A program made the translations under genes and the position numbers. DNA of 64,000 nucleotides. Source: Hyaloraphidium curvatum SAG 235-1. Taxonomy: Eukaryota; Fungi; Monoblepharomycota. The number at the start of each line of letters is the position of its first letter. Position 1 is the stretch's first letter. The notes below the pieces were generated by a model that saw only the letters and a program-made list of their open reading frames with translations, was not told the origin of the DNA and ran no database searches. The stretch spans positions 620,001 to 684,000 of the forward strand of contig JAIVFI010000015.1 of the NCBI GenBank assembly GCA_025558095.1, written 5' to 3'. This document shows positions 1 to 64,000 of the stretch, in pieces.

Positions 1-50
1 CGCAGACGCGGATCCTGGAGGGCGAGCCGGACTGGTACGCGCCTTTCTGA
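1..50 (+). CDS. Probable 3' end of a gene entering from the left edge (…QTRILEGEPDWYAPF*)
   Basis: GC3-rich codons ending in TGA at 48-50, followed by a less coding-like spacer. Too short to identify. Confidence 0.35.
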   Translation, partial: QTRILEGEPDWYAPF

Positions 51-281
51 GCGGGGCGGTGCACGGGGTCCGGGTGGATAAGGGGGCTTTGAGGGAAGAC
101 ATAGGCCGTTGGCTTCAATGAGCGTATAGAGCCAGCCGGCCCGTGTCGGCGATTACATGTCTGGGCTTCCGTCCGGGGTCCGCGTGCCGGGTCGGCCCCG
201 GCCCATGTGAGATTGATTCGATCTTGAAATGAAGACGGATTGAGGTGCTTCTGTACCGCCAAGTCATCGAGCGATCACTTC

Positions 282-2323
282 TCATAGTTTAGGTTTCTTT
301 TGAAGTTGGTTGTTGGTACAAACGCCGAACGAAAAGCCCGACGCCATGGCAAGCGTCTGGTCCCGCTTCGACCGGAAGCGTTTGTCGAGCACGTGGCGGC
401 GGAGTCCGCCGCCATCGAGGAGCTCCGCCGCCGCGGCGGCGGCGGTGCCGTGCGCGCGGGCGAGCTGCCCGAGTGCGCGCAGCGCATCCTCCTGCTGATG
501 CGGCCCGCCGGCGCCCTGGGAAACGGCGACGTCGCGGAGCTCGGCGGCTGCGCGGCTCCCGGCCTGGGGCACCGCGCCCGAGGCGCTCGTCGCCGAGCTC
601 TTCCTGGACTGCTTCCGCGCCTCGTTCGGCTTCGTCCGCGCCTGCCTTTTCGACTTGCAGACGCGTACTCCAAGGTCAAGCGAGAGAAGCAGGGGCACGG
701 TCCGCTGGCGGGGCCAAAAGACCACGATCGCGGACTGGAACCAATGCGTCAACGTCGCGGTGTCCTGGATGATGCGTCAGGGGAAAGACGCACGATCTCT
801 CGCTCGCCGGCAAATACCTTGTCGTATTCCTTCTCGTCCGGATCTTCGCCGAACAGGTCGCCGACTGCCGTTCCGATGAGCTCCCGATCGAGGTCGACGT
901 TCAGCTTGCGCGGCAACATGGCGAGACCGCCGTCGGGTGCGACGTTGATCCAATGGAGCGTCCCCAGCTCGGTCTCCTCCAGCTCCGTGATGCTCGCTCC
1001 GCCCGGGTAGGAATCGTCGTCCGAGTCGACGTCGTAGTAGCCCAACAGGTCTGTGTAGCCCCGCCTCATGGGGCTCCAGTCCGTGTACCCCCTTTCCGTC
1101 CTTTCCATCAGGACCACGTGCACGCCAAACAAATAGTCGCCTTCAGGCCCCGAGGCGCTCGCGAGAAAGCCGACGACGGCCTTGTCGGCCCCCTTCAGGG
1201 CCGAGTACTCGATCTTGTCCTCCACGTACTCGCCCCGGAGCGCAAACGCCAGCTTGCCGCACCCTTCGCAGTCGGCAAGCCATTCCTAAGCCGCCTGGAT
1301 CAGTCTGGGCAACTGCAGCACCGCCGCGCTCCCCGATAGGCTCGGCGGCGAGCCCTCCGTGGTCCTGACCAGGACTTACACCAGTGCGAGGCGCATGCCG
1401 GTACGCAGAGGCTTGACGGCCACCCGGCATTCCGAAAAGAACGCCGTAAAGTACATCTGATCCGCAGAGCATTCCGACGAGTCGAAGCTGTCCTCCTTCG
1501 GTCCGTACGCGACGACCATATCGCCCCCCGTGTGCTCGGCGGGGAGCTGCACGAGGAGAGACGCGAAACCGTCCACAGCTTCTCCGCCGAGCCGATGTCG
1601 AAAGTCGCACCCGGCCTCGAAAAGCAGGAGATCGCGGAGGCGTGCCTGGACCCCGAGCTTGCCCCTGTCCAGGTGAAAGGTGTCGCAAACGCTCTGAACG
1701 ACGTTCAAAAACTCTCCGTCCCAGCCGGGCCCGCCAACAACGACTCTTTCGGCCGGAATGCTCGAAGGTCCGCCCACGTCCTTTCCAATGCCTGTGACTG
1801 CAGCTCCCCCGCCGGCAAGTGCCGCCTTCGCGGGGGATACGACGGTCGCGGCCTGCTCGCGGCACAGCGGGAATGCGAGCCGGCCGACACCCTCGACCGA
1901 GACGGCGGGAGGCCTCAACGCAGGCAAAGGGCCCCCGCAAACAAAGTCCAGGCCGGAGCCGTCCTCAGCGACGGCCTCCAGGGCGGCCACAATGTCCTGC
2001 TCGTAAGGCCGCAGGGTCCGGGCCGGGGCCGCGTCCTCGCTCTGGGCGTCCCACTCCACGGCGTCTTCCTCCTTGTCGAGAACCTCGTCGTCCTCTTCCT
2101 CATTGGCGACGTCGTTGCCCTCGTCCTCCTCGTCTTCTCCGGCGAGCTCCTCGGGCCCGTCGTGTCCGTCCGGGGCTCCTTCCTCTTGAGCGACGCGGTC
2201 CGCAACCGCGTTCGGTTCCGCGGTCAGAACGTCCGAGCGCTGCTTCAGACCCCGCGGCTGCACGGCTTCGGCATCTGCGCCGTCACCCGCCGGGCTACGA
2301 GGCGGCGACAACGCGGTGAGCAT
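282..2323 (-). pseudogene. 2OG-Fe(II) oxygenase-superfamily protein, degenerate (probable pseudogene or catalytically dead)
   Basis: Family-like segments VEGVGRLAFPLCREQA, LLLFEAG, FASLLVQLPAEHTGG, AFFSEC…VKPLRTGMRLALV, LKGADK and THWFQSAIVVFWPR. One frame runs through TAA (1376-1378) and TAG (1286-1288). A 29-nt GT-AG intron at 765-793 joins the last exon. Confidence 0.7.
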
Positions 2324-2594
2324 CGGAGATTCGGGGTCGTGTCACGGTCCGCCTCTACGGCGGTCGCACAAGCGCGAGGTGATCGACGGATCGACCGCAG
2401 CGGACGGCTCCCAGAGAATTGATTCGAACCGCGAGGCTGCCTTGATCCCGCATCCTAGTTTTCAAGACGAATCAGGGCTCGCTTGCGCGGTGACGGCACT
2501 TCCCCATCGCTCCACGACTCCACGCGAGGAGTGTCTCCCAACCCCAACTCCCAGCAATCACATCGCCCCCCCGAGCCCTACCAAACACACCGCG

Positions 2595-3656
2595 ATGGAC
2601 AGCAAACTCCACGGTTGGAGCGCGTTGGTTACCGGCGGCGGCTCAGGTGGGCCGGAAACGTCCCGTCCCCGAGATTCGCTCGTGACGCTCCGCGCGTGCA
2701 GGGATCGGTCTCGCCGGCGCGCGGGCGCTGCTTCGGGCTGGGTGCACGGTGACCATCAGCGGACGCTCCGAAGAGCGACTGAAGAAGGGCGTCGAGTCGC
2801 TGGCGGCCGACGTGCCCAACTTGGACCCGAAACCTGGTGTTTTCGCAGTGGCCGCGGACGCGTCGAACGAGGAGGACGTCAAGCGGGCCATCAAGGCCGC
2901 CTACGACAACGGGGGTGGGAAGCTGAACATCCTCGTGATGTCGGCCGGCGGCGGCGATCCTGAGCGGAGCGAGGTCCTCGCGCTCCTGGCCAACACGTCC
3001 ATGGGCTCCTTCGAGCGGACCCTTTCGCTCAACCTGACCTCGTCGTTCCTGGGCATCAAGCACGCGGCGCCTTACATGAGGGCGTCATTGCCGCCCAGGG
3101 AGGGTCCGCGGCCGCAGACCGCCAGCATCGTTTGCCTGAGTTCGATCGCGGGCTCGAAGCGGCACGAGCATCTCGGACCGTACAGCATTGCCAAGGCCGG
3201 AATCGATCAGCTGGTCAGGAACGCGGCTGGCGAGCTGGGGAAGTACGGCATTCGGTGGGTTTCGACTGTGTGATTTCTCTCGACCGCGGCGTTGATCCTT
3301 GGTGAAAGTGTGAACTCTGTTCAACCTGGTCTGGTTCCGACGGAGGCCGCCGCGGGCCTTGCCGGCGATCCCGATACCGTGAACGACTACTTGGACAACA
3401 TGCCGCTCGGAAGGGTCGGCGACGTTGACGATTGCGGAGGTGTGTCTCCATTCCGCGCGAATCCGAGGCAATTGCTGATCTAAGCTACGTAACAGACCTC
3501 ATCCGGTTTCTTGCCGGCCCCGAGAGCTCTTGGATCACTGGGGCGACCATACCAGTCGACGGCGGCCATCACATGGAGCGCGGCCCGCGGCTGCACGTGC
3601 TGGCGTCGAAGTTCATGGGACCGCAGGTCACGGAGATGCCGGAGATGCCCAAGTAG
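2595..3656 (+). CDS. Short-chain dehydrogenase/reductase (SDR), 4 exons
   Basis: TGGGSG|IG Rossmann motif across intron 2647-2701, SSIAG, YSIAK catalytic motif, R|VNSVQPG, WITGATIPVDGG. Confidence 0.92.
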
Positions 3657-3775
3657 CTTCAAAATAGAATCTTCTTCAGTCGTTGTTCTCGGTGGAACGG
3701 TGGAAACGCCTCGCCTTGCGCCCCCATCACCGCCCCACTTTTGGGACAGGCGGCAACTACCATTCACGCGGCTCA

Positions 3776-4843
3776 ATGGGTTCCGAAGCCGTCATAGACA
3801 CGCTGCCGGACGGCCCTCCGTCGCGGGCGCGGAAGCCTTCCATTAGCGGCGTCCCGGCGGCGCACCTGCCGCCCAAGACGCCCTCGGACCCGCGCTCGCC
3901 CGACATCTCGCCGCCGCTCCCCGACCCGGCGCGGATCAAGCTCGTCGTCTCGGACGTCGACGGCACGCTGCTAGATCCGCATCACGAGCTGACGGAGGGG
4001 ACGGCGCGCACGATCCGGAAGCTGCTCGCGGCCAGGCCGGATTTGCGGTTCGTGATCTGCACGGGCAAGGCGCGGCCCGCCACGCTCGGGATCCGGGAGA
4101 GGCTGGGGCTGGACGAAGGCAGGAACGCCGGCCGCCATCCTTCGATCCACACGAACGGCTGCGTCACCTATTCGGGCGACGGGAAGGTGCTCAAGGAAAC
4201 GACAATCGCCAAGTCGGTCGGCGACTGGCTTCTCCGCCTCGTGGAAGGCTACCCGTCGGGCAAGCCGGACCCGCTGCTTGCTCAGCTGACGCTGGCGCCC
4301 TACGTCGGCGACGTCGTGCGGGTCAGCCGCGCGTCGCGGTTCGCTGACCTGCTCCGGGACGCGTACGGCGAGACGGTCCTCGTCCACTCGGACGATCAAA
4401 AGGACGAGGACATGGGCACGGCGGAATACCATGCCCGCCTCTCGGACGGCTCCATTGCGCCGAACAAGTGGTGCATCTGCGGCGAGGATGCCCCGCTGGA
4501 CGCGTTCCGGGACCTGTTCCTCCGGGAGGACGGCGTGCCGCCCGAGCTGCGCGGCCTGTTCACGCTGACCGAGGCCGTGCCGCACATCTTGGAGCTATGC
4601 CCGCCGACGACCTCCAAGGGGACTGCGCTGCAGGAGCTCCTCGGGTCGATGGGGCTCGAGCCGGACGAGTGCCTGGCGTGTGGGGACGGGGACAACGATG
4701 CGCCCATGTTCGAGGTCGCGGGGTACTCGACGGCGATGAAAAAGTCGATGCGGAGGGCACGGGAGCTGGCCACGTGGTGGGAGCCGCACGGGAACGGCGA
4801 GGACGGGCTGGCAAAGTGGCTCGAGGCCATGTTCCAGCTGTGA
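3776..4843 (+). CDS. Cof-type (subfamily IIB) HAD hydrolase
   Basis: Motif I SDVDGTLLD, motif II CTGK, motif III SKG, motif IV GDGDNDAPMF. Intronless. Confidence 0.92.
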   Translation: MGSEAVIDTLPDGPPSRARKPSISGVPAAHLPPKTPSDPRSPDISPPLPDPARIKLVVSDVDGTLLDPHHELTEGTARTIRKLLAARPDLRFVICTGKARPATLGIRERLGLDEGRNAGRHPSIHTNGCVTYSGDGKVLKETTIAKSVGDWLLRLVEGYPSGKPDPLLAQLTLAPYVGDVVRVSRASRFADLLRDAYGETVLVHSDDQKDEDMGTAEYHARLSDGSIAPNKWCICGEDAPLDAFRDLFLREDGVPPELRGLFTLTEAVPHILELCPPTTSKGTALQELLGSMGLEPDECLACGDGDNDAPMFEVAGYSTAMKKSMRRARELATWWEPHGNGEDGLAKWLEAMFQL

Positions 4844-4962
4844 TAGAAACACAGTTCTTCATTCCTCCTCCTCCGGTGGCCAGTCAACCGAACAACAACA
4901 TTCGACGGAATAGCGACACAGGACGCACGTGTCCGCCCGCCTTCGACAACTGTACAACAGAC

Positions 4963-6652
4963 TCACATCATGGCCGCGCTCACGGCGGCCATCCCAATGC
5001 CCGCCAGCACCGTCTTGGCGATGTTGCCCCAGGGCAGTGACCCGACCGGCACCCTGAATCCGTCCTTCTCCAGCAGCCCGCCCACCGCGTCCTCGAACCT
5101 CGCCGCGAGCGAAGGGTAGAAGCCCGCCGCGAGGGCGGCGCTCTCCCTCCCGACAACGGCGGCCGCCGCGCGCACCTTGAGCCCGCCTTCGGGGATCCGC
5201 GGGGGCAGCGAGCCGAACGCCGCCTCGGCCGCGGCGCTCATCTGCCGCGCCAGGATCAGGTCGTGCGTGCGCTTGGCCGCCGAAAAGGCGTGCAGCGACA
5301 GGGCCAGCACAACGTAGACCGCGGCCACCTTGAGCGAGGCGTCGGGGCGGCCCACGGACCACAGCGGCTTGTGCGCCGCGGCGGAGGCGCCGGGCGTGTT
5401 GATGGCCAGGGGCTCGTTGGTGCCGTGGTTGGGCGTCAGGGGGCGGCGGAAGCCGAACTTGATCTCGTCCGGGGTCTGCGTGCGCACGCGCTCGGCCTCC
5501 TCCTCGGAGCCGAGGAGGCCGCCCGAGGACCAGAAGCCCGACGCGATGGCCTGCTCGACGAGGATGCCGAGCTCCGTGGCCAGGTAGACGCCGAGCATGC
5601 GGTTGATGACGGCCATGCGCTTGCCCGATTCGAGCACGCACATGCTGGCGGCCGCCGCCGCGGCGAAGAAGTAGGCGACGCGGTGGCGGTCCACGGGCTT
5701 GGGAACCACGTTGCACATGAGGAAGCGGTGCACCAGCATATGGATCGATAGGTAGAGTGTCGAGCGGACCGCGGGGCCGACCAGCGTCGTCGAAATCCAG
5801 TTGAGCGACGAGGCGATCGGATCTCCGGCCGCTGCTCGCGACGCGCCCGACGACGGCTTGCGCCGCAGGTACGAAAGAACGAGCGAGGCCGCGGTGCGGA
5901 CCAGGTAGAAGCGCGCGTAGAGGTTGGCGATCCTGACGACGGTCTCCTTCCACTCGTCCTGCTGGGCCTCCACGCAGTTCTTGAGCGGGCTGTGGAGGTC
6001 CGAGCAGTACCGGATGCGCTGGTAGGTGATGGACCCCGTCGGGTAGGTGATGAGGTCCAGGAACCGGCGGTACTTGGGCGTGAAGGTGTACTGTCGGAGT
6101 CGGGCGGGAGCCGTCAGCGAGACCATCCAGACTCCCAGCGACCCGGCAGAGCACTCACAGCGGATGTCGTGTGCATGGTCACGAGCATCAAGGGGCCTGG
6201 ACGGAAACGATCCAGAGTGAGCCGGGGGACGTCAGGGGAGACGCAACAGCGAAACACAGAGGCCGCCCGGATCCCCGGCATTCTGCCTCCGCAGCCCTCC
6301 GCAAGCACGCCTACCCACATAAAATGCCGGCAAACAGCGCCCTGTGCCCGTTCTCGCTCAGCTTGGCCAGCGGCACGAGGTCGAGTGCCACCAGATGCCA
6401 AGCCAGGAACCGCAGCTTCTTTGCGGTGAGCGGGTGGCCGGGGTGGAACGGCGTGTTCGGGTACTTGATCTTCTCCTTCGGCGGCGCGCTGGCCGGGCGC
6501 ACGAGCGGCGGCGGCCGGGGCGCCGGCGCGAGCAGCGGCAGCGGGGCCGGGCCGTCGGGCGGCGGCGGAGTGCCGAGCCTGAGCGTCATCAGCGCGCGCG
6601 ACGCCGGGTCGGCCGGCTGCGGCGCGGTGACGGACGCGTCGCTGGAGGACAT
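4963..6652 (-). CDS. TMEM135/PXMP4-like multi-pass membrane protein, 3 exons
   Basis: ORF 6311-6652 splices via a short exon (CPLMLVTMHTTSA) into ORF 4963-6126 at YTFTPKYRRFL. Pattern AVRSTLYLS…RFLMC…AAAAASMCVLESGKR resembles TMEM135. Confidence 0.55.
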
Positions 6653-7088
6653 CGCGGCGAGGCGAGTGCGCTTCGGGGCGGGAAATCGCTCTCCCCGAGT
6701 TTGGGGCCGGTCGGCTGTTCGCTGGCCTGTGATCGTCGGTCGGTGGCGGTGCCGCCCAATCTGCCGACGAAAGGAAACTGGCCGCCGCGTCCGTTGATGC
6801 GGTCAGCAGAAGATGGGCGGCCGAACTGGTTCTGATCATTCTCCGAAGCGGAACTGAATGTACGCGGGCGTCAGGTGGGACTTGGCACTCGCCGAAAGAA
6901 GTCAAGACGAGTCAGGAATTTACCAAGTCAGTCAAGTATAGTATGGCGGGTCGACACGGCACTACAGTTGCCGAATTCTCGTTTCAATTAGAATGTTGTC
7001 TCATTCTCGCTTCCTGGTGGTGCTTGTTCCATGAAGGAGTGATTCACTCGGGTCGTGCAACCCCCCGCGTGACCACACCTCGCCCGGC

Positions 7089-8672
7089 ATGCCTCGGCGG
7101 ACACGAAACTCGAAGAGCGGCACTTCGGAGGCCACGCGAGATGAAGCTCCGCGCCGGGTGGAGCTGCCCACGGAGCTGTCCGACCGCATCTGCGACTTCC
7201 TTACGGAGGACCCGTGCGATGCGCTCGCGTTGCACCGCTTTCCGCTCGGAAACAAGGTTTACGCGTGTCGGTGCCGCTCGTCCGACCTCAGCCATCTGCT
7301 GTCCCTGCTCGTGGTCTCGCGAGAGTGGTTCAGCGTCGCTGCGCGCCGGATCTGGCGTCACCTCTGCTTCATGGAAGACCGTCGATTCGGAAGCGACGTC
7401 GACCTCACGGATCCCATCCTAGACGCTCTGGAGTCTCCTCGTGGGCAGCAGTACGCTGCTTGCGTTCAGATGCTCGCCGTGGAGCTCGACGAGACCACCG
7501 CCGCCTTCTCTCGCCGCCTCGCCGCGGTCGTCCCCCACATGACCGACCTGTCTGTGCTCTACCTGGACGGAGGTGGCGATTGGATCGAAAGCAAGGGCAT
7601 GGAGCGCCTCTGGATGGCGGCGCGCGGGCTGCCGCTGCTGGGCCTCGTCGTCAGAGCCACTCCTCCCCCCGCGATCCTCGTGGCAGGACTCCGGACGTGG
7701 ACCACACTGCAGAGCCTCGATCTCCCTTGCGGATTCCATAGCAACGAACTGGCGCCGGACATGGGCTTCGGCAAGGCCCTGGCGGGCTCGGCGCCGGACA
7801 CCCTGCGGAGCATCTCGATCAGCGGAGCCTTTCCGGAAGTCGACCTCGTGAAGCTGCTGGACAAGCTCATCCAACTCAAGAGCTTGACTTTGGGAGTGCC
7901 AAGCTGGATTTCCGCTTCTTTTGCCGCGGCTTTGGGCAGGGCCTTGACACGAGGTCTCAATCGGCTGGTCTTGACTTCACTTGCTACTCGCGCTGCTGGG
8001 CCCCCTGAAGCTGGGCCTTCCGACGAGGTCCAGATCCAGCTCTTTGATTCTCTGCGGGGACCGGAGCTGGAGGTGCTGGTTCTGGGGAATTTTGATCTGT
8101 CTGACGCCGTTGCTGCCCGGCTCGGGGAGGCAATCAATGCCAACACTCGGCTCGGGACACTTAGCTTGCGCAATACGTCTTTTACGGTGAGGAACCCGGG
8201 CCGAGAATGATAGATGGCCGTTGAACCAGAGTTCTGCCAGGCTCAGATCATCTCGGCGATGGATCCACCCGAGCACCTCACCGACCTTTTGCTCTGCGAA
8301 ACGTCCCACGGCACCCTTCTCCCCCTCCTCCTCTCCCGCCTCCCTCGCCTGGCAAGGCTCGACCTGACCGAGGTGGCCGTTCGCACCGCCGATCTCGCTG
8401 CGATCGGCCGGCACCCCACCCTGAGCTCCCTCTCCATCATGTGCGGGACGTTCCGGCCGTACCAGGTCCGCGCGATGCTCAGGGCGAATCCGCGCATCCG
8501 GAAGGTGGAGGTCGGAGGGGAATGGTACGAGTGGGGTGCGTTCGTGGAGGAGAGGGCGCCGTACGGACAGGACGTCTCCTGGTTTTCGGAGGAGTGGGGT
8601 GAGGAGCCGGATTATTCGTCCGACGAGGAAGCACCGCCCGAGTGGGAGTTTTCAGAGTCCGATTGGGAGTGA
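7089..8672 (+). CDS. F-box-like / RNI-like leucine-rich-repeat protein, 2 exons
   Basis: N-terminal LPTELSDRICDFL, repeated LxxLxL units, intron 8187-8240 (gtgagg…ccag) bridging ORFs 7089-8210 and 8214-8672, acidic tail. Confidence 0.7.
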
Positions 8673-8914
8673 GATTTCTGTGCACTGTTGTACGGGCACC
8701 AGCTTGAGTGATGTAGCATGCGCGAGTAGATCTTACAACCTGACATTTGACCTCGGTACATGCGACTGAAGACGCAGTCGCGGCCGAGCTTCATGAAACC
8801 CGGCCTGAGCGCGGAAATCGTCGGCGATGGGCGGGGTCAGCATCGGCGGGCGGCTGGAGAATGTCGGCAAACAAGGCCCAAACACAGGCAAATTCGCGCC
8901 CCGTCGCCGCCGCC

Positions 8915-10433
8915 ATGCCCGCCTCGGGAGTTCGGCTCTTCTTCGGCGGGCTCGTGCTGCTGTTGGTCTGCTCCGTTGCGGGCGCGCAGTCGCCGACAGA
9001 GGCGACGGCTACGGCGCAACCTCCTCCGACGGGGAGCCCCTGGAGCGAATGGCGGTGCCTTTCGCTCTGCGCGCCCGTCACCGGGGCGGACCGCGGCTCC
9101 ATCTACGTCCGTCGCAATGGCCTCGAGGTGGCCTGCCTCGCACTGCCGGGCACCAGCGAGTGCGAGTGGCATTCGGATTCCGCGTGCCGCGACGACGGCG
9201 AGCCGCCCAAAGCCGACGACCCGATGGTCCTCTGCTCGGAGAAGTCGAAGCGCACGCCGGGACACTGGTGTTTCGAGGCCAACTGGGTGCTCGTGCGCGG
9301 CCTCGTCTCGCACTGCAACACCACCGCGGTCTCGAGCACGGTGACCATGTCCAAGGGCACGCCGGTGTACGTGCCCGCGGCAATCATCCCCGAGACCAAC
9401 ACCGGGAGGTGCGGCATCGAGTTTGGCAGGAAGTGCCGCGCCGGAATCTGCTGCAGGTTTGTAGGCTGCCTTGAGATTCCGGCATCGTGGATCAGATCTG
9501 ACCACAGTTTGACTCCGCAGCCGCTGGGGCTACTGTGAGGACGATGGCGGCGACAGCGGTGCCGCCTGGTGTGGGCTCGGATGCCAGTTGGGGTACGGCA
9601 AATGCTGGGTGGAAGCCGAGACCACATCGACGGCGTCGCCAACGAGTCCGACTACTGCCTCGCCTCCGCCTCCACCTGGCACGACCACGACTGCGCAGGA
9701 GACCGAGGCGACTCCCACGTTGACGTACACCACCGGGTCGACCGTCAGCACCACTCTGTCGTCCTCGACCGCCGTCTACGCGCCTTGCACATTGCTGCCT
9801 TCGACGCCCAACGGCCGTTGCGGACCTGCCCACGGAAACGCGCGTTGCCCCGACAACCTGTGCTGCTCCGCAGCAGGTGAGCCACCGAAGGATTTGCGAC
9901 GTCCAGTTCTCCACTCACACAAGACGTTCGACAGGCTACTGCGAGGATGACGGAGGCGACAGCGGCGAGGCCTGGTGCGGACCCGGCTGCCAGCTCGGCT
10001 ACGGCAAATGCTTCTACGACGCGCAGCCGGCGACACGCACGACCTGCATGACCCCGACCTACCCCAAGGAAACGACGTCGGCCTTCACGCCCGTCCTCCG
10101 CGAATGCGAAACGATGCCCGAAACCAAGGACGGCAGGTGCGGATGGGAGTTTGCCACCAGGTGCCGTGTGGGCCTGTGTTGCAGGTTCGTTGATTGCGCT
10201 ATCGGAGAGGAGCTTCTCGGCTTACATTGCAGCAAATTGTAGCTCGATTGGCTACTGCGAGGACGATGGGGGCGACAGCGGAGAAGCCTGGTGCGGAGCC
10301 GGATGCCAGCAAGGTGAGCTACCCGACTGTACACCACGCCGTCCTTCGCTGACATCAGCCTGCAGGGTACGGCAAGTGCTTCCTCGACGGGCTGGAGGGG
10401 AAGAAGGTCGCCTGCCCCTGGTACTCGTCCTGA
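8915..10433 (+). CDS. Secreted protein with a Cys-rich N-domain and three chitin-binding CBM18 (hevein-like) domains, 5 exons
   Basis: Signal peptide (RLFFGGLVLLLVCSVAGA). Three GRCG…C…CCS..GYC…WCG.GCQ.GYGKC units with Thr/Ser-rich linkers, joined by four GT-AG introns. Alternative upstream ATG at 8861. Confidence 0.88.
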
Positions 10434-10550
10434 AGGGCCCCCCAAAGCGGCGACTGAGTGCAAGTGAGTGGTCTGCAGACGCGAGCAAGGCAAGGAATGG
10501 GTGATGCTGTGTACTGTTCAACGAATAAGATTGGAATTATCTACATGGAC

Positions 10551-11570
10551 CTAGAGCTCATCGCGTTCGACATGCTTGATCCTCGATTCCCGGCCCATCT
10601 TGCCGCTCTGATAGTCCTCAAAGGCCTGCATGAGCTCCGCCCGCGTGTTCATCACGAAGGGCCCAGCCCGCGCGACGGGTTCGGCGATAGGCTCGCCAAA
10701 CACAAGCAACGCGGCCACGGCTGCCTTTTCGAACCCCTTGACGCCCTCGCCGTGTGGAGCGGGGACGTCGACCTCAGCCGCGTCCTCGTCAGTGGTTATC
10801 TCGAGCTTGTCGCCCTCACCCAGGATCCCCACCACGCCTTCCGAGAGCACGGTATCGTTGCCGAACCTGCCGGCCCCGCGGAAGACGTAGGCCGTCCCGA
10901 CCTGGCCGCGCGGAACGTCGATGGTGACCTTGCCGCCGGCGCGGAGGCGGACGTCCATCATCGACACGGGAATGAGCGGCGAGATGGCGGCACCTTTCCC
11001 GGCGTGGCTGCCGGCGATGATCCTGACCGAGGAGAGCTCGTCCCTCACGACGGGCAAGGAAGCGGCGGGGATCTCGCTGTAGTTGGGCGGGATCATCTTG
11101 AGCCGCGCCGGCAGGTTGATCCAGATTTGGAAGCCCTCGACCGTGCCGCCCGTCCTCCGGAACTCTTCCTCCGAGTTGCCGCCGTGCACCACGCCGCGAC
11201 CGGCGATCATCCACTGCGCATCGCCAGGGTAGTTCACCGCAGAGTGGCCGGAGGAGCAGTGGTGCTGCAAAGCACCCTGCAAAAGGTATGAAACGGTAGA
11301 GAAACCACGGTGCGGGTGGTCGGGGGAGGGAAAGTCCTTTCCGGGCTCGATCTCGTAGGGGCCCATGTGGTCGTGGAGGAGAATGAGCCCTCCGAGATTG
11401 TCAAACGGCGGGCGGCGGACGGGGAAGCCGCCGCCTTCGAGCTGCTTGCGGGTCTTGATGACCTGACGAATGGCGCGGGAGACCATGTCGGCGTGGGTTA
11501 TTTGCGCGTCCGCGGCGACGAGGTAGGAGGCAGCGGCAATCAGGACGAGGCACGAGAGCAGGAGCTTCAT
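10551..11570 (-). CDS. Pirin (bicupin) family protein
   Basis: EGGGFPVRR, DHPHRGFSTVSY, QWMIAGRGVVH, GFQIWINLP, GPFVMNT. Start uncertain (11486, 11570 or 11675). Confidence 0.93.
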   Translation of the reverse strand: MKLLLSCLVLIAAASYLVAADAQITHADMVSRAIRQVIKTRKQLEGGGFPVRRPPFDNLGGLILLHDHMGPYEIEPGKDFPSPDHPHRGFSTVSYLLQGALQHHCSSGHSAVNYPGDAQWMIAGRGVVHGGNSEEEFRRTGGTVEGFQIWINLPARLKMIPPNYSEIPAASLPVVRDELSSVRIIAGSHAGKGAAISPLIPVSMMDVRLRAGGKVTIDVPRGQVGTAYVFRGAGRFGNDTVLSEGVVGILGEGDKLEITTDEDAAEVDVPAPHGEGVKGFEKAAVAALLVFGEPIAEPVARAGPFVMNTRAELMQAFEDYQSGKMGRESRIKHVERDEL

Positions 11571-11699
11571 CCACGCATTGGCTTTATACTGATTCGAAGC
11601 CGTTTCGCGAGCTTTCGTGGCGATGGGCCGTTTTCCCGGCAAGAAAGTCCCTTGCCTCCCTGTCGCCGCCGCCACCCAGGGTCCCGACTCTGGAAGATA

Positions 11700-13705
11700 A
11701 TGGCGGCTTCAAACGCGTCGGAAAGGACGCCCCTGCTGGCCGGTGGCCAATCCAACTCCGATTCCGCCGTTGCCGTGGACGTCGCGCCTGCGGGACCGGT
11801 GGCCGACGCCGTCGACCTTTCCCCCGCTGATTTGGCGGCCAAATGCCGCGTTTTGGAGCGGATTGTCGCGCGGGAAGTGCCGGCCACGATCGGCAAGCTC
11901 GATCGCAATTCCATCGATGTGCCGGACAGGGTCGTGCAGGAGGCATTCGATACCGCCGGACACGCCGCCGTTTTCTTGTGCCTCCAGGCCATGGAGAACT
12001 TCATCTCGCGTTCGGAGCACGACCTCCACTTCCGGGACTTACGGTTGAGCCGGGCGGCCTATGCTGAATCGCTTGCCATCGAGCTGGTCCACGTCTGGGA
12101 AGACCCCGAGGAGCTCTTTTGCCGCGTTCTGGCCCGCAAGTTCGTCGTGGACGCCGACTTTGGAAAGCGCGCGGTTCCGGACAGCACCTTGACGCGGGCA
12201 GCCCGGGCCAAGCCGCTCAGTGCCCTGGAAAAGGCCGTCCACTACCGGGCCCTGATGTTCCTCTCGGACGCCTTTGTTTCCGAGTGCCTCAGGTCGATCT
12301 GGTACGGTAGGCTGTACCTGCAGACGCCGTCGTCGCTCGTACCGCTCTACAAGAAGGTGGATTCGTCCAAGTTCGGTTTCGAAGCGCTGGGCGAGGAGAG
12401 GATGAAGATTCCCGCGTACGCGAGCGCGGGCGAGATCTCCATGTTCCTGCTCTTCCTCGGCGTCTTTACTTGGGTCGTCAACCACCGGACGGATGCCTTT
12501 ACGGCCATCGAAATCGTGATGTACATCTTTTCGTTGTCTTGTGAGTCGGTCTCGGCATCGTTTGGCCCTCCTCTGACCTCGCCCCGTCTGAAGATGGCCT
12601 GAACGAGCTTCGCCAACTGTGGACATCGGGCCTGGCCGATTACTTCCTTGACTTCTACAACATGTTCGACGCCGCAGCCGTCGCGTTCTTTGCCTTCTCG
12701 TTCACCTTCAGAATCTTCGCCATGAACGCCGAGGGCGAGGAACGTGACAACCTGAACGACTGGTCCTTTGACTTGCTCGCGGTCAACAGCATCTTCCTCT
12801 GGTCGCGGACGCTTTCCATCTTTGCCCAATACGAGTAAGTTCACGGCGAGCTACGAGCCGGAATCACGCTGAACGCCGCCTCGAAAAGGTTCTTTGGAAT
12901 CGCGATCCTGATCACCCGTCAGATGTTCAAGGACGCGGCGCTGTTCCTGCTCCTCTTCGCCGTCATGCTCGTCGGCTTTTCGCAGTCCTTCATCGGCCTC
13001 CGCCCCGACATCCCTTACACGAGCTCCGTCTACCTGCTCACCAAGGCGGTCATGGGATCCCCCGAGTACGGGGAGGCCGAGGAGTACTCCCCATACCTGG
13101 GTGGCGCGCTCATGGTCTTTTGGATGACCGTCTCGGGCCTGATCCTGCTCAACGTCCTGATCGCCATCTTCAACTCGTCCTACGCCGCCATCGTCGAGAG
13201 CGCCGGCGTCGAGTTCCTCTACACCTTTGCCGTGGCCGTCTGCGTCAACGTCTGGGGCTCCCCGGACGACTACTCCTTCTTCCCCCCCGCGAACCTCGTC
13301 GACATCCTCGTCGTGCAGCCCGCCAAGCTCCTCGGCATCCCCGGCGCCGACGCCCTCGAGAGCTTCTGCTGGAACCTCGTCACCCTCCCGCAGGCGCTCC
13401 TCGTCGCCACCTACGAGTCGTTCTGGTCGCGCGGGCCGCCCGCGCTGTGGGGGAAGGAACTTGTGCTCCGCGCGGGGGCGACGCCGGGGGCTGGGGAGAC
13501 GGACGAAGACCTGCACCTGGACGGGATGGAGGGGGATCTGCTGGGGCTCAACACGTCGGCGGAGCCGGAGAAGGAGGACGCGGTGGCGAAGCTGGGGAAC
13601 GAGGTGGCGGAGGTGAGAGAGCAGCTGGCGAGGATGGAGGGGCTGCTGAGGAAGCTGGCCGGGTCGGGCGGGTCGTCGGCCTCGATCGTGCCCAGCGGCG
13701 TTTGA
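11700..13705 (+). CDS. YVC1: Vacuolar TRP cation channel, Yvc1/TRPY1-like, 3 exons
   Basis: N-terminal ERTPLL dileucine sorting motif, SALEKAV…FLS…IWYG, RMKIPAY, six TM segments, ILLNVLIAIF, FFPPANL TRP-box region and a C-terminal coiled coil. Introns near 12541-12593 and 12835-12888. Confidence 0.85.
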
Positions 13706-13803
13706 CGGCTCCAAACGGGAAGGATCGGAAGCAATGTAATGTACCTCCGCACGCAAATGTACAACACGATCGCACGATCCGAACGACTCTCCCGACCCCG
13801 CGA

Positions 13804-15060
13804 TCAGTGACCGTTGGCCTTGGCCTGCGGCAGCGACCCCTTGGGGAAGGGGTTCGAGGAGAAGCCGGCCGTAGTCAGCAGCGCGCCGTCGATGATGTGC
13901 TCGGAGCCGGTCCTGGAGGTCGGATCGCGGTCACTTTGGTCAATATCCGCGCGGCAGGTAACCCACGTGAACGACGACTCGGTCGACGCGAGGTACAGGA
14001 TCAGGTTCGCCACCTCGATCGGCTCGCCCATTCGGCCCATGGGGTGTGCGTTGTTCCACCGGTACCGGATCTCCTCGACCGTGTCGGCGGGGAGGGCCGG
14101 ATTGTCGAAGATGCCGTCGAGAATGTTGGTAGGGAAGGCACCCGGCTGGAGGGAGCGTCAGCACGGGGTCGGGTAGAGAAAGGAAGGGGGGACCAACGTA
14201 CATGGACGGAGTTGCAGCGGATGTTCTTGTGCGCGAGGAAGAGGGCAGCGTGCTTGGTCATGCCGCGGACGGCCCACCTGGAGCGCAGCACGGCTGCGGT
14301 CAGCCGTTGTCCACCCGCCGGTGCCGACGTTGCCCGCAGACGCACTTTGTCGCGGTGTACCCGATCCCCGTCCCGCCGATGAACCCCGCCCCCGACGAGA
14401 TGTTGACGATCGATTTCCCCTCGGGGACCGGGTTCCGCTCCATGCTCCCGGCCCCGTGCTTGATCCCGAAGTATACGCCGTCCTGGTTGATCGAGCACAG
14501 CCGCCGCCAGTCGGCCGTGGGGTGCTTGGCGATGCTGGCCGCGCCGTCCTCGTGGGGCCGCATGTACTCGGAGTATTCGGCGCCGACCCCGGCGTTGTTC
14601 AGCAGAACGTCGAGGGGGCCGAAGGTGCGCTCGGCAAAGGCGATGGCTTCCTCCCACTGGGCTTCGTCGGTCACGTCCAGCGGGCACCCTGGAACCCGTT
14701 TCCGCGCCGAAGAAAGCCACGAGAAGAAGGATCAAGCGGAGCCGGGGCATTTCCCGGCCGGCGGAACCAGGCAGGGCGGACCGTCAGCGTGTCTCCCATC
14801 CCCGCGCACCATCGCCACCCACACGCCGCCTTGCCCCCCTCGGCCTCGATCTCGGCGACCACCTTCTTCCCGTTGGCCTCGAACGCCGCCAGGTCCGTGA
14901 CGACCACCCGAGCCCCGTGCCGGGCCATGAGCACCGCCGCGGTGTGCCCGAAACCCTTCGGGGACGCGCCGCCGGTCACGAAGACGACGCGGCCTTGGCT
15001 CGTCGAGGGGTTGAGCATGCGCGGGCCGGTGCCCGCGGGATGGGGGGTAAAGGAGGCCAT
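13804..15060 (-). CDS. SDR oxidoreductase (hydroxysteroid/cyclopentanol dehydrogenase-like), multi-exon
   Basis: VTGGASPKGFG, LNNAGV, NISSGAG, YTATK|WAVRGMTK, RCNSVH|PG, SSFT|GSEHIIDG. Confidence 0.9.
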
Positions 15061-15413
15061 TTCGCTCGTTCGCGGGCGGGAGATTGGAGGGGAAAGTGCT
15101 GTTTCGGCGGTGAGCGGGTAAAGCGGGGATCGGGGATCTTCCGGCCCTCGAACAGACAACGGGAGGAACCGGACCGCTTGTCCCACAAGAAGGACATTCG
15201 TAAAGTGAGCGGCAAGCTTAGCTGAGGCTGCTTCCACCCCTTGGATGGAGGGACTCGGGGCCGGGGTCTGCCAACTCCAGCGCCCCCGCCCTCAACAGAC
15301 TTTCCCAAACTCCAATATTCCGCCAGATGTATGCCACTCAGCAACAGCACCCGTCATCCCGTGGCCCAGCAACTCCTCCTCTTCCGGCTTTAGGTCCTTT
15401 CCTCCGCGTGCTT

Positions 15414-15809
15414 TCACGCCGCGACCTCCACGGTCACGTCCCACTTGACGGCGCTCCCCTCCAGTTCCCTCCCGCCGTTCTCGAACGCGTAGCGTCCCGC
15501 CAGCTTCCACGGCCGCGCCCGCGCGCGCACGGTGAACGGCGTGCCCTCGAAGCTGCCGTGCACCAGCGCGGGGCCGTCGGCGCCGGCGGGCACGCGCGGG
15601 AGCAGCGCGAGCAGGATGCGGAGGGCGTGGCGCTTCAGGCCGTCGGGGAGCGGGAAAGGGCGGTCGCCGCGGACGCCGGAGAGCGAGACGGGCACGACCT
15701 GGGAAGTGGGAGGGCGGGCGGAGGGGACGGGCGTCACCGCGGGTCGGGCAGCGGTGACGACCGGCGGCGTGCTCACCGCGTCGCCGAGGACGTACAGCGT
15801 CGGAGCCAT
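15414..15809 (-). CDS. Hypothetical 131-aa protein
   Basis: ATG-initiated ORF with GC3-rich codons lying between two genes. No family recognised. Confidence 0.5.
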   Translation of the reverse strand: MAPTLYVLGDAVSTPPVVTAARPAVTPVPSARPPTSQVVPVSLSGVRGDRPFPLPDGLKRHALRILLALLPRVPAGADGPALVHGSFEGTPFTVRARARPWKLAGRYAFENGGRELEGSAVKWDVTVEVAA

Positions 15810-15993
15810 GCTGCGGGCGTCCGATAAGGCCCGGCCGGGTCCGCGGCCCGCGTGCAGTCGGCTGTTTGGGCTCGATTTATCGGCGCAGAGGGCGATTCGG
15901 CCGATTCTGACTGCCTGCCTCTTAAACTTCAGACTTCGTCTGATCTATCAGTGCTCGCCCAATAAAGTGCATCCAAATCACCCGATACATGCT

Positions 15994-17106
15994 CTACTTG
16001 GTGACCGCAGCGGCGGCGTTGGTGACGGCGGCGGCGCCCTGGTTGGCCGCGTCGGCGACAACGGCAGCACCCTGGTTCGCCGCATTGGTCACAGACGCGA
16101 CGCCGTGGTTGGCCGCGTCCACGACCGCCCCCGCAGCCTGGTTCGCCGAGCCCGCCACCGCATCCGCGGCGTCGCCGACCGCCGCCGCGACCTTGGTCGC
16201 CTCCTCCGGCACCGCCTCGCTCGCCGCCCTCGCCGCCTCCTCGAGCCCCAGATCCTTGGCGACCTTGGTCCCCTGCAGCTCCGCCGCGTGGTACCCCGTG
16301 GTCTGCTGCAGCGCCTGCACGCTGGGCACCTCGAACTGCGGCGCCGAGCCTAGGACCTGGCCCTCGGCAGCCTGGCGCTGCATCAGCGCGACGGCCTCGG
16401 AGGCGGTGAGCGTGCCGGCGGTGGTCTGGTCGACCTGCCAGGAGGGGACGTCGACCTTGGCGTTGGGGTCGAGGCGTTCGCCCTGGTGGGGTGGTGGGGT
16501 GCGCGGGGGAGAGAGGGATCCGGCGTCCGTGATCGGGGGGAATCCGGCGTCCGTGGTCGGTTCGGATCCACGGCGATGGCAGGCACGGCAGCGCGGAACA
16601 GCGCGGAACAGATAGGGAGCGCAAAAGGAAGCGAAAGCGACCCGGTCAGCAACCGTCCGCGCCGTCCGGAAGGCGGCGACCCACGTATCCGTTGTACACC
16701 TCCAGCTTCGACTCGTCCACCTTGGGCTCGGGGCAGCAGCAGCAAACGTTCTTGCGGAACCACGCCTGCCTCTTCTTGTTGCCCCTGAGCCAGACGTACA
16801 GGCACCCGCCGATGACCGCGACGAGGCCGACGAAGATGATGGCGATGAGGATGCCGGCTGCGCGCGGAGGGCCGTCAGCCGGCCAGCCGTTTCCGGGCGC
16901 GGTTGAAACGAACCTCCGGCGCCGCCCTCGAGCTGCCGCCTGTGCAGCCGCACGAACTCCTGCACGTCCTCGTCCGTGAGCCACCGCGGCGCTGCAAAGC
17001 GTCAGCCCGCCCCGTCTCCCGGCCCGCGGGAGGAGGGCGACCTACCGGCCCGCGCGGACGGGAGCATCGTCAGCGACAGCGCGGCGAGGAGCGCGGCGGA
17101 CGCCAT
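15994..17106 (-). CDS. Small type I membrane protein with a CCCC juxtamembrane cluster and an Ala-rich 11-mer repeat tail, multi-exon
   Basis: Signal peptide MASAALLAALSLTMLPSARA, TM GILIAIIFVGLVAVIGGCLYVWL, then RGNKKR…NVCCCCP, and a C-terminal exon with AANQGAAVVAD-like repeats. Confidence 0.65.
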
Positions 17107-17417
17107 TTTAGGTTCGTTGGCGCTGGGGGACGTTTTGTGGCGGGGGTCGGGCATCGGTCAGCCAGCGCCGGAACCCGGGAAAGCGGTTTCTCCACCTCGC
17201 CACTTCCCCGTGCGCCGACGGTGGAAGGCCTCCTGCAGGCCATTCGGGCCACTGGATCGACAGGTTCCATGTACGGGACACAGGGCGGCGATCGATGGGA
17301 TCCGGTGCGGCTTCGTGCTGTCGGTTGGACAACGCCTCTGAGCCGCATAACGGGGACGCCGGATACTTTGATTGGTGCGGTACGAGATCGGCCTGCACAC
17401 GCTCACTTTCTAGAAGA

Positions 17418-17860
17418 CTAGCCCTTGGGTGTGCAGGTCTTGTTGTGCTCGGTCCACGCTGCGCGCTGGCATTCGGCTCCGCAGTACCTCGCCATGCCGC
17501 ACCGCCCGCAGCGCATCAGCTTGACTTTGCCGCCCTGGGACTTTCCGCATTGATCGCAGATATTCGCAGACATCGTGACGTTGAGGAAGGTGTCGCGGCG
17601 GACGAGGAAGCCCGGCGGTGCGTCCGCGGGCGCGACGCCGTATCCCGGAACGGCATGATCGCCTCGTAGAGCGAAGTCAGGTAGCGCCAGAGGTCGATGC
17701 AACTGCGCCACACTTCGGCACGCCGTGGTTCGGGCACCGCTTCCAGCAGCATGCGCGCCGCTTCGGCGGCCCGAGCGACGGCTCCCCGGTCGGACGACCA
17801 GGGCAGCAGTTCCCTCGCGCACCGCGGCCGCCAGATCCCCGGCTTCTCCGAGACCAGCAT
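17418..17860 (-). pseudogene. MYND zinc-finger gene, apparently frameshifted or fragmentary
   Basis: Intact MYND CDQC…RCGRCGMARYCGAECQRAAWTEHNKTC at the 3' end. The coding-like upstream part (ORF 17516-17860) is in another frame with no obvious intron near 17640. Confidence 0.6.
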
Positions 17861-17994
17861 GGGCAGGTGGGTGATGTGGACGCTCGTGCGGCGCAGCGCA
17901 TGTTCGGACTCGCCTGTTGGCTTGCATGGTCTCCACCGGTCCCTGCTCAGCCGCGTGCGCCTCTCAAACCATCACTTCGCCGGTCCTGCCCGAA

Positions 17995-20040
17995 ATGCAG
18001 GACATCCGGCGCTTCCTCTCCCCCGCCGGCAAGTGCCGGAGCGCATCGGAAGCCGGCCGTGCCAAGGTGCCGCGCGCCGGGTCCGCGGCGTCGCCGCCCG
18101 GCGCTGCCGTTGCGGGCGACGCTGGCGAGCAAGCACCGCACACGGAGGCTCTGCCGCGGCCCCCGAAGCGCGAAATGATCGTTCTGGACAGCGACGACGA
18201 TGACGCCGTGGCTATTGTCCGGGATGCGCCGCGCGCTTCGCCGGGCATCCCTCCGGCTCCGGCGGCAAATCTCGGCACCCTTATCTCGGACGAAGCAGAA
18301 TCGTCCAAGGATCTTGGATCAGACCCCGGCGTTGCAGCCGATGAGGGTGGAGGCAGGGCCGCCGGAAAAAAAGCGCAGTTTTCGTGCCAATGGGAAGGTT
18401 GCCACAAGGTCTTTGGCACTGCGAATTCCCGCACGCGTCATGCCAAGCAGGAACACAATAAGGAGCGCCCGTTTCGGTGCACGGAATGCGGCGATTTGTT
18501 CCCCAGATCTGAGAACCTCATGTTGCACTGGCGGACCCACACGGGCGAGCGTCCCTATGAGTGCGATTTCGAGGGCTGCGGAAAAAGCTTCACCACGTCT
18601 GGTGGCCTCGTCAAGCACGGGCGCATCCACTCTGGAGAGCGACCACACGTGTGCGATTTTGACGGCTGCGACAAGACATTCGCCGATTTAAGCAATCTTG
18701 TCACGCATAAGCGGAAGCACACTGGAGCGCGCCCCTATCAATGCGAAGCGGAAGGATGTGGGAAGCGCTTCAGACTGTCGGGTAAACTCGTCAACCACAG
18801 GCGGATCCATACAGGGCAACGTCCGTTTGCCTGTGACGTTGGCGGCTGCGGGAAGTCATTTGTTCAGTCAGGACACCTGATTACGCATCTTCGGTCGCAC
18901 ACCGGAGAGAAGCCGTACGAGTGTTACTTTGAGGGCTGCGGAAGAGCGTGTACCACATCTGGGAACCTTGTGGAACACATACGGACCCATACTGGAGAGC
19001 GCCCCCATGTGTGCACTTTTCAGGGCTGCAGCAAAGCATTCGCCAGCTCAGGCACCCTGAAGGTTCACTTGCGCTTTCACGCCAACGAGCGCCGTTTCGA
19101 CTGCCACTTCGAGGGCTGTGTCAAATCGTTCATTACCTCCAGCAACCTTGCCACCCACGTGCGGACCCACACTGGGGAGCGCCCTTACGTATGCCACTTT
19201 GAAGGGTGCGGCAAGGCATTCACTCAATCACGCGATGTCGCCGTGCACATGCGGACCCACACCGGGGAGCGTCCTTACGCATGCCATGTCGAAGATTGTG
19301 GCAAGGCATATGCTCAGTCTGGCGATCTTGGCAGACATCTGAAGAGCCACGAGCCTTGCCCTCACAAAACCCCGTCAATGTCGATGCTGAGGTGCCCGGA
19401 TCCCGAGAATCAAAATCCAGGTCACGGCAAAGCACTGTGCAAAGCGCTTGCAAAGAAGCTTCCCGGTCGCTCCGTGTCGGAGGTGCATGCCGTCGTGAGC
19501 TACTTGTTCGCGACCTTTGGAGACGACTGGATCCACGATCCCGAAGCCGCCGTGGATGCGTGCTATTGGGCGATGACAACTATCCTTGCGCATCCCCAAA
19601 CGACCAAGAATCTGCGCGTCGACGCCCACTTCGTCGACCCCGAAGGCCAGCTCATCATGCTCGAGTTCGACGGCGTCTACTTCCACTCACCCGACCGGAA
19701 GGCGCAGTCGGATGCCAACAAGACCGCGGTCATGGCCACCATGGGGAAGGTGGTCCGCATCCGCGACCTCGGCCTCGACGCCGTCGAGGTCGACGATTCG
19801 CTGGCCGACAACGTCTCGCAGGTCTTCCTCACCCAACCCTTCCGCGGCTTCGCCAACCTCCGCCGCGACGTCCTCCGCGTGCTCGCGACGGATCTGCAGC
19901 TCGGCCCCGGTGAGGTCGACGATGGGACCTGTAGGGCGCTGGGGACGATCGCGGACAGGGTGGTGATCCGTCTCGCGGGCCTGCAGCCGGAGGAGGAAGG
20001 CGCGCGGGACGGGGACATCAGGTCCTTCATGAGCAACTGA
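17995..20040 (+). CDS. 11x C2H2 zinc-finger array fused to a Vsr/DUF559-like PD-(D/E)xK endonuclease domain
   Basis: Eleven C-x2/4-C…H-x3/4-H fingers with TGERP-type linkers (18379-19350). C-terminal SVSE…LRVD…IMLEFDGVYFH…DANKT…KVVRIRD. Intronless. First in-frame ATG at 17995. Confidence 0.88.
   Translation: MQDIRRFLSPAGKCRSASEAGRAKVPRAGSAASPPGAAVAGDAGEQAPHTEALPRPPKREMIVLDSDDDDAVAIVRDAPRASPGIPPAPAANLGTLISDEAESSKDLGSDPGVAADEGGGRAAGKKAQFSCQWEGCHKVFGTANSRTRHAKQEHNKERPFRCTECGDLFPRSENLMLHWRTHTGERPYECDFEGCGKSFTTSGGLVKHGRIHSGERPHVCDFDGCDKTFADLSNLVTHKRKHTGARPYQCEAEGCGKRFRLSGKLVNHRRIHTGQRPFACDVGGCGKSFVQSGHLITHLRSHTGEKPYECYFEGCGRACTTSGNLVEHIRTHTGERPHVCTFQGCSKAFASSGTLKVHLRFHANERRFDCHFEGCVKSFITSSNLATHVRTHTGERPYVCHFEGCGKAFTQSRDVAVHMRTHTGERPYACHVEDCGKAYAQSGDLGRHLKSHEPCPHKTPSMSMLRCPDPENQNPGHGKALCKALAKKLPGRSVSEVHAVVSYLFATFGDDWIHDPEAAVDACYWAMTTILAHPQTTKNLRVDAHFVDPEGQLIMLEFDGVYFHSPDRKAQSDANKTAVMATMGKVVRIRDLGLDAVEVDDSLADNVSQVFLTQPFRGFANLRRDVLRVLATDLQLGPGEVDDGTCRALGTIADRVVIRLAGLQPEEEGARDGDIRSFMSN
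18379..19350 (+). repeat. Coding tandem repeat: C2H2 finger array (~84-90 bp units)
   Basis: Recurrent cggacccacac(t/c/g)gg(g/a/c)gagcg(t/c)cc linkers and (t/c)gagggctgc motifs. Confidence 0.9.
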
Positions 20041-20094
20041 ATCGCGCCGTCATCCCAGTCTAGTCGGAAAAGAACGCCCCAACTCACACGCGCC

Positions 20095-21999
20095 CTACTC
20101 CCCCTCCGCCGTCCAATCGAACCCCGCGAACCGCACCTTGTACCCCTCCACCGCCTCCGCCTCCCTCTCCTCCCCCTCCGCACACCTCTTCCAGTCCGCA
20201 AACGCGGCCGGCAGACCCAGCACCTCCGCCAGGACCGCGCGCGGCAGCGCAAACGGGAACGCGAACGGGCGGGGCGGCAGGCCCTCCTCCGACTCGCGGG
20301 GGGCGGAAGGCACGAGGGTGATCGACTTTCCGCCCAGCGCGAGGCGGATGTACGGCCGCTCCGGGTCCGCGGGTGCCCCGCGCGCGACGCCGGCCCACCT
20401 CGCCTCGTCCTGCGCCCCCGCATCCTCGAGCACCTCCATCCCCGCGCGCGCGCCCTCCCTCCTCGCGACCCCGGCGAGCGCGCCAAAGTCGGCCAGGGAG
20501 AGGGGCACGGGGACCAGCTGCACGCACGCGTGGGCCTGCCGCCGGCCGTCGGTCGGCGGGCCGGCGTGGGCTTCGAACAGCGCCACGGCGTTGCCGTCCG
20601 CGAGCTCCATCTTCCCGACGCCCGCGACGAAGCGGCCCATCTCGTCGAGGACGGAAAGCGCCTCGTCCTTGGCCTCGCCGTCGGGGCCGGCCAAAGAGCG
20701 GAGCAGCTCGGCGACGCTCCCGACGTGGCCCACCGGCACCGCCATCGCGTGTCCCCCCGTGAGGGCGCCCTTGGGCGCGGCGAGGTACGCGTTGCCGCCG
20801 ATCGAGATCAGGAGGTGCGAGGCGAGGGTGGGCGAGGAGAGGCAGAACCAGCATTCCTGGGGCTGCCTCGACCTCGGGGCGCCATGGGAGCGCGGGCCGG
20901 CGTCGGAGCGCGAGGGGCAGTCCTGGATCCTGTGGCCGGGGGTTCCGCAGATCCGGCACACGTAGCCGTCGGGGAGCGGGCGGTCGTGCCCTTGCCCGTG
21001 GTCGGGGGCGTCGCGCGCCGGGCAGAGGCGGATGTAGTGGCCGGGTTCGCCGCAGCGCCGGCAGATGTAGCCCTCGGGGGGCACGTCGGGGTCGCCGCCC
21101 GCGTCGCGGCCGCGGCGGCGCTTGTTCCCCGAGGGGGCGGGGCCGGCCGAGGCGTCGAAGAAGAAGGACGAGGGGGCGTCGGTGTCGTCCCGCGGGCGCT
21201 TGGACGGGCCGCCGGCGGAGGAGGAGAAGGCGAAGGGGTTCGGGGTGGCGTTGGCGGGGCGCTCGCGGAGCTTGGCTGCGGGCATCTTTGATGCGGGCAC
21301 GAGGGCGGCGGCAAAGAACCACCGCTCCTGCTTGCCCTTTGCGCCGTCGGGGGGCACGGGGCCCAGCAGCACGCAGCGCGAGATGGACCCGCCGGGGCCC
21401 GCGAACGGCTCGCGCTCGAAGAAGCGCGGCGAGGGCGCGGCGATGTAGCGTGCGGCGGCGGTGGCGAGCAGCGCGGCGACGGGGTCCCAGCCGTCGGCGG
21501 GGGGCAGAACGAGGGGCGGATCGAGCGCGGCAAAGGCGGGGGAGAGCAGCGACACGGCGTGCGGCGGGGCGGGCAGCAGCAGCAGGTCCATTGGTGCGCC
21601 GGCGCCGCCCAGCTGCGCGGCCAGCGAGCCCGCCTGCAGCGCGTCCGACAGGTAGCCGATCCGCAGCCCGCTCTGCGTGGTGTACAGCCCGCGCGCGCCG
21701 AGGAACAGCAGGTTCGGCGCGACGTCGCCGCCGTCGGCCGGCAGCAGCGGGTGCCCCGCCGGCCCCGCGAGCAGCGTCGGCAGCGGCACTTTGATGTTGC
21801 CGCCCAGCAGATCGGCCAGCTCGGCGCGCTCGGCCGCGGTGCCGTCGCCGTCGGCAAACACCGGGCCGACCGACGCGCACAGCTCGAACGGGCCGTGCTT
21901 CGCCTCGATCGCCGCCACGCGCGACGCAAACGACCGGAAGCGCCCGCGGATGCCGCCGACGAGCAGCACGCGCGCGGCGGGGGCTCCCTCGGCAGCCAT
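20095..21999 (-). CDS. CWF19L1: CWF19-like 1 / Drn1 (lariat debranching-associated) protein
   Basis: N-terminal pseudo-metallophosphoesterase (AKHGPFE…VG, NLLFLG..G, FFEREPF), two CCHC knuckles (YICRRCGEPGHYIRLC, YVCRICGTPGHRIQDC), and CwfJ C-domains (CWFCLSSP…HLLISIG…YLAAPKG…VPVGH; DWKRC…F..FDWT). Confidence 0.9.
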   Translation of the reverse strand: MAAEGAPAARVLLVGGIRGRFRSFASRVAAIEAKHGPFELCASVGPVFADGDGTAAERAELADLLGGNIKVPLPTLLAGPAGHPLLPADGGDVAPNLLFLGARGLYTTQSGLRIGYLSDALQAGSLAAQLGGAGAPMDLLLLPAPPHAVSLLSPAFAALDPPLVLPPADGWDPVAALLATAAARYIAAPSPRFFEREPFAGPGGSISRCVLLGPVPPDGAKGKQERWFFAAALVPASKMPAAKLRERPANATPNPFAFSSSAGGPSKRPRDDTDAPSSFFFDASAGPAPSGNKRRRGRDAGGDPDVPPEGYICRRCGEPGHYIRLCPARDAPDHGQGHDRPLPDGYVCRICGTPGHRIQDCPSRSDAGPRSHGAPRSRQPQECWFCLSSPTLASHLLISIGGNAYLAAPKGALTGGHAMAVPVGHVGSVAELLRSLAGPDGEAKDEALSVLDEMGRFVAGVGKMELADGNAVALFEAHAGPPTDGRRQAHACVQLVPVPLSLADFGALAGVARREGARAGMEVLEDAGAQDEARWAGVARGAPADPERPYIRLALGGKSITLVPSAPRESEEGLPPRPFAFPFALPRAVLAEVLGLPAAFADWKRCAEGEEREAEAVEGYKVRFAGFDWTAEGE

Positions 22000-22586
22000 T
22001 GTCGGGGGGAGGGGGGAGATGGAGGTGGTGTTTTTCTCGGGCGTCTCGGGGCCGAACGCGCGGCAGAGGACGCGAGCCTCGGAGGACGGCCCTGGAAGCG
22101 AGAATGGGTTCGGATGGATTCCACGGTTGGATGATACATACATGCTCTGGATGGTCTTGTACGGTGGCTTTGGTCCGCGGTTTCGCGCTGCCGGCGACAC
22201 GAAGAAAGGATGCCGCGACCGCACCCAGCACCGCGCCAGATCCGGCTCATGGAACCCGGCCGAACGAGAAGTGGGGCAATATGCGATTCGAGCAAGGAGC
22301 GCTTTCCGAAGGATCTGTCTGCAAAAGGCGGAGATCGACGCAGGATCGGGTCGGTATCCCCGGCGACTTGCACCGTCGTGGATCAGGCAATGAGCCCGTC
22401 GGGCCCAAGCGGCACAGAAGCTGCCTCGTCGAAGCCGGGCCGGCGATTTCGGGCCATCCGATTCCACTGGCTTGAAGCGGCGTGACGGACGGCTGGTTAA
22501 GCCCTTGACGCTCCGCAAGTCAGTCAGTCAAGCCGCATCCCGTGCCGGTGCTCTCCGCAGCGGTCCGGGCCCGCCGTGGAGCAGCG

Positions 22587-25500
22587 ATGAAGAACTTCTT
22601 CGGCTTCGGGAAGGGAAAAAGGGGCAAGGATGCGCGGCGGGAAGCGGAGCCCGGCCCCGCGCCGGAACCCGTGCCCACTCCGTCGCCGGCGTCTCCCGTG
22701 CCGGACCCCGCCCCCGCCCCCGCGCCGGCCCCGCCGAAGGCCGCCCCCGCGCCGACCCCCGATGCGCCGGCACCGACCGCCGCCCCGCGCCCCGCGGCAC
22801 CGACGGCGGCCCCGGAAGCCGCTCCCGCGCCGGCGAAGGACGGTGCCTCCCCGAAGGCCGGTCCCGCGCCGAGAAAGGACGATCCCGCGTATTGGCGCGC
22901 GCGGCTCGCGGGGCGGACCCGGTTGGACGCGATCGGGGAAACCCTCGGGCCCGCCTCGGCCCGTGCGCTCGCCGAGGCGCTCAAGGGCAACGCGATGCTG
23001 ACCGACCTGGCCCTGAGCATCGGTCCCGTCGGGGCGGACGGCGCCCGCGCGCTCGCCGGCGCGCTGAAGGGGTGCCCGGCGCTAGCGGCGCTGAGGCTGG
23101 GGCCGGGTTCCCTCGGGGTCGAGGGCGCGCGTCTGCTCGGGAGCGCTCTCCAAGGGAGCCCGGCGCTGGCGACCCTGCACCTCCGCGGGAACTTTATCGG
23201 AGACGAAGGTGCATGCGTGCTCGCGATGATGCTGGACCGCAACCCGGCGCTGGCGGATCTGGACCTGGAATCGAACTCCATCGGCTACGAAGGCGCCTCG
23301 GCGCTGGCAGAAGCGCTGGAGGGGAACCCGGCCGTCGCGATCCTGCACCTGGGCTCGAACCGCGTTGCGGACGAAGGCGCTTGCGCGCTTGCGGAGGCGC
23401 TCAAGTGCAATTCGACTCTGACGGGTTTGTGGCTGTCCCGCAATTCGATCGGGGATCCCGGCGCCATCGCCCTCGCCGGCGCACTGTCGCGCAATTCGGC
23501 GCTGACGGACCTGGACCTGCACGCGAACTCCATCGGGCACGAAGGCGCCCGCGCGCTCGCGGAGGCGCTGAAGGACAACTCGACGCTGGCGAGGCTGAAC
23601 CTTAGGTCAAACTCCATCGGAGACGAAGGCGCCCGCGCAATCCTTTCCGCGATCGAGCTCAACCCGTCCCTGAAGGGGATCAGCTTGGACGACAACGGAA
23701 TCTCCCGCGCGCTGCTCGAACAGATCGAGAGGGACGTCGGGGACCCGGGCAGGTCCGAGAGGGCGAAGAAGAAGCGGCTGGACGCCGAAGCGGAGCGGCG
23801 TAGAAAGATCGCCCCGCCCAAGGAGGACGACGCGGCGTACTGGCGGGAACTTCTCGCGGGACAGCGGGTTCTCGCCGCGGGATGCCGGCTTATCGGGGAC
23901 ACAGGAGCCCGCGCCCTCGCCGAGGCGCTCGGGGGGGCATCGATGCTGGGCCTGGTCCTGCACAACAACCACATCGGGGATGCGGGGGCCCGTGCCCTCG
24001 CGGGGGCGCTGATGGTGAGCACCGCTCTGAAGGATCTGGACATGGGGAGCAACTCCATCGGGGACGAGGGCGCCAGCGCGATCGCCGAGTCGCTGAAGGG
24101 CTGCTCCGCGCTGACCCACCTGAACCTTTACAACAACTCCATCGCGGCGGAGGGTGCCCGCGCGCTCGCGTCGGCGCTCAAAGCGCATCCGGCCCTGACG
24201 CGCCTCATCCTGGAAAGCAACTCGATCGGCCCCGGGGGCGCCCTCGCGCTCGCGGATGCGATCAGGGAGAACTCGGTCCTGGTCACCCTGGACCTGCGCC
24301 GCAACGCCATCGGCGACGACGGCGCCCGCGCCCTCCTCTCGGCCCTCGAGCTCAGCACGTCTTTGGAGGAGCTGCTCCTGGCCGACAACGGGATCTCGGG
24401 CGCGCTGCGCGATCGGATCGCGGCGGCCGTCGGTGATCCGGGGAGGAAGCAGAGGGCGATGAGAAAGCGGAGGGAGATCGCGGCGGAGCGCCTCCGGGAG
24501 GCGGAGCGGGCGAAGGAGGAGCAGCAGGCCGCGCGGCAGCGGCAGCGCGAAGCGGACGAGGCCGAAACCCGCAGGAAGCAGCAGCGGCTCGAGGACGAGG
24601 CCCGGGCGCGGCAGGCGCAGGAACGGGAGGCCGAGCTCGCCCGCCGGCTTGAGGAGCTCCGTTTTCGGGAGGAGGAAGTGGAGCGGAAGATGGCCGAGGC
24701 CGAGGAGAGGGCCAAGCAGGCGCGTGGGGACAGCGGGTACGAGCCCCCGATCACCCCGCGTCCGGCAACGAAGCCTACATCGCCCGTGGGTGACGGCGCG
24801 AGCGCGAAGAGCAGCTACGAGATCGACCCGAAGGACCTCGAGCAGGGCCAGCACCTCGGAGCCGGAGCCTTCGGCACGGTGACCGCAGGATCCTACCAGA
24901 AGCACACAAAGGTTGCCATCAAGATGATCCGTGACTCCAACCTGTCGGGCCGGCAGCTCGAAGGGGCCATCGCTGGGCTCGAGCGGGAGATGGAGGTGTG
25001 GTCTCGACTGCCTTACCACGTCAACGGTGAGTTCCCCCGTGGTCCTCTTCCGTCGGGCACTCACGCACGTTGCAGTGCTGCCGCTTATGGGCTGGTGCCG
25101 CGAACCGCTGTGCCTCGTTACACTGCTCATGCCCGGCGGCACTGCCAAGAAGTACCTCGCCGGACTGAAGCCCAAAGCGTACGAGCCGCGCGCGGTGCAC
25201 CGGCTGCTCTTCCAGGTCGCGCTCGGGATGAACCACCTCCACTCGCGCCCGACTCCGATCCTGCACCTGGATCTAAAGGGCGACAACGTGCTGGTCGACG
25301 AGAACGGAGTCGCCAAGATATCCGACTTCGGCATGTCCAAGATCCGAGCCACAGCCGCGCTGCACTCCACGCAGCGTTCGGGTGGAACGGCGGTGTTCAT
25401 GGCCCCCGAGGGTGAGTTCTTGCAGCAGGCTTAGCCGCACGTATTGGCACCGCTCAACGCCCTTTCGTCATCACAGCATTCGCCAGGCCCAGGGCCAAGC

Positions 25501-25802
25501 CGGGCACCGCGACGGACGTCTACGCCTTTGGCATGACCATGTGGGAGCTCCTGTCCCAGGGCGACCTCCCCCTCTTTGACGAGCTCATGGACGAGGACCT
25601 GCTGATCCCCGGGCACGGCGTGGACATGGAGGCCTTCGGCGAGCGCCTGCGGAGCGACCCCCGGTTCAGGCCCGAGCGGCCGCGCGGAATTCCGGATGCC
25701 ACGTGGGCGCTCATGCAGAGGTGCTGGGCGTTCGATGCGGCGGCGCGGCCGGCGTTCGGGGAGGTTGCGGACGAGCTGAAGAGCATCCTGGACTCATTCT
25801 GA
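22587..25802 (+). CDS. Cytosolic RI-type LRR + coiled-coil + TKL protein kinase, 3 exons
   Basis: Pro/Ala N-terminus, 28-aa LxxLxLxxNxIGxxGAxALAxAL repeats, and kinase motifs GAGAFG, VAIK, HLDLKGDN, DFG, APE, DVYAFG. Introns near 25028-25075 and 25412-25477. Confidence 0.9.
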
Positions 25803-26158
25803 TTAATTCGCACTTGACACTTTGTATTGGTTCGTTGCCCACGCCTCCCTTACCTGCCGTCACCAATAATTGAATGCAAATCGAGCGAGAAGCTGCTTTC
25901 TAGAGACACGTTAGAGACGCGCATGGGTAGCCCTTGGGGGAAGAGATCTGATGGAGTGAAGCCCGCCACCGGCACGTCGTCGGTCACTGCCGCTCCATCG
26001 CGCAACCAATTGTCGTTTTCAGGATCCTTGAGGCAGAAATGCGGCGCTTCATTGACGAGTGAATGTTTCGAGGCACTGGTCCAGCGCGGCCTTCGCACCC
26101 AAGCGCAGGGCGCTAGCGCGTCCGCCCGAGCAGAGGGCAGCGACGCGTCCCACGCGCG

Positions 26159-26476
26159 TCACTGCTTCGCCTGCTCGCCCTCCGCACGTCCCGAGCCCCC
26201 CGGCCACGCGACGGCGACGCGCTTCGCGGCCTCCTTCGAGTCGACAACAGGAAGCACCTCGAAATCCGCCAAATCCTTCCATTCCGCGATCCACTTTTCG
26301 AACAGCACCGGATCGTCCGTCTCCATGAGCTGGAAGCACCTGTCCAGCTTGTCGTCCGCGACGACCCACGAGTTCACGTAGCGCAGGCCGGGGGGCAGCA
26401 TCCGCCCGCGCGCGGCGGCGCGCGCGTACACGGGCGCGGGGCCGCGGGGGAACTTCTCGACGACCATGTAGAGCAT
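26159..26476 (-). CDS. DUF3303-family small protein (bacterial-type), intronless
   Basis: MLYMVVEKF…VYAR…GRMLPPGLRYVNSWV…RCFQLMETDD…WIAEWKDLADFEVLPV matches the DUF3303 pattern as recalled. Confidence 0.82.
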   Translation of the reverse strand: MLYMVVEKFPRGPAPVYARAAARGRMLPPGLRYVNSWVVADDKLDRCFQLMETDDPVLFEKWIAEWKDLADFEVLPVVDSKEAAKRVAVAWPGGSGRAEGEQAKQ

Positions 26477-26814
26477 CGCGCGGTGGGGGGCCCAGGGTGT
26501 CCGGGGGGGGAGGACGGAACGGACGCGATTCGGAGTTGAGCGAGTGGAGCCGTGCCGTGCTGCCATTTTCCGACCGCCAGAGAAAGAATTAGAAAAGCAG
26601 CGAGCTCCCGGCCGTGCTGGATGGATGCAGGCTCGGAAGCACCGCACGAGGCTCCATCTGCAGCTTTCCAGGTCTGGATCCGCCCCCAAGGTGTGCTTCG
26701 AATGGAAGGGTGCGGCGGAACTTTCGCGGGCGGGTTCGCGGCCGCAGCCTTTCCGCCCCCTTCGCTGCCGCCCTCCCGCCCCAGCCGTCGCCAATCGCGC
26801 GCCGCCCGCCCGCC

Positions 26815-27542
26815 ATGGTGTGCCTGCCTCCCGCCCGCGCCGCGCCGCGCGCCAATCGGCCCCGCCCCCGCGCCAGCCCGCCGGAATCGCGTACCACGTC
26901 CGCGCCACGGTAAAGGACGGCAAGCTCGCCGACGCGGAGCAGGTGATCGCCAACGTCCTTGCCGAGAGCGCCAAGCTGCCTGGGACGATCGAGTACGCGG
27001 CGTACGTGACCCCGGACGGGAAAGAGGTGCGTTTGCAGGATTCTCGCGGCGCGGAGGACCCGTGCTGACGACACCGCGTTGCCCGACGCAGCTCCACGTG
27101 TACGAGGCCTACGGTGGGCATTCTTGCCGGCGTCGCTCATGGGTCCGCGTGGCCGACGCGCTCCTCGTCCCGCAGACGACCCGCAGACAGCCATCGACCA
27201 GGCGGACGTCCTGGTGCCCTTCCTGGATCGCGTGGGGGCGAGCTGCGAATTCACGGACATCTGGGTGTTCGGCGACGATTTCGGCACCGGGGAGGACGCG
27301 AAGAAGTTCAAGGAGATGCTGCTCTCGTACGGGGCCAAGTTCATGGTGCGGGCGTGCCGGATGCGGATCGAGGCGCGGCTGATGGACGCGTTTCGCAGCG
27401 GGTCAGCGGCAAGGCGTACGTGAGATCGTGAGCGGATTGCCGGTGGATGCGGTGCCGTGCGATGGCGCAAGAAGATGGTGGGCGGCAGGCACCGTCGGAC
27501 GGCAAAGCCGGCGCCTTCGTCGGGTTCATTCTCGGCCTCTAG
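26815..27542 (+). CDS. ABM-like dimeric alpha+beta barrel protein, 5 exons
   Basis: ATG-only first exon, then spliced PAGIAYHVRATVKDGK…PGTIEYAAYVTPDGKE|LHVYEAY|DDPQTA…IWVFGD. The PGT..Y / E.Y pattern is typical of ABM monooxygenase-like barrels. Confidence 0.65.
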
Positions 27543-27752
27543 AGCACAGCGCTCAGCTCTGTAGTTGTTTGCTTTAACTGATGGTAGGATGGAGCGGAAC
27601 TGCTGCAGAATCGGAAGCTCGATCGCGAGAACCCCGACGCCTTCGCCACAGGGCCCACCAACTTCCGACACGTTTCGGTCCGGCGCTACACCGCAAAGAC
27701 CCGAGCCGTCCCGCGTTCCCGTCCGCCGCGCGCCATCTGCGATTCGTCTGCG

Positions 27753-29177
27753 ATGGCGGACAAGCCCAACCCGCGCTGGAAGGTCCGGCCCCAGGGTGAG
27801 TCCCGCGCGTGGGAGACGGGAGACACCCGACACCTCCGGCTCACCATCCCGCCCCGCCTGCCCAAGACTCGACCTGGGGCGACTGGGGCCCGGACGACCA
27901 GATCGGCCGGCTCAACCTGATCAACGAGCAGACGGTCCTCGCGGCCGCCAAGGAGATCCGCGACGGCAGGCGGTTCTGCCTCTCGCTGCCGCTCGACAGG
28001 CCCGGGGGGGAGGTGCTCTCCCCCGGCCGCCCGCCGCCGAAGCTCAGCCCGACGGAATACGTCAAGGGCATGCCGCAGTTCAACCAGCCGCTCGTCACGC
28101 TGGGCCAGAACTTCTGCGACGTGTGGGTGTCTCCGCTACCATGCTTGCCTCTCCTGGTCTGACGGATCCAGCGTTCCAGGGGTTGCGATGACAGGGTCGA
28201 CCTCGTCCTCCAGCACTCGACCCAGTGGGATTCCCTCGCCCATATCGGCTCCGTCTTCGACAAGGACGGCACCGGCAAGCCCGTGATCTGCTACTACAAC
28301 GGCTACTCGGCCGAGGACATGGTGTCCTCGGGGATCTACCACCCGGACGGCAAGTACGAGGACGCGCACAGGGAGCACAAGGGGGCGACCAAGCTGGGGA
28401 TCGAGAACATCGCGGCGACGCCGGTCCAGGGCCGCGGGGTGCTGATTGACCTCGAGAGGAGGTGGGTTGCGCTCGGCGTTGCGGCGACGGAAGTAGCTGA
28501 TTGGTGTTGCTCCGACAGGTACGGAAGGGAGAGGCACCGCGTGAGCTGGAAGGAGCTCGAGCAGATCATGAAGGAGGACAACATCGTGGTCGAGAGCGGC
28601 GACATGGTCCTCTTCTAGTGCGTCTTCCCCATGCCCCGTCGGGCAATCTCGTGCTGATTCGCCCGCCATTCCAGCACCGGCTACGGCGACGTCGTCATGG
28701 AGCAGGGCGACAACCCCGACAAGTCCGTCCTCCTCTCGTCGTGCGCCGTGATCGACGGCCTCGACCCCGGGATTCAGCAGTTCTTTATCAAAAACGGCAT
28801 CGTTGCTGCGATTTCCGACAACTACGGTAGGAATAGCGTTTCTCCCCGGCCTTGGGATCCGCCTGACGGTAGCGTTCCCGCCAGCCGTCGAGGCCTTCCC
28901 CGAGCCCAACGTCCCCGCGGACCCGAGCAAGCCGCACCCGCTGCTGCCCCTTCACGAAGTTCTGTGAGTAATTCGGGTCGTCCCGCGTGTGGTTCCGCAG
29001 CTGACCGCCCCCGGAAGCCTGTTCAAGCTCGGCGCCTACATCGGCGAGCTCTGGTGGCTCACGGACCTCGCCATGCACCTCCGCGAGACCAAGCGCTCCC
29101 GCTTCTTCCTCACCGCGCCGCCGCTGAGGCTGCCCGGGGCCGTGGGGTCGCCCGCCAACGCCGTTGCGACTACCTGA
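27753..29177 (+). CDS. Putative cyclase / kynurenine-formamidase-like metal hydrolase, multi-exon
   Basis: WGDWGPDDQIGRLNLI, LQHSTQWDSLAH, GRGVLID, SDNY|AVE, IGELWWL, FFLTAPPLRLPGAVGSPAN. Confidence 0.9.
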
Positions 29178-29266
29178 CCGAGATTGCGCGCGATTGTGCG
29201 TTTCGCGATCAATAGACAATCCAATTCAGAGCAAATCAGATAAAGTACTTGCAACGATTGACTTCA

Positions 29267-32200
29267 CTATCCGAAGAGAGAGTACTGCATTCCCGCCAAC
29301 TCCTGCTCGACCACCAGGAAAGTCGGCCGATCCGCGGGCTCGTGCTTCCAGCAGCGCTCGATCAGCGCCCAAAGGGCGTCCGGGACGTCGTCGTCGGGCC
29401 GCTTCGGCCTTGCCTTCTCGACCGCGGCCTGATACATGATCTGAAGCCAAGGTCTTTGTCAGCGCGCGATCGGAGAGACGTCGAACGGCGCGAAGCCCCA
29501 CCGCGTGCACGTTGATCATGTGGTCGAACGGATGCCTCCCCCTGGATACCACCTCGGAACCAAGCATCGCGAACGAGTAGACATCGGCCGGCGGCCTCAG
29601 GTGCCCGGTGGTCAGGACCTCGGGGGCAATGTAGGCCGGGGTCCCTCGCACGCCGCCCACCGCCTCCGTCGTCGAAGTGCGGCAGACCTCCAATCGCACC
29701 CTGGAGAGGCCGAAATCCGCGATGACTGCGCGACCGCCGTCTATGAGGACGTTTACGCTGCAGGTGCAAGTAAGATGAGTCCAAATGACTGCAGATTTTG
29801 ACCATGGCGACCAACCTCTTGAGGTCGCCGTGCAGCACACCGCATGCGTGGAGGTAAGCCATGCCCGTCGCAACCTCAAGCATGAAGCGAAGTCCGAGCT
29901 TCTGATCCCAGTTTCGCTCTTTCAAGTATTTGCGCAGGTTTGCTTCGGCGAGATCCATGATCATCATCGGAGGCTCGATGCAGAAGCCCATGAGGGGGAG
30001 GACTGCGGGTCCCGCGGGTCAGATCCAAACTGGAGCCAGAGCGGGCGAATCGAAGGTTTACCGTTCCGTTGGACCAAGCCTTCCCAAGTGGCCACCTCCT
30101 TGGCGAACCTCGCCATCGTCCTGTCGTCCAGTTCCCCCTTGATCGTCTTGACCGCGACCGTGGTGGTGCCGCGCAGCTTGCCGACGTAGACGATGCCGAA
30201 GCCGCCTTCGCCGAGCTTCCGGGTGCGATCGATCTCGACCTCGTGCTCGCTGACAAGCAGCTTCGAATTTGAGGACGATATCGAGGAGCCAGTGCCGGTT
30301 CGGGTGGCGAGTGCGCGCGGCCTGCTTCCGTCGGATACGTTTTCGGCGGCGGGCACAGAGCCAACGGGTGAGACGGCCGTGACGTCCTCCGTGACGATGC
30401 TATGCGAAAGGGCGGCTCTGCTTTCGTCAACTGGCACGGATGTGTTGGCGGATTTGGCCGATGCTGCTGTAGATTCCCCCGTGACGAAGGGATAAGAAAG
30501 CGCATCGCCCGAGGGAAAGGCGGTGCCGCCGGCTGTGATGATTGCGGTTGGCGATGGAACGGAGAGTCCGGTTCCCGACATCTTCTTCGTCAGCCCGTCA
30601 TCGAAAGCAGGGACTGAGCCTAGATGGCGAGGAGACGCGCCGGTTTCGGAGTATGCGGTCGCAGACTCCAGCGTGTGATCGTCCACGACCACTGTAGCCG
30701 CATTGTGCATCACCTCCGCAGCACCTGAACCGCCCTTCTTTTCGGGCTGCTCATTCCAGTTGTCGGAGGGAGCAGGACTGCGCGAAAGAGCACTGGAATC
30801 CTTCCTCCTGTGTCGTGCATACAGGATGACGCCAGCCACGAGCGCGACGAGAGCAAGCCCGCCCACGACACCGCCGACAATGGCACCGATAGGGACTTGC
30901 TCGCCCGCGACCGGCGCAACAGGGTCGGGCGTCGGCACGGCAGACGTTGGCACAAGTGATCTTGGCACCAACGTGAACAGAGAGCTCGCATTCTTCTGGC
31001 ACGCGCCCGCAATAACGCTGTCTGATGCTGTACTCATCAAGCAGGATGGATAGTACTTGCCACCGAGGTGAACTTCCGTTAGGGTGCCCGTCGTATTGAA
31101 GAAGAATAAGTTTGATGCGGTCCTCCACCTTGCCCTGCGCATTAGAATTCCAGGGCAGGTGGAGACTGTCAGGTATTTGAAGTCATCTGCACTCGGGACT
31201 GTCGGAAACTCCAAGCATTGATTGCTGCCAACCCCAACTTCCAGATAACGCTCCTCGTTGGAGCGTCCTGATAGGGCAGGCAATACCAGTTGAAAGCTCA
31301 TTCCGTTTCCTGGATTGAGGGAGCATCCGGAAGTGGAACAGACAAGGCCCTTCTCGCTGTCAGGAGACGCCCGGCGGACGGCGCGTCCTGCCCTATCACG
31401 AGGAACGAGGGGGATCCGGGCGGTCCGGCATGGGAGCCGACCGCGACCGGCGAGGCAACGGGGACGAGAACAGGGGGGCTATAGACTCAATACGAACGAT
31501 GGGGTACACTGGAAGATCTCTACGCTATTTATAGTCCGCACGGGCTTGCGCAACTGGCGGGATTCGTAACTGGGAGAAGGTTCGAGAAACCGGGAGACAG
31601 TTCCGTCTCAGAAGCTTGCGTCAGCGGGTTCCTGACATCTCGCCCTTCCGCACGAAGAAACTGTTGTTTAACATGACCGGCGGTGGCTCCGCCACAAAGG
31701 CATCACTTGAATAGATGTAGCTTGGCGGCGCATCAATCCCTCCCCAAGCTCGGACGATGCCGTCAGAAAGGAGTGCAAGGCTGTATGCAGTGCCTGAGGC
31801 AATCTGCGCGACGCCGGGCAGATCTGTCGGAACGTTGGTCTGGCCCATCCGGTTCTCGCCCCAGGCACGCACAGTCCCGTCTCTGAGGAGTGCCAGAGTA
31901 AAGTATCCTTTGGCAGCAACCTGAACGACATCACTCAGATCCGCAGGAACATTGCTCTCCCCGTTCCCCAGCCCTGTCGGCCAGATGCGAACTCGGCCGT
32001 CCGACAACAGGGCAACTGAGTGCATGACACCTCCCGCAACACGGGACACTCCCTGTAGATCCGAAGGTGGGGTCTGCCTGCCTCTGTCTCCCCAGGCAAA
32101 GACTGAACCGTTCTTCAACAAAGCTACGGAATGCCAAGTGCCTGCGGCGACCTGAGCAACGTCCTTTGTCGACCAATCTCCAGGTGGAATATTGAGCTGA

Positions 32201-32718
32201 CCGAATCCGTTGCTTCCGGCTGTGAAGACGTTGCCGGTCTCCTCGATCCCAATGACGTGCTGATTCCCGCCGACCAGCTGCACGAACTTGCGCGCAGCGG
32301 TCATGCGCCTGAAGTAGGTGACATAGCCCTGCTGGTCGGTTCCCCAAAACACAGCGGTGCCGTTAGATAGGAGGGCAAAGGCGTATTCATCGCCTCCCCC
32401 GAAGGACGTCGCGCCGGCGGCGGCGGCAGGTACGTCGACAAGCTCGGTGTAGTAACCTCCCCACGCCCGCACGCTCCCGTCTTCGCGGACAACGAAAGCA
32501 ACGTCGTCCATAGCTCCGATTCTGATCGCTTTGAGTCCGGTGGCGGCGCTCGCGAGAAAAGGGAGGATCATGAGCGAGAGCGGCACCAGGCGCCGCGCCG
32601 ACCACACGCGGCGGGCATCGCGGCCAGCGAAGCGCCCGCCGATGAGGCCGGCCGAACGCCGGTCAATCATGCGGCTCCCTGCGCGGTAGGCGGGGGTCCT
32701 CAAGGAGCGTCGGGCCAT
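29267..32718 (-). CDS. Single-pass receptor-like TKL kinase with an RCC1/BLIP-II repeat ectodomain, multi-exon
   Basis: Hydrophobic signal segment, ~7 repeats of V.AWG…GQ.NVP.DL.GV.QVAAG..HS.ALLSDG, a Cys-containing linker domain, TM IGAIVGGVVGGLALVALVAGVILYA, and kinase GEGGFG/VAVK/HGDLK/DFG/APE. The splice junction at ~31350-31640 is unresolved. Confidence 0.78.
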
Positions 32719-33427
32719 TCTGGCCGTCAGGGGACGGAACGCGGCGGTGGGTGTGGCCAGGCTGAGCCCAATAAAGCCAATCTGAGCCGGAGAGATGTGC
32801 TCGCGATCGACGGCCTCGGCCACGGAATCAAGCGGTTTTTTAAATGAAAACAAGACCGTGGCAGTGGTAGGGAAATCGCGTCGTCGATTCTTCCCGGAAT
32901 CCAACGTGCCCGCGGATCCGAGGAAGTTCCCCAAGCTGCCCCTCGTTCGCGAGATTCTGTGGTTACCGGGCGACTGGGTTCATTCTATTCATCTCTGAGG
33001 CCTACTGCAGCACGGAAGATATGTGGGCGAGCTCTGATGGCTCACGGATCTAGACAACGCAGTTGAGTATTCATGGGGAACGTCCTGGCACCGAACCCGC
33101 TTCCAGGCAATCCTGTCGGCAGCTGATTTCGACAATGCGGGCCCGTCCTGCCTCCATAACTGCGCAGGAGCTTTGTCCGATACTTCCTTTCCTCAACGCA
33201 GCGGGTTATCGTCGGCTCACGGACGTTCGACACGGGTCGGGCGTTCGGAGTGGCGCAGTGCACAGCACGTCGGGGCGAGACGTCGGGGCTTTACCTGGAC
33301 GAAAAGTACAAGAGGACGGCCGATCCAGGCCCGCCCGAACATCGAAACCGGCCAAAGAAACAACGTGATTCGAAGCACATTGGCTCAGACTGACCGTGAC
33401 AATACGACCCCGAAACTGTCGCGCGAA

Positions 33428-33862
33428 ATGGGCTGCCATCCCTGCACCGTGTCGCGCGGCCCGATCGAACATCTTGCCTGGCCTTCGACATCGACGTCGA
33501 CACCCGAACCGACCAGCCACACGGAAACCATCCAGACCCTCCTGAGCTTCTCCTTCTTCCCCCTCATGTGGGCCTTGCTTGCCGTCTTCCGCTGGGCGGT
33601 AGCGTCGAGCTGGCTTTCCCTCCTTCTGGACTACATCCCGTACCTGCTCGCACACGCGTGCTTTTGGACCTGCGCGGCCTTTAGCATCTACTTGGGGCTG
33701 ATAGCCGCCGAGTTCTGGAGGACGCTCGAGAAGCGCATTGACGATGCCTCGTTCGCGATCGGGGCGATCCTCTGCGTGCTTCTGATGGTTGTCATGGGCT
33801 CTTTTGCCGCCGTTGCGGGAATCTTGTCGCTCGGATCGGCCGCCTTGATATTGCTCATGTAG
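33428..33862 (+). CDS. Small hypothetical multi-pass membrane protein
   Basis: The C-terminal half of ORF 33173-33862 has 3-4 hydrophobic helices. Start uncertain. Confidence 0.4.
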   Translation: MGCHPCTVSRGPIEHLAWPSTSTSTPEPTSHTETIQTLLSFSFFPLMWALLAVFRWAVASSWLSLLLDYIPYLLAHACFWTCAAFSIYLGLIAAEFWRTLEKRIDDASFAIGAILCVLLMVVMGSFAAVAGILSLGSAALILLM

Positions 33863-34109
33863 TCGCGAGTAACTGACAAGTTGGAGACGGAGCGGGATGC
33901 GTTGGACGGCACATGGCTCTGCCGGAGATTGGGACAGATACCTCTAGATCGTAGAGACAGACAAGAATCTAGAATATCGATGATGCTTTGCTTTGAAGCC
34001 TTTACCGACCGAGGAGCTCGTCCGTCCCCGCGGTCCGTGAGCCCACCCGCCCTGCCCGAGTCAACCACGTCAAACACGGTTCTCGCGCTCCCCGCCCACC
34101 TTCCCCGCC

Positions 34110-36977
34110 ATGGCGTCGCCCGCCGACGGCGCGGCGGACGCGGCGGTGTCGCCGCGCGCGAGCGTCGACGCGCCCGCGCCGCCCGAGCCTGCGCCGGCGC
34201 CGCCGCCCGCGGCGCCCAAGAAGGGCGGGCTGCAGGCCGACGAGGGCTTCAACGCCGCGCTGAAAGTGTGGCTCGGTGGGAATTCCGTTCCTTAAATCGA
34301 TGGGCGGAGCTGATCCCGGAGCCAGACATCAACTTGACGAAGCTGCGGCCGCAGCTGGACGCGCAGGGCCTCGAGGTCGTCGAGGCGCAGAAGGAGAACC
34401 TCGCCGGCAGGAAGCGGCTGGCCGAGCTGACAAAGGACTGGCGCAAGGGCTCGGAGGACGAGAAGAAGGAGGGCTGGACCGCGCTGCTCAAGGGTGGGCG
34501 CGGCGGGCCCCTCCTGGGAAGGACGCTCACGGACGCGGCCGCCAAACAGCATACCAGAATGAAATCGACTCAATCACGAAGCGGGGCAAGACCGCAGAGA
34601 TGCACTTTCTCAACCTGTACCGCCTGCTCGCCGAGGCGCCGGACCCGGGGATGCTCATCAAATCGGTCCTCGTGGGTGGCAGCTGGACCGCTTCGTCGTC
34701 CCTCCCCAGTGACCGCTGACTCCCTACCTTTTCCTTCAGGACCAATCTTCCTCCCTCACCGACTCGGAAACCCTGAGCCTGGAGAACCAGCGCCTGCGCG
34801 CGGACCTCGACGCCCAGGTCCGCGAAATGGCCTCGCTCCGCTCCCAGGCCGCCGAAGGCCAGCAGGCCGCCTCGCGGCTCTCCCGTCTCGAGCAAACGAT
34901 GGAGCAGCAGGTCTCGGACCGGGTCGACGCCGCGGAGCGCGCGCTGCGGATCGAGCTGGAGGAGAAGACGGCGCTGTTCCGCGAGCGCGAACACGCGCTG
35001 CAGAGGCAGCTGGCACAGCACCTGGCGGCGCTGGCGGCGCTGCAGAGCACGCACGACGTGGCGCAGAGGAGGCTCGTGGAGGGGGAGGAAGAGAGGTACG
35101 GGAGGGAGGTTGAGGGGCGGTGGAGGGAGGTGGAGATGCTGCAGAGCGAGGTGGAGCGGGAGCGCGCGAGGCGGGGCGAGGTCGAGAGGGAGAACGTGGG
35201 TCACAGGCAATGCTGGTTCGTCCCACGACGTGGACTGACGACTTCTCTCGCTCTTGACCCACAGGAGCTGCTCAAGCAGAAGCTTGAGCGCGCCCTCGCG
35301 GTGCCCGACCCGCAATCCCTCCACCACCTCCAATCCCTCCTCTCGGCCTCGGAGCAGGAATCCTCCCGCCTCCTCGGCGAGCTCGAGCGCACCAAGCAGC
35401 AGCTCTCGCAGCTGCGGCAGCAGGCCGAGTCCAAGGAGGAGGAGCTCGCCTCGCGGGCGTCGACGCTGGCGGCGGAGCTCGACGGCCTGCGGCGCAAGTT
35501 CTCGGCCGACGGCGAGGGCGAGCTCGAGCGGCTGAGGAAGGAGGTCGAGGTGCTCCGGAGCGTCGAGTTTGGCGCCGAGGCCCTCCCCGACGTCGCCGCG
35601 GGCGAGGGCGAGGACGCCTTCTCGCCGCTGTCCATGTCGGTACCGCTGGACAAGCTGCTCATGCGCAAGAACAAGCGGCTGGCCGCAGAAAACACGGAGC
35701 GCGCGCTGCAGGTCACGGAGCTCTCGTCGCGCATCACCAAGCTCGAGGGGCAGATCGTCGACCTCGCCCGGCGCGAGGCCGAGAAGGACAGGCTGATCAA
35801 GCGGCTCGAGGACGATTTGCTGCGCGTGGATCCGATGCGGGCAGGGCCGGGATCCGTCACGGCGGGGCCGTGGGCGGTGTCGACTCCCACCCTGGGCCTG
35901 CCTTCCGCGGGCATCGTCTCGGCCGCGGCCGGCGGGCCGCAATCTCCTCCGCTGGGCGGTCCCGCAGCCGGGCCCGCTACCGCCGCTGCCTCGGCATCGG
36001 ACCAGCAGGCCTCGCTGATCCGCATCCTGACGGCGCAGAGGGACAGGTATCGCCACCGCAACGGAGAGCTTGAGGAGCTGCACCGCAAGGACCTGGAGCA
36101 GCTGTCCGAGTACCGGACCGCACTCGAGGGCCTGAAGGAGGACAACCTGAAGCTCTATGAAAAGGTCAGGTTCCTCCAGAGCGCCGGTGCTGGGGGAGCG
36201 CCTGCCAACGGCGGGGTGGACGAGTGGGAAGAGTCGGGCGAGGCCGACATCGAGGCCGGCGGGGGAAAGGGCGGCAAAGGGAGCCGGTTCAACATGGTGC
36301 CGCTGTTCGGCAAGGGAGGAGGCGGCGGCCGGGGCGGGGAAGCCGCCGACGGGCTGTCGACGCCGAGGAAGCCCTTCAAGTCGACCGTGTCGTCGGCTTC
36401 GGGCTCGCCGTCGAACCAGGCGGCCGCGGCGGCGCGGTCCCAGCACGCGCCGAGCGTGGAATCCAAGTACGCGCCCATGTACGAGGCACGGCTGGACCCC
36501 TTTTCGCGCTTCTCGCGGACCGAGGAGATGCGGCGGGTCAACTCGCTGCCGCCGCTGGACAAGGCGACGCTGCAGTTCACCCGCTTCTTCCTGGCGAACC
36601 GGTACACCCGCATGTCCTTCCTCATGTACGCGGGCTTGCTGCACCTCCTCGTCACGGCGCTTCTGTACCGGTGGAGCACCTTCGAGGAGTGCCGGCACGA
36701 CCACGGCAAGGATTGGCTGCGCGAGCAGTGCGTGAACTCGTTCGGGGCCGGGGTCCTCACCGGGGCGGGCGGCGCGGGCCTGGGGACCAAGGATCCCGCG
36801 GGCGGGCTGAAGATGGAGAGCGGCGGGAAGCGCTTCGAGCTGGAACACAAGGGCGCGGGGTTCGTGCCAGAGGCCGGTTCCGGTCACAAGCTCGTGAAGC
36901 GCGCGGCGGCGCTCGCAGCGGACCCAAAGGCATCTGTCTGGGATGTGGCCGGGGAAGGCGCACCGTCAAAGGCCTGA
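34110..36977 (+). CDS. COY1: Golgin CASP/Coy1 (CUX1 N-terminal + CASP C-terminal), multi-exon
   Basis: RKRLAELTKDWRK, LLK|AYQNEIDSITKR..AE..FL.LY..L.EAPDP, long coiled coil, ILTAQRDRYR, DNLKLYEKVRFLQS, YEARLDPF, TM Y…LH.LV. Confidence 0.92.
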
Positions 36978-37127
36978 GATGTCGCTCTCTATGTTCAGCA
37001 CTTCAGGGGTGGCCGCTTACAGGGCCAACGCTTGTAAACCTATCGCAATACCCATGCCGAAGACTGGAATCCCCCCATGAGCTAGACACTACATCATTCA
37101 TCCCATGATTCAGTTGATTTCAGTTGA

Positions 37128-40100
37128 TTAAGAGTCCGCCTGTGCAGCGGGCACATTGACGGAAGGAACCGGTGCCAGAGACAACACTTGGTGCTTGAGC
37201 TCGCCGCCAGCTTTGTGAAACACCTTTGTCAGGAAGGTCAGATCCTTGCGGAATCGCGAATCATCGTAAGTGTCCTGCGACACCGCAGCCTCCTCAATGA
37301 GGGCAGTCAGGGTTGCCTGAGCCTTTTCGTCCGTCGTCGCCAGGCGCTTCGCCATTCCCTCGAGATCCTGACGACTCGCGACCGTCAGCCGTGGCCGCGC
37401 CCCGGTCCGAATCGTGAACGACGCCGCGTCCTTCGTTGCCGCCAATAACCCTCGCGCCGTCCCATGCCCTCCCGAAACCTGCTCCAGCGCGGCAGGAATG
37501 CTGCGAGTCGGCGGCTGGGAGCGAGCCCAGCTATTCGTCGATGCGTCCTTCCCGGTGCGCAGCGTCTCCTTCCAACGAGCCTCCGCCGACCCTGAGGACG
37601 CATCAAGTGCCGCCTGAACAGCCAAGAACAGAAAGTCGGGGCCCGGCATTGGTCTCGCGCTAGGTCCGCCGCTGGACAAGAGCTCGCTCACGTCCTGCCG
37701 AAGGTCCTCGGGCAACTGCGACCTCCAGAACGCTTTGGCGAAAGGTCCGTCCGAGAGACTGACCTCGTCCTTGGGCACCAGCCGCGGACCGAGCACTGCT
37801 AGTGTGCCTTTGGTCTCGTTCTTCACAGCAAGCGGAGTCGGCATCCTCTGCGACACTGGCGTGCTGGTCCTCTCGGGGCTTTGGTCCCGGTGCCGTTTGA
37901 GCTTCTTGGTGACGATCGGGTGGTCCAGCATTGGTCTCGCCGTCTTCTTGGCGATGTTGCGTTTGGCAGCGGGAACATCGTCCGACGACGTCGACGCAGG
38001 GGACTCTTCCGCCGCCGACGGTGCCGGAGAGGCGGCCTGTGCTCCAACCTTCCTTCGCTTGATACGGCTAGGAGCTAGCTCGCTTTCGCTGGTGCTAGCC
38101 AGGTCCGAATCAGATGCGTCGCCCGAAGCCGAAACCGATGCTCCGCGTTCGCGCCCTAGAACAGCCTCTGCCAGCGACGAAGCACGGTTGCAGCGCGGGC
38201 ACTCCTCCGGGTCGTCCAAGTTTGACTGCTTGACGATGGTGTTCGCAAAACGATGCTGCGGATTCCGCTTGCATTGGAACGCAACGAGGAAGTGGAGGCC
38301 CTTGGAAACCTTCGACGGATCCTGGTGCAGTTGCCCTTTGTTCTGCGTGTAGGTCAAGCACCGCTGCCCGAGCTCCGATTTGGGATCCAAGTCCTTGATG
38401 AACATCGCCGCAAGACCCGGGTGCGTCTCCGTCAGAGGAATCCCCCGTTTGCGCTTCGATCCGAGAAGCGGTGAAGGTTGAGGCTTCGAAGCCTTTGATG
38501 TCATAGGCGACCGTGCCTGCGGCGGCGGTGTCGGGGTCGGCGTTGGGGTGACCTCGGCTTTCGCCGCGTCCCTGGCCAGGCGACGCTTCTCCGTCCGACA
38601 AATTGGGCACGCATCAGCGGTCTTGCCCTTCGAGACCCGCTGTGATACCGTCATGGCATACTGGTGGGACGGGTCCGTGGGACACCGGAAAACGACACAC
38701 ATGCTCGATCCAGGACGTAGAGCTCCAGGGTCCGTGAAGATACGGTCGCCATTGCTCGGATGGTAACGCGCCTTGTGCCTGACGTCCGGTAGCATCGAAT
38801 CCGGATCGGTGACCATCTCCGCAGCGATGTCCGGGTACGCTTCAGCGAAAGAAGGAACGTTTTGGCTGCTCTGCGATCCGGGAGGCTCCAGCGATGCCGA
38901 GCGCGCCGATTGCCGGTCGTCGAATCCAGCCTGTGCCTCGGAGTCCCGTTGGCCGTCGACCATTGCCGCCCCGCAAGACTGTTCCGGCGCTGCAGGTTCC
39001 CGGAGAGCGGCGTGCTTCTTTCCTTTCTTGGGCACAGTCTCGGGCGCCTTTAGCGCGACCTCGACCTCGACCTCAGGTGCACGTTGAGTTCGACTCTTGA
39101 CCTTCTTCGCGCGCTTGCTTTCTGGCCGTGGGGCCGGCTCGTCGTCGTCCGACGAAATGACAACCACGTCGTTGCCGGCAGAAGGCTCGGGATTCTCAGC
39201 TTCAGCTTCCTGATTCTCCGTCGGTGCGGCGGCTTCCTCTGCCAATTGCGTAGCGGCGGCCCGTTCGGCCCGACGCGCGGCCCTCGCAGCTTTGCGTTCG
39301 GCTTTCTGTCGGTGCCTCTCTTCCTTCGCGATCCGGCGTTGCTCGATGCTTTCTGGAGTCTCTTCTTCGGCGGCCTCGACAGCGCCATCCTCAGCCTCAG
39401 CCTCTGCCTCGCCTTCGCCGGATCCAGTTGGCAGCTCATCCTGACGCTGTGCTGCTCCGTGGCCGTCGATTTCCATGTCCTGCACCACGTCCGGAGCTTC
39501 AACTTCGACCTCGGCGGCTTCCGTCGTGGGCTGTTTCGGAACTTCGGCGTCGCTGTCGCTCAAGTCGACAACCTCAACGTGCCGGTCCGCAATCTCCGGT
39601 ACTGGAACCCGCCACGTGAGGTCAGGGAACAAGTCGACCTCCTCCGCGTCCTTTGGGACGTCCCTCAGGAGTCGAACCGTCCATTGGTCGAGCACGACGT
39701 CTTCAAGGCCACATGGCGCACTAAAGGACACAAGCGTCAAAACCAGCTCTTGCCAAGAAGGCGAGGGCGGCAAACGTACCCGCACAAAGGAACCAAACAC
39801 TTCCATTCCGGTTCTTTCGAGGTAAGCTTCGTCTTGTTCATCTCCAACCATGACTCCAGGTCAAAGCAATTCGGATGCTTGCACTTTCTCCCAATCACGG
39901 GCATGGCCATCCGGGTTCCAGCCACGGGACAGCGAAGGGAAAGTTTCGCGCTGCTCAAAGCCTCCTCCTCGACATCACCGTCAGCGACGCGCCGAAAAAT
40001 CCTCGCCACGCGCTCCCGTCCGGCTGCCTCCGCGTTTGAGTGCCACGGATGGTGGATGAGAAGTCGGCAGTCCTCCGCCGTCAGCTTGACTGCTGCTTCG

Positions 40101-42424
40101 ATCGTAAGCACCCATCTCGGCGTCTCTTCGCGCGTCGCGCCGGGTGGCATGTACGCATCGTTGCCATTCCACCAGATCTCCAACGAGTTGTTTCCCGGGA
40201 CCAGATACTGCGCGGGAAGTTCTCCCGGCCGATCGCGCCCTTCCCACTTGTCGTGCGCCGGATCCGAGTTCGGTTTGCGCCTTCGTCGCAAAAGAGGCAC
40301 GCTGTGGGTGTTGAGGAGGAGCGACACAAGAGGTTCCGGATGTTCGAGCTTCCGAGGCAGCTGCAGGTTGGGTCCGAGAACGGCGTTGGCGGGCAAGCGC
40401 CGAGACCAAAGCTGAAGCATGACGTGCTTCTGCCGAATGGCCTGGAGCAGATGGGGCGAAAGATAGAAACGCACGTCCTGACCCTTGAGATCCGGCACGT
40501 TGGGCAGAATAGGATAGGACGCAGAAACCACGGTTCCGATCTTGGGCACCGGCAGGTAACGAGGATAGTGCTTTATGTCCCAAGGCTCGGTGTTGGGCGC
40601 GATGATTCTGGGAGGCAGTTTGCGATGGTCGGCTTTCAGCGGCAGGGGGTCCTGGCGAACAAGTCCGATGTTGAGGAGGCCGCGAAGACCTTCAAGGGAG
40701 CCCGACAAAAGATCGGCCGCAGGGTCAAAGATAGGCACAGCCTCTGCTTCAGCCATATTCACAGTGGGCCGCGCACTTTCGGCAACAACAGCCGGCTCGT
40801 TCGGTGCAGGACTCGTACGCACCCCCGCGGCACGCGTCGCTGCTGATTCGGCCGACATCGGCGTCGGCAAAGATTCCTTTGACGGCTCGACGGGAGTGAT
40901 GGGTGGCTTCGAGGACTCGCTGGGTGCCGGAGACGCGCTCGACAGCTGCTCTCGACGGAGCCTGGCCATGCCGTCCTTGGTGTCCACGGGGGTTTCCGGT
41001 CTCGCTCCGTCCGGCTTGGTCCCGAGCTCCTCGGTCCCATCCCGCTGACCTTCCCGTACCTTTGGCCCGCTGATGCGCTTGTACAGCTGCTTCAGGCTTT
41101 GGGTGTCCATACCCAAGAGCCACGGCGCTCCGTCCAATTCGACGCCCGTCTCGAAAGGAGAATCCTCGAGCACGTCAACGCCCTCGATGTACGCAAGCCG
41201 GATCAAAGCGCGGCCCTTTTCCCGGACGCCCTCGAACCCAGGCCGGAGGCCCGCTTCGCAGACAGCGAGGAGGACGGCCGAAGTCAGGCCCGCAAGCGGA
41301 GCAATGTAGGCGTGCGGCCGGGCGAAATGTAACAGAAGATCGTCGCACGCTTGCGCGTAGTAAGTCGGAGTGAGAGACGGGCTCGTCAACCGAACGTGCG
41401 CGGTACGCAAAGTTTTGACTGTCGCAAGCAGGCTCAGATAGATGTACTTGGCATCCGCCGGCAATGGTTCCCCCGTCGGCGGCGTCGTCGCTGACGATGG
41501 TGCCGAACGAGGAGAAAAGGTCGCCGGTATAGTGAGCACGGGGGATCCGGATCCCAAGTTCTGAACTTGCATCTGGCTCAACTGAAGCTGCTGTTGGCCT
41601 GCCAGCGGCTGCGTCGTCTGCTTCGCATAGAGAATCTGCGGCCCTGCCGCGGTCGCCCCCACGGAATAGTGCCCAGGCAAGAATGCAGAATTGGGAAAGG
41701 AAGGCTGGGAGCCATGCAGAGCGCCAGACTGTGCCATTACTCCAGCTGAAGTGGTGGCGTAGGGAATCGGTATGTAGATTTGCGGAGTCGACCCGGGCAA
41801 GAGGAGATGCTGCACGTTCTGCTGGTAGCTGGGCTGCCTAACATCCACGCCCGTATGGGATGGTTGGAGCACCGTAGGCGAGTGTTGGTGGTACTGCAGC
41901 ACCGGCGAGCCCGCCTGGTTCGCGCCGGTGTGAATCTGCGGTGGTATCGCGCCCCCGTTCGCAGTCCTTCGGATGCTCTGGGACGGCGCGGCTGCCGGTT
42001 GAGCCGCGGCCTTGGCGGGACTTGTGCCAGCAGGATTTGCCGCGGACGGCAGATGGCTTCCACTTGGCCGAGATGCAGGCGTGGCCACCGGACGCTGCGC
42101 AGGCGCAACGATTGGCGCCGGTGCCGCCGACGGCCGCGAAGACAGGGCGGCGGATTGCGTGCCCGATATGTGCCTGCCAGAAGCCAACGGAGACGCACCG
42201 TGCTGCAAAACTGAGCTCGTCGCCGGCGGCATCTCCTTCCGAGTAACCACTGGGGCGAGAACCCGGCCGACCGCAGAAGGGCCCTGCTGGGGAACGCTAT
42301 TGCGAGACGCCGCCTGCTGCTCCAAGCACGTTAGATCTGCGATCCGTTGGCCCAGAACAGGTCCCCACCTGGGCATGTTTCTCACTGGCGGCAGCCACCT
42401 CGCGGGGAAGTAGCTTTCCGACAT
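37128..42424 (-). CDS. SIZ/PIAS-like SP-RING (zf-MIZ) SUMO E3 ligase with two DUF4379-type zinc ribbons
   Basis: LSLRCPVAGTRMAMPVIGRKCKHPNCFDLESWL…WKCLVPLCG is joined by intron 39721-39779 to ORF 37128-39851. SIMs VEVVDLSDSD and VVVISSDDDE. Possible further 5' exons unresolved. Confidence 0.82.
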
Positions 42425-43095
42425 TGAGTTTCTCTGGCGAACGAAACACCAGCGTTAGATAACACTCGAGCGACCGTCACGCTCCAACAAAGTCAAAGGA
42501 GCCATAGATTCAGCAGCGACCGGCTAATCGGGCCCAGAGCCTTGTTGTCGCTTCGCAGCCAGACTGCCTCGGAGCCCCTCGCGCCCAGGCAGAGCCAAAC
42601 GACCTCCGCAGCACCAGATCTTCAAGCCATCGGCTATCTTGCTCCACGATTCTACCGCCTGACCCCGCTGTCCGCGCCTACGCACCTAGAATCGCGTTCC
42701 GCGAGCTGCGGACGTCCGTCTCCGTCTGCTGCCCAACCAGGAGCGGGCGGCTCGACTGCGGCGGGCCTTTGCCGCTGCCTCCATGTGGAGGCGACCCCGC
42801 GGCTTGACCCGCAGCGTGTCCGCGGTCCGCCATCGCGGGAGAGCGCCCGAGCCTCCCCTTCTTCGCTTTTGAGAGTGGAGGCGGGGCACGCCGCGCGACG
42901 CGCAACACAACGTGAGATGAATCTCGCGAATCACGACCCATCGGCAAACCAGCAGACACCGCATTGCAAGATAAACTACTCTAAAGACTGGATTTACTCA
43001 AGCTTGAACTGGATGCACCCGCAAACACGCTGTATTTCGATGACACTGCAAAGCCCCGATCGCAACCACGCTGAAGCGTCTCTGAGTTCGCCATT

Positions 43096-46000
43096 CTAGA
43101 TCTTGGCAGGGTCGACCACGGGAACCGCGGATGCAGGAGCGGTGATCTCGATCGTGGCCGGCGCGGGAACAGGCGCAGCAACCTCGAGCGCACCGGGCGC
43201 CGCGGCCGTGACCTGCACGGGGGGGTACGCCGCCGGAGCCGCAGCGGGCATACTGTAGTCCGCCATGGGAGCTGGAGCAGCGCCGTTGGTTGCCAACTTG
43301 GCATCGTAGCCTCCGACGGCGCCCCAGTCCGCGCCGTGCTCCACGTTGTTCTGCTTCTGCTGGTCCGAGAGAATGTACTTCTCCGCCGTCTCCGAGGCCA
43401 TGGGCTTCTCGCGGCCAAACCAGCGCCAGGCCTCGTCGGTGTCCCAGACCTTCTTGAGAGCGTAGAACAGCAAGAGAGTGCCCACAGTCCAGATGAAAGC
43501 GACTATCAAGAAGCCAAACCACAGTTCATCGTTGGCCCGGAGCACCCCCTCGCATACCGCGTTCTGGAGCACGTATGTGTCCTGGATGATGTTCCTGCAG
43601 GCCGTCAAACTCAAGAGCAGCGCCTGGGTGGACTCAGCAAAGGAGCTGAAGGCCTGGGTCACGGGGTCCAGGCCGTTGGCGACAAAGTTCTGGGCCTCCG
43701 CAGACACGAGACGGAGCGTAGTGTTGGCCAGGTCCGTCGCACCCCCCTTGAGCGCCGTCAGGTTCTCCTCGAGGCTCGCGACGGATGCATCCAGACTGTT
43801 CGCGTTGGAGAGGACGGCGGACTGCGCCGTGCGGTACGAAGCGCCCTGGGCCGCATCGATGCCGTTCCAGTCCGTGTTTAGCGTGCCGGCGGTCTGCTGC
43901 AGCAGCGTCTCGGCCTCCGCAACCCGCGCAGGGTTCGAGGACTGCGCACGGCCCGCGGTGCCACCGGGAGCTGCGAGACCGGGAAGCTGCCCGGTGGCAC
44001 CAACCTGTGCCGTAGTGTACGCATCCGCACTGGCCTGGTTCACGAGGGGCTTGGTGACCTGCCTTATCACAACTTTGGTCGAGTCGATGGCCAGATCAAC
44101 GGCAGCGTTGACGTATTCGAGACCTGCGAAAGTGCCAATACGGGGATTAGTGGACCGTTCGACGGCGTACTGGGACTGCTACAGACCCTGGTTCACAAGC
44201 CCCGGCACGCGCCCGATGCCGGCGTTGACAGCCTGGCCAACGGTCGCGTTGTTGCTCGCTGCCGCAACAACGCGGTCCAGCGCCGTCTGAACGTTGGTCA
44301 GGGTCGCGGGGTCAAGACCAACGTTGATGCCGGCCTGAAGGAGCGACCGGGCGACGTCGACGGCAACCTGCAGGCCGTTGGTGCCTGCCGCACATTCCGA
44401 GCGCGCGAGGCGGAAGGCGTCGACGTGGGCCTTCACGAGGTTCGTGCCCGCCACCTGGTTGATCGTGGGCAGGAGCGCCTCAAGGTTGTCCTGCTGCACC
44501 GCAGCACAGGCGGCGCCGACAGAGACACCAATCGCCAGATAGAGCGCAGCAACAATGAAGCAGATGATGCCCAGGGCGAAGCTGGCCAGGAGACAGCTGA
44601 TGAAGGGGTCAGTGACGTCCAAGTGGATGGTCAAGAAGAACCCACTGTCCTGCCCAGCGAGGGCTCTTTGCGAACATGGCGATGAAGATCACCAGCAGGC
44701 ACAAGGCGCTGAGCCCGGCGGCGACGTATGTGAGGATGCTCCGGGCCGTGTCGATCCTGGCGAGGAAACCGATGACGTTGTCAAACTGCTGCGCGGCGGT
44801 GTCGAGGTCGTCGGAGATGGGCACGACGCTGGACTGGTACGTGTTGCTCAGGTTGGCGATGGATCCCTGGACCTGGGGAAGCAGGTTCTCCTGAGCGGCT
44901 GTTCCCGCTGGTCAGCAATCGTTCCTCAAGGCACCGATCTGATCAGACACCTACCCGTCACGCTGTTGTTCACGGCCTGCTGGATGGTCCTTGCGAGGTT
45001 CTCGCCACTGTAGTTGGCAAGCCTCCTTTCCATCTCGGCCAGCGCTCCGTTCAACCCCGCAGACGCGTTCCCCAGGAAGGCAAACATTTCGTCAGTGGCG
45101 TTCTTGACCTTCGCGGGAGGGTTGAGAGGGGCATTCGGGAAGGCCACGGGGGGCTGGAGGCGGTAGGTATCGGTGCTCCCCGGGAAGTTGATCGGTCCGT
45201 TCAGGCCATCGCGCCCGCGCTGGTTGAAGCCCGTCGCGGACTGGTTGAGCGCCCCGTAAGTGGTCTCCAGCCCGCCGGATGCGGTCTGCAGCGCGGTGGT
45301 GTAGCCGTTCACGCTGCCCGAGGCCGTCTTGGCGCCCCCGACGGACGCCTCGATCGCGTTGACCTCGGGGGTGATGCCCACGGTCACGGCCGTCACGTTG
45401 AAGTTCTGCGCGAGCCCGGTCATGGCGAGGCGCACAGTGTCGTTGAGATCTACGCGAGAATAAAGGTCAGAGATGGTCTCTTGCCGGGCAAGGCGGCTCC
45501 CTCACCTTGAAGCATGAAGTTCACGACCGGCCCGATCCCGAGAATCTTGATCTGCGCCAGCAGAAACAGGTCCTCCTCCGCCTGCTTCGCCACGTTCAGG
45601 TTCTGCGTGAACTCGATGTTGCCGTGGATGATGAGGACCAGCGACCACAGGCCAAAGGCCAGGGTCGCGAGGAGGACCAGAATAGGGAACCAGAGCCGCT
45701 TGCAGCTGAAAGGTTTGTACATCGACTTTGGCCGCTCGACGAATCGCTTGACGAGCGCCGGGTGTATCTTGGCGCACATGTAGATGCCGATGGGGATGAA
45801 CACGCCCGCGATGACGAAGAGGATGGCGGCGAAGATGATGGCGGGGTAAAAGAGGTCCCAGACCTGCCGCGGAGAGGGGTCAGGGAGGCCGACGACCCTC
45901 CGCAGGGCGACCGACCTGCTGGGCCGTCAACGCCTGGTTCGGCGCGAGCGCCAGGTCCCGCATGAGCTTCTGGCGCAGGTCGCGGGCGCCGTACGAGAAG

Positions 46001-46195
46001 TCGGGTGAGTACTCGGCCGCCAGATAGCCATCTTTTTGGGCCAGGGCCTCGCGGCGCGCGGCGGTGAACTTGGTCGCAACTGCGGAGGGTCAGGAAGGGC
46101 GCGGACCCCCGGGGGCCGCACCCACAGCTGAGGGTCCGGTTCGCGAACGAAATCGTATTGTTGACGCTCCCGTAGGTGTCCGTAATGTAGCCCAT
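43096..46195 (-). CDS. Prominin/tweety-like 5-TM membrane glycoprotein, multi-exon
   Basis: Two TMs, a large N-glycosylation-rich helical loop, two TMs followed by a Cys (GAAC), a second large loop ending C…Y……C……LW, a final TM and a cytosolic tail. Confidence 0.6.
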
Positions 46196-46422
46196 CGTGC
46201 CGGACCGACGGGAGGTGGAGCACGATGGGAAAGAAAGTTGCTTCGGTCCCTGAATCGCGGCCGCCGCCGCCCGACGAGCCCCTGTGGCTGAGCAGTCTGT
46301 CCCCCGGCCTCGACCCCAAGCCTCAACGATAAGCCCCGACGCTTCCCGGTGCTGGACCGCATTCAAACCAAGCCCAGGCCATTGATGCAAAGACTGGCAT
46401 CGCGTCGGCGTGCGGCGGTGCA

Positions 46423-47480
46423 CTACAGAGCCGTTCCGCACGACGGGCACGCACCCTCCCTCGAGAACCATTCCGCGCCGCAGGCGGCGTGGCAGGCGTG
46501 CCGGCACGGCAGACACCACGCCTTGACTCCGGATGGAAGCGAGACCATGCAAAGAGCGCAGGTGGAACCGGCGTCGGGCTTGCCAGAACGCACGCGTCGG
46601 AGCTGCTCGGCGGAAGCGCCTGTCGAACTCCGCACCGGAACGCCGACTATAGCGAGGCGCAGAAAAATCAGGCAGTTAGTGATCCTGAACAGATCAACGC
46701 AAATCCAAGTCATGACGGCTCACCGTAGAGACCCGGCAGAGCGGTGCCGTTCGATATCCACGGCATCCACGGCGCCGTCCATGACACGTCGTCACCGGTC
46801 CATTGCTCTTCTCTTTGCTCCGCACCATCCTTGCCGCGTCCTTTGCTATTCTTAGTTCCCTTGGCTTGCTGACTGGCCTCCTGGGACGCCTGCGGCTGGC
46901 CGTTCTGACCGATCGCCCCAAGGGAAGGCTTGGTGCTTTTCCCCCCCCTTATTCTGTCCAGCTCAGCCTGCAGCCGCGCCAACTCCTCGTTGTGGTAATC
47001 TTCGTCACCGCGGCACTCAGCCAGCACTGTCCGGCTCCCTGGGGCATTGGTGATCACGAAGCGCAGCACAGCCGTTCTGATCTGCGTGAGCTTCGTCAGC
47101 TCGCTCAGGCGCCGGGAGATCTCGGCCAGACGCGAAGAATCGTCCGCTTCCGACACGAATTCGTCCCGGCGGAGAGGGAGAGCGAGGCGGCGGAACGTGA
47201 GGATCAGGGAATGGAGGTCCGCCAAAGGAGAGAAGTGCCCCGCCGTGGGCTGTTGGGGGACTGCCGTGTCTTCCGTGCCGCCCGAGGGTTGCTCATCCCG
47301 GTCGGCTGTGCACGGCTCGCTGTCCTCGCGGCCCGAATCGGCGGAACGCTTGGACTGGGTCTTCTCCGCGGCACCCGGCACGACGATGGAGAGCGCGGGC
47401 GGCGTCGTCCGCCGAACAGGCTTCGCGGCAGCTTCCTCGTCGAGAGAAAAGGGTATGGAGGGGTAGGGGAGGCAGGACAT
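46423..47480 (-). CDS. RING-H2 E3 ubiquitin ligase-like protein
   Basis: Last exon CALC…LPCRHACHAACGAEWFSREGACPSC; upstream ORF 46710-47480 joined through an intron at gtgagc (~46720). Confidence 0.72.
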
Positions 47481-47624
47481 CTCTGCGGAGGGAGGACGCG
47501 TCTGTTTTGCACCACCCAGTGACGCGAATCACCGGTCGGCCTGCAAGCCTGCACCGCGTAGAACACAGCGCTCTCCCGCACAGCGCCGGCCACTCCCTCT
47601 ACTGCTGGAGAGCGCGTTGCAAAG

Positions 47625-48272
47625 ATGGTGTCCACGCAGCTTTCTCAGCCCGAATGGCAGCCCTTCTTCGATTTCTGGTTTCCCACGGCGCTCGAAACCT
47701 CCTCGTCCGCTGAAGACCACGGAGCCCACTTTCGCCGCTGGTTCGCTGGCGGCACCACCCAAGGCCTGCAGCAGTTCGCCGACCTCCTCGTCGGGGCCCG
47801 ACACGGCCAGCTAGACTCATGGACTGCCGATCCCGAGGGCCACCTCGCGCTCGTCGTCCTGCTCGACCAAGCTCCGCGCGGCCTGTTTGCGGGGAGCCCC
47901 GAAGCCTATGCCTGCGACTCCAAGGCGTGCAGCCTGGCGAACATGATGCTTGCAAACGGCAGCTACGACAAGCTGCATCGCCCGTGGCACAAGACATTCG
48001 TCGGCGTCGCGCTCGCGCACTGCGAGGGACCAGACCACCTCGAGAGGCTGAATGTCGCCGTGGAGCTCGCCGATGCAATCGCAGCCGAAGGTTCGGAAGC
48101 TTTGCGCGGGATTTACGAGCATTCGGCGCGACAGGCACACGGTCACAGGGAGGTGATCGCAAGGTTCGGGCGGTTTCCTCACAGGAACGCGGTGCTGGGG
48201 CGCGAGTCGACGGATGAGGAAGAGGAGTACCTGGAGAAGGGAGATTTCGTGTTCAACCGGCCGCTTCCTTGA
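47625..48272 (+). CDS. DUF924 family protein, intronless
   Basis: FWF, RWF, LALVVLLDQAPRGLF, H.E, H..VI.RFGRFPHRNAVLGREST.EE. Confidence 0.92.
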   Translation: MVSTQLSQPEWQPFFDFWFPTALETSSSAEDHGAHFRRWFAGGTTQGLQQFADLLVGARHGQLDSWTADPEGHLALVVLLDQAPRGLFAGSPEAYACDSKACSLANMMLANGSYDKLHRPWHKTFVGVALAHCEGPDHLERLNVAVELADAIAAEGSEALRGIYEHSARQAHGHREVIARFGRFPHRNAVLGRESTDEEEEYLEKGDFVFNRPLP

Positions 48273-48473
48273 TCGTCGCCTCGCGGTGCTGCTGCATGGA
48301 ACGGGACTGATCGAGGGTTGCGTGGTCCGGGCCCGGCTTGCGAGCTACACTGTCAATCCTAGATAAGAAAATCGTGCGGTAGCGCAATGTGAAGAGCGAA
48401 TTGATCATCCAAGATCTCCGACCTTGACGTAGCTCCGCCAATGTGGGAGGCGATGCGGCTCGGCGACCGATGA

Positions 48474-49600
48474 TCGTTCGACGACGCCGCGCTCAGACAG
48501 TACTGCTTCCTTACGCAATTTTGCCACCTGCGCTACCAAAAGCCCAATCCGCTCCGGCCGTTGGCCAGCGGAGAGCGAATGGCCGAGGAAGCTTCGTCCC
48601 CTGCAGCGGCGCCTGCGGACGGGCTGTACCGGCTCGTGCAACATGACCCGGACGACGAGCATTGTCCATGCGCTCTGACCTCTTGCTCTGGCCGTTTGGG
48701 CTTTGGGCCGGCGTCTCTCGGGGACTACAGTACGTGTTTCTCGTTCTTGCGGGATACTTTGCTTCGTACATTCTTTTTTGTATGGACACCGCTAGTCACT
48801 TTCGGAGACCAGCTCTGGTCCGTATGGTGGTGGTAGTGGTAGTGGTAGGATGGGGGCAAGGAGCGCTTCTTGGGGTTGGTTTTCGTGGGTTTTCAGTCTG
48901 CATAGCCGGGCCCTCGATTTGGCCTTGGCAAATCTTCTTTGCCGGTTCAGCTTCCTGTTCGAAGCCAGCAGGCGGGAATCACGGCGCCCTGTCTGGCAAA
49001 GGAGCTGTACGTTCTCCATCATGCGTAGCTGATCCGGTTTGGCAAGGAAGGATCGTGCAGCTCACCTACGGCTCGGGTTACATTCTCGCCCGCGGACTTT
49101 TCATGCTGGTTCCGGCCTTCATCAACATTGTGAGCTCCTGGTACTTAGGTGCTGCTGGGGTACTGAATGTTGAACCAGATTGTCGGCAACTGCATCCCTT
49201 TGTACACCATCCTCTTTGTTACTACAAACGGCCTCTTGGTGGGCTTGAAAGTACTTCACGTGGCCGTGTGAAACGGAATCCTGGAAAGCCTGACGGACAA
49301 GTACCGGGATGCGCTGAGGACGGTCAGGGAAATGGCGCTGAGGTTGGCTTCCACGGACGGCGGCAGCGGGAAGCTCGGTGGCGGCTCTTTGGACGAAGGC
49401 GCGGCAGCATTGCTCTCGTACCAGGCGGCCGTGTTGGAATCCTACACGGATGTGGCGAGGTACAAGGCAAGACTGTTTGGGTTCGCGTTCAGCTACTCGT
49501 CTGCGAGGGCTCTGTGGGTACAGCACGCGTGGCATTAGCTCCTTGTCTGTCGCCTAATGTGCGCACGTATTTCTTAGGCTCGCCACGACGATCACGCTGC
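48474..49600 (+). pseudogene. Decayed paralogue of the 58687-60187 7-TM family
   Basis: Homologous fragments in three frames: SFDDAALRQY, VQHDPDDEHCPCALTSCSGRL, AVLESYTDVARYKARLFGFAFSYSSARAL. Several stops and frameshifts, lower GC. Confidence 0.68.
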
Positions 49601-49889
49601 TAATTGCGGCGTACACGGTGCTCCGCGCTTCGGGCGCCTTTGTCACTTTGGAGACAGAGTGTCCAGCCATCAATGGTGCCGCCTAGCAGATTCGGATGGA
49701 AAGATACAATCCGTATCCTCCTGATGCCTGATCGTTCCATTTTCTCGGGCATGAGCGGGAGTTGATGGAGGAGTGTGTTGCCGACGTTACTGTACTCCTC
49801 CGCGCACTCGATCTGCCGAACCGTCGCCCGCAACGTGGGAAGTGAGAACGTGTCGTTGGTCAACACGCAGTCACGCTTCAGACTCGTCC

Positions 49890-50483
49890 ATGGAGTTCGA
49901 CTACTTCTTCCTGACGCTCTCATCGGGCACCGCCAGAGCGTTCGCCGACTTGCTACGGCCGCTCCTGGCCGACGGGGAGGTCGCGGGCGGCGCACTGCTC
50001 GGCCTCTTTGCCCCGCAGCTCGGTTGGCACTTGCGCGAGGCCGCCGTGCTGATCCGCTGGGCGCCAGACGCGCCGGGACGCGAAAGCATCGCCGAGAAGA
50101 TCGCCGGGCTCCCGGGCGTCGCGTCGTCCGTGCGGCACCGGCTTTCGCCGCTCGCGCGTTTCGACGCGGACGCGCTGGCAAAGGGCGGGATCTTCGTGCA
50201 CCGCTGGTTCGACGTTGCCGAGGCCGACGTGGCGGAGTTCGTTGCCCTCTCCCAGTCGGCGTGGGCCGAGTTTGAGTCGCTCTTTGACGCGCGCGTATTC
50301 GGGCTGGCCGGCACCGACGGGGCGTCCGGCCAGAAGCGCATCCTTCTGCTCACTCGCTACGGGAGCCACGGCGTGTGGGAAGAGTCCAGGGATCCAAGCA
50401 CGTCGGCGATGGCCACGTTCATGCGGAGACAGTTGCTCACGAAGGACACATGGGCAGCGAGCTCGCTGCTCGTCGACGTCTGA
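49890..50483 (+). CDS. NIPSNAP-like dimeric barrel protein (bacterial-type), intronless
   Basis: GLFAPQLGW, GIFVHRWFDV…EFVALSQSAWAEFE…ARVFGL…LLLTRYGSHGVWEESR. Confidence 0.62.
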   Translation: MEFDYFFLTLSSGTARAFADLLRPLLADGEVAGGALLGLFAPQLGWHLREAAVLIRWAPDAPGRESIAEKIAGLPGVASSVRHRLSPLARFDADALAKGGIFVHRWFDVAEADVAEFVALSQSAWAEFESLFDARVFGLAGTDGASGQKRILLLTRYGSHGVWEESRDPSTSAMATFMRRQLLTKDTWAASSLLVDV

Positions 50484-50674
50484 ACTGCTGCGAAGGCCGC
50501 TGGAGCTCCTCTCGGACGGATGCTTGTTGTCGCGATGTGGATCGGATCGAATTGAGGGAGTTACTTGACCTGCATGTTGCCACTCCTTTTGTCCGGATTC
50601 TGTCCGGCCGCGCAGTCCCTCGTCTCGTGTCCGATCCACCTCCTTTTGGACACATCCGACGCACGCCCGCACCG

Positions 50675-51169
50675 ATGGAGCTCTCCCCCGGACTGAAAAA
50701 GGCCGCCGAGGAGCTCGCGCGCGCGGTCGCTTCCGGGGGCTCGCAGGCCGCGGCGATGCAGGCCTCGCAGGACGCCGTGGCGGAGCTTAGGAACATCCAC
50801 GGGCTGGCGCAGAAGCTCGTCGACGGGATTGCGGGCGTGGAAGAGGCGATCAAGGCCCAAACGAGGCAGCAGGCAATCCACTTCGCCATGGCGAACACGA
50901 CCAGGTTTCGTTCGAGTATCAGAAGGGTGATTCGGAGCCGCGGGACAGCTCCCGGCAAGTGGAGTGGTTCTTGGGCGTGTTCAACATTCGCAACAGCGCG
51001 GTCATTGCTGATGACTTGTACATTGGGGAGTCGCCGTACTTTGGCGTGACCGGTGCAACAAACGAGACACGCCAAGCGACGCGCTCTCCGATCAGCTTCA
51101 CTGGCTGCGGGCATCAAACCGGCTGTGAAGAAGAACCAGCAGGGACGGTGGATCATCTCTCTGCCTTGA
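50675..51169 (+). pseudogene. Small coiled-coil-leader protein gene broken by ~3 frameshifts
   Basis: Coding-like segments hop frames: MELSPG…FAMANTTR / SFEYQKG…VEWFLGVFNIR…ETRQ / DALSDQLHWL / GIKPAVKKNQQGRWIISLP*. Confidence 0.5.
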
Positions 51170-51327
51170 CTGCAGATCTTAGGTGCTCGACGATGAATCT
51201 AGATGCAGGATATATGTCACAGCGGCGAACTAAGGCTACCATGTATACGGCGATCCAATCCAGCCATGTTCCAGCATTCCCCTTACGGACAGCAGATCTG
51301 CTGGGTCGTTTTGTCTGCGGTGCCGCG

Positions 51328-54300
51328 TCAGATCTCCAGTCCGGCCCCGAGCAAGACGTGAAACCCACAGGTGACCCGGCTCGTGAACGAGCACGAGACG
51401 CTCTGGCATCCCGTTAAACCGTTGAAGGTGACCTTGACGTTGAGCGTGTTGCCGGTTTGGGCCGGGGACAGCGAAGAGAGGTCGACCACCGGTGTCGGGG
51501 GCGGCAGCTGGAGGTTGGAGAAGCCCGGGAGGGGGACGTTGCCGGAGTCGAAGAAGGTGACGTTGACGCTCGTGACTGCGAGTATCCGGCCGTCAGCAAG
51601 GCGCGTGAACGGAGCAGGTGGGGACCCACAGGTGGCCGTCGGCGGCTTCATGCCCAGGAACTCCCACTTGTTCCACGACAGGAGCGTCTGCGTGCACTTG
51701 TCCGCATCCTGGAGCTGGATGGTGGCGAAATCAGGCGCGCCGCTGGACAGGGTGCCGCAGCCTTTGGTGGCCGTCTGCGGGTTGAACGTCCACTGCGGCG
51801 TTTCGGGATGATCAGGGCGAGGAAATCTGGGGCGTCGGATGACCCACGATGTTGCCCGCGTCTCCGTTGGCCCACCAGCAATCGGGCTTCTCCTTCCGAA
51901 TGGTGTATGTGCGGTAATAGCCGTCCTTGATCTCGGAGGACGGGGCAAAGCCATAGGCCGGGTAGTTCGGGCACGTCGCATCTGTGGCCATGTCGAAGCA
52001 GCACACGCCCGAGCCGCAGGGGAGGATGATCTTGGTGCCTAGTAGGTCGCCCGAAACGCCGGGCCAACGGAGGCCCGGGCTGAAGTTGGTGTTGAGCTCT
52101 GCGGGCGTAGCACAGGTCACGAATGGTTCGGAGGAGCGAGCGCAACTGGAACCCACGTTTGATGAAGTTCCCGCTCAGGTCAAAGCACGCAGGACTCGGC
52201 GAGGAAGCGTTCACGCCCATCGCTCCGCCGATGCACACTCCCGAGTCGATGGTTGCCGAGGTGCGGTAGGGGAAGAGATCCGAATACGTGTTGCCGTTGG
52301 ATTGGGCTCCTGCAGGGACCTTGACGGGCCACAGCCCCCCGCACTCATACGACGGGTCGTTGTTCGGGTCGACGCAGGCGATCAGGTCGTAGTCCACGTT
52401 CGTGCGGCCGGGCTGGAAGATGTAGATCTTGCCCCGAATCAGGCGCGTCCAGGCCGTGTTGACGCTCTGCTGCCGCCAGCCGGTGGGGTACTTGACGGGA
52501 ATCGGGTTCTCTGGGCACGGTTCCATGGTGGCTGTGTCGAAGCAGTGGAGAGCGTTGCGCTCGTCGTCCAGTCCGAAGCCATCGACATTGTTGATCTGGA
52601 CATGGAAATGGGCTGTCAGATACGACTCTGCGCATCGGCGCGGGCGACCCACGGCGTAAATCTTGGTCCCCACGATGGGCTGGCCGACGGGTCCCTGGTT
52701 GCTGCCCCCGAAGCCGGGCCGAGATCCGTACTGATCCCTCGACATCCTGAAGTTCCCGCACAAAACTGGAACGGACCCCAGAGCTCCTAGATCGACGCAA
52801 GTCACGGAGTTGTATCCCACGCCGCTGCTGTTTGACATGGTCCATTGCCACAGACGATTCGGTACGACCGGGTCCCACATGACGCGGGACTGCAGAGAAG
52901 TGACGATGCCAGGAAACTGCGTCGGGAATCCCCCGGGACAGCGGGTGCCGTCGCGGAGGAAACAGTCCACGCGCATCGGCACCTTGTGGTGGTAGACGTT
53001 GATGACGCGGGCCTCGTCGTCGGTGAAACCGACGTCCCAGCCGTCGCCGCCCGTGTTGGCGGTGAAGTCGACGCCCGGCGGCGTGATCGGGGAGTCGTTC
53101 TCCAGGATCGAGGTGCCGTTTGGCCCGGAAGTAGAGCCGTTGCCGTCGGGCACCACGGAGCAGGTCTTGGTTGCTGTGTACGAGGTCGTGGCCGTGCGCG
53201 TCGTCCTAGAAGTCGAGGTTTGGGTCCTGGTCCTGGTCCGGCTCTTGGTCGTGCTTGCTTTTGGGAGCGGCGGCGGCGGCGGGGGTGCAATTGGTAAGTC
53301 GGTGGTTGTCATTTTACGAGTGCTCGAAGTCCTCGTTCGCGACGCCGTCGTCGTTCGTGGGCTGTTCGTGCACTTGGCCGTGACGTTGGTGGTGACGGAA
53401 ACGCTGAGCAAGGCGGTCTTCAGGATTCTGTCCGGCGACGCTGCACCAGCGATCTGCGACCCACGTAGTGATGACCGGCGGCAAAGACGTGGTCTCCGTG
53501 ATAGTGGTGCCGGAATTTGATTCGGTAACTGTCACGACGGTGCCGTCGAAGTAGACTGGGCGAACGGATGTCAGGTTGGGCGGCAAGAGAGCTTGCTGCG
53601 GCGCAAGTGGAACCCACGCGTGCTGGTTCGGGTTTTCGTCGTGATTACGACGGTGTACGAGGTGCTCGTGTCGGGGAAGCTAGGTGGAAGATGCAAGAAT
53701 GCCGGAACAGCCGGTCGCAGCCAATCAGCGTGAGGTTGGGCCGAAAGCCCATCCCAAACTCACACGGTGAGGGTGCTTGTGGCGGATTTGATCTGGCCCG
53801 TGACCTGACGGAGTGAAAGACAGCAATCTGAGCGTTATGGAACGCGCGGCGGGGCAGCGGCTACGCACGGTCGTCGATGTTGTAACCGTTGTCTTGGAGA
53901 CCAGCGCCGAAGTCTTTGTGACCGTTGTCTTCTTAATCATTGTCGACTTGATCGTCTTTGTCGTCGTCCGTGTGCACCGAACCAACGACGTGCAAGCTGG
54001 GCACGCCGGGTTGACGTTGCTCCGCAGCCTGAGCTTGCGCCGTGCGCGAATACCCGGGCGCGGCGGAGGCGCCGCAAACACCTCGCGCTCCCCGCGCTCC
54101 CCGTCCAGCACGAACTCCGTGTCCACGGTCCAGCCGCTGTCGGCGACGTTGGTTTCTGGCAGCTCCGACCACGCGCCGCCGGCGTCCTGCGGCATCATTC
54201 GGCGGGCCAGGCCCGGGAGGGGCCGCAAAAGCGGAACGGGGTCCTGGCACTGAAAAGTGAGCGTGTCCGTCTGCGTGGAAGTGACCGTGAGCGTCGGCTT

Positions 54301-54812
54301 CACTGTCTCGGTCACGACAATCGACGGATCGCCTGCAGGACGGCAGATGGTGAGGCGGCGCGACGACAAACAAGGAGCACCGGCTCACCCGTCACGGTGA
54401 GAGTTTGGTCGGGCAGGATGACCGAAGTCGTCGCTGTGGTCGACACGGTGACGGTAGAGGGAAGCGTTGTGATCTGGTCCTCCCCGATTTGGACCGTTGT
54501 GGTCCCGAGAATGAACTGGAACGTCGTCGTGGTGCTAGAAACAGTGGCCGTCCGTGACGCCGTGACCACCGTTGTCTTCTTCAGCGTCGAAGTCACGGTC
54601 TTGCGCACGGTCTTCGTGATCTTTTTGGCCACCGAGATGCAGCGCGTGACCGTTTTCGGCCGGCAGCCGGCCGCGGCCTGGGGGCAGTTGAGGTCCCCGA
54701 CGTGGTTCGGGGAGACCTGCCGCCGCTCCAGGGCCTCGGAAGCGCCCGCCGCCGCCAAGCACGCCGCCAGCAAGACCACGGCAGCGGCCAGGAGCCGCCA
54801 AGACTGGGCCAT
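51328..54812 (-). CDS. Large secreted Thr-rich (mucin-like) protein with a Cys-rich C-terminal globular domain, many exons
   Basis: Signal MAQSWRLLAAAVVLLAACLAAAGA, T/V-rich tracts with CP..C…RC modules, then a domain beginning GGDGWDVGF…NVYHH with repeated C(F/V)D motifs. Confidence 0.75.
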
Positions 54813-56084
54813 CGTTGGGGGGTTCGTCGCGGGTCGACCCATCGGAGCGCGAATCGGCTAAGCCACTCCGCGGGCCAAGCCAGTCATGCGATCGTCCCTC
54901 AAAGGCGGGACAATCGAATTCCCGCCGGACGCCCCCACCCCTTGCCACGGTCCGAGCGCCTGGGGATATCTTTGGCCATTTTCGACCGTCCGAGGGGGCT
55001 TGACGCGCCGGTGGACGCTCGCAAGCCGTGAGGGCACCAAGTCGAAGGGAAAAGGGTGCCGCTTCAGGGTCCCGGTCGGCCCAGGCCGCGGCCATCGAGT
55101 TGCGGCGCCCGACGGGCCGAGCGCGGCCGCCTTCCGGTGCAGGAAATAGCAATCCGACATCGAGCAGAAGACAAAAAAGATTGCTGGGCCATCGCCTGGC
55201 TGCTGCTCGAGCGGGCCCCTTTCCGCCCTCCCCTCGGTCTGCTTCCGCGGCACGATCCACTCCGAGCTTCCTACGAGATGAGGCGCCAAGGCCCGCTCCA
55301 GCACGTCGGGATCCATGCAATGCATTAAAGACCATGACCAGGGCGGCCCTCGTTGCCGTGGGGATCGTCGATCGCGGCACAGCCAGCGCACGTGGGCCAT
55401 AGATGTAGCACAGCCGCGCGCACTCAACCGAGAGACCATGCCATCGACGCAGCACCAGAAGAGCTCAAGTAGCCAGATCTTTGTCCGCTTTGCAGCGCGA
55501 GATGAATGCAAGCTGCGGCCTCCCGCTCCGGGATCCACGGGGAAGGAGAGAAGGTCCGCTCAGTCCACTCGCCGCTCTGGTCGATGCTGAGCTTCCAACC
55601 GACGCCCTGACACGTCCAAGAGCAACGCTGTTCAATTCGGGACGAACGCACGCCGACGGGGTTCCGCAGCTGGTCCCCGAACGAAGTTCCACGGTCAACC
55701 GCCGGGTGCACGCGCGCTCACAACAAACAACGAACAGCATTTTTCGGCAAAGTGAGACTGCCTTCGAGCTGGAAACGGGGCCGAGGCGCCTGCCCGGCGC
55801 GTCTTATGGAGAGGAGCGCCTCGGTCCAGCGAGGTCCGCCAACCCCACACGGCAAGGAGCCGGCAACATGGCGGTCGGTTCAGCTGACGAGCATGACGCC
55901 TAAGCGAAACTAAAGAGCGCGAGACCCATTCTCGTCAGTGAAGAGTCCGCGAACTCGCGACGCGTCGGTTTATTTACGCGCAACACCGTCCCCACCCCCC
56001 CCTTTCCCCGACCGCGCGCGCCGCGCGCCCGACCCGATACCGATTCACCTTGAGAGAGGCGGCCCTAGCCGTTTTGTGGTGCCG

Positions 56085-56900
56085 ATGTCCAACCCGCCCT
56101 CGATGTTCTCCTCGCTCGCCGGCCGCTCCGTCCTCGTGACGGGCGGCTCCAAAGGCATCGGCAAGGGCATCGCGCGCGTCTTCGCCAGAGCCGGCGCCAA
56201 CGTGCTCATCACCGGCCGCGACGCCGCCTCTGCGGAGGCCGCGGCCGCCGAGCTCTCGGCCCTCGGCGGCGGCCGCGTCTCGTTCGTCCTCGGCAACGTG
56301 GCCGACCCCGCCGCGTGCCGCGCGATGGTCGCCGCGGCGGTGGAGCGGCACGGCGGCCTGGACGTGGTCTGCGCCAACGCCGGGATCTTCCCGCAGACCA
56401 ACCTGGAAAAGATGGACCCGGAGGAGCTGGACAGGGTGCTGGCGACCAACGTCAAGGGGACCGTGTTCGTTGTTCAGGCCGCGATCCCGGCCCTCGAGGC
56501 CTCGGGCCGGGGGCGGGTGATCCTCACCTCGTCCATCACGGGGCCGATCACGGGGTTCACGGGATGGTCGCACTACGGCGCGTCCAAGGCCGCGCAGCTG
56601 GGCTTCATGAGGAGCGCCTGCATCGAGCTGGCGCCCAAGAGGATCACGGTGAACGCCGTTCTGCCCGGCAACGTGTGGACCGAGGGCTTGGCGGACCTGG
56701 GGCCGTCGTACGAGGAGAGCATGGCCAAGATGATCCCGGCGCGCAAGATGGGGACCGTGGACGACGTTGGGTACGCGGCGCTGTACTTTGCGACGGACGA
56801 GGCGGCGTGGGTCACGGGGCAGACCATCGTCGTGGACGGCGGGCAGACGGTGCCCGAAACTGTGGACGCCATCGAGACGGCGTGGAGCGTGGGGAAGTGA
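56085..56900 (+). CDS. FabG-like SDR (3-oxoacyl-ACP reductase-like), intronless
   Basis: [49 protein letters not shown]. Confidence 0.93.
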
Positions 56901-57019
56901 GGGTCCGGGCGATTGATCTAGATCTAGAAATCTATAGACGGTTTCTCAAGCTCTAGCTCTAGGTGATCTCCTTAAGCAAGAAATGGCAAGTGTACCGTTC
57001 CAGCTCGACTTCGCCCTCT

Positions 57020-58087
57020 TCAGAGCTTGGCGGCCTTGTTCTTCTCCATCCTCTTCTTGGCGTCCACAATGATGGTCATCTGCCGGGCGATGCAGAGCAG
57101 CTTGGTGCCGTCCTCGTTCCACAGCTCCACGTCAAACTCCTTGCGGCCGTTGGTGGTGTACCTGGAGCAGGACCGGATGCGGAGCCAGTCGCCGTCCGAG
57201 GGGAGGGCGCGGTGGCGGAACTGCGCCTGGTAGTCCATCGTCGGGAACTGCGGGACGGGCAACAGAAGGTCAGACGGCCGGAAATCAAGCGTCTCCGAGG
57301 TTGAACGCACCCAAGCGCCCATGCTGCGGAAGGCGGGCATCCCGTAGAGGTCCGAAAAGAAGGCCAGGCTCTCGGCGGTCCGCACGTCGTCCCCGGGTCC
57401 GGTCCAGCGCGCCCACTTGGTCCACCCCCGGGCGATCTGCGCCTTCTCCAGAGCCTCCTCGCCGTACGGCGGCTCCAGCGTCTCGAGCATCTGCCAGAAG
57501 CTCTTCTTTGGCCCGGGCTGGTTGAGCCTGCCCGTCCAGGACGACGCGGAGCACTCCTCCCGTGGGGGCAGCGCCGGCGCGGGGATCTGGGTCAGGTCCG
57601 TGTCGCCGCTCTCGTTGCCCATGTCCGAGAAAGTGAGCGTGCCGGCGACCAGCGCGACGGTGCGTCCCCCCTGCCTCTGCCTCACGGCGAACTGCATGAC
57701 AAGGAAGCGGCCGCCCTCGCGCAGCACGCCGACGGTGATGTCCACGGGGCCCTCGCGGCCCGGAGCGAGAAAAGTCGCCGAGATCGAGACGGGGTCAGGG
57801 AATTTGGTCTGCAGACCCCTCCGGGCGATCTCTCCCCGGCAGGCGCTCAGGAAGAGAGCAATCACGTAGCCACCGAACGGCGCGATGCCCGTGAGGAACT
57901 CGGAGGCGATGCGGCCGCGCCAGAGTGCTCCGTCGTCGTCGTCCTCCGCGTCGGCCGAGGAAACGCCGGCCGCGGGGAGCGTCCGGACAAAGTGCGTGGC
58001 CGTCGCCAGGCGGAAGGGCGCCGACGAAGTGGAGACGGCGTCCGGCGCCTCGGAGGGCGGGATTTCGGAAGCGGTGGCAGGCTCCAT
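57020..58087 (-). CDS. Double-hotdog acyl-CoA thioesterase with peroxisomal PTS1 (-AKL)
   Basis: PFGGYVIA, PDPVSISATFL, LAFFSD, W|FPTMDY, GR…DVELW…G.LLCIARQ, and C-terminal AKL*. Confidence 0.88.
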   Translation of the reverse strand: MEPATASEIPPSEAPDAVSTSSAPFRLATATHFVRTLPAAGVSSADAEDDDDGALWRGRIASEFLTGIAPFGGYVIALFLSACRGEIARRGLQTKFPDPVSISATFLAPGREGPVDITVGVLREGGRFLVMQFAVRQRQGGRTVALVAGTLTFSDMGNESGDTDLTQIPAPALPPREECSASSWTGRLNQPGPKKSFWQMLETLEPPYGEEALEKAQIARGWTKWARWTGPGDDVRTAESLAFFSDLYGMPAFRSMGAWVRSTSETLDFRPSDLLLPVPQFPTMDYQAQFRHRALPSDGDWLRIRSCSRYTTNGRKEFDVELWNEDGTKLLCIARQMTIIVDAKKRMEKNKAAKL

Positions 58088-58686
58088 GGCGGCGGAGGGG
58101 GGGGAAGATAGTGAGCTCGGCCGGATGATGAGCCGGTTGCCGGCGCTTGCATCCCCTTTCTCCGCCTCCGCCTCAGGAAACAAGAACTTATCGAGAATGG
58201 GACCCGAGCAGTCTCGATCACTTTGGCTCCAGCTTCCATCTCACATTTTATTGCAGCGCCCCAGAACGAGGAACGGAGGTTGGGCGGAGCGGCGACTGAT
58301 GAACGATGTCAGAGCGCAGCCAAACCCATTCACGCCTGCATACCGAGGCAATGCCCTTGCTGGGGAAGGGCAGAGGATGGGTGGGGCTGTTTAGCAAAGC
58401 AGCTCACGGCTCGGATGGGGCCATCGAGCAAGCCGTGAGCGGCACACACGGCCTTTGGCTGCCCCCGCGGGGCGGTCTTTTCGCGCTCCGACCCGGGTTG
58501 CCCGATCCCGGCCTCCGCATCATTGGGGGCCGATTTCTGGGTCCGATGCGCTCGGCCTTGGAGCGGGCAGCCAATATACCAACACCAACGCGTTTTATTG
58601 TGGCGAACTGCCGGGGGAGCAGGCGTAAACGTTGAGCCTGAGGAGAGTCACGTGATTCCTCCCGTCCCTGCGTCGAACCGCTCGCC

Positions 58687-60187
58687 ATGGACGCGACGGA
58701 GGCCACCGACGCGACCGAGGCCACCATCGAGCTGGCACTGCTGCCACCGGCCTCCTTTTCCGGCGCGTTTTCCGCACGGGAATGGGCCGCGCTCTTCCCC
58801 GACCCCAACTCGAATGAACGCGACGCGGAGTCGGACCGCGCCGCCGACGAACCGCCCAGGGCGGAACCGCTGACCCGCGCGGCGCTGCTCAAGGATCTGC
58901 CAAAGCCGCTGGCGGACGTGGCCCGCGTGCAGCTTTTCCTCGCGCCCAGGATCGCGAAGCACCTTCTCCTCACCATTTTCGTGTGCTACACCGTGCCGAT
59001 TCTGGCGCTCCAGGCCACGCTGTACACGTTCGGCTCCGCGCTTTTCCCTCCGAAGCAGCGCGCCGTGGCCGTGGCAATGTTGTGTCTCTACCATGTCGCC
59101 GTGCCGGTTGTTTTGTTCTTCGTCGAGAGCATTCAACGCAGCGTTGATGCCATGGGCGGTGCTGAGCAGAGCGGCGAAAGCTTACCGAAAGACAGCGTCG
59201 ATTCCTTTCATCTTGCCGGCATTGCACGCTACCTCCAGCTTGTTCGCGATGAGCCAGGCTCTGTTCTTCTTTCCCACGACGGCTCGAAACTCTGCTCGTG
59301 CCCAGCCAGGACCTGCGCGGGCAGGCTCGTCGATATCTCTGGACCTCTCTTCTGGGTCGAGATGGTTGGCGGGTAGCTAGCAGATAGCACTTGCTGGTTC
59401 TTCATGAGCTTCGCGCCCATCGTCACGCTTGCCGCACAGACCTGGACCAACCCCTGGAGCGCTCTCTTTGCTGCTATGGCAGTCACGCTTGGTCCCCTGT
59501 TTTTCAGCTTCCCCGGCAGATTCATCATCGTTGGTGCCGGTGTTCCGTCAATGGAGCTCATCAGGCGGCTCCAAGCGCGTGCGGTCAAGCTATCGCTTCC
59601 CCAGTCGAGGGCCAACCCCGATGCAGTAGACAGCTTGTTCGCGACAACGGCGCAACATGCCTTCGTTACTCTTCACCGACGTTTGGCCGCGGATTGGGGC
59701 TCCCGCACAAACACCATGAGCCGCGGCACAGTTCTTTTGACCGTTCTCGTCATCGTCGATATTGTAATTTGCATCATCTACGTCGTCGCATCGGGGTGCC
59801 TCCCGGCTTGGCCCGTCGTGCTGGCCCTCGTGAACTTCGTGGACTCTACCCGCCGCCTCTTTGTCGCGGCCGCATTCAACGCCGCCGTCGTCGACGTTTC
59901 GCGCGCCTACCTCCTCAGCAGGACGCGGATCCAGGAGCACCTTGCCACCGCGGACCCCGAGCAACTCGCGACCCCGCGGGCAATGTCACTTGCCGCGACG
60001 GAGCGGTTGCTGGCGTCGTTCGCGGACGTAGATCTGTACCGGGGGTCGTTCCTGGGGGTGCGGGTGAGCTACGTCTCCGTGCGCGGCGTGATTGCCGCGT
60101 TCTTTTACCATCGTCGTGGGCCTGTTCACCGTGCTACGCGGGTTCGGGATCCCCATCATTGCGGACAATGTTTGTCACGGACCGTGA
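58687..60187 (+). pseudogene. 7-TM membrane protein gene with one premature TAG and one frameshift
   Basis: ORFs 58687-59376 and 59404- are in the same frame, separated only by TAG 59374-59376. Removing one T from TTTT (60103-60106) restores a hydrophobic last helix FFTIVVGLFTVLRGFG…CHGP* (TGA 60185-60187). Confidence 0.72.
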
Positions 60188-60237
60188 TTCGGGGCGCGCG
60201 ATACACGTAGCGATGTGACGCTGCGACTTGCATATCC

Positions 60238-61404
60238 TCAATCAATCTTGACGGCAGCCCCCGCTTCCCCCCGCATCAGCACCGCCGCGTACGCCGCCAT
60301 CCCCGCCGCCGCCATCCCTCCCACCGCGGCGATCCACCTCCCCCTCTCGTCGAACGGCGCCCCGCACACCGTATACCACTCCGCCCCCTCGTCCGGCATC
60401 CCCGCCAGGCACGAAAACGTGTAGCTCCCGTCCCGCGGCTCCCCGCATACGTACACGTCCCGCTCGTTGCCGGCGATGTCGAGGGCCTTGACGCCGCAGG
60501 GGCCGAAGGTCTGATGGATGCCGGCGCTGTGGTGCGATTCGGGTCTGAAGGAGGCGACCAACGTGGGGAGGAGGATCAAGTAGGCGGCGATTGAAAGAAA
60601 CAGCGAGCGGTCGGCGGGAGAGCGGTCGGAAGGGTAGGCCGATCGCGCGGCGGAGAAACCGACGAGGGCGATCGAGGCGTACAGCGCAGCGCCGACGGCG
60701 AGTGAGAGGTACCCCGGCGTGCCGCCCTCAAGCTGCTGAAGCACCGTGATCTGCGCGACCATCGCAAACGTGCTGAACAGCGTCGCACGGAGAAGCGGCA
60801 AGAAAACCGACGGGCTGGCCCCAGTTTCAGACTGGGGACCGAGGCCCAGCAGCCAAGAAAAGGAGCCGACGAAGGTGAGCACGAAAAGGGTGCTCGACAC
60901 GGGCACGCCGAGGATCCGCTTCGCGATCACGACGTCGGACTCGTGCCACGTCCACCAAAGGAACTTGGCCCCCGTCACGTCGAACGGGGCGTAGAAGAGC
61001 ACGCCCAGCAGGCCGGCCAGCGCGGCCCGCGCGAGCCCCGAGCTGGGTATGGCCCGCCACGCCGCGACCGCGGGGATGTACATGAAACAGATGTAGAGCG
61101 CGCAGATGTAGGCCGGCAGTCTCGGCGAAAGCATCAGCACCGCCTGCCCGTGCCAGAAATTGTCCACCGTGGGCAGCATCTCCATGAAGATCAGGTCGTT
61201 GGCCGTCCCGGCCAGCAGGGCGGCCAACCACGCAGCGGTATGGCGCTGTCTCGCGGAGCGGGTGGGCTGCGTCCGCGCGTGCGCGAAGCACGCCAGCGCG
61301 AGCACAAGGAAGCACGCTTCGCCGAGGACGAAGGTGGGCTGGGCGGCCCATTTTGCGGCGGGAGAGGTGAAGTAGCGCCAGGGAACGCGTGCGGTGGGGG
61401 ACAT
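60238..61404 (-). CDS. Conserved multi-pass membrane protein (DUF7802-like), intronless
   Basis: About 8-9 TM helices with motifs DNFWHGQ…RLP.Y, PFDVTGAKFLWWTWHESD, R..GVP. Confidence 0.7.
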   Translation of the reverse strand: MSPTARVPWRYFTSPAAKWAAQPTFVLGEACFLVLALACFAHARTQPTRSARQRHTAAWLAALLAGTANDLIFMEMLPTVDNFWHGQAVLMLSPRLPAYICALYICFMYIPAVAAWRAIPSSGLARAALAGLLGVLFYAPFDVTGAKFLWWTWHESDVVIAKRILGVPVSSTLFVLTFVGSFSWLLGLGPQSETGASPSVFLPLLRATLFSTFAMVAQITVLQQLEGGTPGYLSLAVGAALYASIALVGFSAARSAYPSDRSPADRSLFLSIAAYLILLPTLVASFRPESHHSAGIHQTFGPCGVKALDIAGNERDVYVCGEPRDGSYTFSCLAGMPDEGAEWYTVCGAPFDERGRWIAAVGGMAAAGMAAYAAVLMRGEAGAAVKID

Positions 61405-61792
61405 CGCGGCCGGGGAGGCTGAATGGCCCGTGTGCCGCGCCGGCGAGGCAAAGTACGCGTTCGAACGCGATTGGAACGCGCTACGAATGGAGAGCAAGCG
61501 TTCTGAAGCCAGGCGGCCGCGTGTGTTTTGTCTTGTGGACCTCGCTCGTCGTTCCTCCCCGTTCTCTCCCCCGATCGCCGCCCCGGCTGGGCAGAAAGGA
61601 TCAATTGACGATGATGAACTGATCTTTTGCGAATACATGAATAAAGAAGTGATGTTCAGTCAGCGGCCATGTCTCGAGAATGTCTCCTGATCGCTCCGTT
61701 CTTGCCGGCCGAGCGCCTCGCCGGGTTCACCCTCGGGCCTCAGATCGAGTTGCGCGAAACCGGGCTGCTCGTCATCCTCGTCGCTTGGCAAG

Positions 61793-62907
61793 TCACGACG
61801 CCGTCAGCACTCGCGATCGACCCCGCACTCGAGCCCCCGGACACCCACAGAACGCAAAGAATCCCATCAACGCCCAGGTGAGGAGCAACACCGCCGCGGC
61901 GCGAGCAAAGAGCACGATCTTGGCCGTGAGCTGCACGAGCGCTGCGGGGCCGACGGGGGCGAAGAGGAGGATGCCGAGGGCGGCGGCGTTCGAGGCCAGT
62001 TGCGCGAGGAAGAGGAGGGGGACGAGCGCGGAGGTGTCGTTGACAGGGTCGTTCCTGGGGGCGAAAGAGTGAGCTCGGAAGGATGCCGCTCCGATCACCC
62101 GTCGAAACTCACCCCTGCTGCCCCTCCGCGGCAACACCGTTCGTCCCGTCGACCTCGACCATGATTGCCAGCGCCCATGCGATGCACGCCAGGGTCTGCA
62201 GACCGGAGAGCACGCACTCGACGAGGGCGATCGCGCAGATCGGCTGGCGGAAGTCGGCGGCGGGGTCCTTGGCGAGGGCGAGGGCGAGCGCGATCGCCGC
62301 CGCGGCGTTGCTCATGGCGCAGACGAGGACGGTGAGCGTTGGAGCGAGGATGTTCGGGCCGGCGGGAGCGGCGATCGCCAGGGCCGTGCCGCGCGTGGCT
62401 GCGGAGTTGGGCGTCTCGGGGAAGATCCTGGAGTTGAACCTGCCGTTCGCGAGCGCGGAGCTGACTGCGTTTTCGAGATCGGAGGGAGTGTGGAGGCTGC
62501 GCGCGGGGTACGAGCCGGGCCGGATTGCGGGTGCGAAAGGGCTCCGAGAGGCTCCCTGATCCTCGGCGCGGTCTGGCTTCGCCGTCTGCGCGGAGGGAGC
62601 GCTGGAGGTCGTCAAGGCACGCTCGCTCCACTGCGCGCGGAGGGCCAGCTGCGCCTCGACGATCTTGCGGCGGCGGTCGAGCTCCTTCCGCCGCAGCTCC
62701 TCGGTCGCCGCGCGGCGGAACGGGGACGGCGCACCGGCGGCGGCGACCTGCACGCGGTTTGCGGCAAGAGAGGAGGTCGCACCAACGACGGCGGTCCGCA
62801 GAGGCGAGTCCGAGGGGAGCAGCGGCGGGCGGGGGGGCGGCGGCACGCGCGGGCGGCGGCGACGGCGGCAGAGGGATGACGGTTACGGTGACGATAGCGG
62901 GATCCAT
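61793..62907 (-). CDS. Hypothetical membrane protein (C-terminal TM bundle), 2 exons; possible 1-bp indel in a G-run near 62831-62837
   Basis: ORF 62109-62846 splices (gtgagt…ccag) to hydrophobic ORF 61793-62137. The ATG at 62907 is one frame off across a G7 homopolymer. Confidence 0.5.
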
Positions 62908-63468
62908 TTTGGCCGGGCTGGAGTTGGCAGGAGTGCTGGAGTGCCAGGTGTCGGTGGTGATTTCGCACCGTGATCGCCACGTGCCGCTTTACGACTCTTC
63001 ACAGGCAACAGCAACAGCCCATCATTCACGCCACCAACAAAGGATTGGGTTTTACAAATGGACCAAAACGAGAGAGCCCGAACACCTGCAATCAATAGCC
63101 ATCCCATTCACATGGGCACCTTTGTCTCTACATGATCAAAGTCGTAGTCTCGCCGACCTGCGAAGTCCGCGGCCACCGTCCCTCCCCAACCATGTCGATA
63201 CGCGCCATCCATGTTGAAGCAAGATATCCCACGCCCGAAACCACTGCCTCCAGCTTCCCAGAAGGACGGAGGGTTGCGAGGGCAGGGCCCTCGAAATCGG
63301 ATCCCAACCAGCCAAAGAAAGAGAGCAGCGAGAAGCTTATAGAGGGAAGCAAACTCCGAGGAAGAATGTGACCAAATACGCGTCCCAGGTGTGTGTTTCC
63401 CCAGAGATCAAGGGTCCGAGACGCCGCCCTCCCTCTGCTCGGCGCGTGGTCACGTAGATCAAACTCGA

Positions 63469-64000
63469 TCACACCGAATCGTCGTGGAATGCCCAGTTCG
63501 TTTGCTTCGGACTCCGTCCCCGGCAGTTGGCGACGCTGTGGGACAAAAGTCGCGCCGAGCGGTGACGCAAGTTTCAGCAAACTCCTTCCCGGCGACCGGC
63601 GAGGCGGGAACCCACTACATGTCGTTGTCCCGCGGCCGCTCTTTGACGGTGCAGCTGCTGAGCATGCTTTGTATCGACAGGCACACGGAGGAGATGGTGA
63701 GGGCGGGCGACCACGAGTCGTAGAGGATCGAGAGGCAGATGTGCCTGGAGGTGGCCGGGAGATCAGATGGGCGCGTTCCGGGGGCGGAAAGTGCCAACGC
63801 GTACCCGTTGGAGTAGATATGCGGGTGCATCGGCACGCGGTACGGCGCGTTCGAGAGGAAGATGACCTCGGGCGAGTCGAGCGGGTAGTTGTTGCTGAAC
63901 CGGAACTGCGGGCGCCACCGGGCGTGAGCCTCATCCTCGCACCTCTGCGACCGTGCCGACCTGCAGGCAGAAGCTCTCGCCCTCGTACACGGTGCCCGCG
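63469..64000 (-). CDS. UBE2W: Ubiquitin-conjugating enzyme E2 W (3' part; runs off the window edge)
   Basis: GTVYEGE.F.|LQFRFSNNYPLDSPEVIF, HPHIYSNG|HICLSIL..WSPAL..SVCLSI.SMLSSC, and last exon SPKQTNWAFHDDSV*. Confidence 0.93.

Follow-up and report, generated by a model that had tools for sequence, protein, structure and literature searches.

The window analysed here, a stretch of 64,000 nucleotides from the genome of the early-diverging fungus Hyaloraphidium curvatum, holds in its ORF listing an open frame on the forward strand at 17917-20040. Within this frame lies a complete, intron-free coding sequence of 681 codons plus stop (17995..20040, +), with its start ATG at 17995 and its stop at 20038-20040. 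A public gene model, P0001, follows the same frame to the same stop, also without intron, but begins at Met61 (621 aa). N-terminal homology with a paralog on contig 17 begins at the ATG at 17995, and no ATG occurs between 17971, where a transcript-like contig starts, and that position. A zf-MYND gene and a CwfJ-like gene adjoin the ORF, about 55 bp away from it in each case.

The ORF encodes an array of zinc fingers followed by a C-terminal domain with nuclease motifs, as an initial annotation of this DNA had proposed. All the motifs listed there were found, namely SVSE (aa 493-496), RVDAHF (541-546), MLEFDGVYFHS (555-565), SDANKT (572-577) and KVVRIRD (585-591). An ORF combining a finger array with nuclease motifs is thus real and far beyond chance.

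A single 2,438-nt contig of run X1, free of joints (17971..20391, +), spanned the whole ORF. From an adjacent X1 contig, 69 nt (17338-17406) with minus-strand GT..AG borders are missing, and run X1 therefore behaves as RNA; we guess it to be RNA, and its contigs show neither strand nor exact ends. By this evidence, the gene appears to be transcribed. The ORF listing, gene model P0001 and the joint-free contig agreed on the intronless 681-codon ORF initially described. As for the possibility that array and C-terminal domain might not share one mRNA, one uninterrupted ORF and one X1 contig extend over both.

Zinc-finger array, knuckle and terminal motifs

Both Pfam and a regular expression found the 11 tandem C2H2 fingers with TGERP-like linkers that had been noticed initially, and their coordinates place the array at 18385..19350 (+). 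The fingers are C-x2-4-C-x12-H-x3-5-H units spaced by about 30 aa and joined by linkers of the TGERP or TGEKP type; in finger 7, the core Phe is replaced by Cys. The window protein scored above the Pfam cut-offs for zf-H2C2_2 (PF13465; E 3e-55, 181.8 bits against a cut-off of 40) and for zf-C2H2 (PF00096; E 3e-50, 166 bits against 25.2). When 55 family fingers were compared, variability peaked at helix positions -1, 3 and 6 (3.05-3.16 bits) and was lowest at the core Phe (0.61 bits) and core Leu (0.79 bits). Small or hydrophobic residues occupy contact positions in many of the recognition helices, and thus a high sequence specificity is not assured. We dropped the idea of predicting the target from the fingers, since for too many contact residues no reliable base preference exists.

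Between the array and the nuclease lies a Cys-His-Cys-Cys knuckle (C455, H457, C467 and C482; 19357..19440, +), whose four residues are all kept in every family member with the junction available. Prokaryotic relatives have a treble-clef CxxC in its place, just ahead of a Ser/Glu helix. The knuckle may bind zinc.

Short aromatic motifs are found at both ends of the protein. At the N-terminus, the putative PIP-type docking motif MQDIRRFL (17995..18018, +) has a counterpart, MADIRAYF, with which the contig-17 paralog begins, and its DIR-x-aromatic motif recurs at the C-terminus of the same protein, in DGDIRSFMSN (20008..20037, +). The latter is PIP-like by the pattern [Q/D]-x-x-[I/M/L]-x-x-aromatic-hydrophobic. 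A PIP-like motif follows the last helix in all seven members, taking the canonical form Q-x-x-[IML]-x-x-[YW]-[FL] in three of them, and the tail that carries it has a pLDDT below 50 in the AlphaFold model. Judging by these patterns, the terminal motifs might bind PCNA, and we infer that they could dock the protein to PCNA-type hubs. A hydrophobic run followed by DSDDDD forms a SIM-like motif at 18175..18204 (+); similar ones occur in the contig-10 and contig-17 paralogs and in relative P0005, and from the general SUMO-interaction-motif pattern they may serve such an interaction.

A Vsr/DUF559 restriction-fold nuclease domain

The C-terminal domain, about 200 aa long after array and knuckle, is a Vsr/DUF559 (EDxHD-type) restriction-fold nuclease domain. 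Pfam matched MTES_1575 in six of the seven members and DUF559 in three (best E 3.5e-7). The window protein alone stayed under the curated cut-off (MTES_1575, 19.4 against 38.2 bits), and relative P0005 cleared that of DUF559 (28.8 against 20.6 bits). The family profile had its best solved-structure match in PDB 3r3p, that is, I-Bth0305I (E 6.7e-4), and hhalign matched the family to 18 DUF4379+DUF559 relatives (99.1%, E 9e-19). DUF559 clusters also made up 16 of the 30 language-model neighbours. Membership in the DUF559/MTES_1575/Vsr clan comes by way of P0005, the family profile and the 3r3p match, and the profiles bear out the Vsr/DUF559-like assignment made initially. Vsr itself matched one member only in Pfam (E 0.05). 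No RAP (PF08373) match was obtained at E <= 1 in any of the seven members, and Pfam found neither a reverse transcriptase nor a LAGLIDADG domain in the window protein. NCBIfam gave no match, and PADLOC none for the fungal domains; one relative had a PADLOC 'HEase' match. Searching the PDB with the domain by phmmer gave a chance match only, and word-based protein searches returned only the protein itself or its Hyaloraphidium paralogs.

A single-sequence AlphaFold model of the domain (pLDDT 48) was replaced by one built with the family alignment (pLDDT 83, pTM 0.83). The latter showed a restriction-endonuclease-like alpha-beta-beta-beta-alpha-beta core, in which aa 544-547, 553-559 and 585-590 are predicted to form strands and aa 569-581 a helix, and its neighbours at Z 6.0-7.8, Vsr among them, are almost exclusively PD-(D/E)xK nucleases. 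A strand and two-helix subdomain follows the core, and then a disordered linker (19768..20007, +); the pLDDT is about 90 up to model residue 210. Among the top VIA-align matches, almost all were PD-(D/E)xK nucleases (PaqCI, Z 7.6; Can2, 7.2; Vsr 1cw0, 6.0; FokI, 5.1), all with Z below 8, a range that VIA-align grades as middling; a FASTKD4 module with a RAP domain reached Z 6.8. The nearest folds in the ESM Atlas were DUF4379/DUF559 clusters (TM 0.50-0.55), matched over model residues 1-216 and thus including the C-terminal subdomain. In the comparison with PDB and Pfam suggested initially, sequence profiles matched 3r3p, DUF559 and MTES_1575, and Foldseek found no PDB match at E <= 0.001. The domain nevertheless models as a Vsr-like PD-(D/E)xK fold, and the absence of such a fold, named initially as a possible objection, was not borne out.

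The first nuclease helix (19465..19491, +) carries E496 within an R/H-S-x-x-E-x-H-A motif present in all members, and its Ser and Glu are invariant in the 18 prokaryotic relatives. The counterparts of E496 are E170 of I-Bth0305I and E25 of Vsr (PMC3239194). The catalytic core (19615..19767, +) comprises D543, E557, D559, G560, H564, D573, K576, R588, R590 and D591, all invariant in alignment A1 of seven members except E557, kept in six. It aligns with 3r3p at E206, N208, H213 and D222, with H564 falling on H213 and D573 on D222; the residue roles in I-Bth0305I are those given in PMC3239194. Thus, the composite EDxHD motif is complete, with E496 in the first helix, D543 in strand 2, H564 after strand 3 and D573 in the next helix. 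The predicted catalytic residues D543, D559, H564 and D573, together with K576, account for five of the 14 invariant columns. The family is under purifying selection, with a dN/dS of 0.13-0.23 and a dS above 1.3 among paralogs. The equivalents of the catalytic residues (E496, D543, E557, D559, H564 and D573) are all present and conserved, in line with the initial annotation, in which the putative catalytic residues looked intact.

Could the protein instead be a plain DNA-binding regulator with zinc fingers, whose nuclease-fold tail has lost its cutting activity and now binds or scaffolds DNA, RNA or protein partners? Exapted PD-(D/E)xK folds do exist, some of them for RNA work, and the Z of 6.8 for the FASTKD4/RAP module (PMC11879112) fits with this, as do the docking-like motifs at the termini and the position of the window domain under the Pfam cut-off. 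Moreover, the contig-28 paralog has Phe at the position of E557. Yet Vsr itself has Phe there (PMC3239194), so that this change need not inactivate the enzyme. The equivalents of the Vsr and I-Bth0305I catalytic residues are all kept, although members are only 27-34% identical, and both the low dN/dS and the lack of any Pfam RAP match speak against an inert module. We consider a non-cutting regulator unlikely.

Homology of the domain to Vsr raised another possibility, that is, a Vsr-style repair nickase acting at T:G mismatches or lesions, brought to repeated or methylated sequences by its fingers and to replication or repair factories by its PCNA-type motifs. Vsr is a monomeric nickase, one member matched its Pfam model at E 0.05, the structural match to 1cw0 has Z 6.0, and PIP-like aromatic motifs are conserved at both termini. 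However, the sequence resembles DUF559/EDxHD more than Vsr proper, the motifs were assigned by pattern only, and the paralogs carry unrelated finger arrays, which one would not expect of a general repair role. Such a role is very improbable.

Family, mobility and likely function

The Hyaloraphidium genome has six loci of the family, five of them with differing C2H2 arrays. Recurrence of the nuclease with other arrays, a check proposed initially, was thus positive. Three of the six copies are disrupted, those on contigs 10 and 8 by apparent frameshifts and that on contig 17 by an in-frame stop, for which reason its pieces were analysed separately; maintenance of the family is thus uneven. The same C2H2-nuclease fusion was found in two uncultured eukaryotes, and a search for synteny with the P0005 contig found none. 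zf-MYND genes adjoin two loci of the family, but these neighbours count for little in a genome with at least 368 MYND candidates. The nearest relatives of the nuclease module are prokaryotic and phage proteins in which treble-clef finger repeats accompany the nuclease. Some of these phage relatives are intron-encoded homing endonucleases, with DUF4379-like repeats and an EDxHD/Vsr nuclease (PMC12350094).

This kinship, together with the 'HEase' match of a relative, would suit a gene that serves a currently mobile selfish element as cargo or effector rather than the host, whether it stands free as a nuclear homing endonuclease gene or belongs to a transposon. Six dispersed copies, half of them broken, would likewise fit a cycle of invasion and decay, and a tyrosine-recombinase ORF adjoins the contig-8 copy. 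Several observations argue against it. DNA similarity between paralogs ends exactly at the ORF ends, so that they share no flanks or terminal repeats. The apparent 73-bp inverted repeats around the contig-8 copy turned out to be copies of a 14-15-nt minisatellite and not tRNA genes. Paralogs of the recombinase are distant and all lie elsewhere, none beside another copy of the family. We therefore rejected the transposon reading. As to homing, the usual setting of such genes, in a self-splicing intron or intein, or beside or within the target, was not found; this is an ordinary intron-free nuclear gene, and its paralogs have no common flanks or repeats. The copies are also old (dS above 1.3), the nuclease part has a GC3 of 0.82, near the 0.89 of a neighbouring host gene, and two ordinary genes sit about 55 bp away on either side. 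From these sequence comparisons, the gene appears to have no flanking repeats or common flanks that would point to current mobility, and we regard a currently mobile element as quite unlikely.

Our preferred reading, which we hold to be probable, is that the gene product acts in the nucleus as a DNA endonuclease or nickase directed by sequence, and that it is composed of a prokaryotic/phage nuclease module and C2H2 arrays. The 11 fingers would read a long DNA site, and the Cys/His knuckle would couple them to the Vsr/EDxHD-type PD-(D/E)xK domain of the DUF559 clan. This domain would hydrolyse DNA, through a nick or a double-strand cut at the target site, with Mg2+ held by the conserved Asp and Glu residues and His564 acting as general base, by the mechanism put forward for Vsr and I-Bth0305I. 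The module probably descends from the prokaryotic/phage family in which treble-clef repeats aim the same nuclease; it would then have been joined in the Hyaloraphidium lineage to eukaryotic C2H2 arrays, giving rise to a small birth-and-death family. The protein's role may be that of a domesticated or formerly selfish site-specific cutter.

A broader proposal, which we put forward tentatively, is that Hyaloraphidium and a few uncultured relatives use active C2H2-aimed nucleases, with interchangeable arrays directed to long unique nuclear sites and PIP- and SIM-like motifs tying them to replication and repair, for programmed or selfish breaks. If so, nature would have its own equivalent of engineered ZFNs, descended from homing endonucleases and working in the nucleus, and the module could supply designer DNA-binding arrays with a small cleavage or nicking domain of a new kind. 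Designer ZFNs are C2H2 arrays joined to a restriction-enzyme cleavage domain, and in the searchable literature we found no description of a natural eukaryotic nuclear protein with this layout. An active enzyme would mean that evolution reached the same solution from a homing-endonuclease lineage whose prokaryotic members use another kind of finger. The combination of one nuclease with different arrays would then be a tractable set for studying how long arrays specify cutting sites, and might supply genome engineering with a compact nicking or cleavage module of the Vsr type. The DUF559/Vsr clade, catalogued as prokaryotic (PMC3424549), is now extended into fungal nuclear genomes.

Comparison with known systems

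By profile (99.1%) and predicted fold (TM 0.50-0.55), the proteins closest to the nuclease module are those combining DUF4379 with DUF559/MTES_1575. They follow the same logic, with zinc-binding repeats, then a Cys knuckle, a Ser/Glu helix and the nuclease, but their repeats are treble-clef and not C2H2 fingers, and they come from bacteria and phages. The searched literature contains no biochemical characterisation of any of them. The ZFN-like layout described in the initial annotation therefore stands, yet it has a partial precedent in the prokaryotic and phage relatives, which join zinc-finger-like repeats to the same nuclease (PMC12350094).

I-Bth0305I (3r3p; PMC3239194) has the same Vsr-like core, with residues E, D, (E), H and D in common, and is likewise modular, a separate DNA-binding region preceding the nuclease. 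It belongs, however, to a phage group I intron and uses NUMOD/helix-turn-helix modules, whereas we describe a nuclear fungal gene with 11 C2H2 fingers. Its Asn208 is Asp in the fungal protein, which alone has the extra C-terminal helical subdomain and the short terminal motifs. Vsr (1cw0) shares the fold (Z 6.0 over 101 residues) and the positions of the catalytic Asp, His and Asp, and has His64 and Phe62 at the places of Asp559 and Glu557 (mapping of PMC3239194). In contrast to the fungal protein, Vsr is a stand-alone bacterial mismatch nickase, and its Pfam model matches only one family member, weakly.

Yeast HO and the R2 retrotransposon proteins are eukaryotic nuclear systems in which zinc fingers help to aim a site-specific nuclease. 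In HO the nuclease is of the LAGLIDADG type and the fingers are C-terminal; in R2 a reverse transcriptase sits between the fingers and the restriction-like endonuclease. Engineered ZFNs, made of C2H2 fingers and FokI, have the same order as the fungal protein, that is, a tandem array with canonical linkers and then a C-terminal cleavage domain of restriction fold. FokI and the Vsr/DUF559 domain nevertheless belong to different PD-(D/E)xK families, FokI being a distant structural neighbour (Z 5.1), and the fungal array is natural and 11 fingers long.

The gene and its transcript

Because the G+C content of the window is ~65%, long chance ORFs are frequent in it. Despite this abundance, the open frame at 17917-20040 on the plus strand is a genuine gene. 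As initially annotated, its coding sequence of 681 residues is intronless and runs from an ATG at 17995 to a stop at 20038-20040 (ORF listing). The public gene model P0001 has the identical frame and stop, also without an intron, and begins at Met61. Met1 at 17995 was favoured because the N-terminal peptide is kept in a paralog whose start is the aligned Met, and because a transcript-like contig begins at 17971, with no ATG between 17971 and 17995. A regular-expression scan recovered the proposed 11 tandem C2H2 fingers at 18385-19350 (+), with a spacing of ~30 residues and TGERP-type linkers, and Pfam recognized C2H2 fingers in the encoded protein with E values of 3e-50 to 3e-55. In finger 7, the core Phe is replaced by Cys.

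The public sequencing run X1 contains 89% of the locus words sampled. Its contig ends coincide with gene borders, and one contig of the adjoining minus-strand gene lacks a 69-nt stretch (17338-17406) that is bounded by GT..AG on this strand. Given these breaks and this skip, X1 behaves as RNA; its RNA label is an automated guess, and its contigs reveal neither strand nor transcript ends. One X1 contig of 2,438 nt spans 17971-20391 without a joint. The array and the C-terminal domain had been supposed to share one message, and the single uninterrupted ORF covered by this contig is consistent with a single transcript of both, the RNA label being a guess. Since the same contig also covers the final ~300 nt of the convergent CwfJ/CWF19-like gene (20095-22518, -; two CCHC knuckles), the two transcripts probably overlap at their 3' ends.

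Fold and active site of the C-terminal domain

Taken alone, the C-terminal domain matched Pfam MTES_1575 under the cut-off (E 0.0011, 19.4 bits), and when 1.84 billion representative proteins were searched exhaustively with phmmer, only five matched: the protein under study, two of its paralogs and two proteins of other origin. In A1, an alignment of seven family members, six matched MTES_1575, three DUF559 (best E 3.5e-7) and one Vsr; P0005, a relative from another source, cleared the curated DUF559 threshold. When run against the PDB, the A1 profile found 3r3p, the catalytic domain of the homing endonuclease I-Bth0305I (E 6.7e-4). Comparison by hhalign with 18 metagenomic relatives bearing DUF559 gave a probability of 99.1% (E 9e-19), and the language-model neighbours of the domain were in majority DUF559 clusters.

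In the AlphaFold model obtained with A1 (pLDDT 83, pTM 0.83), two helices come after a core of helix-strands-helix-strand order. Foldseek of this model against the PDB gave no significant match. The exhaustive VIA-align list consisted almost throughout of PD-(D/E)xK nucleases, with Z-scores, insufficient by themselves, of 7.6 for PaqCI, 7.2 for both Cdn1 and Can2, 7.1 for Bax1, 6.0 for both NucS and Vsr, and 5.1 for FokI. The closest ESM Atlas models were DUF4379 clusters, some with DUF559 too (TM 0.50-0.55). We regard the fold and clan, DUF559/Vsr-type PD-(D/E)xK, as settled, which upholds the restriction-endonuclease fold and the Vsr/DUF559-like assignment of the initial annotation. By kinship and predicted mode of action, the domain belongs to the DUF559/EDxHD clan.

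All motifs originally quoted for the domain were found, at residues 493-591. The putative catalytic residues are intact, as had been claimed: E496, D543, E557, D559, H564 and D573 are present and have equivalents in I-Bth0305I and Vsr, wherein E170, D196, N208, H213 and D222 of the former correspond to E25, D51, H64, H69 and D97 of the latter (PMC3239194). The A1 profile alignment fits the 3r3p crystal construct, which bears H213A, and places E557 on a conserved acidic residue, D559 on N208, H564 on H213 and D573 on D222. D543 and E496 fall outside the aligned stretch and fit D196 and E170 by their place in the preceding strand and the first helix, respectively. D543, D559, H564, D573 and K576 make up five of only 14 invariant columns in A1, whose members are 27-34% identical, and E496 is retained in every member whose sequence includes that region. 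E557 is changed only in the contig-28 paralog, to Phe, which is the Vsr state there.

Comparison among the three most closely related paralogs, across the junction and the nuclease domain, gave a dN/dS of 0.13-0.23 at dS >1.3, indicating long-term purifying selection. Mainly for this reason, and short of proof, an active enzyme was favoured, and we lean towards the protein being an active, sequence-directed DNA nuclease, whose catalysis, target, type of cut and biological role we infer.

All members share a Cys-His-Cys-Cys knuckle directly ahead of the first nuclease helix and, after the last helix, a C-terminal motif, [Q/D]-x-x-[I/M/L]-x-x-aromatic-hydrophobic, which is canonical PIP-box-like in three of them. 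The window subfamily has a related motif again at the extreme N-terminus, as well as a SIM-like motif, hydrophobic and acidic. The PIP-like and SIM-like motifs may function as general knowledge of such motifs predicts.

Paralogs and genomic neighbourhood

The genome of Hyaloraphidium curvatum, an early-diverging fungus (31.9 Mb, 55 contigs), contains exactly six family loci, differing in finger number and type; recurrence of the nuclease with other arrays, a point raised by the initial annotation, was thus observed. Besides the contig-15 gene under study (11 C2H2 fingers), intact copies lie on contig 7 (P0004, 596 aa, 10 long-knuckle C2H2 fingers) and contig 28 (P0008, 337 aa, positions 5049-6158, -, of its fetched locus L012). 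The latter, whose gene model terminates in a SIM-like acidic tail, is without C2H2 fingers and has, ahead of the nuclease, CxxCGG-x3-CEHG repeats that no Pfam profile matched at E <= 0.01. In the contig-17 copy (18 C2H2 fingers), the first nuclease helix is interrupted by an in-frame TGA; the contig-10 copy (8 + 7) has a frameshift within the array, and the contig-8 copy (11, with a recent internal triplication) one within the nuclease domain. In L011, the locus around the contig-8 copy, the array (5952-7562, +) includes a recent internal repeat of finger blocks; five alternations of the recognition helices TSSSLTT and DSSSLTA show that this array grew by unequal recombination. Across 55 fingers, variability peaked at helix positions -1, 3 and 6, which contact DNA, and was lowest at the structural Phe and Leu, as is expected for arrays evolving new specificities. 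The data demonstrate the architecture and fold of the protein, the conservation of its active site and the diversity of its paralogs. That some copies are intact and others broken is compatible with a selfish lineage in decay or with an ordinary birth-and-death family.

Flanks, repeats, neighbours and GC3 gave no sign of current mobility of the gene. Similarity between paralogs stops at the ORF borders, and the nuclease part has a GC3 of 0.82, similar to the 0.89 of the neighbouring host gene. The inverted repeats flanking the contig-8 copy were rejected as mobile-element ends, being a minisatellite with a 14-15-nt unit resembling GGTGTCACCATGAAA, found in both orientations within 30 kb (L011 about 5863-5952 and six other sites, contig 8, 502-530 kb). 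An ORF of 486 aa that weakly matches Phage_integrase (tyrosine recombinase) lies at L011 7684-9141 (contig 8 527683-529140, -) and ends 13 nt from this frameshifted copy. Its paralogs are distant (~30% identity) and lie away from the contig-8 copy, on contigs 35, 26, 30 and 10; it may be a Crypton-like remnant.

The gene under study is flanked by zf-MYND and CwfJ-like genes, ~55 bp from each. The divergent zf-MYND gene has a long ORF at 17418-17936 (-), and its 69-nt GT..AG intron, at 17338-17406 from the X1 contig skip, sits just past the end of that ORF. The contig-28 paralog adjoins a related MYND gene (~50% aa identity over 98 residues) in a different orientation; with at least 368 MYND candidates in the genome, adjacency at two family loci may be due to chance.

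Origin of the module and known systems

The same fusion occurs in two proteins of other sources. P0005 has 8 fingers, and its contig, eukaryote-like with 54% G+C, places it beside an ion-channel-like gene. P0006, of metagenomic origin, has long-knuckle fingers. The gene after P0006 (JGI sample 3300059473) has a weak precomputed match to N6_N4_Mtase, a hint that a methyltransferase may be encoded next to P0006.

A scan of metagenome contigs yielded 29 relatives, and those inspected carry 3-9 DUF4379 treble-clef zinc fingers, then the same nuclease; their CxxC knuckle and Ser..Glu helix are positioned as in the fungal proteins. Phage homing endonucleases of this build (DUF4379-type repeats plus nuclease), encoded in group I/II introns, were described in 2025 as an outgroup of EDxHD/Vsr homing endonucleases that is large and had gone unrecognised (PMC12350094). 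A 2012 PD-(D/E)xK census listed the Vsr/DUF559 clade as prokaryotic (PMC3424549), and acquisition and amplification of DUF4379 proteins have been reported for early-diverging fungi (PMC11291939). The most economical scenario is that the knuckle-plus-nuclease module would have been transferred into the Hyaloraphidium lineage and then fused to C2H2 arrays, in a direction and at a time that we infer.

The window also includes a 907-aa ORF (37128-39851, -) with two treble-clef zinc-finger motifs of the DUF4379 type (47 bits versus a cut-off of 24.5) and SIM-like hydrophobic-plus-acidic motifs, and without a nuclease domain. Its DUF4379 repeat is the companion of this nuclease type in prokaryotes and phages.

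A full-text literature search, of incomplete coverage, retrieved no paper on a Vsr-like nuclease fused to a C2H2 array, or on a natural zinc-finger nuclease. The finger-nuclease protein is not a RAP protein. By genomic criteria, it does not qualify as a homing endonuclease, and its nuclease domain probably shares no more than the fold with FokI, a distant structural neighbour (VIA-align Z 5.1).
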